The notes below the pieces were generated by a model. The model saw only the letters and a program-made list of their open reading frames with translations, was not told the DNA's origin and ran no database searches. A DNA stretch of 64,000 nt. It comes from an uncultured Desulfobacter sp. (GTDB taxonomy: Bacteria; Desulfobacterota; Desulfobacteria; Desulfobacterales; Desulfobacteraceae). This document shows, piece after piece, positions 1-64,000 of the stretch. Location: assembly GCA_963665095.1 (NCBI GenBank), contig OY762069.1:6112001-6176000 (forward strand), written 5' to 3'. The position numbers were made by a program, and so were the translations under genes. Each line of letters opens with the position of its first letter. The stretch's first letter is position 1.

Positions 1-57
1 CAGTCTGCCTGATATAACTGATCCGTCTTCCTTTTCATATATTTACAGATATCGGAG

Positions 58-1182
58 ATGCAGATGGGAATTTCTAAATTTAAATTATATGAATTCATAA
101 AATTGACACCGTTCTTTCGGTATAGGGAGTATGAGCTGAAGGACCGTCTATCTGTAATTTTTCTATTAACCGGTTTTATATGTTCCGGAATTGCCTTTAT
201 TCTGACTTTGATTTTTCAGATGCCGTTTTGGATGAATTCATTCAACCTGACATGTATGTTAATATGTCTGTTATTGCCTATGATATTGTATGACAGGCTA
301 TTTCAATCCACTATCTTTGTCCTGCTGTTTGTTGCTGTTATCTATTTCCCGTTTATGTTTTTTACGAATGCAGGCAACTATGGCAGCGCACCCATCTATT
401 TTGTTATGATTATGGTCTATTTTGCCTTTTATTTAAAAGGCATCTGGTTTTTCATCACGTTCTCAGTACTGCTCACTTACTATATCATTATTATGATTTA
501 CGGATATATACACCCCGAACTGGTAATTCCATATCCTGATGCAATGTCGGGGTTGATTGATTTATGTGCGAGTGTCATTGCTGTTTCTATTGTCATGTCG
601 ATTATCGCCGGGACTACTTTTTCAAGTTATAATAAGGAAAGGGATCACGTTATCTCCCTTATGGATGAATTGGAGTACAAAAACAAGGAGCTGGAGCTGT
701 TGGCAATCAAAGATCAGCTTACCGGTGTATTTAACCGGAGACACTTCTCCAAAGTTCTTGAAGAGGAATTAATACTGGCTGAAAAAGAACAAAAATCTTT
801 TTATTTACTGATGATTGATATCGACTATTTTAAAAAGATCAATGACACTTATGGCCATTTATACGGTGACGAAATCCTGAAGCTTGTAGCAAACTGTATT
901 AAAGATTCCATCAGAAACCATGACGTCCTTGCCAGATTCGGCGGGGAGGAATTTATCGTCCTGTTATCTAAGGCTGAGAACGCGGACGGATACCAGCTCG
1001 CTGAAAGAATAAGGGAAAAAGTCAGTCAGATTGAATACAGGAACGAGCGTCAGGTAACCGTAAGCATCGGCATCACAAAATACATGAAAGGTGACAGAAC
1101 TGTTGATATTATCAAAAGGGCCGATGATCTGTTATACGCCGCTAAGGAAAATGGAAGAAATCGAGTGGAGAGTAATCTATAG
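58..1182 (+). CDS. Membrane-bound diguanylate cyclase (GGDEF domain)
   Basis: Hydrophobic N-terminal half (~6 TM). C-terminal domain has D.LTG..NRR, DIDYFKKIND.YGH..GD, an RxxD I-site (RNHD) and ARFGGEEF. Confidence 0.93.
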   Translation: MQMGISKFKLYEFIKLTPFFRYREYELKDRLSVIFLLTGFICSGIAFILTLIFQMPFWMNSFNLTCMLICLLLPMILYDRLFQSTIFVLLFVAVIYFPFMFFTNAGNYGSAPIYFVMIMVYFAFYLKGIWFFITFSVLLTYYIIIMIYGYIHPELVIPYPDAMSGLIDLCASVIAVSIVMSIIAGTTFSSYNKERDHVISLMDELEYKNKELELLAIKDQLTGVFNRRHFSKVLEEELILAEKEQKSFYLLMIDIDYFKKINDTYGHLYGDEILKLVANCIKDSIRNHDVLARFGGEEFIVLLSKAENADGYQLAERIREKVSQIEYRNERQVTVSIGITKYMKGDRTVDIIKRADDLLYAAKENGRNRVESNL

Positions 1183-1191
1183 CCATAGCGG

Positions 1192-1752
1192 TTATACCTC
1201 ATTGATGAAGTTATACATCAGTATATCATCTATATATGTCCCCTTTGACAATTGATACTCACGCAGGCGGCGACCTTCCTCTTTGAATCCCACTTTTTTA
1301 TACAATTGCAACGCTGGAACATTAGTACTGAACACGGCCAGTGTAACTTTCTCAATCAAAGGATTTCCACGGGCCCATTCAAGCAATGTTGTTAAAAGCG
1401 CCATGCCTACTCCTCGCTGCCTCCATTTTGCATGTACTGACATCCCAAATCTTCCCACGTGTTGATTTCTTTCTCTTTGGTAATTTTGAAAATCAAGCAG
1501 GCCAATTATTTTTTCTTCGTATGCTGCAATGAGAAGAAGGTGGCATGGGTGTTCATGATGACCTTTAATCCAATTGGCCCCTTGATCTTCGGTTAAGTTA
1601 TATTCATGCGCTTGAGTTACTGACCAGTCTGAGTCAATCAACACTTTCCTGGTATAGATGCGTAGTCGTTCAGCATCTGTATTTACAGCCGTACGAATAA
1701 CGATGTCTAAGCCGTTTTTATCAGTGATAATTTTAGAATTGACCTGGGCCAT
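1192..1752 (-). CDS. GNAT family N-acetyltransferase (RimJ/YhhY-like)
   Basis: GMSV...RQRGVG acetyl-CoA motif, N.PA.QLY.K.GF..EG C-terminal motif. Confidence 0.9.
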   Translation of the reverse strand: MAQVNSKIITDKNGLDIVIRTAVNTDAERLRIYTRKVLIDSDWSVTQAHEYNLTEDQGANWIKGHHEHPCHLLLIAAYEEKIIGLLDFQNYQRERNQHVGRFGMSVHAKWRQRGVGMALLTTLLEWARGNPLIEKVTLAVFSTNVPALQLYKKVGFKEEGRRLREYQLSKGTYIDDILMYNFINEV

Positions 1753-1917
1753 TATAAAACCATTTTCTATTCAATATTTTTCATAACAGTATTACAGCGA
1801 TCAATTAATCCTTTGTACATCGTATTACTATCCTTTTTCAGACTTTGCAAAGATTTCTTCACAAGCCTGATGCCTGCTGTCGGGAGTGCATTTCTTATCC
1901 TGGCATTAGGCCCGCAG

Positions 1918-3237
1918 TTAAAACTGATGTCCCACTTCCCGGGCCTCCTTTTTGAGCTGGTCCCGGAAATCAGGGTGGGCAATGGCGATCATGGATTCAA
2001 TACGCTGGGCAAGGCTTTTGTTTTTCAGGTCGGCAATGCCATATTCGGTTACAATATAGTGGACATCGGAACGCGGCGTTGTAACGACTGAGCCTAAAGG
2101 AAGGCCTGTGGTGATTTTTGAGACCAGGCCTTTTTTTGTTTCAACGGTTGACGATAATGCGATAAAGGATCTTCCCCCTTTGGAGATCCCGGCACCCCGG
2201 ACAAAGTCCACCTGGCCGCCGGTGGAACTCAGCTGCTGAAAGCCCAAGGATTCAGAGCATACCTGGCCGGTGATATCCGCGCAGAGCGCTGAATTAATGG
2301 AGACCATGTTGTCGTTGGCCCCGATGATGTACGGGTTGTTGATATACTCCACCGGGCGTTTGTCACACATGGCGTTGTGGTCCAGAAAATCGTACATGTC
2401 CCGGCTTCCTGCGGCAAAGGAGAAGACAATTTTCCTGGGATGCAGGGTCTTTTTATGCCCGGTGATCACCCCTATTTTTGCCAGATGAACAACGGAGTCC
2501 ACCAGCATCTCACTGTGAACGCCTAAATCATTGCGGTCTTCCAGGGAGTAGGCAACGGCATTGCCCATGCCGCCGATACCTATCTGAAGGGTATCTCCGT
2601 CTTTTACATGGGGAACAATATGGGCGGCGATCTGTTTGTCGGTTTCCGTTACCGGAGGATTGGGCAGGATGGGGATGTCGTAATCTGCTTCACATATCGC
2701 ATCCACCTCACTGATATGCAGAGTGTTGCACTCACCGTGGACATACGGGGTGTTTTTGTTGATCTGGACAATGATTCGGGTGGCGGTTTTCATGCCTGCG
2801 ATAATCCCTAAAGAAGAGGGTCCCAGATTCATATTGCCGTCTTTATCGGGCGGGGTGCAGGTGGCAAACAGGATACCTGGTTTGAACTGCTCCTGGATGG
2901 TACTGCCCAGCTGGCTTAAATGCATGGAAAAGATATCAATGTTGCCCTGGTTGTAAAATTTTCGTTCCATGGGACCCAGATATCCGCAATGGTTCCGGAT
3001 AATCCCTTTAAACTCCCCTTTCATATAATCAAAGGGCTGCAGCATCAGGCCGCCGTAGAGGTGGACATCTTCAAGCTCCTCCTTTCTGGCGCACAGGGCA
3101 TTGACTAAATGGATGGGCGTATCGGTGACATGGGAAGACCAGATCGTGTCTCCCGATTGAATCATTTTCACTGCATTTTCAGGGGTGGTCAGTTTTTTCT
3201 GATACTCATTCTGCCATGTCATTTGCTGTTCCTCCAT
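1918..3237 (-). CDS. Acetyl-CoA hydrolase/CoA-transferase family protein (4-hydroxybutyrate CoA-transferase-like)
   Basis: TLQIGIGG, LGVHSEM with catalytic Glu, STGGQVDFVRGA, VTEYGIADL, IAHPDFR motifs. Confidence 0.9.
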   Translation of the reverse strand: MEEQQMTWQNEYQKKLTTPENAVKMIQSGDTIWSSHVTDTPIHLVNALCARKEELEDVHLYGGLMLQPFDYMKGEFKGIIRNHCGYLGPMERKFYNQGNIDIFSMHLSQLGSTIQEQFKPGILFATCTPPDKDGNMNLGPSSLGIIAGMKTATRIIVQINKNTPYVHGECNTLHISEVDAICEADYDIPILPNPPVTETDKQIAAHIVPHVKDGDTLQIGIGGMGNAVAYSLEDRNDLGVHSEMLVDSVVHLAKIGVITGHKKTLHPRKIVFSFAAGSRDMYDFLDHNAMCDKRPVEYINNPYIIGANDNMVSINSALCADITGQVCSESLGFQQLSSTGGQVDFVRGAGISKGGRSFIALSSTVETKKGLVSKITTGLPLGSVVTTPRSDVHYIVTEYGIADLKNKSLAQRIESMIAIAHPDFRDQLKKEAREVGHQF

Positions 3238-3475
3238 GTCTGTGAGTCTTCTTTTAAGCCGGTAAGAATCCGGCGCTTCTTGTTTCTGTGTGTATAAATG
3301 AGGGACGTATTTCTTGTCAATAAAAATTATACTACAGTACTAAAATATATTTGACACCTAAAATAAATTATAATACAGAAAAAGCGGGTCCCTTAAGCCG
3401 GCACGGGCCTGAGCTGACGAGAACTGCCGGATAACAACCTAAAGGTAAGTCGATTCAGAAAAAGGAGTTGGAGAA

Positions 3476-4861
3476 ATGGAACAAAGTTTTATGCCCTACA
3501 TTGGTAGCTTTTTTTGGATGTCGGCACTGCTTCTGATCGGAGCGCTGCTGCGTGCAAAGGTAAGTCTTTTTCAGAAATTTCTTTTCCCGTCCGCCATCAT
3601 TGCCGGCTTTATCGGCTTCATCCTCATGAGTCTGGGATGGGTGGGAATGCCCATCGCCGGCAAATGGACGGGCATTCCCCAGGAGACATTTACGATGATC
3701 ACCACCCATCTGTTTGCCTTCGGGTTTGTGGGCATCGGGCTGATGAGCGGTGACAGCGGCCAGAAAGGAAACGGCAAACAGATCCTGAAGGGCGCGTTGT
3801 GGATGACCTTTCTGTTTCTGGGCATGCTTTATCTGCAGTCCATCATCGGCGTCGTCGTGATGATGGGGTGGGAAAAGGTCACAGGGCAGGGGCTTACGAC
3901 GGCTGTTGGCTTCCTGGCCGGCCACGGATTCACCCAGGGACCGGGACAGACCCTGGCCATTGCAGGCGGATGGGAGAAAATGGGGCTGCCGGACTGCGTC
4001 AGCATCGGTCTTGCCTTCTCCGCCATGGGCTTTTTCGCCGCAGCTCTGGTGGGGGTTCCCATTGCCAACTGGGGCATCAGAAAAGGGTTTACCACCCATA
4101 AAAACCAGACCCTGTCCGATGATTTTCTTGCTGGCATGGAACCAAAGGACACCAACAAGCCCGGTACCTATAACATAACCCACAGCAGTAATGTGGATTC
4201 GCTCTCATTTCATCTGGCCATCATGGGCTTTGTCTACCTGCTCGGTTTCGGCTTAAGCTATGTGCTTCGTTACTATCTTTTCCCCAAATCATTGTGGGGT
4301 GCCACCTTTGGCTTTATCTTCGCCTGGGGTCTGATCATGGCCATTGTTTTCAGAAAGGTGCTTAATAAGTTCGGCGGCGCCAGCCTGATCGACGAAGACA
4401 CGCTGAGACGTCTGACAGGGGTCACGGTGGATTTCATGATTATCTCGGTCATGATGGCGGTAAAAGTAACCACCCTGCAGAAGTATCTGGTTCCCTTCCT
4501 TATCATCACCGTTATTTTAAGCATCATCACCCCGGTCATTATCATTTTTCTGGGGCGTCGCGTGGGAAAATTCGGATTTGAAAGAAGCCTGGTCATGCTG
4601 GGATACTGCACCGGCACCGGTGCCAGCGGGCTTTTACTGCTGCGCCTGGTGGACCCTGATTTCAAGACCACAGCCGCCGTTGAAACCGGTCTGATGAACC
4701 TGTTTGCCCTGCTCACCCTGCCTTTGATTTTCATTATCTTTCTCATGCCCCAGTATGGATTGATGTATCTGTTGAAAATTGAAGCGGCCTTTGGCGTAGG
4801 CATGTTTGTCATCATATTTGTTCTGCATAAACTTAAGTATTTTGGTCCCAAACAGTATTAA
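3476..4861 (+). CDS. Sodium:glutamate symporter (GltS/ESS) family transporter
   Basis: About 12 TM helices. P.AIIAG, GF.QGPGQ..A and G..TGT.A.GL.LLR.VDP re-entrant loop motifs. GGAG RBS upstream. Confidence 0.82.
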   Translation: MEQSFMPYIGSFFWMSALLLIGALLRAKVSLFQKFLFPSAIIAGFIGFILMSLGWVGMPIAGKWTGIPQETFTMITTHLFAFGFVGIGLMSGDSGQKGNGKQILKGALWMTFLFLGMLYLQSIIGVVVMMGWEKVTGQGLTTAVGFLAGHGFTQGPGQTLAIAGGWEKMGLPDCVSIGLAFSAMGFFAAALVGVPIANWGIRKGFTTHKNQTLSDDFLAGMEPKDTNKPGTYNITHSSNVDSLSFHLAIMGFVYLLGFGLSYVLRYYLFPKSLWGATFGFIFAWGLIMAIVFRKVLNKFGGASLIDEDTLRRLTGVTVDFMIISVMMAVKVTTLQKYLVPFLIITVILSIITPVIIIFLGRRVGKFGFERSLVMLGYCTGTGASGLLLLRLVDPDFKTTAAVETGLMNLFALLTLPLIFIIFLMPQYGLMYLLKIEAAFGVGMFVIIFVLHKLKYFGPKQY

Positions 4862-4883
4862 CTTATAAGTATCAGATTTTAAA

Positions 4884-6497
4884 ATGAAAAAAGTAATTTA
4901 TACCAACGCTTCCGTGGTTACCATGGATGAGGAAACTGGTGATGCACGGGCCTTCGGGGTTTTGGGAGACCGGTTTGCCGTAGTCGGCAGTGTTGATCAG
5001 GTAACGGCCTGGGCCGGACCGGGAACCGAAACCGTTGATCTTGGCGGGGCAACTGTCCTGCCGGGATTTATTGAAACCCATAACCATCTGTCCACATACA
5101 GCATTCGTCTGGACCATGTGGACTGTTCGACACCGCCCAACAGCCGGATCGACCAGGTGCTTGAACACCTGAAAGAAGCGGGACGCAAAATTCCTGAGGG
5201 GGGATGGGTATTTGGCTGGGGATTTGATGACAGCCTGATTGATGACAACCGCCATCTCACCCGGGATGATCTTGACGCCATCCTGCCCCATCATTTTGTG
5301 TTTATCACCCACACCAGCGGCCATTTGGCATATGTCAATTCTATGCTGCTGGAGAAACTGCAAATAAATGACACTACCCCTGATCCCGTTGGCGGAGAGA
5401 TTCATCGCGATGCAAATGCCCGGCCAACCGGCCTTCTCAAGGAGATGGCCATTTATCCGGTCATGGCGTTGATTCCCACGCCCGGGAAAGAGGAGATCAA
5501 GGCATTGCTGGAAAAGGGCGTGGCCCACGCCAACCAGAACGGCGTCACCAGTGTCCATGATGCCGCCATCGGTGCAGAGGGCTGCGGCACCACAGTGGTG
5601 AGCGCCTACCTGGAGCTGGCCCGGGAAAACCGGCTGAACCTGCGGGCATACCTCACGCTGTTGAGTTCCTTGTTTGATCAGTACCACGATCTTGGCATGG
5701 CCACGGGGTTCGGCAGTGACATGGTCCGGCTCGGGTCGGTAAAGCTTTTGCAGGACGGTTCCATCCAGGGCCACACCGGATGGCTCAGCTCTCCCTACCA
5801 CGACATGCAGGATTCCGGATTTTCCGGCAATCCCATCATGCCCCAGGAAGACCTGGATGCCCTTGTGGCAAAGTATCACAGGGCAGGGCTTCAGGTGGCC
5901 ATCCACGGCAATGGGGATGCCGCCATTGAATCCATTATCCTGGCTGTTGAACGGGCACAAAAGCAATATGCCAGAAAAGATCCCCGCCATCTGCTGATTC
6001 ATTGCCAGACCGTGCGGGAGGATCAGCTCCCCCGCATGCTGGCCTGCGGTCTTTTGCCCAGCTTTTTTGTCCAGCATGTCTATTACTGGGGGGATCGCCA
6101 CCTTAATATTTTCTTAGGGCCAGACCGGGCGGCAAGAATCAGCCCCCTTGCCTCGGCTTTAAAAGCCGGCCTTGTTTTTACCCTGCATTCAGACCTGCCC
6201 ATTACCCCCATTGACCCCTTGCATTCCATTCACACTGCCGTGAACCGGACAACGCGGAAGGGCAAAGTTCTGGGCAAAGAGCAACGGGTATCTGCTCTGG
6301 ATGCGCTCAAGGCCTATACCACCTGGGCAGCCATGGCAGGGTTTGAGGAAAACATCAAAGGGTCCATCACCCCGGGCAAGCTTGCGGACTGGATTGTGGT
6401 GTCTGACAATCCGCTAACCATATCACCTGAAAAAATAGAGAAGATACGCGTACTTGAAACTGTTGTTGGCGGGAAAACGGTTTATGCGGGCGCATAA
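4884..6497 (+). CDS. Amidohydrolase, YtcJ-like (Amidohydro_3)
   Basis: DLGG..VLPGFIETHNH, SGH...NS, K...DGS, HGNGD.AI, HCQ, HSD.P, GSI.PGKLAD. Confidence 0.92.
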   Translation: MKKVIYTNASVVTMDEETGDARAFGVLGDRFAVVGSVDQVTAWAGPGTETVDLGGATVLPGFIETHNHLSTYSIRLDHVDCSTPPNSRIDQVLEHLKEAGRKIPEGGWVFGWGFDDSLIDDNRHLTRDDLDAILPHHFVFITHTSGHLAYVNSMLLEKLQINDTTPDPVGGEIHRDANARPTGLLKEMAIYPVMALIPTPGKEEIKALLEKGVAHANQNGVTSVHDAAIGAEGCGTTVVSAYLELARENRLNLRAYLTLLSSLFDQYHDLGMATGFGSDMVRLGSVKLLQDGSIQGHTGWLSSPYHDMQDSGFSGNPIMPQEDLDALVAKYHRAGLQVAIHGNGDAAIESIILAVERAQKQYARKDPRHLLIHCQTVREDQLPRMLACGLLPSFFVQHVYYWGDRHLNIFLGPDRAARISPLASALKAGLVFTLHSDLPITPIDPLHSIHTAVNRTTRKGKVLGKEQRVSALDALKAYTTWAAMAGFEENIKGSITPGKLADWIVVSDNPLTISPEKIEKIRVLETVVGGKTVYAGA

Positions 6498-6661
6498 GCC
6501 GTTAAGTTTTCCCATTTGTATTAAATGCAGAAAATTTATGCAGGAGGATTTTACGATTAAATATTCTTGAACGAAATTTGGCAGATTCGGATCTGCCGGA
6601 ACAGCGCCGTGACAAAATCCGGCGTTAACTAACCGTACTTAATGAAGAGGGAGAGATAAAG

Positions 6662-7924
6662 ATGAAGCTGAAAGCTGGTTTGTGTTGGAAAAGTGCGATC
6701 TGCCTATGTATTTGGATGTTGACGATCTCAAGTACCGGTTACAGCATGGAGTTCCTTAAAGATATGTCCTTTCAGGGCACTATCCGGACCACCTATGAGT
6801 ATAATGATATACCTGCCGTTAATTTTGACACGGGGGAGACCGATTTCAGGTCCTGGGAAGAGAGAAACGGGACCTTTGATTTTACCATGTTTGCCGCAGG
6901 GTTTAAGGGAGATTTTGAGAATGGAACCTTTGTGGATGCGCAATATGCCTTCATGCGCAAAACCCAGTTTATCCAGAAGGCGGAATTTGGTTATAAATTT
7001 AACAAACGCAACCGGGTGATCATTGGCAATACCGCGGTTCCCTTTGGTATTGAACCCTATGACTTCCATAATATCGGTTGTAACATCAACCGTCTGCTCG
7101 GTTTCAGTCTTGACCGGGATACCGGTATCAAATATCAGTATGAATATGGCCAGTGGGCATTCCAGACAGCGTTTTTTAAAACGGCCGATTATAAGCGTCC
7201 CGATAACAGGAACCGCTGGACCTATGACGTTGCAACCATGACCCGGTACGACTCCCTGGCTGCATATTATTTCCCCGGAGGGACCAACTCCTACAACTCT
7301 TACGGTTCTGAAAACAACGAAGAGAGCAACCAGTTCAACCTCAAGGCCACCTATACCTTAAAGCACGGCCAGTACAGCCGCACCGAGTTCGGCCTGTACG
7401 GCCAGTGGGGGCAGATCTATAACAGCGCCACCAGCAAAAACGGTGATGCCTGGGCCTGTGGTGCCCATGTGGACGGCAACTGGGGCAGATGGAACCTTCA
7501 GCTGGAGGCCATGACCTATGAGTACAACCCGGAAGATCCAGACGGCGTGGACCGGGATGTTATCCTTATGCAGGGCGTGCTCGATGCGTTCTACATCGCT
7601 TCAAAAGCCAGCCTGTTCACTGCAAACATAGCCTATACCCTGCCGGTGAACTTCGGCCCCGTCACCCATATTAACTTTCACAATGACTATAACATAATGG
7701 TGAAAGCGGAAAATGACTGGCCTGATTCCCACTACAATGCCACGGGCATGCTGTTCATTGCCGGCAGATTCAGGCTTTTTGTGGACCTGATTCTGCAGAA
7801 GAACGTCTGTATGGCCGGCGGCGGCATTGACGGCCTTGCCGGTGCCCGTTATGATAATCCCTATATGCCGGGGTCAAGTGACTGGACCACCACCTTTAAG
7901 ATGGATCTTGGATTTTACTTTTAG
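6662..7924 (+). CDS. Putative outer-membrane beta-barrel/porin-like protein
   Basis: Signal peptide, aromatic/Gly-rich amphipathic strands, VPFGI motif and C-terminal LGFYF (BamA-type terminal Phe). Confidence 0.65.
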   Translation: MKLKAGLCWKSAICLCIWMLTISSTGYSMEFLKDMSFQGTIRTTYEYNDIPAVNFDTGETDFRSWEERNGTFDFTMFAAGFKGDFENGTFVDAQYAFMRKTQFIQKAEFGYKFNKRNRVIIGNTAVPFGIEPYDFHNIGCNINRLLGFSLDRDTGIKYQYEYGQWAFQTAFFKTADYKRPDNRNRWTYDVATMTRYDSLAAYYFPGGTNSYNSYGSENNEESNQFNLKATYTLKHGQYSRTEFGLYGQWGQIYNSATSKNGDAWACGAHVDGNWGRWNLQLEAMTYEYNPEDPDGVDRDVILMQGVLDAFYIASKASLFTANIAYTLPVNFGPVTHINFHNDYNIMVKAENDWPDSHYNATGMLFIAGRFRLFVDLILQKNVCMAGGGIDGLAGARYDNPYMPGSSDWTTTFKMDLGFYF

Positions 7925-7958
7925 GAATTATTGAAAAAAATAAAAATGATGATAAGGG

Positions 7959-7999
7959 TTTGCACAGGGCGGAAAAGAGCCCGTCCTGTGCAAATTTTT
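7959..7999 (+). terminator. Rho-independent terminator
   Basis: TTTGCACAGG-GCGG...CCGT-CCTGTGCAAA stem followed by TTTTT, just after the porin-like gene. Confidence 0.8.
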
Positions 8000-8181
8000 A
8001 ACGTTTTCAGCATTAAGCTGCCCATTGAATTTATACCGTCATTTAGTTTGACACCCCACTTGATTTGACGTACGACCATGTAAACGGTCATGAACTATGT
8101 TCGGTCTTTTACCCTCAGGAGGTTGACCACAGGAATATATGCAAATAATTCAAAAATTTACCGGAAGTGTTTTATAGGCCA

Positions 8182-8871
8182 ATGAAATTTAGTGACATCC
8201 CGTTACGGGAACGAAACCGCTCAAAGACAAAGCTTGCCATATACAAAGCATGCATGGATTTATTAGGGGAAAAGTACCTGTCCCAGATTAATGTGGAAGA
8301 ACTGTGCGAGATGGTTGAGATTTCCAGAGGAAAGTTTTTCAGCCATTTCCCCAGAAAAGTGGACATCATCATTTATGCCATCCGGATCTGGAGTATTGAA
8401 TATGGCTGGCAGACCGCCCAGACCCCCTATGAGGAGCTGGGCATTGAATATATAAACAACTCCTTTCAATGGGCGGCCCAGAATATGCTGGAGCATCCGA
8501 TTTTCTGGACGGAACTGATGGCCTTAAGAGTCTTTGACCCGGAAACCATCAATCGTTTGAACCAGAATGAGATCTCCATTCTCACAAAGGAAGATAAACT
8601 ACTCATGTACCCGGACAAGCCGGGCATTGAAGAGATTCCCGAAGGCACCATCGTCACTGTTTTCAGGCAGAATCTGCAGATAGCGGTGGAAAAGCATGAG
8701 CTTCCCCAAGAGGTGGATATTGATGCCATCCTGGTTTCATTGACCAGCATCTTGTATGGCGTCCCCCTTATGGTGCGCGGTTATAAGGACTATGGGAAAC
8801 TGCCCCAGGGGTTTGAAAAACAGTTAAATATTCTCTGGGCCGGCCTTCGATCGGTTTATGCGGACAAGTAA
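8182..8871 (+). CDS. TetR/AcrR family transcriptional regulator
   Basis: N-terminal HTH (LRER...TK.AI...NVEELC..VEISRG.FFSHFP.K). ATG at 8182 preferred over the ORF-track GTG at 8167. Confidence 0.88.
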   Translation: MKFSDIPLRERNRSKTKLAIYKACMDLLGEKYLSQINVEELCEMVEISRGKFFSHFPRKVDIIIYAIRIWSIEYGWQTAQTPYEELGIEYINNSFQWAAQNMLEHPIFWTELMALRVFDPETINRLNQNEISILTKEDKLLMYPDKPGIEEIPEGTIVTVFRQNLQIAVEKHELPQEVDIDAILVSLTSILYGVPLMVRGYKDYGKLPQGFEKQLNILWAGLRSVYADK

Positions 8872-8901
8872 CCTTTAAAAGCTTCCTGCATCACGCATTC
8901 A

Positions 8902-10569
8902 ATGGAACAATACAGGCTGTATAGCCATGCATGGGACACGTCTATGAAAAAACAAAAAAGAAAAACAACCCTGTTTACCAATGGTTCTGTTTATATAAGA
9001 TCGGATTTTAAGGCTGAAAATCTCATGATCCAGGATGACAGGGTCGTGGGGTTCAATGTGAATGAATCCCTTTATAAAGATGCCGAAGTGGTGGATTTAA
9101 AGGGTGGTACGGCCTATCCGGGGTTTATGGATAACCACTCCCATCTTCTTGTATCAGCGGCGATTGCGCAGGTGGGTATTCAATTGAACGGGGCCGCATC
9201 CGCCCAAAAGATTGCAGATATATTAGCTGCCGAAGCCTCCCGGATTCCTGATGGCGTGCCCATATTCGGGCACGGGTTTGTGTTTGACGACTATGAAGCA
9301 TGGTCCCTCAAAGACCTGGCAATCCTTGATAACGCCACCGGCAGCCGGCCGGTCATGCTTTCGGACCAGTTGATCCACAGTTATATTGCCAATTCGACTG
9401 CCATGGAAATGAGCGGTGTTACCGGAGAAACGCCTAACCCGCCCGGGGGAAAAATTGTCCTGGAGAATGGACGCCCCACCGGGATGCTGCGGGAAAATGC
9501 CGGCTGTCTGGTGGGAAATATAGCTATTTTCCCTTTGTTCACCACTGAGATGATGCAAACCGGAACAGAGGAGATTTTAAATATCTGGGCGTCCAAGGGA
9601 TATACCTCGATTCTTGAAATGATGGGCGGTCCCGGGGGGCAGGTCCATAAACCGGATCTTTTCAGGCGGCTTGAAGCAGAAGGCCGCCTCCCGCTCCGGG
9701 TGAACTACACCTATACGGTGTATGATCTGGACGGTATTGACCAGGCCCTTGCCGACATTGGCAATGATACTGACATGGTGCGGTTTGCAGGATTAAAGCT
9801 CTTTGTGGACGGTGCTGCTGGAAACGGCGGGGCATGGACCTCCTGGGAGAATGCACTGGGGGAACACGGCATCTATGCCGTATCTGAGAACGACAGTTAC
9901 GGTGAGAAGTACAATATAAACAGGATCATCGAAAAAACCGACAGGTACGGGCTGGATATCAGGTACCACACCCATGGGGACCGGGCCATTGGCATCGTTC
10001 TGGATGCCATTGAGTCGGTCCTGGAGGAGAAGGGGCGCTTAAGCAGCGTTCATACCCTTTACCACTTGGGTTTTATTACAGACGATCAGATCCTGAGGAT
10101 GAAGAAGCTGGGCCGGCATGTAATCGCCGGGCTTCAGCCATCTCTTGGCTGGGAGTATTCAAAGGAGATCACCCCGAGGTTTTACGGAAATTATGCAAAG
10201 GGTTCCTACCCCTACCGAAAGATGGGGGATGCCGGGATCACACTGGGTATAGGAAGTGATTTCTGTTCAAACACCCTGGCACTCTCCGGGCCGACCATGC
10301 ATATGAAAGCCGCATTGACAGGCGCCGGAGATCCGGAGAACCACCCTGCGTTAACCATGAAAGAGATGATAGACGGTTTTACCGTAAGTAGTGCCGCCTC
10401 AACCTATCTTCGGGACGTGGGGCAACTGGACATTGGATATAAAGCCGACCTTGTCATATATGACAAAGACCTGTATGACGTGCCGGCCGAAGAACTGGAC
10501 GTTGAAAACCCCAAGGTTCTTTCCACCTGGATCAACGGTCGGAAAATATACGACGCGGCCGCAGGATGA
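8902..10569 (+). CDS. Amidohydrolase, YtcJ-like (second copy)
   Basis: DLKG..AYPGF.DNHSH, H...NS.A, G.PTG.LRE, KLFVDG, HTHGDRAI, GSD, G.KADLVI. Start may be the ATG at 8944. Confidence 0.88.
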   Translation: MEQYRLYSHAWDTSMKKQKRKTTLFTNGSVYIRSDFKAENLMIQDDRVVGFNVNESLYKDAEVVDLKGGTAYPGFMDNHSHLLVSAAIAQVGIQLNGAASAQKIADILAAEASRIPDGVPIFGHGFVFDDYEAWSLKDLAILDNATGSRPVMLSDQLIHSYIANSTAMEMSGVTGETPNPPGGKIVLENGRPTGMLRENAGCLVGNIAIFPLFTTEMMQTGTEEILNIWASKGYTSILEMMGGPGGQVHKPDLFRRLEAEGRLPLRVNYTYTVYDLDGIDQALADIGNDTDMVRFAGLKLFVDGAAGNGGAWTSWENALGEHGIYAVSENDSYGEKYNINRIIEKTDRYGLDIRYHTHGDRAIGIVLDAIESVLEEKGRLSSVHTLYHLGFITDDQILRMKKLGRHVIAGLQPSLGWEYSKEITPRFYGNYAKGSYPYRKMGDAGITLGIGSDFCSNTLALSGPTMHMKAALTGAGDPENHPALTMKEMIDGFTVSSAASTYLRDVGQLDIGYKADLVIYDKDLYDVPAEELDVENPKVLSTWINGRKIYDAAAG

Positions 10570-10629
10570 TCTTGTGGCCTGGGTTTTTAGCTATCCCCGA
10601 ACTATTCTATATAATTTCTAACGAACCCT

Positions 10630-10755
10630 GTGTTTGAACGTAAAGTTGTCCATATGCAAGGCACAGAAAAAATTTCAACCGGAGCAACCTTTTCGGTTGT
10701 GAGGATTGCAATTTTTTTTGTAACGCCGCAGATGGGCGGCGTTACGTTCAAACAC
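10630..10755 (-). repeat. 126-bp imperfect palindrome (ERIC/REPIN-like miniature element), copy 1
   Basis: Perfect 14-bp terminal IR GTGTTTGAACGTAA/TTACGTTCAAACAC plus internal stems and central hairpin CAACC-GAAAA-GGTTG (minus strand). Overlaps the queC stop by 1 nt. Confidence 0.8.
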
Positions 10756-11444
10756 TAAATATAGATTGTGGGGTCGGGTATGCCTGCTTCCGCAAACCCT
10801 TTTTTCCGGTGCAGGCAGGAGTCGCAACTGCCGCAGGCCCGGGCCTGATCATCCGGGTCATAGCAGGAACTGGTCAGGCTGTAGTCCACGCCTAACGCAT
10901 CCCCTGCCTTGATAATTTCTGATTTTGACATCCGGATCAAAGGGGTTTCAATCTGCAGCACAGTTTCCCCTGTCACCCCGGTTTTAGTGGCCAGATTAGC
11001 CATGGTCTGAAATGCATCAATAAACTCCGGGCGGCAGTCAGGATACCCTGAATAATCCACGGCAGTTACCCCGATAAAAATGGTGTCTGCCTTAAGCACC
11101 TCGGCCCAGGCCATGGCATAGGACAAAAAGATGGTGTTCCTGGCCGGTACATAGGTGATGGGGATGTCATTTTGGTCAATCTGCTCCACTTTTTCATGCT
11201 TGGGCACGGCAATGTCGTCGGTGAGTGCGGACCCGCCGAACTGGCGCAGATCGATATCAACTATTTTATGGGCTTTGGCGCCTAAGTGTTTGGCCACTTT
11301 CACTGCGCATTCCAGTTCCACGCTGTGGCGCTGCCCGTATCTGAAACTTAAACTGTAAATCTCAAAGCCTTTTTCCCTGGCCATGGCCATGGCTGTGGTG
11401 GAATCAATGCCACCGGAAGAAAGGACCACTGCCTTTTTTGTCAT
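10755..11444 (-). CDS. queC: 7-cyano-7-deazaguanine synthase
   Basis: SGGIDS PP-loop, YGQRH, TYVPARN, GYPDCR, CY...CGSCDSC. Confidence 0.97.
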
Positions 11445-11447
11445 GGA

Positions 11448-12092
11448 TTACACTCCTCTGATATCCGGGTCCCAGATAATTTTATGCTGCTGCAGGGACA
11501 TGCGTGCGTTAAGTTTGTCTTGAAGAATCCATCGGGCCAGATCCGGCAGCGAAATGGCACCGGAAACAGGCGAGATGTGGATGCGTTCCTTGGGATGGCC
11601 GGAAAGGTGTTTTTGAATCGTGGACACGGCAAATTCATAATCCTGCCTTGAGCCCACCACAAACTTGATTTCATCATTGCCGGTCATATGGGTAAAGTTG
11701 TCAACGAGAAAAGAGCCTGCTTCAGTGGATGAGGGGCATTTGACATCCATGATCCGGACACAGGCCGGATCCACAGGCGCAATGCTTTGGCTGCCGTTTG
11801 TCTCCAGCAGGACCTGGAATCCTTTATGGAGCAAATGCGAAATCAGTTCCGGTGTCTGCGCCTGAATCAGGGGCTCTCCGCCGGTGATCTCCACAAGCGG
11901 GCATCCAAAGGCTTCCACTGTTTGAATAATCTGGTCGATCTCCATGGAAACGAATTCATTGGCCGCATACGTGGTATCACACCAGGCACAGGAAAGATTG
12001 CACCCGGACAGCCGGACAAACACGCAGGGAAGACCTGTCCGGGTGGATTCCCCCTGCAGGCTGTAAAAGATCTCGCAGATTTTCAGGGACAC
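11448..12092 (-). CDS. queE: 7-carboxy-7-deazaguanine synthase (radical SAM)
   Basis: EIFYSLQGE, R..GCNL.C.WCDT, TGGEPL, ETNG, Q.HK.IW. Lies between queD and queC. Confidence 0.95.
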   Translation of the reverse strand: MSLKICEIFYSLQGESTRTGLPCVFVRLSGCNLSCAWCDTTYAANEFVSMEIDQIIQTVEAFGCPLVEITGGEPLIQAQTPELISHLLHKGFQVLLETNGSQSIAPVDPACVRIMDVKCPSSTEAGSFLVDNFTHMTGNDEIKFVVGSRQDYEFAVSTIQKHLSGHPKERIHISPVSGAISLPDLARWILQDKLNARMSLQQHKIIWDPDIRGV

Positions 12093-12473
12093 TTATATCT
12101 CCTGATAGGATGATCCGCATCCAGGGCTCTCAAATACCACGATTTTTTTGACCTTGATAGCTTCCGTGTTCAGGCGCCGGGACAGTTCCGTGTAAAGGAA
12201 TTTGGATAGATTCTCCGATGTCGGATTAATGGCGCCGAACTCGGCAATTTCATTGAGGTTTGTGTGGTCCAGCCTGCTTAACACATCCTTGACCACACTT
12301 TTCACATCCCTGAAATCTATGCCCATGCCAAGCTGGTTGAGCCGGGTGCACCGGATGTGTGCCTCCACAATCCAGTTATGGCCATGAAGCTTTGAGCAGT
12401 TTCCGTCATAGCCCCTTAAGGCATGGGCTGCTGCAAAATGGTCCTGGACACAAATGTCATATACGCCTGGCAT
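12093..12473 (-). CDS. queD: 6-carboxytetrahydropterin synthase
   Basis: F.AAH, C..LHGHNW, DF..VK, LDH..LN, NPTSEN, V.E. Confidence 0.96.
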   Translation of the reverse strand: MPGVYDICVQDHFAAAHALRGYDGNCSKLHGHNWIVEAHIRCTRLNQLGMGIDFRDVKSVVKDVLSRLDHTNLNEIAEFGAINPTSENLSKFLYTELSRRLNTEAIKVKKIVVFESPGCGSSYQEI

Positions 12474-12667
12474 GAAACGCTCCTGTTATTAATTGGGTAA
12501 AGGCCTTGAAGACCTTAAAAGTGTACCATAAACTGAGGTCTGATTCAAAAAAGTCAAGGAGATAAAATGAGGGCTGTTTTTAAAATTTCAACAAGGCATG
12601 AAAATTTTGTTAAAAGAAGAGTGAATACTAAACTGCAGTGCCGGAATAATGACTTTAATCCGGTACC

Positions 12668-13621
12668 ATGGAGGATATATACAATATGGAAAGTATTATA
12701 AATACCTATCTTGAGCAGCAGGAGTGTCTGATCATTGACGGGGCACTTGGCACGGAGCTGGAACGAAGAGGGTGCCGCCTTGATGATCCGCTCTGGTCGG
12801 CCCGGCTGCTCCAAGAAGATCCCGGCATGATTGCCGCCATTCACACGGATTACCTGAAGGCCGGTGCCGACTGCCTGATTACGGCGAGCTACCAGGCAAC
12901 CTTCCAGGGGCTGGCACGCCGGGGCCAGACCACTGATCAGGCCCGGGCTCTTATCCGGTCTGCGGTTACACTGGCAAAAAAGTGCGTAGACGACTTCTGG
13001 TCTGACCCGGCCAACCGTTCAGAACGGCTTAAGCCCCTGGTGGCTGCCTCTGTTGGGCCTTACGGCGCCTTTCTGGCAGACGGGTCTGAATATACAGGCA
13101 ATTATGGTCTGGACGAACAAGATCTGATGGATTTTCATAAAAAGCGCCTGGAAACCCTGGCCTCAGCTGCACCTGACCTGCTGGCCTTTGAAACCCTGCC
13201 CTGTTTTGTTGAGGCAAAGGCCCTTGTGCGGCTGCTGGAGGAGTTAGATGCGGTGCCGGCCTGGGTCAGTTTCAGCGCAAAGGACGGGCAGCACATAAAC
13301 AGTGGCGAGTCCGTCCGGGCGTGTGCCCGATGGCTTGATCAAAAATCCTGCGTGGCAGCCATGGGAATTAACTGCACAGATCCTGTACATGTGGACAGCC
13401 TGATTCAGGAGATCCGGTCTGTTACAGATAAGCCGGTGATTGTATATCCAAACAAGGGAGGGATTTACAACGGGCTGACCAAAGTATGGGCACCCAACCC
13501 CGATCTGCCGTCCTTTCATGAGATGGCCTGTCAGTGGGCCAAAAGCGGTGCGCGACTCATTGGCGGCTGCTGCCAGACAACGCCGGAGGATATTTATCAG
13601 CTTGCTCTGGCTGTGAAGTAG
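12668..13621 (+). CDS. mmuM: Homocysteine S-methyltransferase
   Basis: DGALGTELE, LWSA, SVGPYGAFLADGSEY.G.Y, FET, GINC, YPN.G, IGGCC Zn ligands. Confidence 0.92.
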   Translation: MEDIYNMESIINTYLEQQECLIIDGALGTELERRGCRLDDPLWSARLLQEDPGMIAAIHTDYLKAGADCLITASYQATFQGLARRGQTTDQARALIRSAVTLAKKCVDDFWSDPANRSERLKPLVAASVGPYGAFLADGSEYTGNYGLDEQDLMDFHKKRLETLASAAPDLLAFETLPCFVEAKALVRLLEELDAVPAWVSFSAKDGQHINSGESVRACARWLDQKSCVAAMGINCTDPVHVDSLIQEIRSVTDKPVIVYPNKGGIYNGLTKVWAPNPDLPSFHEMACQWAKSGARLIGGCCQTTPEDIYQLALAVK

Positions 13622-13765
13622 CTGCAGTATCTGTGGAATGGCGAAATGGAATTTCCTGTACAGGATGTTTTAAGGCCAGACACCCTTTGGGATTTCCCAC
13701 CATGAGCAGGTGTAGAGGTCCATTCTGGACTTATTACTTTTTTATGTCGCGCTCCGGAAAAAGTG

Positions 13766-13827
13766 TTGACAAATGACATGCCATTGATTAGAGATCCAAT
13801 CAATATTAACATTATCAGAAGATAATG
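13766..13827 (+). promoter_or_regulatory. Candidate sigma70 promoter with overlapping palindromic operators
   Basis: TTGACA at 13766-13771 with only a weak -10. IR ATTGATT-N8-AATCAAT (13783-13804) and IR CATTATC-N4-GATAATG (13810-13827). Confidence 0.45.
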
Positions 13828-13911
13828 AAGTTAGAATTTTTTTTGCTGCTGAAACAAGTAAAAGTTACTGCCTGATATATTACTTCAGATAACTTTTTAA
13901 AATAGGAAAAC

Positions 13912-13973
13912 AAAAAGGCCAGGAAGGTCATGCCGGTATAAACTATCGGATGGTGCTCTCTTGGCTTTTTTTT
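13912..13973. terminator. Terminator-like hairpin within the operon leader (possibly bidirectional)
   Basis: AAAAAGGCCAGGA...CCGGTA-TAAAC-TATCGG...TCTTGGC followed by a T8 run. A-run on the left side. Confidence 0.6.
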
Positions 13974-14320
13974 GTTGGGCAATTTGAAATTGAATCAATG
14001 GCCGGTACTGCAATTACCGGCAGATTCAAAGAAGGAATGTAAAAAAAATGACCTGATTAAGGTTAATGCGAATAAGACATAATGTTACAAAAAAGGGGAA
14101 GCAGTCTTCCACCGGCCAAGGTTTTCAGACTGATTCCCCGAGAATGAAGCCCCTTGATTAGGGGAGCCTTCGGATTTATTTATACAATCCAAAGCTTCCC
14201 TTTGTCAAATAAACTGTTAATTCCTGCGGACTTCCATACCGGGTCTCATACCAGACCTGCCGGTAACATTAATTTTTTGCCTAAAATTTAAAACCTAAGC
14301 TGTTTGAAAGGAGTCAGACA

Positions 14321-15091
14321 ATGTCTAAAGCTGTTGTAAAATCGTTAGTTGTACTTCTGTTTGTTCTTTTACCGTCATCTGTTTTCGCACATACTTTATG
14401 GCTCAATGTCACGGATTTTTATCCTGAAGTTTTTTCCCACCCCAAATATGCGCCCATTCCCAGGGCCAAGACCGTGGTCTATTTCGGCTGGGGTCATAAA
14501 CTTCCTGTTAATGATTTTTTCAGCGATTCCTACCTGAACGAGCTTCACATGATCGAACCGGACGGGAGTAAGGTTGAATTAAAGCCGGGGCAGGGCGGTT
14601 TCATGGCAACGGAGATAACCATGAAGAAACCTGGCGGGCGTATCGTTACAGCCTCGGTCAAACCCGGATTTCATGGGGATGTTGAAGGGAAAAACGATTT
14701 TTTTCAGATGCGCTACGAGATGTATGCAAAAACCCTGATTTGTGTGGGAGATGTTCAGGATAGTTTTTTTGAAAAGCCTGTGGGGCAAAGGTTTGAGATT
14801 GTGCCGAAACAAAACCCCAAAGATTTGAAACCTGATGACTGGTTTGAATTTGACGTGCTAATGGATGGAAAACCGGCAAAAGGGGCTGAAATTTCCGCCT
14901 CTCCCTACGCAAGACCGGAAATTTCGATGCTTGATAACATGACTTATAAAGAGACCGCAAAAATAAAAGTCATCGACTACCACGGGCCATGGAGAATAAC
15001 TGCCAAGCTTAAACTGCCGGCTACCAATGAATTCAAAGATAAATGCGAAACGCTTTATTTTGTTTCCACCCTGACATTTGAAGTCCCCTGA
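14321..15091 (+). CDS. DUF4198 domain periplasmic protein (often linked to Ni/Co uptake)
   Basis: Signal peptide ending AH.LWL, GWGH motif, YAKT, G..FEIVP..NP..L, GKP, C-terminal TLTF. AAGGAG RBS. Confidence 0.82.
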   Translation: MSKAVVKSLVVLLFVLLPSSVFAHTLWLNVTDFYPEVFSHPKYAPIPRAKTVVYFGWGHKLPVNDFFSDSYLNELHMIEPDGSKVELKPGQGGFMATEITMKKPGGRIVTASVKPGFHGDVEGKNDFFQMRYEMYAKTLICVGDVQDSFFEKPVGQRFEIVPKQNPKDLKPDDWFEFDVLMDGKPAKGAEISASPYARPEISMLDNMTYKETAKIKVIDYHGPWRITAKLKLPATNEFKDKCETLYFVSTLTFEVP

Positions 15092-15189
15092 AAAGAACCT
15101 GTAAACCGGCTTTGGGTGCTTAATTGCGCTGGAGTTACTTTAACTGACTAATTTTGCATGAAAAGCAAAGATTTGAAAAAGGAGAGGAT

Positions 15190-17250
15190 ATGTTCGGAAA
15201 AGCGTTGATGCTCAATAGAACGTGTTTGAAATATGGGCGTCGGGTAAAACATGGTTGGTATGGTTGCCTGATGATTTTGATGGCATGTTTTCTGGCTGCA
15301 GGGACTGTCAGCAGTGTTGAGGCCGATGAAACAGCTGAAGAGCTTGAAGAAATTGTAGTGACCGCCGTAAAAGACGAAGTCAAAGAAAAGATTGCCATTA
15401 CCGCACTCTCTGAAGTGATCGAACTCGACGATCTTGAAACCACAGAAACCGTACAGCGTCTTCAGGATCTGTTTAACTATATGCCCGGCGTGGACATGAT
15501 TCGAACCTCCACAGTAACAGAGGCAGCAGATCCTTTGAAACTCAGGGGGTTCGGCAGTACGCGTGTGGCCGTTCTTATGGATGGAAGACCGCTGAATAAA
15601 GCCGGGTCCATGGGGTCAAGCAACATGGACTGGGCTTCTCTCTCCCTTGAGGCCATTGAGAAGGTGGTGGTGGTCAGGGGCGGATGTACCGCCCTTTACG
15701 GCGGGGCCATCGGCGGTGTCATCAACATCATTACCCGGAAACATGTCAAAGATCCTGAAAAAGACTTTGAAGGCAAAGTCAGCGCTGAAGTCGGCAGTTA
15801 CAATTCAAAGCTGGCTAAAGGTTACATCATGAAGGAACTGGGTGCGTTCAACTTATTGCTGGGTGCAAACTACTCTGATACGGATGGTTATCTGAGAAAT
15901 AATTACTTTGAGTCCTCCAATTTCACCGGCCGCCTGTCATATGATCTGCCCACCAATGGAAATGTGACCCTGGGTTTAAAATACGGTGTCATCGAAAAGG
16001 GTATTCCCGTCCGTAATGATCCGGATTTTGCATTATCCCAGTATGATCCGGATTATCCTGTTGTGGATAAGGATACCACCTACTATATGACCGGCGGTGA
16101 CAACTACTGGGACAAAGATATCTATTATCTTGACCTCTCCTTTGAGCAGCCCACGAAAATTGGCAATTTTGTTTTGCAGTTGTTTCAGACTAAAGATGAA
16201 TTTCATCGCAAAGATTACATGTATATAGAATCCAGAACGCCTTATTATTTTCAGTCTGATTATCATTACAACAAAAACGAAACCGATGGATTTCGTTTTA
16301 CCCATGACCTTGCCTTTGGCAAGCACAGTCTGATCTGGGGATGCGAATATCAGAGGATGTATAACGGGTATGATGTTGATTCCTATAGAGGCAATTCCTA
16401 TAAAGAGTGGGGTGAAACGGTTGATATCAGCTCTCTCTTCATTGAGGACAAGTATCAGCTGACCGAAAAACTGGAAGCCATGCTGGGATTACGGTACGAT
16501 TATGTCACATATGAGATCGAGAACCAGGATGACCAGGACTGTCTGGCACCCAAGTTCAGCCTGAATTATAGCTTCACCGACAGCACCTCTGCTTATCTGG
16601 CCCTTTCAAAGGTCTTCAGGCCCCCTTATGCCAACTGGGAGCGGGGCTACCGGGATTCCGACCGTCCTGAATTGGGGCTTGCCGATCCTGACGAAGGATT
16701 TCAGTACGAAACCGGCGTAGAGTACAAGAAAGGCAAACTTCGCACATTACTGTCCACCTATTATTACGACATGGACAGCTATATTGTTAAAGCCACGGGG
16801 TATGGCGGCTCCGGGTTAAAGGAAAATATCGAGGTTGGTATCTTCGGTATCGAATACCAGATTATATTAAGACCTTTGTCCTGGCTGGAAACCTATGCCA
16901 ACTATACCTATCAGCATGTCCATGTGTTTGACATGAAGGAGCTTCCCGCCGATGAAGGCATTGACCTGGACGAATTGCCCGACCACAAGGTCAACGTTGG
17001 ATTCAAGGTGAAAACCTGGAAAGACCTCCTTTTTAATCTCAACGTCCGGTATGTGTCCAAGCGGACCACCGTGGATGACGAGCCCATGGAGGAATTTGTC
17101 ACTGCCAGTGCAAGTCTTGAAAGAAAATTTTTCGACAGCCTGAATGTCAAAGCATACGTTTCCAATATCGCCGATACCACCTATCAGGAGACCTTTGGCT
17201 ATGAAATGCCGGGACGTTCTTACGGGTTTAATATGGAGTACACATTTTAA
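15190..17250 (+). CDS. TonB-dependent outer-membrane receptor
   Basis: Signal peptide, TonB-box-like EEIVVTA, plug PGV...LRGF...VLMDGRP...IEKVVVVRG...LYG..AIGGVINIIT, C-terminal PGRSY....YTF. GGAGAGG RBS before ATG 15190. Confidence 0.95.
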   Translation: MFGKALMLNRTCLKYGRRVKHGWYGCLMILMACFLAAGTVSSVEADETAEELEEIVVTAVKDEVKEKIAITALSEVIELDDLETTETVQRLQDLFNYMPGVDMIRTSTVTEAADPLKLRGFGSTRVAVLMDGRPLNKAGSMGSSNMDWASLSLEAIEKVVVVRGGCTALYGGAIGGVINIITRKHVKDPEKDFEGKVSAEVGSYNSKLAKGYIMKELGAFNLLLGANYSDTDGYLRNNYFESSNFTGRLSYDLPTNGNVTLGLKYGVIEKGIPVRNDPDFALSQYDPDYPVVDKDTTYYMTGGDNYWDKDIYYLDLSFEQPTKIGNFVLQLFQTKDEFHRKDYMYIESRTPYYFQSDYHYNKNETDGFRFTHDLAFGKHSLIWGCEYQRMYNGYDVDSYRGNSYKEWGETVDISSLFIEDKYQLTEKLEAMLGLRYDYVTYEIENQDDQDCLAPKFSLNYSFTDSTSAYLALSKVFRPPYANWERGYRDSDRPELGLADPDEGFQYETGVEYKKGKLRTLLSTYYYDMDSYIVKATGYGGSGLKENIEVGIFGIEYQIILRPLSWLETYANYTYQHVHVFDMKELPADEGIDLDELPDHKVNVGFKVKTWKDLLFNLNVRYVSKRTTVDDEPMEEFVTASASLERKFFDSLNVKAYVSNIADTTYQETFGYEMPGRSYGFNMEYTF

Positions 17251-17260
17251 TTAACGATCA

Positions 17261-17304
17261 CGGGCCGTTTGGGAGTGATAATCCCAAGCGGCCTGTAACC
17301 TTTT
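17261..17304 (+). terminator. Intra-operon hairpin (terminator or mRNA stabiliser) after the receptor gene
   Basis: CGGGCCGTTTGGGA-loop-TCCCAAGCGGCCTG followed by a short T run. Confidence 0.55.
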
Positions 17305-17381
17305 ATATACGCATGAAGCCTGTTGCCGGCCATTGTATATAAATTCAGGCTGCCGCAACCAGCTTATACGAGGAGAAATAA

Positions 17382-18404
17382 ATGATTCCCGTTCCAAAAC
17401 TTCCTGATATCGGCATCGATGCATTTCATCACTCCCTGAATGGCGGGGAAATTTTGTTCCTGCTCAAAGCTGCCGTGGATCACAAGGTATTTGAATTTTG
17501 CGACAACCCTGTAACTGCAGAACAATTCTGTGCAGCACGGGGTACCAACACCCTATTGACTGAGAAGTTTTTCAATGCTCTGACCGCAGCCGGATTCCTC
17601 ACAAAACAAAATTCAGAGTTTCAAAACACGCCGCTGGCCGCCACCTGTTTTATGGAAGGAAAACCCTTTTATCAGGGCAACCTGATCAGTCTGCTGGTGA
17701 AAACCCGGACGGAACGCTGGAGCAACCTTGGCCGCTGTCTGGAAGAGGGGCCGCTTCAGCCCCAAAATGACAGAAACCGGGTATTTGACGGCAGCTTCAT
17801 CCGGGCCATGGCCGAAGGCGCCATGCGTGGCGGGCTGCACCGCACTGTTGAACATGTAACCGCGCTGCCTGAGTTCAAGACGGCAAAAAAGCTTGTGGAT
17901 ATCGGCGGCGGGCACGGCCTGTATGCCATTGCCTTTGCCCAGGCCAGCCCAGGGCTTGAAAGCGTGGTGTTTGATCTGCCACCGGTTACAAAGGTTACAA
18001 ACGAATATATTCAATCCTATGAGATGCAGGATAGGGTAACAGCTGTGGCCGGAGATTATACCGAAGATGACTGGGGACAAAACGTCGATATTGTCTTTGC
18101 CTCCGACTGCCTGTACCGCCCCACGGAAACAGTGAGGCCGGTTCTGAACAAAATACGGGAGTCTCTGAGTCCCGGGGGAATGTTTATTTCCAAACATTTC
18201 ATGATGGATGAGGGCAGAACCTCTCCCGATACCACGGTATATTTTGATTTGATGGTATCCTTGATCGGCAATTTTTCCGGCTACATCCATACCCCAAAAG
18301 AGTGGTGCCAGGTGCTGGAATCAGCTGGATTTGCGGTGGATTCCCTGGATATCTCCTCTCCGGCAAAACCGTCCATGATTTTTGTGGCAAGGAAAAAGGG
18401 GTAA
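17382..18404 (+). CDS. SAM-dependent O-methyltransferase (dimerisation domain + Methyltransf_2)
   Basis: N-terminal wHTH dimerisation region, DIGGGHG motif I, FDLP, AGD, L.PGG. Confidence 0.9.
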   Translation: MIPVPKLPDIGIDAFHHSLNGGEILFLLKAAVDHKVFEFCDNPVTAEQFCAARGTNTLLTEKFFNALTAAGFLTKQNSEFQNTPLAATCFMEGKPFYQGNLISLLVKTRTERWSNLGRCLEEGPLQPQNDRNRVFDGSFIRAMAEGAMRGGLHRTVEHVTALPEFKTAKKLVDIGGGHGLYAIAFAQASPGLESVVFDLPPVTKVTNEYIQSYEMQDRVTAVAGDYTEDDWGQNVDIVFASDCLYRPTETVRPVLNKIRESLSPGGMFISKHFMMDEGRTSPDTTVYFDLMVSLIGNFSGYIHTPKEWCQVLESAGFAVDSLDISSPAKPSMIFVARKKG

Positions 18405-18426
18405 TGGTTTGCCCGTTGGAGACTCC

Positions 18427-19563
18427 ATGATGAGATTACACCCAAAACGATTTTCTTTATCTTCGTACCTGGGCTGCTGGGTCCTCGTAACACTGGTGCT
18501 TTGCCTGGCAACGGCCGGGTGCGAAAGCAAACCGCCTTTGGAGGAACCAGGACAGGGCATAGTTCGCATCACGGATTGTGTCGGGCGCAGTGTGGATATT
18601 CCCAACCCGGTGAAAACTGTTGTGGATCTGGCCATCCTTGATGGGACACGCACCATGGTTGAGCTGGGAGCCGCCTCCATGCTGATCGGGGTCAATCACC
18701 GCGTCAAGGAGTATATGTATGGAGAACAGGGAAAAAAGCGAAATTACTGGTTTGCCGCACCCAAGGCAGCGCCTCAATTAGGTGACCTGCCCTGTGTGGG
18801 TATATACAGGGAACCCAATTCAGAACTGATCACCGCACTTAAACCCGATATTATTCTGGTTTATGCCCCGGCCAGGGATATTGCCAGTGCTCTGGAGACA
18901 CAAACCGGAATCCCCGTAGTCTGCATCAGCGCATCCGGATGCCTTGACTTTTCCATGCACCGGATCATGGGGCAAATTCTGGGCAAAGAGCAAAGGGCAC
19001 AGGAGTTAATTGATTTTGCACAGAAAAAGATTTCATGGGTCAGGGAAAGAGTTGCAAAAATACCGGAAGAGAAGCGGGTAAAGGTGTTCTACTGGGGCTG
19101 GCCGCGCAAAGACGCCCCGAAAACATTTGCCCCGTATGACCCCATCGATTTTGCCGGCGGAATCAATGTGGCCATGGCCGCCGATATCAAACCCTATGAA
19201 TCCTATGATGTCACCAAAGAGCAGATCGCTGTCTGGGACGCGGATGTTATTCTGATCCACGGCGGACACCTTCACCCAGCCATCTCCATTGATGATATTT
19301 TAAATGACCCGGCGCTTAAAACCGTGCGTGCGGTTAAAACCGGGCAGGTCTATTTCACCAAAGGGTTTATGATCGGCTGGGATCCGGCTTTAGGCGTCTG
19401 CGAGGTCTATTATATGGCCAAGCTTTTTTACCCAGACCTTTTCAGACAGCTTGATGTTGAAAGGGAGTGCAATGCCATTTTAGAAAAATTTTATGGTGTT
19501 CCGGGTCTTTATTCGGAGTTGCTGTCCAAAAGTCTTTTGCATACCTGGAAAAAGGACGTGTGA
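18427..19563 (+). CDS. ABC substrate-binding lipoprotein, Fe-siderophore/cobalamin (FecB/BtuF) class
   Basis: Lipobox LATAGC, ITD..GR.V.IP, E.I..LKPD, AV..G.VY. GGAG before ATG 18427. Confidence 0.9.
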   Translation: MMRLHPKRFSLSSYLGCWVLVTLVLCLATAGCESKPPLEEPGQGIVRITDCVGRSVDIPNPVKTVVDLAILDGTRTMVELGAASMLIGVNHRVKEYMYGEQGKKRNYWFAAPKAAPQLGDLPCVGIYREPNSELITALKPDIILVYAPARDIASALETQTGIPVVCISASGCLDFSMHRIMGQILGKEQRAQELIDFAQKKISWVRERVAKIPEEKRVKVFYWGWPRKDAPKTFAPYDPIDFAGGINVAMAADIKPYESYDVTKEQIAVWDADVILIHGGHLHPAISIDDILNDPALKTVRAVKTGQVYFTKGFMIGWDPALGVCEVYYMAKLFYPDLFRQLDVERECNAILEKFYGVPGLYSELLSKSLLHTWKKDV

Positions 19564-19565
19564 AG

Positions 19566-20690
19566 ATGGAGAACAGTGACGGCTATTTATTGAAATACGC
19601 AGGAAAAAGCCATGGGCATGGATTTTCCAGCACCAGGGATCATCAGCTTGATGCATATATCCGGTATACCTGGAGAAATACGCTTTTCATCATTGCGTTG
19701 ACAGTTTTACTCCTTATTCTCGGAACGGTCACGATTGTTCTGGGGCCGCTTAAAATGTCCATAGCTGATGTGTATGCCACCATTTTTCATCGATTTCTCC
19801 CCAGTCTTTTTTCAACCCCCGGAGAACTGGCCGAAAGAACCATCTGGTATATCCGGCTTCCCAGGCTGATCATGGGGATTGCAGCCGGCTTCAGTTTAGC
19901 GATTTCCGGTGCCGTGATGCAGCCGGTTTTACGGAATCCACTGGCAAGCCCATTCACCTTAGGGATATCTGCGGGTGCGGGGTTTGGTGCTGCCATTGCC
20001 ATTGTTTTCCAGAAAAGTTTTGGCACCGGGACCTTTTTCGTGGTCTCCAACGCCTTTGTATTTGCCCTGGTTACCGCCTTTGTCATCCTGGCGCTTTCCC
20101 GGTACAAAGGGGCCACCCCTGAAACCATGATTCTGACAGGGGTGGCTATTTCTTATCTGTTCCATGCCGCCACGACCCTGATGGAGTATTTTGCCGACGC
20201 ATGGGCGGTCAGGGAGGTGGTTTTCTGGCTGGTGGGAAGCCTGGCCAAGGCGACCTGGGGAAATCTTGCCTATATCCTTTGCGTGCTGTTGTTCTGTACG
20301 CCTGTCCTTATCTATAAATCCTGGGATTTGAATGTCATGAGTATCGGAGACGATGCCGCAAGAAGCCTTGGCACCCGGGTACAAAAAACACGCATGCTGC
20401 TCATGGTGGTTGCCTCGCTGGTGACGGCCACCACCATCTGTTTTACGGGAACCATTGGTTTCATAGGCCTGGTGGCGCCGCATATCACCCGCATGATCAT
20501 CGGGGGGGATAACCGCTTTGTGGTGCCGGCCTCAGGGCTTTTAGGCGCTCTGATGCTTGCCGGTGCCGACATTCTGGCCGTCAATATCATCTCCCCCACA
20601 GTGATTCCCATTGGTGTAATGACCTCATTCATGGGGGTTCCCCTGTTTATTTACCTGATCATAAAAAGAAAGCGGGAAACCTGGTTATGA
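19566..20690 (+). CDS. FecCD/BtuC-family ABC permease
   Basis: IRLPR, Q..LRNPLASPFTLG.SAGA.FGA, G...ARSLG, GTIGFIGLVAPH, IP.G..T...G.P.F. Confidence 0.95.
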   Translation: MENSDGYLLKYAGKSHGHGFSSTRDHQLDAYIRYTWRNTLFIIALTVLLLILGTVTIVLGPLKMSIADVYATIFHRFLPSLFSTPGELAERTIWYIRLPRLIMGIAAGFSLAISGAVMQPVLRNPLASPFTLGISAGAGFGAAIAIVFQKSFGTGTFFVVSNAFVFALVTAFVILALSRYKGATPETMILTGVAISYLFHAATTLMEYFADAWAVREVVFWLVGSLAKATWGNLAYILCVLLFCTPVLIYKSWDLNVMSIGDDAARSLGTRVQKTRMLLMVVASLVTATTICFTGTIGFIGLVAPHITRMIIGGDNRFVVPASGLLGALMLAGADILAVNIISPTVIPIGVMTSFMGVPLFIYLIIKRKRETWL

Positions 20691-21502
20691 GGCTGAAAAT
20701 AAACGATATCGTGTTCGGCTATAACAGTATTCCTGTTTTAAATGGAGTTTCGTTTGAACTGGCACCCGGAGAGGTCCTCTCCATTGTGGGGCCCAATGGT
20801 ACTGGAAAATCCACGCTGCTGCGATGCATGAACGGCCTCATGCGTCCGGACAAAGGAGATATCTTCCTGGGCAATGAAAATCTTGGGACCATGAAGCGGT
20901 TACAGATCGCGCAAAACCTGGGGTATGTTCCCCAGTCCTTTGAAACGGTTTTCCCTTTAAAGGTGCTTGACATGGTTCTTCTGGGGCGTCAGCCCCATGT
21001 GGCATGGAAAAGAACCCGGCAGGATCTGGAAAAAGCCTATGCCGCCCTGTATCTCACAGGCATCGAAAATCTTGCCATGCGCAGTTTCAGCGAAATCAGC
21101 GGGGGCCAGCAGCAGAAGGTGATTATTGCAAGGGCCCTGGCCCAGGAAGCGCGGATTCTGCTGCTGGATGAGCCGACGAGCAACCTGGATATCATGCACC
21201 AGCTCGAAGTTATGGAACTGATTAAAGACCTGGTGTCTGCCATGGCGCTTGCGGCAGTTGTTTCCGTACATGATCTCAACCTTGCTGCCCGATATTCCGA
21301 CCGGGTGCTGATGCTGCATCAGGGCCGGATTGTTGCCGCCGGCGATCCGATGTCCGTATTTACCCGGGACAATATTGCCGTTGTCTACCACGTTGAGGCA
21401 AGGGTGGACCGTGTGGACGGCAGACCCCACATCATCCCGCTGAAACCACTTCATCATAACGGATCAGAAAGGAGTAAAATTGACCATAAAAATGAATACT
21501 GA
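20687..21502 (+). CDS. FecE/BtuD-family ABC ATPase
   Basis: GPNGTGKST, ISGGQQQ, LLLDEPTSNLD, HDLNLA. ATGA overlap with the permease. Confidence 0.95.
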   Translation: MRLKINDIVFGYNSIPVLNGVSFELAPGEVLSIVGPNGTGKSTLLRCMNGLMRPDKGDIFLGNENLGTMKRLQIAQNLGYVPQSFETVFPLKVLDMVLLGRQPHVAWKRTRQDLEKAYAALYLTGIENLAMRSFSEISGGQQQKVIIARALAQEARILLLDEPTSNLDIMHQLEVMELIKDLVSAMALAAVVSVHDLNLAARYSDRVLMLHQGRIVAAGDPMSVFTRDNIAVVYHVEARVDRVDGRPHIIPLKPLHHNGSERSKIDHKNEY

Positions 21503-23087
21503 CATTGGGAAAGCCCTTTTCCTTCTTGTTGCCGGCTGTGTGCTTGCCTGCAATGGCCTGTTTGGCTGTTCATCTTCAAAAGAGAGCGAACAGGGGGATA
21601 AAAAAATATTGGTCATTGGTTCCCAGTTCGATATTGGCGGGAGCATTGATCCCCGGCAGGGGATTGGCGGGCCCAGCCTTTCGCCTAAGCTGCTTGTATT
21701 TGAAACCCCGGTCTATTTTGATGAAAATTACAAAATGCAGCCCCTGCTGCTGACCTCCTGGGATGCATCGCCGGATGCAAAAACATGGACGGTTCATCTG
21801 CGCCAGGGCGTCTCATTTACGGATGGCTCGCCATTTAATGCTGAGGCGCTTATTTTTTCTGTCCGGTACATGGCAGGGCCCAGGTCAAAGCTGTCCAATG
21901 TTCAGGCCATGGATCCGCTGGATGAATACACCTTGCGTTTTTCTTTAAAACATCCCGATGCCATCTTCATGCACACCATATCCTCACTGGGAATAATGAG
22001 CCCTGCGTGTGTGGACAAAGAAGGCCGGTTTATCAAGGCCGTGGGGACCGGACCGTTCAAGTACGTCAGTTATTCTGAAGGCCGCGAGCTGGTTTATCAG
22101 AAAAATGCCGATTACTGGGGAGAGGCGCCAAAAGCCGACGGGGTGATTATTAAAATGATCCCTGATTTTAATACCCGGGCAATGGCCCTGGAGTCAGGTG
22201 AAGTTGATGTGGCCGACTACCTGCCAGCCGAAGTCCTCAAGAAGCTGGAAGCGGATACCGGCTTTTCGGTGATACGCAGGATCCCAAGTCCCTGTCCCAA
22301 CTGGATCGGGATGAATACAAAAAAGGAACCTTTTGATGATGTAAGGGTTCGAAAGGCTGTCAACTATAGCGTTGACGTGGTGGGCATTGTTGATAAACTG
22401 ATCAACTCCATTCTGTCTGACTTAGCTGTACCGGCAACCCGCGGCCCCCATTCCCAGCCGTTATTCAACCACATCATGAATCCTGATTTGGCATGGTACG
22501 GCTATGATCCTGCAAAGGCAAGACAGTTGCTTTCGGATGCCGGGTGGGTGGATACGGACGGTGATGGCGTGGTGGAGAAAAATGGAAAACCCTTCCGGGT
22601 CGAGTTGATATCTTCTTTGCTGTATGCAGAAGGAACTGAGATTGCCGAAGCCATTCAAAGCCAGATGAAAGCTGTGGGGATGGATGTCTCCGTTCGTGTG
22701 CTGGAGTCTGGTGCACGGTTTCAGGCCTATAGAGAGAAAAAATATGACCTGATCGAGCTTGGGGGGATTTGTCCGCATAACGATCCTTCGCCATGGTATG
22801 AATACTTTTTTCATTCCCGGAAACATCGCGCTTACGCCATCATGGAAGACCCGGCAATTGATGCTGAGATTGACCGGCTGTCATCGGCCGTTGGCCCGGA
22901 ATCCAGAAAAAAGTGTTTTTACCGGCTGCAATCCCTTTTGGAAGAAAGCGCGCCGGGAATATTTTTATACAGTCAGCAGGGCGTCATGGCGTTTCGCAGC
23001 CAGGTAACCGGAATTAAGATCAACTGCGGAATGACAGGGGCTTACTCCTATGCCAGGTACGTGGATAAACAGGCCTGTGGCGACTGA
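21492..23087 (+). CDS. ABC substrate-binding lipoprotein, NikA/DppA/OppA class (SBP_bac_5)
   Basis: Lipobox LFGC, LR.GV.F.DG.PFNA, GTGPF, FDD.RVRKA, YDP.KA..LL..AGW.D.DGDG..EK.G. Confidence 0.93.
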   Translation: MNTDIGKALFLLVAGCVLACNGLFGCSSSKESEQGDKKILVIGSQFDIGGSIDPRQGIGGPSLSPKLLVFETPVYFDENYKMQPLLLTSWDASPDAKTWTVHLRQGVSFTDGSPFNAEALIFSVRYMAGPRSKLSNVQAMDPLDEYTLRFSLKHPDAIFMHTISSLGIMSPACVDKEGRFIKAVGTGPFKYVSYSEGRELVYQKNADYWGEAPKADGVIIKMIPDFNTRAMALESGEVDVADYLPAEVLKKLEADTGFSVIRRIPSPCPNWIGMNTKKEPFDDVRVRKAVNYSVDVVGIVDKLINSILSDLAVPATRGPHSQPLFNHIMNPDLAWYGYDPAKARQLLSDAGWVDTDGDGVVEKNGKPFRVELISSLLYAEGTEIAEAIQSQMKAVGMDVSVRVLESGARFQAYREKKYDLIELGGICPHNDPSPWYEYFFHSRKHRAYAIMEDPAIDAEIDRLSSAVGPESRKKCFYRLQSLLEESAPGIFLYSQQGVMAFRSQVTGIKINCGMTGAYSYARYVDKQACGD

Positions 23088-23094
23088 GCATTAA

Positions 23095-24039
23095 ATGAAA
23101 GCTTATATTTTAAATCGGATCGCATGGACAGTGGCGGTGGTAATCGGGGTTACCATGCTGACCTTTTTCCTGCTGTTTGTCCTTCCCGGCGACCCTGCCG
23201 AGATGCTGGCCATTTCAAAGTACGGTGCACAGGACGCCACAAAGGAAGCCATTGAAAGGATTCGGGTTCAAGAAGGGCTCAACCGGCCCATTCCGGTTCA
23301 GTATGCACTATGGCTAAGCGGTGTGCTGACCGGTGATCTGGGGAAATCCAGGTTGTCCGGTAAACCTGTATGGGAGAGCATTGTTAAAAGGCTTCCTGCC
23401 ACTCTAATACTTGCCGGTACAAGTCTTTTGCTGTCTCTTTGCATGGGCATGGTCTTTGGGATCATTGCGGCGGTGAGGCAGAATACATTCTGGGACTACT
23501 TTTTCACCGGCGGATCACTGATGGGCGTTGCCATCCCCAATTTCTGGTTCGGGCTGATGTTGATTTTAATTTTTGGATTATATTTCAATCTGTTGCCGAC
23601 ATTCGGTTACGGCACATGGCGGCACATTATTTTGCCTGCGGTAACGGTGGCGGTATCAATGGTCGGCATCACGGCGCGTCTGACCCGGTCCACCGTGATT
23701 GAGGTGCTGTCCCGGGATTATATAAAGACCGCAAGAGCCAAAGGGCTGTCCGGTGATGTGATCCTTTATCGCCATGTGATTAAAAACGCGTTGATTCCCA
23801 TTATTACCATTGCAGGCATCCAGTGCGGACACCTGCTCGAGGGTACTGTTATTGTTGAAATGGTGTTTGCATGGCCCGGTATCGGCCGGCTGTTGATCAA
23901 CGCTGTCCAGAACCGGGATTTCCCGGTAATCCAGGGCTGCGTACTCTATATCGCGTTCATTTTTTGTCTGATGAATCTTTTGCTTGATCTCGCCTACATG
24001 TATATAGACCCGCGGGTCAGGTTGGTGCAGCATGATTGA
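23095..24039 (+). CDS. NikB/DppB-type ABC permease
   Basis: PGDPA, GDLG.S, IP.FW, ILP, YI.TARAKGL, E.VF.WPG.G, DPR. Confidence 0.94.
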   Translation: MKAYILNRIAWTVAVVIGVTMLTFFLLFVLPGDPAEMLAISKYGAQDATKEAIERIRVQEGLNRPIPVQYALWLSGVLTGDLGKSRLSGKPVWESIVKRLPATLILAGTSLLLSLCMGMVFGIIAAVRQNTFWDYFFTGGSLMGVAIPNFWFGLMLILIFGLYFNLLPTFGYGTWRHIILPAVTVAVSMVGITARLTRSTVIEVLSRDYIKTARAKGLSGDVILYRHVIKNALIPIITIAGIQCGHLLEGTVIVEMVFAWPGIGRLLINAVQNRDFPVIQGCVLYIAFIFCLMNLLLDLAYMYIDPRVRLVQHD

Positions 24040-24883
24040 CATCCCCGACAACATCAGGCGGCTTGCCCGGCACCGGCTGGCCCTTGCCGGTGGAATCATC
24101 ATTATAATAATGGCCGGTATGGCCATCCTGGCCCCGTATCTTGTTCCCCATGATCCGGCAATCGTGGATTTGGACCACAGCCTTGTTAAACCCTGTACAG
24201 ACTACCCCATGGGCACCAATAAACTGGGCAGATGTGTGTTGTCCCAGTTGATTTTTGGCGCAAGGATTACTATTGGCACCGGTATACTGGTGGTTCTGGC
24301 GACAGCTGCAATCGGTATGATGATCGGTATTGTATCCGGCTATTTCGGCGGACTGACCGATACGCTTATCATGCGGTTTACCGATATGATGCTGGCGCTG
24401 CCCGGGATCATTCTGGCATTAATCATTGCCGGACTGCTTGGTCCGGGCATCTTTAATCTCATGCTTGCCCTGGTGGTCACCGGCTGGACCGGATTTGCCA
24501 GGGTGGTGCGCGGTACGGTGCTGTCACTCAAGGAGTCCGGGTTTATCGAGTCTGCCAGAGTGCTGGGCGCATCTGAAATTTACATCATCCGTGTTCACAT
24601 TATTCCCAATTGTCTGTCCCCGGTGATTATCCTGTCCACCTTTGGTGTGGCCCGGGCCATTCTGGCCATATCTGCATTGAGTTTTCTGGGGCTGGGTTCC
24701 CAGCCTCCGAACCTGGACTGGGGCTTCATGCTTAAGGACAGTGTCATGTACATGCGGACAGCCCCCTATCTCGCGATTTATCCCGGTCTGGCCGTTATGA
24801 TATCCGTGCTTGCATTTAATTTCTTCGGTGACGGCTTAAGGGATTATTTTGATGTGGCAGAAAACCAGGGCCGGGATTTGTAA
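24032..24883 (+). CDS. NikC/DppC-type ABC permease
   Basis: GT..LGR, GAR, R..D...A.P, ARVVR, LSFLGLG..PP..DWG, GDGLRD. Confidence 0.94.
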   Translation: MIDIPDNIRRLARHRLALAGGIIIIIMAGMAILAPYLVPHDPAIVDLDHSLVKPCTDYPMGTNKLGRCVLSQLIFGARITIGTGILVVLATAAIGMMIGIVSGYFGGLTDTLIMRFTDMMLALPGIILALIIAGLLGPGIFNLMLALVVTGWTGFARVVRGTVLSLKESGFIESARVLGASEIYIIRVHIIPNCLSPVIILSTFGVARAILAISALSFLGLGSQPPNLDWGFMLKDSVMYMRTAPYLAIYPGLAVMISVLAFNFFGDGLRDYFDVAENQGRDL

Positions 24884-25824
24884 TGGAACTGCTGTCGATT
24901 CAAAATTTAAACGTGTGGTTTGACACAGGCCGTGCCACGGTCAAAGCCAATGACGGCATTGATTTAACCATCTGCCACAGTGAAAGAATCGGCATCATCG
25001 GTGAGACCGGATGCGGAAAAACCATTCTTGGTCATGCGTTGATGCGGCTGTTACCGTCAAATTCCCAGCTGCAGGGACAGATTTTTTATAAGGGAGAGGA
25101 TATCCTTTCGCTGCCTGAACAAGCGCTGCAGAGGATTCGCGGCAGGCAGATCGCAATGATATTTCAGAATCCCCGCCTGGCCTTGAATCCGGTGATGACC
25201 ATTTATGACCAGATCATGGAAATTTACCGGTACCGTCTGGGCATGCCAAAGGAAGAGATCACGGCGGCGGTTACCCGGGTGCTGGAGATGGTTGGGGTTG
25301 ATTCCGGGCGAATGAAAGAATACCCCCATCAGTTCAGTGGCGGGATGAATCAGCGGGTGATGATCGCCATGGCAATGGCATTCAACCCTGAACTGCTGGT
25401 GGCGGATGAAATAACCAAGGGGCTGGATCTGCCGGTAAAACGCAAAATTGTCAGGCAGCTGGCCCAGGTGACAACGGGCCGCAGCATGCTTTTGATTACC
25501 CATGATCTGTCTGTGGCCAAAGCGCTTTGCGACCGGATTGCGGTGATGTATGCCGGTGAGCTTGTGGAGATCAATCATACAGATGCCATATTCAATAATC
25601 CCATTCACCCTTACACAAGGGGACTGATAAATGCGTTGCCTTCATCCGGAATGCAGCCCATTGAGGGTCACACGCCGAGTTTGAGTGATCTTCCCGACGG
25701 CTGCCGGTTTCATCCACGATGTAAGGTAAAGAAAAACCTGTGTCTGCGATCCCATCCGCAGATGCAGAAATATGCAAACGGTGGGTATGTCAGGTGCTTT
25801 ATAAATGCCGGTACTGATTGTTGA
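24883..25824 (+). CDS. NikD/OppD-type ABC ATPase
   Basis: GETGCGKT, YPHQFSGGM.QR, ITHDL, HPYT, C-terminal GCRFHPRC...C...C. Confidence 0.93.
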   Translation: MELLSIQNLNVWFDTGRATVKANDGIDLTICHSERIGIIGETGCGKTILGHALMRLLPSNSQLQGQIFYKGEDILSLPEQALQRIRGRQIAMIFQNPRLALNPVMTIYDQIMEIYRYRLGMPKEEITAAVTRVLEMVGVDSGRMKEYPHQFSGGMNQRVMIAMAMAFNPELLVADEITKGLDLPVKRKIVRQLAQVTTGRSMLLITHDLSVAKALCDRIAVMYAGELVEINHTDAIFNNPIHPYTRGLINALPSSGMQPIEGHTPSLSDLPDGCRFHPRCKVKKNLCLRSHPQMQKYANGGYVRCFINAGTDC

Positions 25825-26569
25825 GAAGTTGACAAAATATTTTGAATCCGGCCTTTTCCAAAGGAAAAAGCAAAAAGCCGTTGAGGGGGTCTCTTTTGAG
25901 ATTTTAAAGGGGGAGACCCTGGGCTTGATCGGTGAAAGCGGCAGCGGCAAAACAACCATTGCCCGTATGATTCTAAAACTGATTGAGCCTTCGGCCGGGC
26001 ATATCTTCTTCAATGGCGCCGATGTCACACAGACCGGCAGAAAACAGACAAGGGGGATACGGAAAGAGATGCAGATGGTGTTTCAGAATCCTGAAACCGC
26101 GTTTAATCCGAAAATGAAGCTTAAGCACAGTATGGCGGAGCCTTTGCGGGTCCACAGGCTTGTCAGACGGAAGGATGAAGAGGAAAAGGTGGTCGAAATG
26201 GCCAGGCGTCTTGACCTGAACACAGAGCTTTTAGACAGATACCCCCATGAGTTAAGCGGCGGACAGATCCAGAGAGCCGTATTGGCAAGGGTTCTGTGCC
26301 TGAATCCTAAACTCATTGTATTGGATGAACCCACATCCATGCTGGATGTGTCCTATCAGGCGCAGATATTAAATTTACTCAAGGAGATACAGCAGGCATG
26401 TAACATCTCTTATCTCTTCATTTCACATGATCTGGATGTGGTCAATTTTATGAGTGATAAAATCGGCGTGCTGCATACCGGGAAACTGGTCGAATACGGG
26501 TTCAGGGATCAGGTTCTGAAAGCCCCCCGGCACTGGTATACAAAAGAGTTGATTTCCAATGGCCTTTGA
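25805..26569 (+). CDS. NikE/OppF-type ABC ATPase
   Basis: GESGSGKT, YPHELSGGQ.QR, DEPTS.LD, ISHDL. Confidence 0.93.
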   Translation: MPVLIVEKLTKYFESGLFQRKKQKAVEGVSFEILKGETLGLIGESGSGKTTIARMILKLIEPSAGHIFFNGADVTQTGRKQTRGIRKEMQMVFQNPETAFNPKMKLKHSMAEPLRVHRLVRRKDEEEKVVEMARRLDLNTELLDRYPHELSGGQIQRAVLARVLCLNPKLIVLDEPTSMLDVSYQAQILNLLKEIQQACNISYLFISHDLDVVNFMSDKIGVLHTGKLVEYGFRDQVLKAPRHWYTKELISNGL

Positions 26570-26716
26570 TTGGGAACGCCCATAAATTGAATGGCATGAT
26601 TTGGCAAAAGTAGCATAGGCGATGGGTATGGATGATGCGCAAACAACGTTAAAATCGGATCTAAGGAAGATGACCGTTGTCTTTCAATTCTAAAATAATG
26701 GCAGGAGGAATATCAA

Positions 26717-27595
26717 ATGGAATCGGAAAAAATAGTGACCCCTGAATTCTGGAAATCTCAATGGGAGTCCAGCCGAAAGTCATCTTTTTATGCCCGGAAA
26801 AAAATTCGTAGCGAATCCGAAACAGTAAAATTCTGGGATGACATGGCCCCTGAATACGGGAAAATGACATCTGAGAGATCAGGTGACCGTGTACAAAGGG
26901 TTATTGAACTGCTCGAACGGGACAATATCCTTACGCCTGACGCGCGGGTTCTGGATGTCGGGTGCGGACCTGGGAACTATGCACTGCCTGTTGCCAGGCG
27001 TTGCACGCATGTCACCGCACTGGACAGTTCATCGGGCATGTGTGACATCCTTGAAAAAGAAGCAGAAAACAAAAACCAGGAAAACATAAAAGTCATTTGT
27101 AATCCATGGGGAGATATCGATCTTGAAAAAGAGTCTCTGGATAAAAGATTTGATCTTGTTTTTGCATCCATGACACCGGCTGTCTGGGATTATGACTCTC
27201 TTAACAAGATGATCCGGGCGTCTGACAGATATTGTTGCCTGATTACGACAACCGGAAAAGGGTTTGGCAATTCAAGGTATGATATCTGGCGCAAGGTGTT
27301 TCAGGAAGAAAACACAACCCATCAATCCGGGTTTATATTTATTTTTAATCTGCTGTTCAGCTTAGGTTATCGGCCGGTTGTTCAATATTTAAATTTTGTA
27401 TGGGACAGGGAAGACCCGGAAGAAAAGGTCGTTAAAAGGCTGCTTCGCTCTTTGTGGTTATATACGGAAATAACGCCGGATATAACTGAACTGGTTACCC
27501 ACTATGTGAAAGAACGTTCAGAAGGCGGCATTTTCAGGGAGAAGGCAGACACCTGCCTGGGTATGATGGTCTGGGATGTTAATATCAAAGAGTGA
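26717..27595 (+). CDS. Class I SAM-dependent methyltransferase
   Basis: FWD..A..Y, VLDVGCGPG, ALD.S..M, FDLVFAS. AGGAGG RBS. Confidence 0.9.
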   Translation: MESEKIVTPEFWKSQWESSRKSSFYARKKIRSESETVKFWDDMAPEYGKMTSERSGDRVQRVIELLERDNILTPDARVLDVGCGPGNYALPVARRCTHVTALDSSSGMCDILEKEAENKNQENIKVICNPWGDIDLEKESLDKRFDLVFASMTPAVWDYDSLNKMIRASDRYCCLITTTGKGFGNSRYDIWRKVFQEENTTHQSGFIFIFNLLFSLGYRPVVQYLNFVWDREDPEEKVVKRLLRSLWLYTEITPDITELVTHYVKERSEGGIFREKADTCLGMMVWDVNIKE

Positions 27596-27720
27596 TGGCG
27601 TTGTAAAAAGTCTCCGCCTACTTCGTTATGGTCTCTGACCAGACGCTCGACATACTATGTGTATGACTTCGCCCCTGGTCAGACACCATGCCTTGTAGGC
27701 GAAGATTTTTACTTAGCCAT
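27595..27720 (+). repeat. 126-bp imperfect palindrome (ERIC/REPIN-like miniature element), copy 2
   Basis: Nested stems ATGGC/GCCAT, GTAAAAA/TTTTTAC, CGCCTAC/GTAGGCG, TCTGACCAG/CTGGTCAGA and central hairpin CATAC-TATGT-GTATG. Begins at the methyltransferase stop. Confidence 0.82.
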
Positions 27721-27765
27721 TGGATGGAGTTTTAACCGGTTCATCAAAGAGTAACGGAGTTAATA

Positions 27766-29064
27766 ATGATTCGATTAAGCAGGATTACCGAAGACACCGT
27801 ACTTTCACACAATTCCCATGCCATTTATCCCGGCGCGCATTGTGCGTTTTTCGGTGTGGCCGGAATGGTCCCTCTGATTAAGGACAGCTATGCACTGATG
27901 GTTGGACCTACGGTGTGTCTGTATAATGCAAAGCTGATGATCAATTTGAGATCCCTGACATCCGAACCCCGGCCGGACAATCTGCTCTTGTTGCCCATTT
28001 CCCAGGAAGATGTGATTTTCGGTGCCAGGGAAAAGGTGCGCCAGGGCATCATTGAGGCTGACAGGCAATATCATCCCAAGGTCCTTTTCGTGGTTACCAC
28101 CTGTGTTCAGGAAATAATTGGTGAAGATTTTGATCTGTTCGTTGAAGAGGTCCGGCCGGAAGTGGATGCCACGCTATTGGTGGTTCATACGGATAATTTT
28201 ACCTGTGAAGATGCCTCACCCGGTATAGAGCGTACCTACCTTGCCCTTTCCGAACTGATGCAGCCTCAGAACCTTGTCCCGGGATCCGTCAATTTTCTGG
28301 GATTGCGGGCCCCGGGTGGCAGAAAAACCGAACCTGCCCGCCTGCTGGAAAAAAACGGCATAAAAATAAACAATGTTATTCCTTCATACAGTACCCCCGA
28401 AGATATCAGCCGTGCACCTGAATCCTCATTGAATATCGTTCTGGAACACTTTGCTTTGCCTCTTGCCCAGAAAATGGCCCGGCAGTTCGCCACACCATAT
28501 CTGTTTTGTGAACGGCCATATACGCCGGATGCCATTGAGGCCTGGTATTGTCAGATTGCAGATAGACTGGGCATAGACATTGACAGGGATATCCGCCGGT
28601 TAAAAGAGGAGACAAAAGCATGTATGAAAGAACGGGCAGCCACCCTTGAAGGCAGCACCTTTATCCTGGGAATGCAGCAGGGGCGCACTTTTGATATAGC
28701 ACAATTTTTAGTCCAGATGGGAATGACGCCTCTATTGATCTATGTGAACCGGATCCATTCACACGATTATGAAGATATTGCATCGTTGCTGTCCTGTGGC
28801 GTTGACCCCTTTGTAATGAAAAGTGGGGATGCGTTAAGAAGTGATGAAATACTCAATGAGCTGAAACCCGATTACTTCATCGGCCATGGAGACCGGCGGA
28901 CATTGGCCTCTTTTGGTGTGAAATCCCGCAGTCTGATCCGTGTCTATGATTTTCCGGGTTTTGAAGGGGCTCAGCAGGCGGCTCAATTATTGGAAATGCC
29001 ATTAACCGGGGACGGCGTTCTGAACTATAAGGAACAGTATATCGCCAGCAGCAAAGGAGTTTGA
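27766..29064 (+). CDS. Nitrogenase-like component 1, alpha/D/BchN-type subunit (Oxidored_nitro)
   Basis: PG.HC26..FG, GP..C51, EDVIFG, TTC113..EIIGED, VNFLG. No FeMo-co ligand motifs recognised. Confidence 0.88.
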   Translation: MIRLSRITEDTVLSHNSHAIYPGAHCAFFGVAGMVPLIKDSYALMVGPTVCLYNAKLMINLRSLTSEPRPDNLLLLPISQEDVIFGAREKVRQGIIEADRQYHPKVLFVVTTCVQEIIGEDFDLFVEEVRPEVDATLLVVHTDNFTCEDASPGIERTYLALSELMQPQNLVPGSVNFLGLRAPGGRKTEPARLLEKNGIKINNVIPSYSTPEDISRAPESSLNIVLEHFALPLAQKMARQFATPYLFCERPYTPDAIEAWYCQIADRLGIDIDRDIRRLKEETKACMKERAATLEGSTFILGMQQGRTFDIAQFLVQMGMTPLLIYVNRIHSHDYEDIASLLSCGVDPFVMKSGDALRSDEILNELKPDYFIGHGDRRTLASFGVKSRSLIRVYDFPGFEGAQQAAQLLEMPLTGDGVLNYKEQYIASSKGV

Positions 29065-29068
29065 AAAA

Positions 29069-30340
29069 ATGGCCTTGATAATGAAAAACGCCCCGGTGCC
29101 GTCTGATTACTTTGGTACGTTATGGGCGCTTTCCGGAATTAAAAACAATCTGATTTTAGAACATGGGGCAACAGGTACGGCATTTTATAATGCTGTGAGC
29201 TATATGGTCATGAACAAACAGTCTCCTAAAGGCAAGTTGTTTACGACCGGACTGGATGAAGACGATGTTGTTATGGGGCGGGAGGAGAAGCTCATTAAAG
29301 CTGCCAGAGAACTGGATGAAAAATATCATCCTGAACTGATTTCTCTTGCCGCCACCGCAGTGACATCGGTTATCGGTCTTGATCTGGAAGGGCTTTGCCT
29401 GGAACTGCAACCTGAAATAAATGCCAGGCTGCTTTCGTTTACCGGCGGCGGTTTTATCGGAGACTATACTGCCGGCCTTAAAGATGTTTTTTTGTCACTG
29501 GTGAAGAATCTGACCCGTGAATCAAACCAAAAAGAACGTTGCAGTGTGAATTTGATCGGGCCGACCATCGACAGTTTCAATTACCCTTCTGATCTCACTG
29601 AAATCCGGCGCTTATTGTCTCTTATCAATGTAAATGTAAACACAATTTTTACACAGAATACCAGTGTGGCTGAAATTGAGCATCTTACATCAGCCTCTTT
29701 GAATGTCGTAACCCGTGATATCGGTCTGGATGCAGCTAAATATCTGAAAGATACCTATGACATGCCGTATTATCACCATCTTCCCTTTGGTCTCAAAGGA
29801 AGTGTTGAGTTCCTTGAGACTATTGCCGAACGGCTCGGCCTTTCCATAAGCCGGAGGGCGATCGCCAAAGAGTTGACGCAATACGGCCATACCCTTGCCG
29901 AGTTATCTTCGTGGTGGCACCGTTACGGGCATTTGCGTGTCATTGTCTCCTGCCCCTATGACTATGCTCTGGGACTCACCCGGTTCATCAGCAGGGAATG
30001 GGGGCTTTGCGTGCATGCCGTGGTTTTCCCGACACCGCCTGAGGTGCCGGATGCCGCTGACACCTTCCATCGCCTGGGGGTGAAAAAAGTCCTGTCCGCT
30101 CCTTTGGAAAGAGAGCTTCAGGCCCTCTATGATGACATTGGACCCCATATTCTGTTTGGAAACGCATATGATTTTGCATTGGCGCAAAACGTGCCCATCC
30201 GCATTCACGCATCCACACCGGCCTATGACCATCTTTATCTTTATGATGGCGCACCCTTTGTCGGTTTCAGGGGCAGTTTATATTTAACGCAGTCGTTGAT
30301 CAATCATCTCAACCAGTACCGGGAGAAAGAAAAATCATGA
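29069..30340 (+). CDS. Nitrogenase-like component 1, beta/K/BchB-type subunit (Oxidored_nitro)
   Basis: HG..G, TT.L.E.DVV.G.E.KL, VIG.D, VNLIG, D..EI.RLL, PFG, PFVGFRG. Canonical cluster Cys residues absent. Confidence 0.86.
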
Positions 30341-31116
30341 GGAAAATAGCCATTTACGGAAAGGGCGGGATCGGCAAATCAACGACCACGGCAAATCTGG
30401 CCGCAGCTTTAACGGATATGGGCTTCTGCGTTCTTCAGATCGGGTGTGATCCAAAAGCAGACTCAACAAGTATGTTAACCGGCGGCAGGATGATTCCGTC
30501 CATTCTTGATGTGGTCCGGGAGAGCAAAAACCGTGTGAAACTCGAAGATATTGTTTTTAAAGGGTATGGCGGAACGTTATGCGCGGAATCCGGAGGCCCC
30601 ATGCCCGGGGTGGGATGTGCCGGCAGGGGGATTATTGCTGCGTTCAACACCCTTGAAACATTAAATGTTTTTGACGTTTATCAGCCGGACATCGTGTTAT
30701 ACGACGTTCTTGGAGACGTCGTTTGCGGCGGGTTTGCCATGCCCCTTCGAAACGGCTACGCAAAGGAAGTGTATATTGTGACATCCGGAGAGAAAATGTC
30801 CCTGTTCGCAGCCAAAAACATTTCCAGGGCTGTGGATCAGTTCAAAGGCCGGGGATATGCCCGTTTAAACGGGGTGATCTTAAACTGCCGGGGCGTCCCG
30901 GATGAACATGATTTGGTGCAGCGGGCAGCTGATGAGATGAATACCCGTATCCTTATTGATATTCCGCGTGCTTCAGTGGTGCAGCAATGCGAAGAGAAAA
31001 ATGTCACTGTGATCCAAGGCGCTCCGGATTCAAAAATGGCAAATGCCTATCGAAAGCTGGCAAAAATTATTGCAGGAGGCACTGATCTTAATACAGACTG
31101 CGTATCAGGGGATTGA
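30337..31116 (+). CDS. NifH/BchL/CfbC-like Fe protein (ATP-dependent reductase)
   Basis: [46 protein letters not shown]. Both [4Fe-4S] Cys present. Only 259 aa. ATGA overlap with the beta subunit. Confidence 0.93.
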
Positions 31117-31139
31117 TGCAAACCGGTTTCCGGATAATA

Positions 31140-33005
31140 TTATCCTTTTGAAAGGGACAGGGAAATCTCGTACACTCCCCCCTCAAGTTTTGACTTCAGG
31201 GGCAGACCGGACTTTTCAAATACCTTGATCATGGGTTGGTTTTCCGGCAGCACCTGGGCATAAATGGTTTCAATATTGCGTTTTTTTGCTTCAGAGATAA
31301 GCAGCTTCATGAGATAGGTGCCCACACCGATTCCCTGGAATGCTTCATCAATGAGGAAGGCTACTTCCCCGGCCTTGGTGTTTTCTCCGGTTACCAGGCG
31401 GGCTTCAGCCACCATTTTGCCTTCACCTTTTTTGCCGGCAAACCCTACCACGGAAAATTCAGTGGCATAGTCCACATTCACATACTCCTGCATTTTATCG
31501 TGGCTCATGGTTTTGACCGAATAAAAGAACCGGTAGAACACGGTCTCCTTGGAACAGCGGTAGAAGAAACGGCGCATGGCCTCTTCGTCCGAAGGCTTCA
31601 TGGCCCTGAACCTCAAGGTTTTTCCACCTTTGAAGGTTTTGGTGTCTGCCACATGTTCAGGATAGAGATGGGCAGACCGGCTGACAAAGATCTGGTTGGA
31701 GTATAGGATTTTTTTATCCCTGGCCTCTTTAACCAGATCCTCCCGGTCATCGGGATGGGCCACGTCAATGATGGCCTGGGCCCGCTCCCGTATGGGCCGC
31801 CACTTGAGCATGGCCACCCCGTATTCCGTGGCCAGGACATGGATGGATTCGCGCAGACGCAGCTGGTTCACGTATTTCTGGATGCTGAACCGGATGTTGG
31901 GCTCTCCGTTTTCATCCCGGGAGGGCATGCCGATGATGGTGGCGCCGTCCTTGGACGCCTCTGCCCCTCTGTAAAAATCAATGCCCTCTCCGGGGCCTGA
32001 AATCACAGCCCCCCTCAGAGGAAAGGCCACCCGGCCCTGGATATCGGCCTTGCGGCCTTCATATATGGCCACAAACTGGGGATTTCTGGCAATGAGCTGG
32101 GAGTTGCATACCCAGTCAATGCCCTGGAACTCCACCAGGGGGTTTTTATGCAGCCATTTCATGAGCTCTTTGGTGCCAAGAGCATAAGACGCCAGGGATT
32201 TGCCCCGGAACGGGGATTTAAGGTGATTGGTTACTGCCCCGGAATTGACCAGCTCCGCTGCCGCATCTGTAAAATACAGGGAGTGGATGCCCAGATCCTT
32301 TTTGTCCGACAAAAAAGGTACCAGCGCCTCAAACAGAGGCCCGGGCGCATAGTTGATGCAGTCCCCGTCCCGGATGACCGTGGCCACATTGGCCGCCACT
32401 TTTTTCATCACATCCGTCACAGGGGCCGGCTCATAGGTGATGGGGTCCCGGTCTGAACGCACCAGCAGGTCAAACTGCTCTATGGAGACAAAGGTATCGC
32501 CGTAGGTGAACGGCATCCGCTCATTGACCTCGCCCACCACCAGCGTGGCCTTGTCCATCACTTCCCTTGCCACATCCACGGCCAGACCCAGGCTGCAGTA
32601 CCCGGCATCATTGGGGGGCGTGATCTGGATAAAGGCGACGTCCACGGCAATCCTGCGTGATTTGATAATTTCCGGAATTTCAGACGAGTAGGCGGGAATC
32701 AGATCCACCTGGCCTTCACAGATGGTGTCCCAGGCCACATACCCGCCGGAAAAAAAGGTTTTCAGGCGATAATTGGGAGCGTTGAGGCGGTCAATGGTGA
32801 GAATGGTTTCCCCCTGGACAGCCAGCTGTACCAACTCAAGATCCCTGATATTATGGGTATCCACATCCAGCAGGGTGCGAATGAGTCTTCTCGGGGCAGC
32901 CGGCCCTGTGCCGATGAAAACCGTCATGCCCGGCCGGATATGGTTTAAAACAGTGTCCGGTGCTACCAGATGGCTTTCCCAGTTGGTTACATCTATCTGC
33001 GACAT
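31140..33005 (-). CDS. Acetyl-CoA hydrolase/transferase-like domain fused to a C-terminal Pat-type GNAT domain
   Basis: N-terminal CoA-transferase fold (DVAFIQ..PP...G.CSLG, TEYG.A.L, AHPD.R). C-terminal R..KPSD...FF..CS.E...YRFF...VDY...E.AF...QG.G.G. Confidence 0.85.
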   Translation of the reverse strand: MSQIDVTNWESHLVAPDTVLNHIRPGMTVFIGTGPAAPRRLIRTLLDVDTHNIRDLELVQLAVQGETILTIDRLNAPNYRLKTFFSGGYVAWDTICEGQVDLIPAYSSEIPEIIKSRRIAVDVAFIQITPPNDAGYCSLGLAVDVAREVMDKATLVVGEVNERMPFTYGDTFVSIEQFDLLVRSDRDPITYEPAPVTDVMKKVAANVATVIRDGDCINYAPGPLFEALVPFLSDKKDLGIHSLYFTDAAAELVNSGAVTNHLKSPFRGKSLASYALGTKELMKWLHKNPLVEFQGIDWVCNSQLIARNPQFVAIYEGRKADIQGRVAFPLRGAVISGPGEGIDFYRGAEASKDGATIIGMPSRDENGEPNIRFSIQKYVNQLRLRESIHVLATEYGVAMLKWRPIRERAQAIIDVAHPDDREDLVKEARDKKILYSNQIFVSRSAHLYPEHVADTKTFKGGKTLRFRAMKPSDEEAMRRFFYRCSKETVFYRFFYSVKTMSHDKMQEYVNVDYATEFSVVGFAGKKGEGKMVAEARLVTGENTKAGEVAFLIDEAFQGIGVGTYLMKLLISEAKKRNIETIYAQVLPENQPMIKVFEKSGLPLKSKLEGGVYEISLSLSKG

Positions 33006-33089
33006 GATGCCTCCTTGACAGGTTGCAGGGGAAAAAAATTACTCACGAAGTGAATATTCTAACTGTTGTAACAGCAACGACGACTTGAA

Positions 33090-35339
33090 TCAAGCCTGTG
33101 CCGGCGAATCGGTGCAGGGAAGTGCAGGCAGTTTTATAGTAAAGGTGGTTCCCTTGCCCGGGGATGAATTCACAGTCAATTTGCCCTTGTGGGTGTCCAC
33201 CACAATAAAATAAGATACGGACAATCCAAGTCCTGTGCCTTTGTCCACCGGCTTGGTGGTAAAAAAAGGTTCAAAAATGCGGCGGCGGATATGCTCAGGA
33301 ATTCCCGGCCCGTTGTCCTGAATTTCAACACAGGCCATCTCTTTGTCCATGAAAAAACGGAATATGAACTGGGGTGGTGCTTTGTCCGGATCTGTGTGAT
33401 TTTCCATGGCCTGGGCACCGTTTTTCAGGATATTGAGCACAACCTGCTGGATCATGCTTTTTTCACACGGTACGGCCGGCAGATCATCCAGGACCATTGT
33501 TTTCATCTCAATGGATTTAAACCGCTGGCTGCCGCCTGCAGAATAGTCATTCTGCAGCAGGGAAATAGTCGAGTCCACAATATCGAAAAGTGAATGACAG
33601 CTTTTTTCCCCGGTCTGGCTTCTTGAAAAGGAGAGCATATTATCAACCACCTTGGCTGCCCGAAGTCCAGCGTCCTCAGCCAGATCCATCATATATAATA
33701 GTTTGCGGTCCTCCATGTACTGCACAAGCCGGTCAAAAGGAATACCATGCTTTCGGGCCGCCTCCAGGTTTGCCGGAAGGGGGTTGGACAGCCTGTTTTT
33801 AATAACCTGCAGGCTTTGAATCATTCCGCCCAGGGGGTTATTGATTTCATGGGCCAGGCCCGCAGCAAGTCCGCCCACAGACATCATTTTTTCTGACTGG
33901 ATCATCATCTCCCTGACCCGGGTCTGCTCTGTGATGTCGTTGATCTGGATGACTGCACCGGGTGTTGTGATGGATGTTAAAGGAAAGGTGATAATGTCAA
34001 CAATCAGGTCACGGTTATTGATGGACAGTTCCTGTTTTTCCCGTCGCTGAATCCGGCCGGTTTCCATGGCTCTGGAGAAATCCTTATATAAAGAAGTTAT
34101 ATCCTTAAGCAGGCTGGTCAGGTTTTGCCCGGATGCACGATGGGCTGGAGTACCGGTGAGAACATGGGCACCATGGTTCCAGTGGGTTATTTCAAAATCA
34201 CGGTCCACGGCAATGATACTGCAGGGCATTGAGTTGATTATATTTTTTACAAAATTTTTTGCCCCGCGCAGGGCATTTTCCCCCTCTTTCTGGTGAGTAA
34301 TGTCCCTTAAAACCACCAGCCATCCGCTTTGAACCTGGTGCGGGCTTCTTAAGGGCGCTATGCGCACATGCCAGTGTCGGGTACTTTTTGTATTTGTCGG
34401 ATGAGCGGTTAACGCCATCGTGACATCAAACTCCCTGGCAGTGTTGCCCCTGGATTTACAGACAAGCTGGTAAATCTGGGGGGAGAACGAACTTAGTAAA
34501 GTGCGTTCTTCAGGAAAATGTTCCAGACATAACGCCTGCACACATGCCCGGTTCACCTTGGCAATACGGTCCTGCATGTCCAGAACAATAACAGGATCAC
34601 CTAAACCGTCCATCACAGCTTCCCGGGCAAGGGGAATCAGGCGGAGCAGGTGGTAGCGGAAAAGGGCGAGAACAAAGCAGAGGCTGGAGATGATAAAGGA
34701 TATGGGCGTCAACTCAATATAGGTCATTGCCTCCGGTCCGAAGAAAAAGGAGCTGTTTATCAGCCAGGGGGCAAAAATGGCCCCGAGCATGAGCGCTCCC
34801 TGTTTTCTTTGAATGGGATTGGAAGAAGTCGAATATCGGATCAGATAGATAATACTGGCAGTTAACAGGGCATAGGCCCATGCCAGATAGATGCTGAAGA
34901 ACCATCCCCGCTCAAAGGAAATGGATACCAGCCCGGGCAGATAAATCAGGCGGGCATCTGCCCATACCAGATGATGGATGTGGTTGGTCAGTGTTGCCGT
35001 GATGACCAGTGCCGCCCATAGCCACAAAAAGTACATGACCCGCCTGTGAGCGGATGTGTAGTAATTTGTGGTGACAAGCACGAAATGGAACAGCAGCACA
35101 GGAATTGTAACAAATCCCAGAGATTTTATCTTGACCCATAACAGCTTGACTGCAAAGTCCGGGCACAGCAGCTGCCCGCCATAGGCACAACTCCACACAA
35201 CCGTTCCCATCAGTAGAAAAAAAAGACTTCTTGCCTGAATGTTGCGCCAGTGATGAACCAGGTAAGCGGAGAGCCACAGGTTTGCCAGCCCGGCAATGAC
35301 AGCAATGCTGCCGAATAGTAAATTCCAGCTCAAGAACAC
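33090..35339 (-). CDS. Sensor histidine kinase (HisKA_7TM + 2 PAS + HisKA + HATPase)
   Basis: 7TM N-terminus, two PAS-like segments, AHEINNPL, N..KN..QA, DNGPG, PFFTTK..GTGLGL. Confidence 0.92.
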   Translation of the reverse strand: MFLSWNLLFGSIAVIAGLANLWLSAYLVHHWRNIQARSLFFLLMGTVVWSCAYGGQLLCPDFAVKLLWVKIKSLGFVTIPVLLFHFVLVTTNYYTSAHRRVMYFLWLWAALVITATLTNHIHHLVWADARLIYLPGLVSISFERGWFFSIYLAWAYALLTASIIYLIRYSTSSNPIQRKQGALMLGAIFAPWLINSSFFFGPEAMTYIELTPISFIISSLCFVLALFRYHLLRLIPLAREAVMDGLGDPVIVLDMQDRIAKVNRACVQALCLEHFPEERTLLSSFSPQIYQLVCKSRGNTAREFDVTMALTAHPTNTKSTRHWHVRIAPLRSPHQVQSGWLVVLRDITHQKEGENALRGAKNFVKNIINSMPCSIIAVDRDFEITHWNHGAHVLTGTPAHRASGQNLTSLLKDITSLYKDFSRAMETGRIQRREKQELSINNRDLIVDIITFPLTSITTPGAVIQINDITEQTRVREMMIQSEKMMSVGGLAAGLAHEINNPLGGMIQSLQVIKNRLSNPLPANLEAARKHGIPFDRLVQYMEDRKLLYMMDLAEDAGLRAAKVVDNMLSFSRSQTGEKSCHSLFDIVDSTISLLQNDYSAGGSQRFKSIEMKTMVLDDLPAVPCEKSMIQQVVLNILKNGAQAMENHTDPDKAPPQFIFRFFMDKEMACVEIQDNGPGIPEHIRRRIFEPFFTTKPVDKGTGLGLSVSYFIVVDTHKGKLTVNSSPGKGTTFTIKLPALPCTDSPAQA

Positions 35340-35557
35340 ACCTTTGATCTGCTGCTTTGCATCTGTTTGAAAAATGTACTTTTCATGTTTATTACGGCAA
35401 GGATATCCTAAAAATTAATTTCAGGCCATTCTGACGTATTAAAAAAAATTTTCAAACCTTTTTCTAACCATGAGATAACCGATTCTTAAATATATTTTGC
35501 GTCAGTACCGGGTCCAGCAGCTGAACCGGCAGCATGAACGTCCCGCCCTGGAACTGA

Positions 35558-36157
35558 ATGACCACCCTGAAATCGTTCTATAAGTTGTTCTGGGTCATTG
35601 AGGTGACCGTTTTAAGTGTGCTCCGCCTGACCATGTCTGTGGTGGCAAACGGATGGAGCCCGGCCCTGGTGGCCGGCCATGCCAGACGGTGGGCGGCTGC
35701 GCTGGTCCACGGACTTGACATCAGAATCGAAACCAGTGGGCCAATACCTGATCACGGGGCACTGGTGGTCTCCAATCATAGGTCCTACCTTGATATTGTG
35801 GTGGTGTTTCCCGAAGGCACCACCACTGCCGGACCTGGGCTTTTGCCCTTTAAAAACGGTATTTTTCATCTGGCTTGCAAAAAGGATATTCCGGTTGTGC
35901 CTGTGGCGGTCAGCTACGAAAACCCAAAGGCCGCCTGGATCGGGGATGATTTCTTTTTGCCCCATTTCCTTGAAATTTTTAAAACGTCACCCTTAAAGGC
36001 ACGCTTAAGTTTTGGACCGGAGATCCGGGAAGAAAACGGCGACATTCTTAAAGCCACTGCCCATTCAAGCATTCAGCACCAGCTTCATGCAATGCAATCA
36101 GCACCGTCATCTATTCAGCTGCCTGCCATGAAAAACCTAAGGCCCTGCGGCCCATAA
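35558..36157 (+). pseudogene. PlsC-family lysophospholipid acyltransferase with an apparent in-frame internal deletion
   Basis: Motif I (NHRSYLD) is followed after only 4 residues by motif III (FPEGT). Motif II and the roughly 60 residues normally between them are absent. Confidence 0.7.
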
Positions 36158-36935
36158 TAATTCCGTCAAATACTGTTCTGGCAGAGGCATACCCTGCCGC
36201 ACCGGCACACACCATCAAGGGCAGCAGATGCTCCTGGCGGGGGTGGCAGTGCAGGGCGCCCGGCGCCCGGTCCCAGTGCATCAGGTTCGCCTTTTGCTGC
36301 TCAGGTGTGCACTGCTCATTGGCACAGGTCTCTGTCAGCCAGTCCTGGAAAGCCTGATTATCCTGGTCCGGGTCTGCGCCAGCCGTCTGTCCGGATCCCA
36401 AGTCAAAGCCGCGCATGTTATGAAAGGAGAATCCGGAGCCAAGAAGCCAGATATTTTCTTCAAGCAGGGGTGTCAGGGCCTCTCCGACCAGAAGATGCTC
36501 CTGTGAATCAAGGCTTGCGCAAAGGGAGATCTGGATACATGGGATATTGGCTTCCGGCAGCATCAGGGTCAGCGGGATAAACACCCCATGGTCAAAGCCC
36601 CGTTTTTCATCCGTTCTTGCTTTGATGCCGGATGCCATGAGCAGATCAGCGGCTTTACGGGCCAACTCGGGATGGCCCGGTGCCGGATATTGAATTTCAT
36701 AACTCTTCTGGGGAAATCCGTAATAGTCATAAATCAAATCCGGCATGGCATGGCTGGTGACTACGGGAATATCCATTTCCCAGTGGGCAGAAATAATCAC
36801 CACGGCCCGGGGCCGTGGCAGGGTTTTGCCAATCTTTTTTAAAAACGCATTCATGGCGTCGTGGCCGGTATGCCCGAGAAGCGGCAACGGCCCACCGCCA
36901 TGGGGAATATAGATAATGGCGCTGTCTGCTGTCAT
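36111..36935 (-). CDS. Class III extradiol ring-cleavage dioxygenase (LigB/DODA/YgiD-like)
   Basis: HGGGP, SAHW, YDYYGFP, RGFDHG, GSG.SFHN, HPR.EHLLPL. Start at ATG 36935 with AAGGA upstream. Confidence 0.9.
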   Translation of the reverse strand: MTADSAIIYIPHGGGPLPLLGHTGHDAMNAFLKKIGKTLPRPRAVVIISAHWEMDIPVVTSHAMPDLIYDYYGFPQKSYEIQYPAPGHPELARKAADLLMASGIKARTDEKRGFDHGVFIPLTLMLPEANIPCIQISLCASLDSQEHLLVGEALTPLLEENIWLLGSGFSFHNMRGFDLGSGQTAGADPDQDNQAFQDWLTETCANEQCTPEQQKANLMHWDRAPGALHCHPRQEHLLPLMVCAGAAGYASARTVFDGIIMGRRALGFSWQAAE

Positions 36936-36972
36936 GGTTTTTTCCTTTTTTTGATGTGATTTGTCATATTTT

Positions 36973-37843
36973 TTAATAGCCCATCCCGAACATCCACAGT
37001 GGAATCTGTTTTGGCGGACCTGTTTCAATATCATCAGACACCACATAAGCATTGGGCTGGTCACCAAGTTGTCCTGAGGTTTTATGGGCCCCGCCGATTT
37101 CAAATATATATTTGTCATCTACGATAAAATCGCCCCGGTGATGATAATGGACCTGATGGCCGGAGGATAGTTGGGAGACAAAAAAGGCTTCACGCAGTGT
37201 TCCCGTGTTGGGTGACGCACAAAGAACCTGAAACAGATTGGGGTTGTTCAACAGCAGTTTATCAGGTTTGTTCACCGCACGCATTCCCGTCCCCCCCCGA
37301 ACCATGTGGATCAGGCTGCCAGCCTGCATCCGTTCCAGATATCTGGATAATGTGGGCCAGGATGCGCCTACAGCACTGCTCAGTTTTGATTTGTTCAATT
37401 CTGCAGGCGGGGTGACACACAGCATGTAAAGGATTTTTTTGAGCTTGTCGAGCTTGGCCGGCTCAATGTTGTAAAGGGTGCAAAGGTCGGAATCAATGGT
37501 GGTCTTGACCACCTCCAGAAGTTTCTGGGTATAGTCCTGGATGGATTCGGTGAAAAAGGGGTAGGCCCCGTAATTCAAATATTTTCTGAAACATTCAATG
37601 GGGCGGATTTTTTCACACACCATGGCTGATATGGCCTGATGGTTAAAAACTATGTCTTCCAGGCAGTGGGCTTCCAAAGAAAGCCCGGATTCCATCTCTA
37701 TGAATTCACGCAGGGAGAGAACAGGAAGCGTATGAATAACTGCTCTTCTTGAAAGATCAGATAACTCGTGATCTATACGCAGGGCCGAAGAACCGGAGAA
37801 AATAATCTTTAAATCAAAGGTATCACGGATGGCCTTTAATTCA
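36973..37843 (-). pseudogene. 5'-truncated AAA_14/DUF4143-type ATPase
   Basis: Frame continues upstream of 37695 as ELKAIRD...IIFSGSSAL...DLSRRA...LSLREF, then reaches an in-frame TGA near 37876 with no Walker A/B. C-terminus has YL.YGAYP, K..L.N.N, RE.FF, DF.VD...FEIGG, IPLW.FG. Confidence 0.75.
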
Positions 37844-37903
37844 AAAATGCATTTTATAACAAAGATGGTTTTGTATCAACTTTATCTTATATAGATATCT
37901 TTT

Positions 37904-39376
37904 TTAATTGGTCTGATCACCGGCCCCTTGCAAAGGCAGGTTCTGCTGTCTTGGCGAAAGGGTAAATTTGACCCGTACCTTTTTAAATTTGTCATCAGGT
38001 TTGAGGGTGGCAGGACTCATCACCAGGGGAATGGTGATAAAACCGGAGGTTTTTAAATTTTCCAGGGGGATTTTTTCGGTAAAAACCGTGGTCACGCTCT
38101 CCAGGGCCAGTTCGCCGCCAGAGACCTCAACGCTGGGCGGGATCAGCTCAACATCGGTCATGATCATATCGTCTGGCAGCTTTCCGGACCAGTCCGCCTG
38201 AACCGGCAGAAGTTTTGCCGTCAGGGCGTCAAGGGTTACCTCAACCTGATCCGGTTCAATCTGTTTCAAACGAATGCCCGGGGGCAGTACCACATTGTCA
38301 CTGGCAATGGTAAACTGGTTTTTGCCAGCACCAGCACCTGCAAGGGAGATTTTAATGCTCATATGATCCAGGTTCAATGCGTTCACCAGAGGTCTTGCAC
38401 CACTGATCAAAAGTTTTGCCCTGGAGGCGGAGGCATCAATAATGCTCATTTTGGGGTCCGGGTTCATCAGCTCGATGGGGACTTCATAATTTGCAAGGGT
38501 CTCTATCCCCCTGGAAAAGCTAAGCCACAGGCCGGTGGTGCATAAAAGGCAGATAAGGGCTGCGGTGAGCAGTTCCCAGGTCTGGCGGCCAAAGCCTTTA
38601 TCTGATTGTGGCCCGCCGGTATGTTGCTGGATCAGGTTTTCCATCTGCTGGGGATCTCTGACCTCCTGAATCTGGCTCTCTTTAACCAGGGAGACCCTGC
38701 CCCGTTCCTCTGATACCACAATCACCAGGGCATCGGTCTGTTCGGTGAGGCCTAAGGCAGCCCTGTGACGCGTGCCGTATTTGGATGCCAGATACCGGTT
38801 CTGGGACAAAGGAAGGATGGTGGCGGCACGGGTAATTTTCCCCCGCTGGATGACCACGGCCCCGTCATGCAGCGGGGTATCCGGCCAGAAAATATTGACC
38901 AGCATCTCCCGGCTCAGCTGGGCATTGATATCCACCCCGGAGGAGATAATATTGTCCACCCCGGTTTTTAAAGGCAGCACAATCAGGGCACCGATTTTTG
39001 CTTTGGCCATCTCCTGGGCCGCATCGGCAATGATGCGCATGGGGGTATTGATCTGGGGCCTGGGTATCCGCCACAGAAAGTATCTCAGGCTGCGGGTCCG
39101 GATCACCCCGGAAATTTCATTCCTGAATACAATGATAATGATGAAGGTGGCAACGGTGATTACGCCCTGCATGACCCAGTTGGTAATCACCAGGCCCATG
39201 GCATTGGCAATGCGTCCGATAACCCACATTACCACCACCGCCATGATCACGCGCAGGACATTGGTGCCGCGGAACAGTACATAAAGCCGGAACAGAATAT
39301 AGGCGTTGAAAACAATATCCAGAATATCCTGCCAGCGCCATCCTGAAAAAAGTATTGCCAGCTGTTCCATAGGCAT
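37904..39376 (-). CDS. cdaA: Diadenylate cyclase (CdaA/DisA_N) fused to YbbR (CdaR-like) domains
   Basis: 3 N-terminal TM helices, IF...TPLHDGA, GTRHRAA.G, VSEERG. Then a further TM and YbbR-like beta repeats (LPPGI....I.P..V.V, P..V.V.G). Confidence 0.88.
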   Translation of the reverse strand: MPMEQLAILFSGWRWQDILDIVFNAYILFRLYVLFRGTNVLRVIMAVVVMWVIGRIANAMGLVITNWVMQGVITVATFIIIIVFRNEISGVIRTRSLRYFLWRIPRPQINTPMRIIADAAQEMAKAKIGALIVLPLKTGVDNIISSGVDINAQLSREMLVNIFWPDTPLHDGAVVIQRGKITRAATILPLSQNRYLASKYGTRHRAALGLTEQTDALVIVVSEERGRVSLVKESQIQEVRDPQQMENLIQQHTGGPQSDKGFGRQTWELLTAALICLLCTTGLWLSFSRGIETLANYEVPIELMNPDPKMSIIDASASRAKLLISGARPLVNALNLDHMSIKISLAGAGAGKNQFTIASDNVVLPPGIRLKQIEPDQVEVTLDALTAKLLPVQADWSGKLPDDMIMTDVELIPPSVEVSGGELALESVTTVFTEKIPLENLKTSGFITIPLVMSPATLKPDDKFKKVRVKFTLSPRQQNLPLQGAGDQTN

Positions 39377-39801
39377 CAGTCAGAAATACTGAATCTTAGG
39401 GTTTTTATGATATTGTTGGCGTCATCCCGTATTTCCACCCGCCAGGGGCCTTTGTCTGCTTCCCGCATCTGAACCTTTGAAAAGCAGGACCACTTGGGCA
39501 CGGAAAGTTTCAGCCGCATGGAGAAAATCAGCTTGTCCCGTTTGTACCAGTCATGAAAAATCTGTGTATTTTCATTGACCGGATCAAATCCTGTATAGCA
39601 GAACACCTCTCCCTGGGACACGGAGAACAGAACAGCGGGATTTGCAGGCTGAAAATTGATGATCTGTTCGCACATGACAGATTCCGCCAGAACCATTTTG
39701 GGCTGGTCTGCCAGACTGCCGGCGGCAGGCAGAAACACCCCTGCAAACAAAATAAAAGCCAGCGTTACGCCGGCTGAAAATGTAAAAGAAGTTTTGGTCA
39801 T
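39376..39801 (-). CDS. Secreted DUF2914-like protein
   Basis: Signal peptide, CE.I....P, V.CYT, H.W, W...S, G.WRVEI.D. TGATG coupling to cdaA. Confidence 0.7.
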   Translation of the reverse strand: MTKTSFTFSAGVTLAFILFAGVFLPAAGSLADQPKMVLAESVMCEQIINFQPANPAVLFSVSQGEVFCYTGFDPVNENTQIFHDWYKRDKLIFSMRLKLSVPKWSCFSKVQMREADKGPWRVEIRDDANNIIKTLRFSISD

Positions 39802-39822
39802 GACAGTGGTATTAACTTATCT

Positions 39823-40479
39823 TTATTTGATCAATGCGCATACAGAGCCGGAAATGACACTTTTTACTATTTTAGATGCCGCGCCCGCATCTGCGGCAAA
39901 GCCGTCCGCACCGATCTCTTCGGCAAAGGCCTGGGTCACAGGGGCCCCGCCCACAATGATTTTTACCTGCTCTCTTAAGCCTGCTTCAACAATGGCATCC
40001 ACCGTCTGCTTCATCACCGGCAGGGTGGAGGTTAACAGGGAAGAGAGGCAGACCACCCGGGCCTGTTTCTCCTTGATTTCGGCAACAAAATCCTCAGGAG
40101 CAATATCCACACCCAGATTATGGACCGTCATACCGGTATTTTCCAGAGTCGTGGCCACCAGGTTTTTACCTATATCATGGAGATCTCCCTGAACAGTTCC
40201 GATGACAACACTGCATTCCTCACCAGTGCCTTCATCTGTCAGAAGGGGGTCTAAAATTTCCATGCAGGCGCCCATGGCCTGGGTGGCCATGAGTACATCC
40301 GGAATAAACATTTCTGCCTTTTCCATCTTTTCTCCAACAATATCCATTCCGGCAATCAATCCCTGTTTCAGGATATCGGCAGCCGGTACACCCTTTGAAA
40401 CTGCCTGGCGTACCATCTGTTCAAGTGCTGCCTGATCGCAGCGGACCAAGGCATCATTCATTGCTTTGAAATCTGCCAT
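39823..40479 (-). CDS. Cobalamin-binding (corrinoid) protein of methyltransferase systems
   Basis: GL..GM..VG...F.P.V cap domain, GTV.GDLHDIGKNLV (DxHxxG), S.LLT.T, VGGAPVT..FA..IGADG. Confidence 0.93.
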   Translation of the reverse strand: MADFKAMNDALVRCDQAALEQMVRQAVSKGVPAADILKQGLIAGMDIVGEKMEKAEMFIPDVLMATQAMGACMEILDPLLTDEGTGEECSVVIGTVQGDLHDIGKNLVATTLENTGMTVHNLGVDIAPEDFVAEIKEKQARVVCLSSLLTSTLPVMKQTVDAIVEAGLREQVKIIVGGAPVTQAFAEEIGADGFAADAGAASKIVKSVISGSVCALIK

Positions 40480-40587
40480 TTTTTAGACTCTCCTGTCCAT
40501 CTTCCCGTCTTTCGTTATCTGCACTTAAAAAATACCAGAAAACTATATACCGGTTAAAAATAAAATGAAAGGCAGGAAAAACAGAAT

Positions 40588-41736
40588 TTACATCGTTCGT
40601 CTTAGTTCCAGCGCGTCTTCGTTTTCCGGGTCTAAACGAAGCACTTCAGACAGAAAGTCGTCTGCCTGAATAATTTTTCCCTTGGAAAAATAGATATGGG
40701 CAATTCTGAGCTTGGTCTGTATGGGTTCAATCATATTTTTATTCGCTTCAAGGTAGTATTCAAGAGCTTTTTCATCATCTCCAAGGGCCTCATAGATCTG
40801 GCCTGCCTTAAAATGCAGGCCGTGATTTCCCGGAAAATCTTTAAGCAGGTTTGTCAAAAGCTCTTTTGCAAATTCCTTTTCGCCGTTTGCCACACACAGG
40901 TCAAGAATTTTTTCCTTGATTTCCAGGTGTTTTTCCAGTTTGTTCACCAGCTTTGAAAGCAGGGTAACGGCAAGGTCGTTCTGCTGCATTTTTAAAAGGC
41001 TGATACCCTCCTCAATGGTGTGGTCGTTGAACCGGTTGGTCAGGGAGAGCACTTCGCAGGAGTATCTTACTGCTTTCATCCACTCTTTTTTCTTCCAGTA
41101 ATATTGGGACAGCATATGGCGGGTAACGGCGTCCTGAAGGTTTTCCGCAGCCGCTTCAAGAAGACAGCGCTCCATATCTTCCACCCTGCCGGCCTTGCCG
41201 TACAGCACCCCGAGGTTGCGTTTCAGGCGGGAGGCATGGGGCTTTAGCTTAACCGCCCGCTCCTGGCAGACAATGGCCAGGTCCAGTTTGTCTGATTCAT
41301 CAAGGGTTCTTGCTTTTCTGACAAGCAGGGTGGCATCATCCGGCGCATTGGCCTTTTCCACTGCTGCGCGGATTTTTTCTTCCAGCATCACCGGGGTCAG
41401 GGGTTTGAGCAGGTAGCCGTCCACCTCAATCTCTGCCACTTCATAGACCACATCGCGTTCACACTCCGCTGTCACCATGAGCACAGGCATATCCCTGAAC
41501 CGGGGCTCTGCACGGATGGCATCCAGCATCTGTGCCCCGTTCATCACCGGCATTTTCCAGTCCACAATGGCAAGGTCTATACGGGTTTCATGCAGAACTC
41601 GCAGGCCATCCTTGCCATTTTCGGCCACATAAATATCCTTGCCGATATTGATATTTCTCAGGGTCTTTTTGATAATGGTACGCATACTTTTCAGATCGTC
41701 TACTATCAGTACGGACATATTTTCCATGTCAATCAT
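40588..41736 (-). CDS. Response regulator (CheY-like receiver) with TPR repeats
   Basis: VDD, DWKMP.MNG, MVTA, YLLKP, followed by a helical TPR-like region ending L.LDP.N..A. Confidence 0.88.
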   Translation of the reverse strand: MIDMENMSVLIVDDLKSMRTIIKKTLRNINIGKDIYVAENGKDGLRVLHETRIDLAIVDWKMPVMNGAQMLDAIRAEPRFRDMPVLMVTAECERDVVYEVAEIEVDGYLLKPLTPVMLEEKIRAAVEKANAPDDATLLVRKARTLDESDKLDLAIVCQERAVKLKPHASRLKRNLGVLYGKAGRVEDMERCLLEAAAENLQDAVTRHMLSQYYWKKKEWMKAVRYSCEVLSLTNRFNDHTIEEGISLLKMQQNDLAVTLLSKLVNKLEKHLEIKEKILDLCVANGEKEFAKELLTNLLKDFPGNHGLHFKAGQIYEALGDDEKALEYYLEANKNMIEPIQTKLRIAHIYFSKGKIIQADDFLSEVLRLDPENEDALELRRTM

Positions 41737-41910
41737 AAGAGCAGCCCCGTGATCATGAGTAACAAGATGTAAATTCGATTAATTTTTTGAAATTAGAATC
41801 CAAATTAAATATTCATACCATGCTCATCCTATCCAAATCAATATTTATTGGGAATTAGAACAGAACCCTGATCCCGGGCCGACAGGCCGGTGAGCTGTTT
41901 GTTTTGACCC

Positions 41911-43752
41911 TCAGACCATCAATTCCACCTTAACAATAGTTCCGTTGCCGGATTCTACAACGCAGCTGCCGTTGAGTTTGCGCGCTCTTGCCTGCATATT
42001 GGCAAGGCCTTTGCCAGTGGGTTTTCCGTGCCTTGTGCCCACAGCCGCCCCGATTCCGTCATCCTGTATCTCCATGAGGATGTGATGACCTGTGATTCTG
42101 ATGGTGATAAAGACATTTTGAGCGTCTGCATGCTTAACAATATTGGTTAATGCTTCCTGGAAAATTCGCAATAGATTCAGATAAAGCACACTGCCGGGGT
42201 TTTGCTGTTTCGGATTAATATCTGTATTGAATGTCACGGATATGCCCAGCGGTTTCAGTTTTGTTTCCCCAAGGCGTATCATCTTGGCTGTCAGGCTGTC
42301 CCAGCTGATTTCATTCTCGTCAAGGCTCTGCATAAAGTGGCCGATTTCGGTCATGCAGTTGCCGGACATCTCCGAGATGGCAGACAGGGATTTTTTCATC
42401 TCCTGTTCTGACCCACTGTTCATTCCCATCTGGGAGATAAATTTTATATTGGTGACACTGCCGCCGATGCCGTCGTGCAGATCTTTGATCAATTCAAGTT
42501 TTTCACCGGACTTGATTTCCAGTTCACCGGCATATGTCTGGAGCTGTTCGTGAAGGCTGATGTTTCGCCTTCGCTGCACGACTTCAAGGCTTAGAATGAA
42601 GATGATGAGTGCCAGGGGTACAAAGGAATAGGCGTAGTTCAGTATGCCAAGGCCCACAAGAATACTGTGAATGCCGGTCACAATAACCGGCAGAAACCCC
42701 AGAAAATAAATGCCGGCAAGCCGGCTCTTCAACCTGACCATGTCACTGATGCAGACAGAAACCATTAAAATCAGTTCAAATGCGGTTAAAATGCGCAATA
42801 TTGTCAGCTCAATAACGCCTGCTTTCATGGGAAGAAATCCCTTAAGGACCATTAGTGTCGTGATCTGGCAGACAAAGGAGTACCCAAGATGGAACTGCCA
42901 GATGCGATGGTAAAAATTGCCGTATACCGGCCTGAAAACCTGCCATAAAAATCCGATCAGTCCCACTGGGATGAGACTCAATCCGGCGATATATATGAGA
43001 AACCAGAAGGCGGGTGCAAAGAAAATGAAATCTTTGAGGGTGGTGGTGGTGATGGTGTAAAACCCCAGGCTGATGGCAAAAATACTGGTCATGGAAACCG
43101 AGCCGATGGTTAATATACTGTTTTTATAAATGACAAGATCCAGAATCCCGATGGAAATAATAAACAGCGCGACGACAAAATATAATATATCGTCTTTCAT
43201 GACTTTTTGAACCAGATCTGATTTGGACCCTAAAAAGATCTTCCCCCTGACACCGATATTTGAATAATCTGAAAATATCCTGAAACAGAGCATTTGACCC
43301 GCATACGCATCTTCAAGCCGTATAAAATGGGCGGATAGGCCTGTGACACCGCCTTTGCCGGAGGCATCCAACCTGCCAAACTGGTAGATTTTTTTATCAT
43401 TGATGAACATGTCAAATGCCAGCAGTATGCCTCTGCCGTCAATGAGAATGGCGGGTGCCTTCAGTTTTATATCCGGCATCCTTGTCCTCAGCCACAGGAC
43501 GTTTCTGTTGTTGCGACCGGGCGGATTGATGGCCGACGGACTTCGTTCCCAGCCCGATGCGCTGATGGTGTGGCTTTCAGAATCCTCCCATTGGTATTCA
43601 AAATTTCCGGCGATTTCAAAAACAGGGCCGTGTTCGATGATTGTTTTTCTGCTTTTGGAGAAATCCTGTTGCAATAATCCTGCAACAGGAGAAAAAAGAA
43701 CCGCTGCCAGCACAACCAAGGTCAAAGAAAAGTAGACAAAAGAGGATCTCAT
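41911..43752 (-). CDS. Membrane sensor histidine kinase (periplasmic domain + 7TM + HisKA_3-type)
   Basis: DLHDGIG, RI.QEALTNI.KHA, DDG.G, G.GL.NM..RA. Divergent from a NarL-type regulator. Confidence 0.9.
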   Translation of the reverse strand: MRSSFVYFSLTLVVLAAVLFSPVAGLLQQDFSKSRKTIIEHGPVFEIAGNFEYQWEDSESHTISASGWERSPSAINPPGRNNRNVLWLRTRMPDIKLKAPAILIDGRGILLAFDMFINDKKIYQFGRLDASGKGGVTGLSAHFIRLEDAYAGQMLCFRIFSDYSNIGVRGKIFLGSKSDLVQKVMKDDILYFVVALFIISIGILDLVIYKNSILTIGSVSMTSIFAISLGFYTITTTTLKDFIFFAPAFWFLIYIAGLSLIPVGLIGFLWQVFRPVYGNFYHRIWQFHLGYSFVCQITTLMVLKGFLPMKAGVIELTILRILTAFELILMVSVCISDMVRLKSRLAGIYFLGFLPVIVTGIHSILVGLGILNYAYSFVPLALIIFILSLEVVQRRRNISLHEQLQTYAGELEIKSGEKLELIKDLHDGIGGSVTNIKFISQMGMNSGSEQEMKKSLSAISEMSGNCMTEIGHFMQSLDENEISWDSLTAKMIRLGETKLKPLGISVTFNTDINPKQQNPGSVLYLNLLRIFQEALTNIVKHADAQNVFITIRITGHHILMEIQDDGIGAAVGTRHGKPTGKGLANMQARARKLNGSCVVESGNGTIVKVELMV

Positions 43753-43914
43753 GCGTTTTTCCTGTGTAAAAAACCGGGCAATCCAGTTCAGTTCTTTTGC
43801 TAAAAAATGTATTTCAGGCCAGATGAATTTGATATATACAATACTTTACACCTGTGATGAATTAAAATTTTGAACTGCCAGGCGGCCTGAGATCAATGAC
43901 GAACTGGGCATGTT

Positions 43915-44574
43915 ATGACAATTAGAATTCTGCTGGCGGATGACCACCAGCTGATCCGGGACGGCTTGTGTTCCCTGATCGCCAATGAAAAGGACATGGA
44001 AGTTGTGGCCACGGCGGGCAATGGCCGCCAGGCGGCCACGCTTGCTGACCGGTACGATCCCGATATTGTTGTCATGGATATCAATATGCCGGATCTCAAC
44101 GGCATTGATGCCACAAGAATTATTCTTGAAGAGAACTGTCATGTAAAGATCATTGCCCTTTCAATCCACGCCACGTCAAAATTTGTCAGAGAGATGCTCA
44201 AGGCCGGCGTTTCAGGTTATCTGGTGAAACACTGCGCCTTTGACGAACTTGCCAGTGCCATCCGTCTGGTAATCCAAGGGAAAAAATACCTGAGCCCTGA
44301 GATAACCGGCGTGGTCCTTGACGAGTATACGGCCACTGCCGGCACACTGCCGGATGCACAGACAATTTTTTCACACTTGAGCCTCAGAGAGAGACAGATT
44401 CTCCAGCTTGTTGCCGAAGGAATGACATCGGAACAGATTGCGCGGCGTCTGTTTATCAGCGTTAAGACCGTATCTTCCCACCGGCGCAAGATCATGGAAA
44501 AACTCAATCTTAATAATGTGGCCGAGCTGACCCGGTATGCCATTAACGAAGGTATCATCTCCCGGGAATATTAA
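43915..44574 (+). CDS. NarL/LuxR-family response regulator
   Basis: ADDH..IR.G, MDI.MP.LNGI, GY..K, LS.RE.QIL...G....IA..L.IS.KTV..HR. Confidence 0.95.
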   Translation: MTIRILLADDHQLIRDGLCSLIANEKDMEVVATAGNGRQAATLADRYDPDIVVMDINMPDLNGIDATRIILEENCHVKIIALSIHATSKFVREMLKAGVSGYLVKHCAFDELASAIRLVIQGKKYLSPEITGVVLDEYTATAGTLPDAQTIFSHLSLRERQILQLVAEGMTSEQIARRLFISVKTVSSHRRKIMEKLNLNNVAELTRYAINEGIISREY

Positions 44575-44833
44575 TATCCCCTGTCAGACTCAGCATACTG
44601 GTCGTTGACAAATCCGGCCGGCTCCGGGTTAAAAGGAAATGAGATAATTTGCTTGCTGAATTTAAGAATTATCTGATATTCCCTTCATGGAATGCCAATA
44701 AGATCTGTGGTTTCCCGGGGTTGACTGACAGCTTCGTCGCCGGCTGGTTAAATTTGCGAATAACGAGCCAGGGACGCTTAGGCAAAAATGATATGTGGCA
44801 AAAGCCGGCTGCGTACAAATAAAAAGCACCGTT

Positions 44834-46003
44834 ATGAAATTAAAATCTGGATTTAACCGGTTTCCCTGCCGTTATGCCATTTTTTTTATTCTGATCGCTG
44901 TTTCAATTGCCGTGGTAAAGATCGTCGGTCCTGCTGAAAAATTCCGGGGTCTGGTTCCTGAAAAAAAGAAAAAATGGAAGATCGCCTATTACGAAGGCGG
45001 TCCCTTTACTGACTATGCCCATTGCATGGGGGCCATTGTTCAGGGCCTGATGGCCTATGGATGGATTGAAAAAGCGTCTCTGCCCGAGCTTAAGGAAGAG
45101 ATGGGAACCCCTTACTGGGACTGGCTGGCTTCAGAAGCAAAAAGCAGATACCTTTCATTTTCCAGGCAGGATGCCTACAGTGCCGGCTGGCTGGAAGATC
45201 ACAGGGATGCATTTAAAAAGAACGTATTAGACCGGCTGAACCGGGGAGATATTGACCTGGTCATTGCCATGGGAACCTGGGCCGGGCAGGACCTGGCAAA
45301 TACCCGGCATCATGTACCTACTGTTGTGGTCTCCACCGTTGATCCCATTGCTTCCAATATCATTAAAAGTGTGGAAGATTCAGGCTTTGACCATGTCACG
45401 GCCCGGGTGGATACCAGCCGCTACATCAGACAGATCCGCATGTTTCATCGCATTGTGGGGTTCAAAAGACTGGGCGTGGTGTATGAGGATACCCCTGACG
45501 GGCGCCTGTACGGTGCAGTGAATGATTTAACAAAAGTGGCTGTTGAACGTGGTTTTGATATTATTCCATGCACCTATGATGATGCTCAGAAAGACAGGGC
45601 AGCTGCCCGTAAGGCATGTATGCACTGTATTGAACAGGTAACGGGCCGGGCAGATGCCTTTTATCTGAACGCCATGCTTGCCATTCACGAAAATATCAAT
45701 GAGGTGGCCGGTATATTAAAAGAAAAAGGCATCCCCTCATTTTCCATGAACGGGTCAGCCCAGGTGGAGAAGGGAATTTTATTAAGTGTGTCTACGGATG
45801 AAGGCCACCGCTCCCAAGGGTTGTATGATGCCAGAAAGATGATTGACATTCTGATGGGTACAAGGCCCCGTGATCTTGATCAGGAAAATCCGGACCCCCT
45901 TGATCTGGCCATTAATATGGATACTGCCAGGACCATTGGATTCAATGTACCGGCAGGTATTTTAAGGACAGCAAAGAAAATTTATGGGAACACTGCCCGA
46001 TAA
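44834..46003 (+). CDS. Periplasmic ligand-binding protein (ABC_sub_bind-like), probably a sensor partner of the downstream kinase
   Basis: N-terminal TM, IAYYEGG, AMGTWAGQ, G.LL, P..L, IN..TA..IG. No ABC permease nearby. Start uncertain (44795 or 44834). Confidence 0.75.
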   Translation: MKLKSGFNRFPCRYAIFFILIAVSIAVVKIVGPAEKFRGLVPEKKKKWKIAYYEGGPFTDYAHCMGAIVQGLMAYGWIEKASLPELKEEMGTPYWDWLASEAKSRYLSFSRQDAYSAGWLEDHRDAFKKNVLDRLNRGDIDLVIAMGTWAGQDLANTRHHVPTVVVSTVDPIASNIIKSVEDSGFDHVTARVDTSRYIRQIRMFHRIVGFKRLGVVYEDTPDGRLYGAVNDLTKVAVERGFDIIPCTYDDAQKDRAAARKACMHCIEQVTGRADAFYLNAMLAIHENINEVAGILKEKGIPSFSMNGSAQVEKGILLSVSTDEGHRSQGLYDARKMIDILMGTRPRDLDQENPDPLDLAINMDTARTIGFNVPAGILRTAKKIYGNTAR

Positions 46004-47777
46004 ATTCTCCCGGTTAAAATACTATTCCCTGCTGTTGCTTTTCTGCATGGCATACTGGGTGGGTGACAGTATATGGTCCTATCTCTCGTTTGAGCGCAAC
46101 CTGCATACGCTTATGTATATTGAGCCGGCCTCTTTGCTGGATACCCTTTTTCTGCGGGTATCTCCCTATCAGATGGTATCCAGGATCATTGTGGTGACGT
46201 TGTTTGCTTTGGCAGGCACGATTCTGTTTGAAATTCTGACCGTTAAAAACCGTGTTGAAAAGGCGTTTCGTGATTCCGAAGAAAAGTACCGGGTGGTGGT
46301 GAACAATGCCAGTGAGGCCATCTATGTGGTTCAGAACCGTCGGGTGAAATTCGTCAACCCCAAGGCCTGCGAACTGATGGGGATGGTGACGGAAGAGTTA
46401 ATTGACCAGCATATTGAACAGTTTATTCACCCTGACGACCAGGCAGACATGCGCCATTTCATTGCCCAGCAGTTCCGGCCTGACGGGCCTCGGAAATGCG
46501 CCTTTCGCATGACTGTGAAAAACCGGCAAATCATCTGGGTCCGTCTTAACACTACACCAATCACATGGAAGGGAGAACCGGCATTTTTAAATTTTCTTAA
46601 TGATATCAGTGAAGAAAAAGCATTGTCCGACCAGCTCCAGCGATCTGAGAAAATGGAAACTTTGGGGCTGCTGGCAGGCGGCGTGGCCCACGATCTGAAT
46701 AATATCCTCTCCGGCCTGGTCAGTTATCCCGATATCCTGCTGGTGGACCTTCCTGAAAACAGCCCCTTGCGAGATTCCATTCTGGAGATTCAGAAATCGG
46801 GCCAGAAAGCCTCTCTCATCGTCCAGGATCTTTTGACGCTGTCCCGAAGAAATGTTCCCGGTATGAAGGTGATTCGGATGAACAGTCTGATCCGGGAATA
46901 TTTTGTCTCTCCGGAATTTGCAGGCCTTTCAGTGCTTAACCCCGGGGTGTCGTTCAAGACGGATCTTGATCCCGATCTTATGAATATCCAGGGCTCCTGG
47001 GTTCACCTGTCCAAGGTGTTGATGAATCTGGTCACGAACGCTGCCGAGGCCTGCCTGTCAGGCGGAACGGTCATTATCTCCACCTGTAATCAATATTTGA
47101 GCCGGACCCTGGAAGGTTATGAAAAGATCAAATCGGGCCACTATGTCGTCCTGACAGTGACTGACTCAGGTGAAGGCATGGGGTCGGAGGATATCCAGCA
47201 TGTTTTTGAGCCGTTCTATTCCAAAAAAGTTCTGGGACACAGTGGTACGGGTCTGGGGATGGCAGTGGTCTGGGGCTCGGTAAAAGATCACAAAGGGTAT
47301 ATTGATATACACAGCCGGCCCGGCAGGGGGACACAGGTCTCCATCTTTTTTCCGGTCACCTGGAAAGAGCCTGTGCAGATTACCGAACAGTCCGTTCCGG
47401 AACTCAGAGGTAACGGCCAGAAGATTCTTGTTGTTGATGATGTTGAGGCGCAGCGCATGATTGCCTCTGAAGTTCTGTCCAGGCTGGGGTACCAGCCCCA
47501 TGTGGTGGCCAGCGGGGAAGAGGCGGTAGCTTACATGAGAATCCATACAGCCGATCTTGTGATCCTTGATATGATCATGGATAAAGGAATGGACGGACTT
47601 GAGACCTATAAGGCGATTATAGCAATACATCCCGGCCAGAAGACTATCATTATTAGTGGATTTTCAGAAACAGACAGGGTGAGAGAGATGCAGCGCCTGG
47701 GCGCCGGGCAGTATCTTAAAAAGCCATACACCATGGTGAATATCGGAAAAGTGATTAAATCCACTTTAGCGCAGTGA
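45984..47777 (+). CDS. Hybrid histidine kinase (TM-PAS-HisKA-HATPase-REC)
   Basis: AGGVAHDLNN, NL..NA, D.G.G, PF.SKK..GTGLG, receiver VDD...LDMIM...KP. Confidence 0.94.
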   Translation: MGTLPDKFSRLKYYSLLLLFCMAYWVGDSIWSYLSFERNLHTLMYIEPASLLDTLFLRVSPYQMVSRIIVVTLFALAGTILFEILTVKNRVEKAFRDSEEKYRVVVNNASEAIYVVQNRRVKFVNPKACELMGMVTEELIDQHIEQFIHPDDQADMRHFIAQQFRPDGPRKCAFRMTVKNRQIIWVRLNTTPITWKGEPAFLNFLNDISEEKALSDQLQRSEKMETLGLLAGGVAHDLNNILSGLVSYPDILLVDLPENSPLRDSILEIQKSGQKASLIVQDLLTLSRRNVPGMKVIRMNSLIREYFVSPEFAGLSVLNPGVSFKTDLDPDLMNIQGSWVHLSKVLMNLVTNAAEACLSGGTVIISTCNQYLSRTLEGYEKIKSGHYVVLTVTDSGEGMGSEDIQHVFEPFYSKKVLGHSGTGLGMAVVWGSVKDHKGYIDIHSRPGRGTQVSIFFPVTWKEPVQITEQSVPELRGNGQKILVVDDVEAQRMIASEVLSRLGYQPHVVASGEEAVAYMRIHTADLVILDMIMDKGMDGLETYKAIIAIHPGQKTIIISGFSETDRVREMQRLGAGQYLKKPYTMVNIGKVIKSTLAQ

Positions 47778-47810
47778 ACCGGCGAGAAAGGACCCGGCCG
47801 GCAGAAAACG

Positions 47811-47847
47811 GGCAGCCCGTCCCCTTTTCCCCCTGGGACGGGCTGCC
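47811..47847. terminator. Hairpin between convergent genes
   Basis: GGCAGCCCGTCCC-loop-GGGACGGGCTGCC, a 13-bp perfect stem. Confidence 0.65.
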
Positions 47848-47891
47848 TGTGTCTGATATGCTAAAAATATTTATGTTAAACCGGGCAGGGA

Positions 47892-49073
47892 TCAGCCGGC
47901 CTGATTTTCAAGCACTTCACGGGTTTCTGCAGCAATCTGCCGCTCTTCGTCTGTGGGCACCACCCAGATCTGCACCCGGCTGTCCGGGTGATGAATGGCC
48001 CGGGCATCTTTGGAACGGATCTGATTCTTTTCCGCATCCAGCACAATTCCCAGTCCTTCCATATTTTCAACGGCCTTGGCGCGGACTGCCCCATCGTTTT
48101 CCCCCACGCCGGCAGTGAACACCAGCGCGTCAATCCGGCCCAGTACCGCAGTATAGGCACCAATATACTTTTTAATCTGGTAGGCAAACATGTCAACGGC
48201 CAGGGCAGCCCTGTCGTCTCCCGCTTCCGCCCTGGCATGGATATCCCGAAGATCATTATACCCGCAGATCCCTTTCAGCCCGCTCTGTTTGTTGAGCACC
48301 TGGTCCATCTCCGTGGGGCTGAGGTTGATGTTTTCCATCAGGTATCCGGAAACTGCAGGGTCGAGATCTCCGCACCGGGTGCCCATCATAACGCCTGCCA
48401 AAGGCGTCATACCCATGGAGGTATCTTTGCATTCGCCTTTTTCAACCGCACTGATGGAACAGCCATTGCCCAGATGCAGGGTAATCAGGTTGGTCTCATT
48501 GGGCTGTTTTCCCATGAGCCGGGCTGCCTCCTGTGCCACATATTTATGGGAGGTGCCATGGAACCCGTAGCGTCTTATTTTATGGTCTGTGTAATAGCTG
48601 TAGGGCAGGGCATAAAGAAACGCCCTGGGGGGCATGGTCTGGTGGAAATTGGTATCAAACACCGCTACCTGGGGTTTGCCGGCAAATAACTCCTCTGCCA
48701 CCTCAATGCCTGTCAGGTTGGGTGGATTATGCAGCGGGGCCAGAGGGTTATTGTCCTGGATGGCCTTTTTTACAGCGTCTGTAATTAAGGTGGCCTGCTT
48801 GAACGCCTCCCCACCCTGCACCACACGGTGGCCCACAGCGTCCACAGGCTGGGTCAGCCGGTCCGTGACCAGCATCAGCGCAGCCCTGTGGTCGGGGATG
48901 GGCTGGGATACCTCTTCCCGGGTTTCTGTTGCGCCAAACTCCGTATGGGTCAGAACGCCGGTCTCTTCACCAATTCGTTCCACAACGCCTCCGGCAAGCG
49001 CGTTGCCGGCCTTGGTGTCAAACAATTTGTATTTCAGGGAGGATGACCCTGTATTGATAACCAGAATATTCAT
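47892..49073 (-). CDS. ackA: Acetate kinase
   Basis: N.GSSSLK, GHRVV.GG, APLHNP, FDT.FH, YGFHGTSH, HLGNG.S, TSMG.TPL.G, FTAGVGEN, PTDEE. Confidence 0.97.
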   Translation of the reverse strand: MNILVINTGSSSLKYKLFDTKAGNALAGGVVERIGEETGVLTHTEFGATETREEVSQPIPDHRAALMLVTDRLTQPVDAVGHRVVQGGEAFKQATLITDAVKKAIQDNNPLAPLHNPPNLTGIEVAEELFAGKPQVAVFDTNFHQTMPPRAFLYALPYSYYTDHKIRRYGFHGTSHKYVAQEAARLMGKQPNETNLITLHLGNGCSISAVEKGECKDTSMGMTPLAGVMMGTRCGDLDPAVSGYLMENINLSPTEMDQVLNKQSGLKGICGYNDLRDIHARAEAGDDRAALAVDMFAYQIKKYIGAYTAVLGRIDALVFTAGVGENDGAVRAKAVENMEGLGIVLDAEKNQIRSKDARAIHHPDSRVQIWVVPTDEERQIAAETREVLENQAG

Positions 49074-49261
49074 GTGTCTGCCTTTTCTGCTAGGATTAAA
49101 ATAAAAGCAACAGCGGCCGTCCGGCTATCCTGTATCTCCTGTTGCAACCCGGTTCTGGATATAATGACCGGATCAGATTATTGCAGATACCCGGACACCG
49201 GCAGCTATTTACTTCCATCTATTTTAACAGGTGCGTGACAATTTGTGAAATGTCTGATGTG

Positions 49262-49498
49262 TTAGCCTGAAAAGGATGGATCCGGTTGTACATCAAGTCG
49301 GATACCGTGAATTTCAATGGTATCACCCGGGCGGATCTGCTTTCTTTTCCTTGTTTCAACCCGGCCGTTGACACGAACCAGGCCGTCGGCAATCAGGTAC
49401 TTGGCCTCGCCGCCGGAGGCTGCCAGGTTTTCAAATTTTAGAATTTTGTACAGTTCAACCGGAGAACGTGTCAGGTAAACAACTCTTGTTTTTGGCAT
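49262..49498 (-). CDS. S4-domain RNA-binding protein (YbcJ/YaaA-like)
   Basis: L.K.LK.....SGGEAK..I..G.V.VNG.VETRKRK....GD. Confidence 0.9.
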   Translation of the reverse strand: MPKTRVVYLTRSPVELYKILKFENLAASGGEAKYLIADGLVRVNGRVETRKRKQIRPGDTIEIHGIRLDVQPDPSFSG

Positions 49499-49501
49499 AA
49501 T

Positions 49502-51928
49502 TTACTCCTGTCCGGCAGCCAGGCGGATGGCATCTGCCCGCAGCCGGCCCTGAATATAAAGGGAGAGGGCCGCAACGGCCTGGTCGCACACCTTGAAAAC
49601 AGGAATGCCGGTAACTGTCAGGGCATCCCGCAGCGGATCGTAAAGCCTGCCGCCGTCCACCACCGCCACCACCGGGGTGGGGGACGCGGCCGTCAGTGCC
49701 GAAAGCCGGTGAAGAATGGACCCGGCCTGGTGCATGGAAAACCGGTCATCCTTTGCCGTGTCCAGGGTCTGCATGGCCGGGGACATGGGGTCCACACTGA
49801 TGATGACTGTATCCACCCCGGGGTCCCGGCACAGAATTCCGGCAATGTCACCATGGACCTGGTCGTTGGCGGCCGGGTTGATATCCAGGGGATTGGCCAG
49901 GGTCACCAGATGGTCCAGACCTTTGGCCGCCAAAAGGGTCTGGATGGCACGGTTGCTTTCCGGGCTGAACTGTGCAAACTCCATGGTAAAATCATCGCTG
50001 TGGATTGAATCCGCCATGCCCACGGCTTCAAACCCGGCACCACTCATGGCCGCCAGCCGGTTGCCACGGATGGTTTTGGTGTTCAGTGTTTCAGCCAGGA
50101 GCATGAGCTCCTGAAATTCGCTGAAGGTTCTGGCCACAATGGCCCCGGCCTGGGAGACGCAGCTTTCACATACCATGTAGTCCCCGGCCAGGGATGCGGT
50201 GTGGCTGGATGTGGCAGCCCTGCCTTCCGGGGTTCTCCCTGCCTTGTAAAACACCACTTCCTTTCCGGCCAGGACCGCGTCGCGCACGGCACGGCAGAAG
50301 AACAGGCCGTCCATGTCGTTAAATCCTTCGGCATAGACGGCAATTACATCCACCTGGTCAGAATTTTTAAAATAGGCCACCATGTCTCCCAGCGTGAGAT
50401 CGGTCTGGTTCCCCATGGAGATCATATAGGCCGGAGAGAGCTGGGGGCACTGGTGGCTCCGGTGCAGCATAAAGGCGCCGCTCTGACTGATGAGCGCGGC
50501 CCGACAGGATTTAAGCCCGCAGGTGGCCTCTTTAGGCAGTTTTTCTTCCGGGATAAACCAGGTGTCATACTGTCCCGGACAGGAGATTACCCCCATGCAG
50601 TTGGCCCCGAGGAATACCGGGCTGCCGTCGCTCTTTTTCCGGAGACGCGCAGCATGGATGGCATCCATGACCCGTCCGGCCCTGTTACGGCTTTCATGGG
50701 TCTCACCCAGGCCGCCGGCAATGAGCATCACGGCCTGGGCCGCATCTTTTTCAATAATCTCTTCCACCAGCTCCGGCACCTGGTCTGCGCCCAGAGCCAC
50801 AATGAACAAGTCCAGCTTGTCTGTGCCGCTTGATTTCAGCGCGTCCAGGCCCGGCAGGCAGGTAATGCCCTGGAACGTATCCCTGTCCTTTTTGAAAATT
50901 ACAATATTTTCAGGGGCAAATCCCATGGCCTTTACATTGTCCAGGATAATCCGTCCGAAATTTTTCCGGGTGGCGGAGATGCCGATAATACCTATCCTGC
51001 CCGGGTGGAGCAGGTTGTCGATTTTAGTCACCGGCCGCGGCAGGGGCATGGGTGCCTGCTTTGAAAACCGGCACATGCCGTCCAGGGGCACCATGAGATA
51101 ATCGGTAAAGGCAAAGGGGTTGATTTCAAGTTCGTCTATGACAAAGGGGGCATCCGGATTCAGCCGGTTGTATCTGTTTCCCATGCGGATAAAGGATTCA
51201 AAGCACTCCACCAGCTGCTCGTCCGTGACAATGCGCCGCTGGCCCCGGGTGAGCCCTGCCAGTTTCCGGTAGGAGATGGTCTGACGGTAGAGCTGGAAAA
51301 ACCGTTCTCCGGTGCACATGGCTGTGGAGGCCGCCACAATGGCCTGTCCCTTCCTGAACCGCCGGGCATACAGTTCCGTGTCAGTTCCCCCAAGGCCTGC
51401 AGAGAGGATGGTGCCAAATTCCCGGGTGTGGCGCAGGCCTACAATCAGTTCGTTGCCAAAAGCACCTGAATCCGGGGGCATGAACTGCACCTGGAGTACC
51501 CCTTTGATATCCCGGGCAATGGCTGCCGTCAGAGCCTCGCCGGTCAGCCCCCGGTAATGGACAGGCATCCCCTCTTGGGCAAGGGCCAGGCCTTTTGCAT
51601 AATTTTCCGGCACTTCGTAAAACATTCGGCGAACGGCGGATCGGATTTTATTGGGCTCTTTGTCAACCACCCTGACCCCGCCTGCTTCAGTTTTATGGAT
51701 GATATAGGGTGATACAATTTTTAAAACAGTTTTCTCACCGGGCATGGAGACAAGTTCATCATCCGAACACCGGTCTCCGCGTTCAATAAGCCGGATCTTT
51801 GGCGGGGTTTCTGAGCCGGACCGGGCCAAAAGTTCATACACCTCATATTCAAAAAGGAAGTCGCGGCCCTGGTCCCGGGCTTTTGAGAAAATAAGGTCTA
51901 TGGATGTGAAATCAATTTCCAGCTGCAT
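49502..51928 (-). CDS. ADP-forming acyl-CoA synthetase (acetate-CoA ligase family), ATP-grasp-first fusion
   Basis: VLKIVSP.I.HK.E.GGV, ELEINP, G.S, G.NC.G, SQSG, GNQ.D, Y.EG, SHTASLAG (phospho-His), NPLD. Confidence 0.9.
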   Translation of the reverse strand: MQLEIDFTSIDLIFSKARDQGRDFLFEYEVYELLARSGSETPPKIRLIERGDRCSDDELVSMPGEKTVLKIVSPYIIHKTEAGGVRVVDKEPNKIRSAVRRMFYEVPENYAKGLALAQEGMPVHYRGLTGEALTAAIARDIKGVLQVQFMPPDSGAFGNELIVGLRHTREFGTILSAGLGGTDTELYARRFRKGQAIVAASTAMCTGERFFQLYRQTISYRKLAGLTRGQRRIVTDEQLVECFESFIRMGNRYNRLNPDAPFVIDELEINPFAFTDYLMVPLDGMCRFSKQAPMPLPRPVTKIDNLLHPGRIGIIGISATRKNFGRIILDNVKAMGFAPENIVIFKKDRDTFQGITCLPGLDALKSSGTDKLDLFIVALGADQVPELVEEIIEKDAAQAVMLIAGGLGETHESRNRAGRVMDAIHAARLRKKSDGSPVFLGANCMGVISCPGQYDTWFIPEEKLPKEATCGLKSCRAALISQSGAFMLHRSHQCPQLSPAYMISMGNQTDLTLGDMVAYFKNSDQVDVIAVYAEGFNDMDGLFFCRAVRDAVLAGKEVVFYKAGRTPEGRAATSSHTASLAGDYMVCESCVSQAGAIVARTFSEFQELMLLAETLNTKTIRGNRLAAMSGAGFEAVGMADSIHSDDFTMEFAQFSPESNRAIQTLLAAKGLDHLVTLANPLDINPAANDQVHGDIAGILCRDPGVDTVIISVDPMSPAMQTLDTAKDDRFSMHQAGSILHRLSALTAASPTPVVAVVDGGRLYDPLRDALTVTGIPVFKVCDQAVAALSLYIQGRLRADAIRLAAGQE

Positions 51929-52199
51929 GGATGGTTCTGTCTTTCTATGGGTTGTCTGTTTGTATTATTGTCCTGATTTCAGTTCTGGGTCCGGGAGTGT
52001 GTTAAAAAGAGTTCTGTTTCCTGATGTTTACCAGCCCTGGAATGTCAGATCAAGCAGATACTTGGTATGGTGCCTGATCTGCCTTTGGAATTTAGCAGTA
52101 TCCTATTATATTTTTAAACCAAGTTGACACGTTAGACGCATCCCATATACTCTTGGATAAGAGTGTCTTTTTTTATTAAAAATTTAAGGAATCTCATAT

Positions 52200-53156
52200 A
52201 TGGCCACATGCAAATTCAGTCTGCCCACCGGCGAAACATGTAAAGAACCTGCTGTAACAGATGACGGTTTCTGCAAATGGCATGGTCCTGTCCCGCCATC
52301 AGGTGACGGCATAAAAGAGGAACTTGAAAAGATTGCCAAAGCCGGAGGGAGCCTGGCCGGGTTTAACCTCAAAGGCCTTGACCTTAATGATATATATCTG
52401 ATCCAGGCCGATTTAAGAGGTGCTGACCTGCGCCATGCCAACCTGACCCATGCCCATATGTACGGCGCGGATCTTGGCGGGGCAGATCTTTTCAAGGCCA
52501 ACCTTGAAAAGGCCAATTTCAAGGCGGTCAACCTGAAAAAAACCAATCTTCTGGCGGTTAATTTTGATCTGACCAAAATTGAAGGCGCGCTGTGGGACGA
52601 GGAGTATATCATCCAGAATGAAAAAGACGCGGTGGCGGCCTGGGAAAAAGGGGATAAACGCCTGGCTTATAAAAAATACAAGGAAGCCGAAGAGATCTAC
52701 AGAAGCATCAAGCTGGCCCATGAGCAGCTGGGGCACTCTAAAAACCAGAGTCCGTTTTTTTTAAGGGAGATGGTGGTACATCGCAAACAGATGCCGCTTT
52801 TTTCCGCCCCCCGGCTGGCGTCCAAAACCATGGATCTGACAACCGGTTACGGGGAAAAGCCGGTGAATGTCCTGTGGACCTCCCTGTATACAGTGTTTGT
52901 CTCTGCGTTTTTATACGGATTGTTCGGGGTGTATGAACACGGCCGGATGATGTCGTTATGGAACCATGACGGCTCTTTGATGGAGACTATCGGCAACCTG
53001 ATCTATTTCAGCTCCGTGGTATTTACCACCATCGGATTTGGGGACGTTGTCCCCTTTGGCATCAGTAAATGGGTCACCACCATTGAGGGGTTTCTGGGCC
53101 AGATCCTGATCGCATTTCTCATCGTGTGTATTTATAAAAAATTGATGGAGCGGTGA
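52200..53156 (+). CDS. Pentapeptide-repeat protein with a C-terminal two-TM potassium channel domain (Ion_trans_2)
   Basis: A(D/N)LxG/H pentapeptide repeats, GYGE.P, YFS.V.FTTIGFGD..P selectivity filter. N-terminal C-x9-C-x10-C-x2-H. Confidence 0.88.
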   Translation: MATCKFSLPTGETCKEPAVTDDGFCKWHGPVPPSGDGIKEELEKIAKAGGSLAGFNLKGLDLNDIYLIQADLRGADLRHANLTHAHMYGADLGGADLFKANLEKANFKAVNLKKTNLLAVNFDLTKIEGALWDEEYIIQNEKDAVAAWEKGDKRLAYKKYKEAEEIYRSIKLAHEQLGHSKNQSPFFLREMVVHRKQMPLFSAPRLASKTMDLTTGYGEKPVNVLWTSLYTVFVSAFLYGLFGVYEHGRMMSLWNHDGSLMETIGNLIYFSSVVFTTIGFGDVVPFGISKWVTTIEGFLGQILIAFLIVCIYKKLMER

Positions 53157-53174
53157 CTTTTTCCGTATACACAG

Positions 53175-55639
53175 ATGCAATTATTCATTGATTTTGACCA
53201 AATGGGCCGGATATTTTCGGAAGCCGCAGAGGAGAAGCGGTTTCAGCTGTTTGAGCATGAGACCTATGTGCTGCTCAATGCCCTGGGTGCTGAATCTGTT
53301 CCACAGCATTATCTGCTTGCCCGCAGTCAGCGGTTGACGCCTGAACTGCTGGACCGGTTTCCCGGTGAAAAGGTGGTCTTAAAAATCGTCAGCCCGGATA
53401 TTGTCCATAAATCAGATTCCGGGGGTGTAAAGGTGGTTCCCAAAGCCACCGGGAAAGTCAGAAGTGAAGGCCGGCGAATGGTGGATGTGGTGACAGAACG
53501 GTTTGCACAGTTCCTTGAACAGCATCCGGACCCGTCACTGCCCTGGTACCAGGGACTTTCCGGATCCGCCCTGCGGGATGCCGTGAACAATAATATCAAA
53601 GGGGTATTAATCTCCCAGTTCCTGCCTCCTGAATCCGATGCCCTGGGCCACGAACTGCTGGTCAGCCTCAGATGGACCCGTGAATTCGGCATGGTGATCA
53701 CAGCCGGCTTAGGGGGAACAGATACGGAACTCTATGCTGAAAGATTCCGGCTGGGGCAGGCTGTGGTTTCCGCCTCCACCGCAGATATCTCCGGGGAGGA
53801 GTTTTTCGAACTTTTCAGGAAAACCATTGCCTATCAGAAGATTTCAGGGCAGACCCGGGGACAGGTCCGGCTGATATCAGATGAGCAGCTCATGGAGTGT
53901 TTTGGGGCGTTCATCGCCGTGGGAAACCATTTTTCTCCGCTGAATGAGACCGCCTCCTATGTGATTGAAGAGCTGGAGGTGAACCCCTTTGCCCTGGTGG
54001 ATTATGAAATGGTGCCCCTGGACGGGCTGTGCAGATTCTCTCCGGCGTTTTCCCCAAAGAGCTCGCGCAGGGTCGGGCAGATCGGGCATATGCTTCACCC
54101 CGGCCATGTTGCCATTGTCGGGGCCAGCGCCACCAAGGTGAATTTTGGCAGAGCCATTCTTCAGAATATGATTCAGGCCGGATTTCCCAAAGAGCAGATC
54201 ACCGTTGTGACCCCGGTGGCCCGGGAGATCGACGGTGTTGCCTGTGTGGCAGATATTAAAGGGATTCAGGAGACGGACCTGATGATCCTTGCAGTCCGCT
54301 CCGGGCTGTTGCCGGACCTTATCGATGAAGTTCTTGATCACAGGCGTGCCAGAAGCGTTATTCTGATCTCCGGGGGGTTAGGGGAAACCCAAGCGACCCG
54401 GGAGCGGGCCGGCAGGTGATTGACAAAATTGCCAAAGCCCATTCCAGGGAGAGCCAGAGTCCGGTTTTCCTGGGCGGCAACTGCATGGGGGTTATTTCAA
54501 AGCCCGGCCGGGTGGATTCCTTTTTTACGCCGGAAGCCTGTTTCCCCCAGCGCCGGGACAGGGCAGCCGCCCCTGCAGCCCTGGTCAGTCAGAGCGGGGC
54601 CTTTGCCGTGGTTCGCATGGCCGCCTTTTTATCCGGTGATCCGGCCTATAATATAACGGTGGGAAACCAGATGGATCTGACCATTGGGGATTTCATCACA
54701 TGGCTGGCAGATGCTGTGGATGTGGAGCTGATCTGTGTCTATGTGGAAGGATTCCAGGACCTTGACGGCCTTCATGCCAGCCGTGGCATCAGAAAAGCGG
54801 TGCAGAATGGAAAAGAGGTGCTGATATACAAGGCCGGCCGGACCCCGGCGGGCAAGAAAGCCACCTCCGGCCACACCGCATCTATTGCCGGGGATTACAT
54901 GGTCTGCAACGCCTGCCTCAGCCAGGCCGGTGCCCTGGTGGCCGACACGCTGGAGGAGTTTGACGGCCTGGTCAGCCTTGCCTCAAATCTGCATAAAAAA
55001 CGGATATCAGGGAACCGGGTGGCGGCCATGAGTCCTGCAGGGTTCGAGTGTGTCGGGGTGGCCGATGCCCTTGATTCAAGGGATTCAAGTCTGGAACTGG
55101 CCCGGTTTTCCCCCGGGACCCGGGAAACCATTGCCGGCCTTTTTGAGCAGGCCGGGCTGAAAAAGATCATGGATGTTAAAAACCCCCTGGATATTACGCC
55201 TGCGGCCCCGGATATTATTTATACGGAATCGGTGAGGGCAATGATGCAGGATGACGGCATTGATGCCGTTGTGGTCTCTTTGGGGTCTCTTTCGCCGGGC
55301 ACATCTGACACGCCTGCCCCGGATCATCCGACAGGTTTTATCACGTCGAAGGGCAGCTTTGCCTCCCTGCTGCCGGAACTTGTGAATGGCTATGACAAGC
55401 CTCTGGTGGTATTCAACGACGCCGGAAGTGCCCACGAGCCCATCAACAACTGGCTTAAGGAAAACGGGGTCCCTGTATTCAGGACATCACGGCAGGCAGT
55501 CTCGCTTTTATCCCAGTATACCGCGTACCGAACCCGCATACAGCGGTTGAGCCCGGTTGCTGACAGACTATTACATTCCTTGGTATATGGAGAACTGAAA
55601 AGTGAAAAAAACAGAGCACAGAAGCAAGATCCGCATTAA
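53175..55639 (+). pseudogene. Second ADP-forming acyl-CoA synthetase paralog, split at ~54416 into 414-aa and 407-aa ORFs
   Basis: The two ORFs are collinear with the two halves of 49502-51928. One extra G restores GGC AGG GTG ATT GAC (GRVID; paralog GRVMD). Could be a pseudogene, a sequencing error or a coupled split gene. Confidence 0.75.
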
Positions 55640-57194
55640 ATCTTCAAAATGGCGCAAAATCTATACCTATACCTGCCGCATTCCCTGGGAAGGAGACACG
55701 TTTTATTACAGATATATTACCTGGAAATCCGTTGATCTGAAGAATGCCTCCTCATGGAGCATTGGTGCACCGGTAAAGCTGAAGTCAAGGAAAACCGGAA
55801 CAACCATGACGTTTAATTCGCTGAACATCACCGTAAAATCAGGCAGCAGTGAGGTTGTCTGGACCCTTGAGATACCTGAAGACGATTTCAGAACCTGGCT
55901 CTACTTCATTATTGTGTCTCTGTTAAAACACACCAGCCTGACCTTTGCCGATGATACCCTCACCGGTGCCGGAATGAAAACCTCGCGTCAGAAAAAATTA
56001 AAAGCCCGCCGGGGTATGGCCAGCCTGGATTCCGTCTACCCTATCTTCATTGATGCTGAATCCAGGCTCGCCCAGGGAAAGCAGCTGATGGAGAAGAAAG
56101 GACGTGACAATTTAATTAAAACCGAGGGCGGTAAGGTTTTCAAGCTCCTCTCAAAAATAGGTTCAGGGGGGCAGGCATTTGTCTGCAATACCGACCGCCT
56201 GCCATCAGTTGGGATTGGGCCGACGCAACCCTTTGCCGTCAAGGTCGCAATGTTCGGCGGGGAGATCGCGTCATCAAAAGGCAGCGGGGCCGAGCTTTCT
56301 GCGGAAGCAAAAACGGTCATACATGAGGCCCGTCTGCTTGCCGCCGCCGGAGATCATCCAAACATCATCAAGTGGGTTGATGCCCTTGCATCAGAGAATG
56401 CCATATACCTCTTTCTTGAGAAAGGGGAATATGACCTGTCAGAGATCTGGGAAAAACGAAAACCAAAACCCAATGCAAAAGTCCTCCTCAAAATTGTAAC
56501 AGATATCCTCACCGGCGTTGAGCACCTTCACAGCCATGGTATCGGTCATCTTGACATCAAGTCGCAAAATATTTTGATATATTCAGACGGGACCGCAAAA
56601 ATTATTGATCTCGGCTCGTCCATCTGCCTTGCAATACAGAGCATGGATCAAATGAAATCCCCGTTCCAGAACATGGGTACACCGGGTTTCATAGGACCGG
56701 AAAACTGGCAGGACTATCCCGGGAATAAGAGGGAACTTGAAATCCGCTTCCGCCAGCGTGACTGCTTTGCCATCGGGATGACGATCCTGGATAGCATCAT
56801 TGCCCCATTGTATCATATCGATGACGCGCAAATTAAGAAATTATGTACACCTGACAAAAGCAAATGGGATGAAAGTCGCGCGTACCGGCAGAAAGTGGAG
56901 GAAGACAGGCTCGCGTTCTGGGAAGCTCAGTTTCGGCAAAAAGTTGAAAAGTCTGCCCGGAAAAACGGAATTGATGACATCGCTACCATTGCCATGATGC
57001 TGGTCAGAAGCGGCAGTGATTTAAAGGCCCGTTTCTCCATATCCCAGGCACTGGAAGCCATGAAATTCCTTGAAGCAGGGAGAAAACAGCCGGCGCCGCA
57101 GCCCAAAAAGGCTCCCAGCCCCAGCTGGATCAAATCCGGAATCAGTAAACGGGTTGGCATATGGGAACAATTCATGCGCGACGCTGCCAAATAA
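55602..57194 (+). CDS. Hanks-type Ser/Thr protein kinase with a putative N-terminal PH-like domain
   Basis: IGSGGQAFV, AVK, alphaC HEARLL, HPNII, HLDIKSQN, DLG, GTPGFIGPE, DCFAIG, terminal R.SI.QAL. Confidence 0.88.
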   Translation: MKKTEHRSKIRIKSSKWRKIYTYTCRIPWEGDTFYYRYITWKSVDLKNASSWSIGAPVKLKSRKTGTTMTFNSLNITVKSGSSEVVWTLEIPEDDFRTWLYFIIVSLLKHTSLTFADDTLTGAGMKTSRQKKLKARRGMASLDSVYPIFIDAESRLAQGKQLMEKKGRDNLIKTEGGKVFKLLSKIGSGGQAFVCNTDRLPSVGIGPTQPFAVKVAMFGGEIASSKGSGAELSAEAKTVIHEARLLAAAGDHPNIIKWVDALASENAIYLFLEKGEYDLSEIWEKRKPKPNAKVLLKIVTDILTGVEHLHSHGIGHLDIKSQNILIYSDGTAKIIDLGSSICLAIQSMDQMKSPFQNMGTPGFIGPENWQDYPGNKRELEIRFRQRDCFAIGMTILDSIIAPLYHIDDAQIKKLCTPDKSKWDESRAYRQKVEEDRLAFWEAQFRQKVEKSARKNGIDDIATIAMMLVRSGSDLKARFSISQALEAMKFLEAGRKQPAPQPKKAPSPSWIKSGISKRVGIWEQFMRDAAK

Positions 57195-57206
57195 ACAACA
57201 TAAATC

Positions 57207-57863
57207 CTACTTAGAAAGACTCTTGAGGCTGGCAACCTGGTCATATCTTTCTGTGATACCCGTGCGTTGCTCGATGAGGATTACCGGTTCCAGCATCCCA
57301 CGGCTGTTCGCATACAGTTCAACATTTACAGGCTTTCCGGTGCTGATGCCCATGGGGCCTTCACCAGGAAGGGGATAGGATGAATGCTCCCCGCTGTGCC
57401 CTTTGGGCCGCCGGCACATTTTCTTTTTGTTGTTGGAAGAAAAAATGGTTTCACACTCTAAAAGATTTAGGGAATCGCCGTACTTTGAATTCGTTTCATT
57501 CCGATATCGAAGGCCGCTGCGTCCGGGTATCAACATTGCATCATAATTTTTGTTGAGGAACGCATTGAAAGTAGGAGCAATCTCTTTTGTTTTATTTAAA
57601 TTGGCAAAACGTCTGTCGGCTCTTTCAACTACGGAAAGGGGACCCAGCCCTATTCTGATCAGATCGTTCAACGGTGTTTTCAGAAGCAGGCCCCACTCAT
57701 TTTTAATTGCTCCTGCGGACGAAAGTTCTTCTTTTGTCACCTCTTTATTCACCTCAAGGAAAGCGGCATCGTCCAGGTTATCGATCCAGCTTTTTGCCAA
57801 TTGGACTATTTTAATATCAGATAAGTCTTTTGTTATATCTTTATGCCGCTTCTTGTAATGCAC
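57207..57863 (-). CDS. Hypothetical protein with a C-x12-C-x5-H-x3-H motif
   Basis: 218-aa ORF filling the gap between the kinase and the oxidoreductase. Start uncertain (GTG, no clear RBS). Confidence 0.55.
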   Translation of the reverse strand: MHYKKRHKDITKDLSDIKIVQLAKSWIDNLDDAAFLEVNKEVTKEELSSAGAIKNEWGLLLKTPLNDLIRIGLGPLSVVERADRRFANLNKTKEIAPTFNAFLNKNYDAMLIPGRSGLRYRNETNSKYGDSLNLLECETIFSSNNKKKMCRRPKGHSGEHSSYPLPGEGPMGISTGKPVNVELYANSRGMLEPVILIEQRTGITERYDQVASLKSLSK

Positions 57864-58009
57864 AATAAGCTTATTTAAAAAATTCGACTTAATCCGAGTG
57901 CGGGCCCCGGTTATTTTTCTTGCATGGCTTCATATTTATTGACCCTGAAAAAACTGCAACCCCTTTTCCATGCTGGGAAATAACAAGGGGCCTTTTCAGC
58001 CCCTTGCCT

Positions 58010-60958
58010 CTATGGCTCAAGGTGTTGACACAGAATTTCCACCGGATGGTATACCGGCTGAAGGCTGAATGCCTCCATCTGCATGCGGCAGGTGGGGCAG
58101 TCTGTGGCTGCCGTGGTCGCTTTGGATATGGAAAGCTGTCCTTTAAGATCGCTGCCGATGCGCTGGCTTAAATCGTAGTTGTCGGCCAGCATGCCCCAGG
58201 TGCCTGCCATGCCGCAGCAGTGGGTGGTCAAGGGCAAAACCGTAAGCCCGGGAAGGCTGGACAGCATCTGAATGGAACTTTGGGCATGGGCAGTGGCTTT
58301 GAAATGGCATGGGGTGTGGTAGGCCAAGTGACCCTCTTGGGGCCGGAGGGTCAGCCGGTCCATATTCTGGCTGACCAGAGTGCTGATATGGGTTGTTTTT
58401 TCAGCAATGGTTTTGACCAGATCCTTTTGTGCTGTGGGAAGCTGGGTATTCAGGGTCATGCCCCAGTAATTGAGCAGGGCGTAAAGGCAGGAGGAGCAGG
58501 TGGTGATAATGTAATCTGCCTCGACTGCACTGCCTCCCCACAGGGTCAGATTTTTTAATACAGCTCTGCCTGCCTTGGCAGCCATGCCCTTGGAGAACAT
58601 GGGAATCCCGCAGCAGCCCTGTTCAGGAACCTTGACATCAAACCCCATGGCAGTAAGAACACGGACTGCTGCCCGGCTGATGCCCGGATTGATATGGGTG
58701 GCATAACAGCCTGCAAAATAGAGGACCTGTTCGGCGCGGGTGCTGTTTTTATGGGTGAAATCCTTTTTTTTAAGGGGATGGGGTGAAAAGGGATCCATGC
58801 GTCGCTGGTGTGATATGCCGGTGACCTTTTCCATGAATTTGCGCAAGGGGCGGTTTTCAAGAAGTGGGCCTGCGATTGCGGCAAAAGGCCGGGCAAGCCG
58901 GGCGCTGTTTTCCACCGAAGTCAGCAGATGGTCGGACAAAGAGATGCCGAACCGCTTCTTGAAATTGGCGCGGGCCTCCATCACAAGGCCTGGAATATCC
59001 ACTTCAGAGGGGCATTCATGGCTGCAGGATCCGCAGGCAATACAATGGTCCAGGACATGGAAAATGCCCCTGGCATAGGCCTCTCGCCTGGCAAAATCCT
59101 GTTCATCCTCTGTGCCTTCCTGCAGAGAGACGGCCTGCTCAAAACTGCCGGAAATCAGGCTGCGCAGGATATTGGCCTTGGCTTTGGGGGCAGCGGCCTC
59201 ATCGCGCAATACCTTGTACACCGGGCACATCCGGGAGGCATGGGTGACGGTGGTGCATTTGGAGCAGCCATGGCATTTTTCAATTTCACGGGTCATGGTG
59301 TCCGGCGGGAAAAGAATGTTGTCATAGGGGTTGGTGCTCCTGTACTCTGGGCCGTATCGCAGAGATGCGAACCGGTAGGCGTCCGGCAGGTTTTGGACGT
59401 CTGTTTCTGCTGCATCCGGATCAGGGACCGCACCGGTGAGAATGTCAGGATTGAGCAGGTGGTCCGGGTCCAGCAGCTCCTTGACCTGTTCAAACAGATG
59501 AAAAATTTTTGGATACAAAGACCGGATATAAACGCTGCGAATCCGTCCATCCCCATGTTCGCCGGAAATGGCACCGCCCAGGGTTTTCACAAGCTCAAAT
59601 ATCCGGTCTGAAATGGTTTTTAAGAGCAGATTATCCTTCTTTTGCTTGAGATTGAGCAGCGGACGGGTATGCAGCAGCCCCTTGGAAATATGGCCAAACA
59701 ACACAAACTGCACGCCTAACTCATCAAGAATCTTATAAATACCGTGAAAGTAAGGTTCCAGCTGATCTGTGGGCACGGTGGCATCCTCAATCAGGGCCAG
59801 CACTTTTTTATCCCCTTTCATCTTGTATAGAATGGGGACCGCCGCCTTGCGGATGCTCCAGAATTTGGCTTTTTCGCTTTCAGAAAATGCAATGTGAATC
59901 CGGTCTGAAAATCCCTTGTCCTTAAGCAGATGTTCCACCTGGTCTGCCTTGGTGCGGCAAGTTTCCTCACGGGCTTCGTCAAAGGCAATGAGCAGCAGGT
60001 TGTCCAGGCCATTGGGCAGTATCTGGTCCAGGTTGGGATCGCTTTTCCGGGCAAGATCCAGAAGGGATTTATCCATGATTTCTATGCTGTTGGGGCCTGA
60101 GGGCAGGATCTCCTGGGTGGCCCGGGCCGAGGCCGTGATATCGTTAAAATAGGCCACCACCAGAATGTCATGGGGATTTTTTTTCGCCAGCCGGAATGTC
60201 AGCCGGGTGACCAGGCCCAGGGTGCCTTCGGCCCCTGAGAACAGTCCGGCCAGATGCAGATGGCCCTCTTCGGAGACAAGCCCGCGCAGATTGTAACCTG
60301 ATGAGTTATACCGGACCTTGGGGTAGGCGGTTTCAATTAACTCTTTATTTTCGCTGTAAAGATGGAACAGGTCACTGAAGGGGGGCAAGAGTTCCGATGC
60401 CATGGTATGGGCAATGCCGGACAGGGTGACCACCTCTCCTTTGGCCGTGACGATTTCAGCATCCAGACAATAATCTCCCACATTGCCGTATTTGGCGGAA
60501 CGGGAGCCTGAAGCATTGGTGGCATACATGCCCCCGAAACTGGCATACTCTCCTGATGATGGGTCAGGGGGAAAGTAGAGATTTGATCCTGCCAGCATTT
60601 CATTGAGTTCCCCCATGCGGAACCCGGGCTGGCATTCAAAGGTTCTGTTTGTAATATCCAGATGGACCAGCTGGTTCATGTATTTGGAGAAATCAACAAT
60701 AATGCCCCGGCCAAGGGCGGCGCCGCACACCCCGGAGCCTGTACCCCTGGCATGCACGGTCAGGTTGTGCGTTTTTGCAAATTTTACGATTTCGACCACA
60801 TCACCGGTGTCTTTGGGGTAGGCTACAGCACAGGGCACCTGTTTAAAAATACTGCCGTCCGTAGCCAGTAAATGGCGTCTGAACATGTCTGTATACAGAT
60901 CGCCTCTGATTGTATCCTGAAGTGTTTCAAAGAATGTCATGGATGGTGTTGCTTTCAC
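58010..60958 (-). CDS. FAD-linked oxidoreductase with 4Fe-4S and CCG domains (GlcD/GlcF-like fusion, YdiJ-like 2-hydroxyacid dehydrogenase)
   Basis: RG.G.G..G, PDPSS, GG...TNA.G, GAEGTLG, SGEHGDG, C.GC.KC...MCP, C..C..C...CP, two CCG motifs. Start may be ATG 60940. Confidence 0.9.
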   Translation of the reverse strand: MKATPSMTFFETLQDTIRGDLYTDMFRRHLLATDGSIFKQVPCAVAYPKDTGDVVEIVKFAKTHNLTVHARGTGSGVCGAALGRGIIVDFSKYMNQLVHLDITNRTFECQPGFRMGELNEMLAGSNLYFPPDPSSGEYASFGGMYATNASGSRSAKYGNVGDYCLDAEIVTAKGEVVTLSGIAHTMASELLPPFSDLFHLYSENKELIETAYPKVRYNSSGYNLRGLVSEEGHLHLAGLFSGAEGTLGLVTRLTFRLAKKNPHDILVVAYFNDITASARATQEILPSGPNSIEIMDKSLLDLARKSDPNLDQILPNGLDNLLLIAFDEAREETCRTKADQVEHLLKDKGFSDRIHIAFSESEKAKFWSIRKAAVPILYKMKGDKKVLALIEDATVPTDQLEPYFHGIYKILDELGVQFVLFGHISKGLLHTRPLLNLKQKKDNLLLKTISDRIFELVKTLGGAISGEHGDGRIRSVYIRSLYPKIFHLFEQVKELLDPDHLLNPDILTGAVPDPDAAETDVQNLPDAYRFASLRYGPEYRSTNPYDNILFPPDTMTREIEKCHGCSKCTTVTHASRMCPVYKVLRDEAAAPKAKANILRSLISGSFEQAVSLQEGTEDEQDFARREAYARGIFHVLDHCIACGSCSHECPSEVDIPGLVMEARANFKKRFGISLSDHLLTSVENSARLARPFAAIAGPLLENRPLRKFMEKVTGISHQRRMDPFSPHPLKKKDFTHKNSTRAEQVLYFAGCYATHINPGISRAAVRVLTAMGFDVKVPEQGCCGIPMFSKGMAAKAGRAVLKNLTLWGGSAVEADYIITTCSSCLYALLNYWGMTLNTQLPTAQKDLVKTIAEKTTHISTLVSQNMDRLTLRPQEGHLAYHTPCHFKATAHAQSSIQMLSSLPGLTVLPLTTHCCGMAGTWGMLADNYDLSQRIGSDLKGQLSISKATTAATDCPTCRMQMEAFSLQPVYHPVEILCQHLEP

Positions 60959-61671
60959 TTTTTTTCAATTCGAACGGCCGTAAATGACAGATGCTCTGCC
61001 ATGGCCCGGGCTGCCTCATCAGGGTTGTGTGCAGCAATGGCGTCGACAATGGCCTTGTGCTGGGAGGTGATCTGGTCATATAGTGTCCCAAAGGATTCCC
61101 CTTCTGGATAGATCCGGTCCGTGACCTTGCCGATCCAGCCAAGAATGGAACTCATCATGTGGACCAGGAATGGATTGTGGGAGGCTACCGCAATCTGGCG
61201 GTGTAGACGGACGTTGCTTTTATACCGGGGAGGATGGCTGCCCTGTTTTTCCGTCATGGCTGTAATAATCGTTTCAAGCTCACGGATCTCTTCATCGTCA
61301 GCCCGGACAGCGGCTGTTCTGGCAGCCCACACTTCGAGAACCGTTCGTATCTCCATAAGACCCTCAATAAAATCGGCCTCCCTGGCCATTTCTGTCATGT
61401 AGTCCAGGACCGGGGTCTCCGTGGCGGATTTGACAAAGGTGCCCTCCCCGTGACGATGGGCCACAAAGCCTAAACATTCCAGGCGCAGCACAGCCTCACG
61501 CACCGAAGACCGGCTCACGTCAAACAGGGTCATCAGCTCCATTTCCGGTGGGATTTTTTCCCCCGGCAGCAGCCGGCCCGAGACAATCAGGTCTTTTATC
61601 TGTTCAAAAACCTTGTCAGAGACTTTTTGTTTGGGAATTTTTTTAAACATGGGGCTCACCGGGCCGGACAT
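60955..61671 (-). CDS. GntR/FadR-family transcriptional regulator
   Basis: G.L.PG.K.P.E.EL...F.VSR..VREA...L...G....HGEGTFV, followed by an FCD domain. Confidence 0.94.
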   Translation of the reverse strand: MSGPVSPMFKKIPKQKVSDKVFEQIKDLIVSGRLLPGEKIPPEMELMTLFDVSRSSVREAVLRLECLGFVAHRHGEGTFVKSATETPVLDYMTEMAREADFIEGLMEIRTVLEVWAARTAAVRADDEEIRELETIITAMTEKQGSHPPRYKSNVRLHRQIAVASHNPFLVHMMSSILGWIGKVTDRIYPEGESFGTLYDQITSQHKAIVDAIAAHNPDEAARAMAEHLSFTAVRIEKK

Positions 61672-61682
61672 GGTAATGCCAT

Positions 61683-63590
61683 TCAGAGGTCAGACTGTTT
61701 TTTCTGGAAAACCGTCAGAATGATAAACAGGACCAGGCCTGCGCCATGGCACCACATACTCGGCCATATCAGAAGAACACCGGCTGCCAGGAAAAACAGT
61801 CGCAAAAACCAGTTCAAAAGGACCAGATGAAAACCTTCAAAAAAGACGGCAAAACTGAAAAGACCCAGCGTGGCAGCCACAGTGACTTCGGCCACCTCAA
61901 GGTAGTGTCCTTCTCCTAAAATAGGGGTGTATACAAACAAAAGCGGAATAATATAGAGCCCTTTGGCAAGCTTCCAGGATTCAAATCCTGTGGCCAGGGG
62001 CTTGCTGCCCGATATACCGGCAGCGGAATAAGCTGCCAGGCAGACCGGCGGGGTGACATTGGCATCCTGGGAGTACCAGAAGATCAGCATATGCGCGCCA
62101 ATAAGGGATGCGCCCAGCATCTCCAGGGACGGTGCCGCCAGAACTGCCAGGACAATATAGGAGGCAGTCACGGGCAGCCCCATGCCCAGGACCAGAGAGG
62201 CCAAAGCAATGAGGATGATGGTGATCATCAGGCTGCCGCCGGCAATACCGGAGATCATGATGGAGAATTTGATGCCGGCTCCCACCATCAGCACCACGCC
62301 GATGACAATGCCGGAACATAAAAGAATTACACCGGTGGAGACCATGCCTGTGGCGCCCTTGGCAAAGGCGTCAAGAATATCTCTGATGCCCATACGGGTC
62401 TTGGGATTGAGCCAGGAGGCCACCACAATGGAGGCAATCCCTACGCAGGCCGCATAGGTAGGGGTGAACCCGGCCATAAGAAGGCCGATGAGAACCACAA
62501 TGGGGATGAAGAAGTGCCAGCCCTCCTTGAGAACATCTGAAATTTTGGGGATTTCGTGATCCTCCATGACCTTTAAGCCCTCTTTTTTTGCTTTCAGGTG
62601 GACAAAAAAGGCAACGCTTAAGAAATATAGCATGGCCGGGATAATGGCGACGGCTACAATTTTAAGATACGGTATCTGGGTCCACTGACTCATGATAAAG
62701 GCGCCTGCCCCCATGATGGGCGGCATGAGCTGGCCACCGGTGGAAGCGGCCGCTTCCACACCGCCGGCAAATTTGGCGGAAAACCCCACCCGTTTCATCA
62801 GCGGGATGGTAATGGAGCCGGTGCCCACGGTGTTGGCCACGGCAGACCCGGAAATAGATCCCATGAGGCCGCTGGCAAATACCGCCATCTTGGCTGGTCC
62901 GCCCACCATTTTTCCCATTACAGAGATGGAGAGCTTGATAATAAAATCGCCGGCACCTGATTTTAAAAGAAACGCTGCAAACAGTACAAAAAGGAACACA
63001 AAGGTGGAGGAGATGGTGGCAATGGTGCCGAAAATGCCGTCCGGCGCAAAATACATCCGGTAGAGCATTCGTTCAACACTTACGCCGGGAAAACTCCACA
63101 TGCCGCCCATGTACTGCCCGAACCACAGGGCATATCCCAGGAAAATCAGGGCCAGGGCCGGGATGATATAGCCGGATGTCCGCCTTGTGATTTCGATCAT
63201 CAGGATAATGGCAATGCCTGCAAATATCAGATCCGATAAAACAGGAACTTCATTTCGGGCATGCAGGGCATCTTCGAAAAAGACCAGGTACAAGGCTGTG
63301 CAAACAGACAGAACCGCCAGTGCCAGGTCAAGCCATTTAAGTCTGGTGGCAAACCGTTCATTAAAGGGATAAATAATGAATCCCATGAACAGGATAAAAC
63401 CGAAATGAACGGCATTGCGCTGGATTTCAGGCATGACCCCCACTGTATTCACCCACAAATGGAATATGGCCATTAGCACCCCGGTCCAGTAAAGCAGTTT
63501 TTCCAGGCCCGGGCTTAACGTCTTTTTAATGACAATGGCTTCGCCGTCCGTATCCTTTTGCGTTGCACCTTGTGCGGCATCTGAGTTCAT
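61683..63590 (-). CDS. TRAP transporter fused permease (TAXI-type 4TM/12TM)
   Basis: GGPAK.AV..S...GS.SGS.VAN...TG..TIP.M, EAAASTGG..MPP.MGA.AF, LGMGLP....Y, TPPV. Confidence 0.95.
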   Translation of the reverse strand: MNSDAAQGATQKDTDGEAIVIKKTLSPGLEKLLYWTGVLMAIFHLWVNTVGVMPEIQRNAVHFGFILFMGFIIYPFNERFATRLKWLDLALAVLSVCTALYLVFFEDALHARNEVPVLSDLIFAGIAIILMIEITRRTSGYIIPALALIFLGYALWFGQYMGGMWSFPGVSVERMLYRMYFAPDGIFGTIATISSTFVFLFVLFAAFLLKSGAGDFIIKLSISVMGKMVGGPAKMAVFASGLMGSISGSAVANTVGTGSITIPLMKRVGFSAKFAGGVEAAASTGGQLMPPIMGAGAFIMSQWTQIPYLKIVAVAIIPAMLYFLSVAFFVHLKAKKEGLKVMEDHEIPKISDVLKEGWHFFIPIVVLIGLLMAGFTPTYAACVGIASIVVASWLNPKTRMGIRDILDAFAKGATGMVSTGVILLCSGIVIGVVLMVGAGIKFSIMISGIAGGSLMITIILIALASLVLGMGLPVTASYIVLAVLAAPSLEMLGASLIGAHMLIFWYSQDANVTPPVCLAAYSAAGISGSKPLATGFESWKLAKGLYIIPLLFVYTPILGEGHYLEVAEVTVAATLGLFSFAVFFEGFHLVLLNWFLRLFFLAAGVLLIWPSMWCHGAGLVLFIILTVFQKKQSDL

Positions 63591-63628
63591 CTTTTTCCTT
63601 CAACCTTAAATTTCAACAAGATAAGGGC

Positions 63629-63667
63629 TGTGGCCGGGGCAGTCTGAAACTGATTTTCCGGCCACAC
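63629..63667 (-). terminator. Hairpin between the TAXI receptor and the permease
   Basis: TGTGGCCGG...CCGGCCACA stem. A second stem lies near 63714-63755. Confidence 0.5.
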
Positions 63668-63756
63668 ACCCAAAAGGAGAAATCCTTATGAATTATTATC
63701 TGGGGAAAAAATAAAAACCAGGGTGGGGAGTCCCCCTGTCCCTGGTATGGTTTTTC

Positions 63757-64000
63757 CTACAACAGGGAAGCAGGAATCTCAAGACCCACTTCTTTATAGT
63801 ATTTGGCAGCCCCGGGGTGCAGGGGAACCGGCAGTCCTGCCATGGCTTTCTTAATAGTCATGACCTTGGTGGCTTTGTGGATGTTTCCCAGGAAGGGCAG
63901 GTTTTCATAGATGGTTTTGGTGATCAGATAAACTGTCTCTTCGGATACCTCCGGGTGTACAGCAAGAAAATTGGGCTGGGCAATGGTATTGATATCCTTT
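63757..64000 (-). CDS. TAXI-family TRAP solute receptor, C-terminal part (runs off the window)
   Basis: Manual translation gives ...INTIAQPNFLAV..V.EE.VY.ITK.IYENL..L..IH.....GLPVPLHPGAAKYYKEVGL...TAG. Not in the ORF track. Confidence 0.9.
   Translation of the reverse strand, partial: KDINTIAQPNFLAVHPEVSEETVYLITKTIYENLPFLGNIHKATKVMTIKKAMAGLPVPLHPGAAKYYKEVGLEIPASLL

What the first reader, a model, noticed from the sequence alone, without database searches (positions are those of the whole stretch)
27766..30340. Cluster-ligand pattern: three Cys on alpha with BchN-like spacing, none on beta, so the fourth Fe ligand is unusual or open
Seen: alpha has Cys26, Cys51 and Cys113 (C-x24-C-x61-C). Beta has PSD13YFG, HGATGT37 and ATAVTSVIG at the positions where NifK carries its P-cluster Cys. 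Established: R. capsulatus BchN uses Cys26/51/112 plus BchB Asp36 (HGPQGD) for one [4Fe-4S] cluster; a P-cluster needs Cys from both subunits. Inference: there is no P-cluster or FeMo-co. A single [4Fe-4S] cluster is likely, with Thr37, Asp13 or substrate/water as fourth ligand. Beta (423 aa) also appears to lack the C-terminal extension of BchB.
Basis: partly seen in the sequence, partly recalled or inferred. Interest (0 to 1): 0.72.

Follow-up and report, generated by a model that had tools for sequence, protein, structure and literature searches.

The report
Nitrogenase-like reductase lacking beta-subunit cysteines
An uncharacterised nitrogenase-like enzyme ends a metal-cofactor import operon, and its second subunit lacks the usual cluster-binding cysteines, so it likely holds one iron-sulfur cluster with an unusual fourth ligand and is predicted to reduce an imported vitamin-B12-like molecule.

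Summary
The residues are as described. Alpha Cys26/51/113 are invariant in 52 of 52 close relatives, and beta has no Cys at the three NifK sites. A P-cluster and FeMo-co are very unlikely.

Three corrections. (1) Ser12, not Asp13, sits at the NifK Cys70 site, so Asp13 is a poor ligand candidate. (2) Thr37 sits exactly at the BchB Asp36/NifK Cys95 site, which is Thr, His, Cys, Asn or Ser in 119 of 121 wider relatives.

The genes close a TonB/FecCD/Nik-type import operon. Four of six bacterial orthologue loci lie behind a cobalamin riboswitch; the window's does not. A sister clade sits in heme-uptake operons.

The 3-Cys/0-Cys pattern and the non-Cys-ligand idea were published in 2012 (PMC3464626); I found no characterisation of the enzyme. 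No structure could be predicted here, so the fourth ligand stays open: Thr37 site about 0.4, Cys147 0.2, open or [3Fe-4S] 0.2, Glu31 0.1, Asp13 0.05.

The parts
27766..29064 (+). NflD-like alpha subunit, 432 aa (PF00148)
   Evidence: below every NCBIfam equivalog cut-off (best NifE 88 vs 505)
27841..27843 (+). alpha Cys26 (NifD Cys62 / first BchN Cys site), predicted cluster ligand
   Evidence: 52 of 52; alignment; codon
27916..27918 (+). alpha Cys51 (NifD Cys88 site), predicted cluster ligand
   Evidence: 52 of 52
28102..28104 (+). alpha Cys113 (NifD Cys154 site), predicted cluster ligand
   Evidence: 52 of 52
28204..28206 (+). alpha Cys147, fourth conserved Cys, in the loop matching NifD Gly188; candidate pocket or fourth ligand
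   Evidence: 45 of 52, the other 7 have Cys150; 66 of 72 in the wider set; register against NifD
28444..28446 (+). alpha Glu227 at the NifD Cys275 (FeMo-co ligand) site
29069..30340 (+). NflK-like beta subunit, 423 aa, no Cys at the P-cluster sites, no PCP_red tail
29102..29107 (+). beta Ser12 (NifK Cys70 site) and Asp13
29159..29161 (+). beta Glu31, acidic when site 37 is not Cys
   Evidence: acidic in 110 of 111 non-Cys37 rows, 0 of 10 Cys37 rows, 0 of 58 rows outside the clade
29177..29179 (+). beta Thr37 at the BchB Asp36 / NifK Cys95 site; likeliest place of the fourth ligand
29357..29359 (+). beta Ala97 at the NifK Cys153 / BchB Cys95 site
30337..31116 (+). NifH/CfbC-like Fe protein, 259 aa, Walker A motif, Cys94 and Cys130
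   Evidence: CfbC 344 of 402 bits, NifH 331 of 394: below both cut-offs
14321..15091 (+). DUF4198 protein, first gene of the co-oriented run
15154..17250 (+). TonB-dependent receptor
17382..18404 (+). SAM-dependent methyltransferase (Methyltransf_2)
18382..21502 (+). FecCD/BtuCD-type ABC importer: binding protein, permease, ATPase
   Evidence: binding protein closest (33-43%) to those of the riboswitch-led loci L011, L010, L008, L017
21480..26569 (+). Nik/Opp-type ABC importer (five genes)
26717..27595 (+). second SAM-dependent methyltransferase, directly before alpha

Best explanation
The three genes encode a nitrogenase-like alpha/beta pair and a NifH-type Fe protein at the end of a metal-cofactor import operon; they likely form an ATP-driven reductase with one [4Fe-4S] cluster on alpha Cys26/51/113, whose fourth iron is likely bound at the beta Thr37 site, and it is predicted to reduce an imported corrinoid-like metal tetrapyrrole. 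Shown: the residues, their conservation, the alignment registers and the gene context. Inferred: (1) the Fe protein hydrolyses ATP and passes single electrons to the cluster, as BchL does; (2) the fourth iron is held by the Thr37 oxygen, or by a water held by Thr37 and Glu31, while Ser12, Asp13, Glu31 and Thr96 fill the space of the missing second P-cluster cubane; (3) the cargo binds in the emptied FeMo-co/protochlorophyllide pocket, where Cys147 (or Cys150) and His25 would contact its metal; (4) reduction changes the metal state or loosens the metal, so the cofactor can be salvaged or re-metalated.
For: Triad invariant (52 of 52; 70 of 70 at Cys26 and Cys51). Thr37 aligns with BchB Asp36 and NifK Cys95, the site that the review PMC13474568 (section 5.2) gives as the DPOR Asp and the COR BchZ Cys ligand. 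Among 121 clade rows with a residue, site 37 is Thr 79, His 25, Cys 10, Asn 3, Ser 2, Ile 1, Gly 1. A Cys37-bearing group is the nearest sister of the window's subclade in two quick trees (SH-aLRT 95, 82). No FeMo-co ligands, and no NifB among the operon's genes. FecCD-type importer genes in 14 of 17 orthologue loci and 54 of 59 sister-clade loci of 9 kb or more. Cobalamin riboswitch directly ahead of the operon in 4 of 6 bacterial orthologue loci, two of them in one genome, and ahead of the genome's own paralogue. CobN or CbiK chelatase within a few genes in L001, L014, L019 and L008. The window's binding protein is closest to those of the riboswitch-led loci. The sister clade sits with IsdE-like binding proteins (best hit in 17 of 22, all under the cut-off) and with HutZ, ChaN or flavodoxin genes in 23 of 59 loci, which points to tetrapyrrole cargo there too.
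Against: No structure model, so no distance was measured. Thr is a weak iron ligand: the review passages I read list His, Asp, Glu, Ser and Arg, not Thr, and the Thr precedent is recalled only and was not found. Cys147 is present in 76 of 85 paired loci and could itself be the fourth ligand. The window's operon has no cobalamin riboswitch although the genome has 14; none was found for its close relative L192/L198, for L013, or for 5 archaeal loci. Cobalamin riboswitches also head cobalt-ion transporters (recalled). The binding protein's solved relatives are iron, siderophore and nickel binders and HI_1472 (a molybdate binder, recalled), not BtuF. L013 and L020 lie by Opp/Nik-type importers only and L012 by none.
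Confidence: 0.4

Rival explanations
1. All four ligands come from alpha: Cys147 (or Cys150) is the fourth, giving an ordinary 4-Cys [4Fe-4S] cluster, and beta Thr37 is only a second-sphere residue.
For: All 52 close alphas carry a Cys in this loop, 45 at 147 and 7 at 150; 66 of 72 in the wider set. The loop is the pseudo-symmetry mate of the NifK Ser188 loop. This would explain why site 37 tolerates Thr, Ser, Asn and His.
Against: Cys147 is not invariant, unlike the triad: 9 of 85 paired loci lack it, only one of them (L008) with Cys150, and none has beta Cys37 to compensate. A whole subclade around the genome's paralogue has Thr there. It is kept alongside His37 in 4 of 4 loci. It aligns to NifD Gly188 and position 150 to Gln191, which lie toward the FeMo-co pocket rather than the beta-facing iron (geometry recalled, not measured).
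Confidence: 0.2
2. The fourth site has no protein ligand: an open iron with water, a thiol or the substrate, or a stable [3Fe-4S] cluster.
For: Thr, Ser and Asn are poor donors; three-Cys clusters with a non-protein ligand are common (PMC11138216 passages). BchB D36A giving a [3Fe-4S] cluster is recalled, not checked (one search found no paper).
Against: The site is buried at the alpha/beta interface and faces away from the substrate pocket (recalled geometry). It is held to donor-capable side chains in 119 of 121 rows and is His in a whole 25-member clade.
Confidence: 0.2
3. Beta Glu31 supplies a carboxylate as the fourth ligand, a DPOR-like 3Cys+carboxylate site built from a different position.
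For: Acidic in 110 of 111 non-Cys37 rows, 0 of 10 Cys37 rows and 0 of 58 rows outside the clade; Glu in 85 of 85 paired loci. Glu ligation has precedent in RsrR.
Against: The position is hydrophobic or small in NifK, NifN, BchB and BchZ, so it is probably a core position. In the large clade an invariant Arg one residue after the Asp13 site offers a salt-bridge partner. A single origin of the Thr37+Glu31 state is not rejected (AU p 0.36), so the covariation may be one event.
Confidence: 0.1
4. Asp13 is the fourth ligand.
For: 93 of 93 close betas with a residue there have Asp.
Against: It lies next to the site of the absent beta-half cubane. It is also present with Cys37 (9 of 10) and is Gly, Ser, Gln, Cys, Asn, Ala or Tyr in 32 of 115 clade rows with a residue.
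Confidence: 0.05
5. On function: the cargo in this genome is not a tetrapyrrole but another metal chelate (cobalt, nickel, molybdenum or ferric siderophore), and the enzyme releases the metal reductively.
For: No riboswitch on this operon. DUF4198, a Nik/Opp-type importer and two methyltransferases lie in the operon. Binding-protein relatives are iron, siderophore and nickel binders. A His37 member on a Sporomusa plasmid sits with a siderophore receptor, a two-permease importer and an esterase. 14 of 18 orthologue-bearing genomes hold NifD.
Against: Riboswitch, CobN/CbiK and heme markers dominate the neighbourhoods of relatives. The Fur-like match upstream is weak (13 of 19, 0.14 expected by chance).
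Confidence: 0.3
6. The pair is a non-catalytic scaffold (NifEN-like) or a decaying remnant.
For: Alpha scores best on NifE. Dos Santos 2012 suggest coupling of metal transport to cofactor assembly. Broken or partial copies exist (L009, L017).
Against: Intact D-K-H trio in 19 of 20 orthologue loci at 38-55% beta identity. No FeMo-co-type ligand, no NifB and no client enzyme in the operon.
Confidence: 0.08

Closest known systems
Uncharacterised 'NifEN-like' clade of Dos Santos et al. 2012 (PMC3464626, light-blue clade; CLM_0808/0809, Clos_0313/0314)
   Same: Three P-cluster Cys on alpha, none on beta, no FeMo-co ligands, next to nifH and an ABC ATPase; the authors already suggest a non-Cys ligand as in DPOR (section read in full).
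   Different: The window's order is D-K-H, theirs is ATPase-H-D-K; the genome's paralogue (G000:203.5-207.6 kb) has their order.
DPOR BchNB/ChlNB (NB-cluster, 3 Cys + BchB Asp36)
   Same: Alpha triad, no beta Cys at the fourth site, no FeMo-co ligands, tetrapyrrole-linked context.
   Different: Thr in place of Asp36; Ala at BchB Cys95; no PCP_red tail; far below BchN and BchB cut-offs (57 of 420 and 129 of 490 bits); no photosynthesis genes in the operon.
COR BchYZ and the maturase NifEN (3 alpha Cys + 1 beta Cys)
   Same: The same four sites; Cys37-bearing sister proteins of the window's beta keep this set.
   Different: The window has Thr at the beta site, no Cys275 equivalent, and lies outside the genome's nif cluster (G000 4.84-4.85 Mb).
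CfbCD (Group IV-B)
   Same: The Fe protein scores best on CfbC (344 bits); metal-tetrapyrrole reductase analogy.
   Different: Two different subunits, three alpha Cys; CfbD model scores only 43 and 42 bits.
MarDK, NfaDK, IsrDK (Groups IV-C, IV-A, IV-F)
   Same: Nitrogenase-like DK pair with an H protein.
   Different: Mar has P-cluster Cys on both subunits and a NifB homologue; Isr has 1 alpha + 3 beta Cys (PMC13474568 section 9.4), the mirror image of this pattern.
Group VI NFL (Elusimicrobia)
   Same: At most four of six P-cluster Cys, no NifB, tetrapyrrole role proposed from context.
   Different: Group VI sits among radical-SAM genes and its NifH is sister to Group V; here the context is importers and the Fe protein is CfbC/NifH-like.

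Membership tests
Mo/V/Fe nitrogenase NifDK | Six P-cluster Cys (three on each subunit) | tested here: not met
   beta has Ser12, Thr37, Ala97
Mo/V/Fe nitrogenase NifDK | FeMo-co ligands Cys275 and His442 | tested here: not met
   Glu227 at Cys275; no His after 374 in alpha
DPOR BchNB | Three alpha Cys at the NB-cluster sites | tested here: met
DPOR BchNB | Asp at BchB 36 | tested here: not met
   Thr37
DPOR BchNB | PCP_red C-terminal domain and family score cut-offs | tested here: not met
COR BchYZ / NifEN | Beta Cys at the fourth-ligand site | tested here: not met
   Thr37
CfbCD | Single homomeric D subunit with two Cys; family cut-off | tested here: not met
   two different subunits; 43 and 42 bits vs cut-off 268
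MarDK / NfaDK | P-cluster Cys on both subunits and a NifB homologue in the cluster | tested here: not met
   no radical SAM gene among the operon's genes
IsrDK | One alpha Cys plus three beta Cys | tested here: not met
   three alpha, zero beta
Dos Santos 2012 light-blue NifEN-like clade | Three Cys on alpha, none on beta, no FeMo-co ligands | tested here: met
Dos Santos 2012 light-blue NifEN-like clade | Downstream of nifH and an ABC ATPase | tested here: inconclusive
   ABC ATPases lie upstream, but nifH follows D-K in the window; the paralogue has the described order
Dos Santos 2012 light-blue NifEN-like clade | Branches with CLM_0808/0809 and Clos_0313/0314 | not testable with these tools
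   those sequences were not reached; the paper's supplements are unreadable here
Group VI NFL | Placement in the Group VI NifH clade; radical-SAM-rich loci | not tested
   no Group VI reference sequences in hand; the context differs
Any [4Fe-4S] NFL | One [4Fe-4S] cluster per alpha/beta pair, shown by spectroscopy or structure | not testable with these tools

The most novel reading that the evidence does not exclude
This is a widespread, uncharacterised branch of nitrogenase-like reductases dedicated to imported metal cofactors. Its cluster's fourth ligand has been retuned in nature from Cys to Thr, Ser, Asn and His, with the cargo class tracking the subclade: corrinoid salvage, anaerobic heme use, siderophores. 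A second Cys/His site in the pocket grips the cargo's metal. It would give a threonine-ligated [4Fe-4S] cluster and an ATP-driven route for anaerobes to strip or reactivate metal tetrapyrroles.
Probability: 0.2. Interest if true: 0.8.

Novelty: new variant of a known kind. Interest (0 to 1): 0.5.

Why it matters
The 2026 review PMC13474568 names the function of uncharacterised nitrogenase-like systems as one of the field's main open problems and says gene context has helped little. Here the context is informative, and the family offers a natural series at one ligand site (Cys, Thr, Ser, Asn, His) against DPOR's Asp. That makes two questions directly testable with one purified complex: how the fourth ligand tunes an ATP-driven [4Fe-4S] relay, and whether anaerobes use such enzymes to process scavenged B12-type cofactors and heme. 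Relatives are common in gut and other anaerobic metagenomes (478 confirmed matches for the sister clade). The basic 3-Cys/0-Cys observation is not new.

Tried and rejected
Structure prediction of the subunits and of the complex was not available, so there is no model, no fold search and no distance; the geometry rests on alignments and recalled structures.

Two independent Cys-to-Thr changes: suggested by quick trees, but a single origin is not rejected (AU p 0.36). Not claimed.

Strict coupling of alpha Cys150 with beta Asn37: seen in 3 contig-length-matched pairs and in L008, but L020 has Asn37 with Cys147. Rejected as a rule.

Whether Cys37-bearing sister betas have alphas without Cys147: their partners were not found. 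The test stays open.

Fur-like sites (recalled consensus): best 13 of 19 at 13798, 0.14 expected by chance. Not used.

Rfam on window 10000-34000 and 13600-14400: nothing real. PADLOC: one weak P-loop hit only. Protein atlas: only PF00148 clusters. Sequencing runs: no RNA holder listed.

Literature: recalled reports of nitrogenase homologues 'IsrAB' and 'FezAB' were not found by four searches; if they exist they may concern relatives of this clade. A search for nitrogenase-like + heme + iron acquisition listed 6 papers, none describing such an enzyme by title or abstract (passages of one read). Ghebreamlak and Mansoorabadi 2020 is not held. The Dos Santos supplements, which hold its context figure, could not be read.

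Link to nitrogen fixation: 9 of 11 Methanotrichaceae genomes with the beta gene have NifD against 37 of 94 without (Fisher p 0.01). Kin are not independent and the genomes are incomplete, so this is kept as a lead only.
Full report
OBSERVATION. The finding spans two reading frames, 27766-29064 (alpha, 432 aa) and 29069-30340 (beta, 423 aa), followed by a NifH-type gene at 30337-31116. Both are PF00148 proteins below every NCBIfam equivalog cut-off. Beta has no PCP_red tail, which Pfam does find on BchB and BchZ. One contig of public run X4 matches 27700-30812 without a difference; run X6 laid nothing.

ALIGNMENT REGISTER. I aligned both subunits with NifDKEN of the same genome, VnfDKEN, BchNB, BchYZ and three CfbD proteins and checked by profile comparison. 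Alpha Cys26/51/113 fall on the NifD and BchN triad. In beta the three NifK sites are Ser12, Thr37 and Ala97; Asp13 is one residue past the first site. Thr37 falls on BchB Asp36 and on the BchZ Cys. PMC13474568 (section 5.2 read) states that the DPOR Asp occupies the NifK Cys95 position and that COR probably uses a Cys there. The NifD Cys275 site is Glu227, and alpha has no His after 374. The C-x24-C spacing is shared with NifE, VnfE and BchY, so it is not a BchN signature.

CLOSE RELATIVES. The beta search gave 103 hits; I left out the self hit and 7 fragments or distant hits and aligned 96 rows with the query. The alpha search gave 60 hits; I left out the self hit, 4 fragments and 4 distant hits and aligned 52 rows. 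The triad is 52 of 52. Beta site 37 is Thr 84, Asn 7, Cys 3, gap 2. Asp13 is 93 of 93, and site 12 is Ser or Thr in 92 of 93. Alpha Cys147 is 45 of 52, and all 7 exceptions have Cys150 in the same loop.

WIDER FAMILY. A profile search of cluster representatives and a FastTree of 181 rows gave a clade of 123 betas (support 0.997). Site 37 is Thr 79, His 25, Cys 10, Asn 3, Ser 2, Ile 1, Gly 1, gap 2. Site 13 is Asp 70, Gly 21, Glu 13, other 11, gap 8. Asp or Glu13 accompanies all 10 Cys37 rows and none of the 22 His37 rows with a residue, which argues against Asp13 being the replacement ligand. The residue six before site 37 (Glu31) is acidic in 110 of 111 non-Cys rows, 0 of 10 Cys rows and 0 of 58 rows outside the clade. 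Quick IQ-TREE runs put a Cys37 group beside the window's subclade and nest the His37 group in a larger Thr clade, but one origin of Thr37 is not rejected (AU p 0.36). In 72 alphas of the wider set Cys147 is kept in 66; His25, His144 and His150 are common in the large clade. In 85 paired loci, window included, Cys147 occurs in 76 and Glu31 in 85, and no locus lacking Cys147 has beta Cys37. Cys147 aligns to NifD Gly188 and position 150 to Gln191, a residue the review places at FeMo-co. That BchN Phe25 and Phe150 touch protochlorophyllide, and that the alpha-half cubane uses three alpha Cys plus beta Cys95, is recalled and not checked.

CONTEXT. The trio ends a run of 15 co-oriented genes with gaps of at most 170 bases: DUF4198, a TonB receptor, a methyltransferase, a FecCD/BtuCD-type importer, a Nik/Opp-type importer and a second methyltransferase. 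Twenty orthologue loci from Methanotrichaceae, Methanomicrobiales, Methanolobus and clostridia keep the order D-K-H (the alpha of L004 was masked by an opposite-strand frame, and L009 is broken). FecCD-type genes occur in 16 of 20 of these and in 65 of 89 sister-clade loci (14 of 17 and 54 of 59 for loci of 9 kb or more). CobN or CbiK lies nearby in four orthologue loci. Of 11 orthologue loci scanned with Rfam, 4 of 6 bacterial ones (L008 and L010 in one genome, L011, L017) have a cobalamin riboswitch directly ahead of the operon; 0 of 5 archaeal ones do. The window's operon has none, though the genome has 14, two of them ahead of its other nitrogenase-like operons. The window's binding protein is closest to those of the four riboswitch-led loci (33-43%); its solved relatives are iron, siderophore and nickel binders. 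The large sister clade has IsdE-like binding proteins (best hit in 17 of 22 submitted, none over the cut-off; 0 of 6 for the window's subclade) and HutZ, ChaN or flavodoxin neighbours in 23 of 59 loci, against 0 of 17. One of 8 sister-clade loci scanned had a cobalamin riboswitch. A His37 member on a Sporomusa plasmid lies with a siderophore receptor and an esterase. Only this genome among 151 of its family has a close orthologue, which suggests horizontal gain. It also has a full nif cluster and three other nitrogenase-like pairs.

MECHANISM. Most likely the Fe protein delivers ATP-gated electrons to one [4Fe-4S] cluster on Cys26/51/113, the fourth iron sits at the Thr37 site, and the electron goes on to an imported corrinoid-like metal tetrapyrrole in the emptied cofactor pocket, with Cys147 and His25 near its metal. 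My odds for the fourth ligand: Thr37 oxygen or a water held there 0.4, Cys147 0.2, open site or [3Fe-4S] 0.2, Glu31 0.1, Asp13 0.05, other 0.05. For the cargo: tetrapyrrole about 0.55, other metal chelate about 0.3.

WHAT IS KNOWN. Dos Santos et al. 2012 (PMC3464626; section 11 read whole and passages; supplements unreadable) describe pairs with three alpha Cys and no beta Cys beside nifH and an ABC ATPase. They suggest a non-Cys ligand as in DPOR and a link to metal transport. The 2026 review (PMC13474568; sections 2.3 part 1, 2.4, 5.2, 7, 9.4 and 10 part 1, plus passages) describes no characterised enzyme with this pattern in the parts I read. PMC13753814 (abstract and one results section) finds Mar activity only in Group IV-C. 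PMC11423573, PMC9447857, bioRxiv 765248, PMC11138216, PMC12552129 and PMC9431491 were read as passages only. Ten searches found no paper on this clade's ligands or on Cys147 or Glu31; the library lacks most subscription papers. Earlier scan notes on other genomes reach similar B12 and iron-chelate readings. They are not independent evidence, and they prompted me to finish the riboswitch scans.

VERDICT. New here are the corrected register, the natural ligand series at site 37, the Glu31 signature, the fourth alpha cysteine, and the corrinoid, heme and siderophore contexts of the subclades. New variant of a known, uncharacterised kind; interest 0.5.

Noticed in passing
G000:C1:203563-212066 (L041, L042): Paralogous operon behind a cobalamin riboswitch: TonB receptor, binding protein, permease, ATPase, H, alpha, beta. 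Its beta has Ser at site 37 and its alpha Thr at 147, so it has only three candidate thiols.
   Followed up: partly
G000:C1:244000-268500 (L043): Third nitrogenase-like H-D-K set with three Cys on each subunit, beside CobN, CbiZ, TonB receptors and a BadF/HGD-D pair; a cobalamin riboswitch lies at 268263-268477.
   Followed up: partly
G000:C1:3521500-3527540 (L044): Fourth, divergent H-D-K set after a NiFe-hydrogenase-family gene and a radical SAM gene; alpha keeps two of the three Cys and beta has Gly at site 37.
   Followed up: partly
L107-L184 (metagenome loci): The large sister clade sits in heme-uptake operons (IsdE-like binding protein, HutZ/HugZ-like, ChaN, NEAT, flavodoxin, AraC) and carries conserved alpha His25, His144, Cys147, His150 and His374: a candidate anaerobic heme-processing enzyme.
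   Followed up: partly
L047:2198-12016; L091; L094: His37 members lie with two-permease, siderophore-type importers and AraC regulators; in L047 an esterase follows.
   Followed up: partly
window 27595-27720: A 126-base nested inverted repeat between the methyltransferase and alpha; one more copy (87% identical) at G000:2764289-2764414, upstream of a gene that looks like a TonB receptor.
   Followed up: partly
window 15154-17250: The TonB receptor scores best on the selenoprotein 'CU motif-type' models (333 bits, cut-off 700) but has no in-frame stop.
   Followed up: no
window 13806-13828: A 7-base inverted repeat with a 4-base spacer, overlapping the best Fur-like match (13 of 19) ahead of the operon.
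   Followed up: partly
G152 family and L001-L020 genomes: Genomes with this system often also hold canonical NifD: 14 of 18 overall, and 9 of 11 against 37 of 94 in Methanotrichaceae.
   Followed up: partly
G000:C1:163358-164188: A second nifB-like gene with an in-frame TAA, far from the nif cluster.
   Followed up: no
L009:8857-11146; L017:13419-14258: Split alpha and beta in L009, and a truncated extra beta copy in L017.
   Followed up: no
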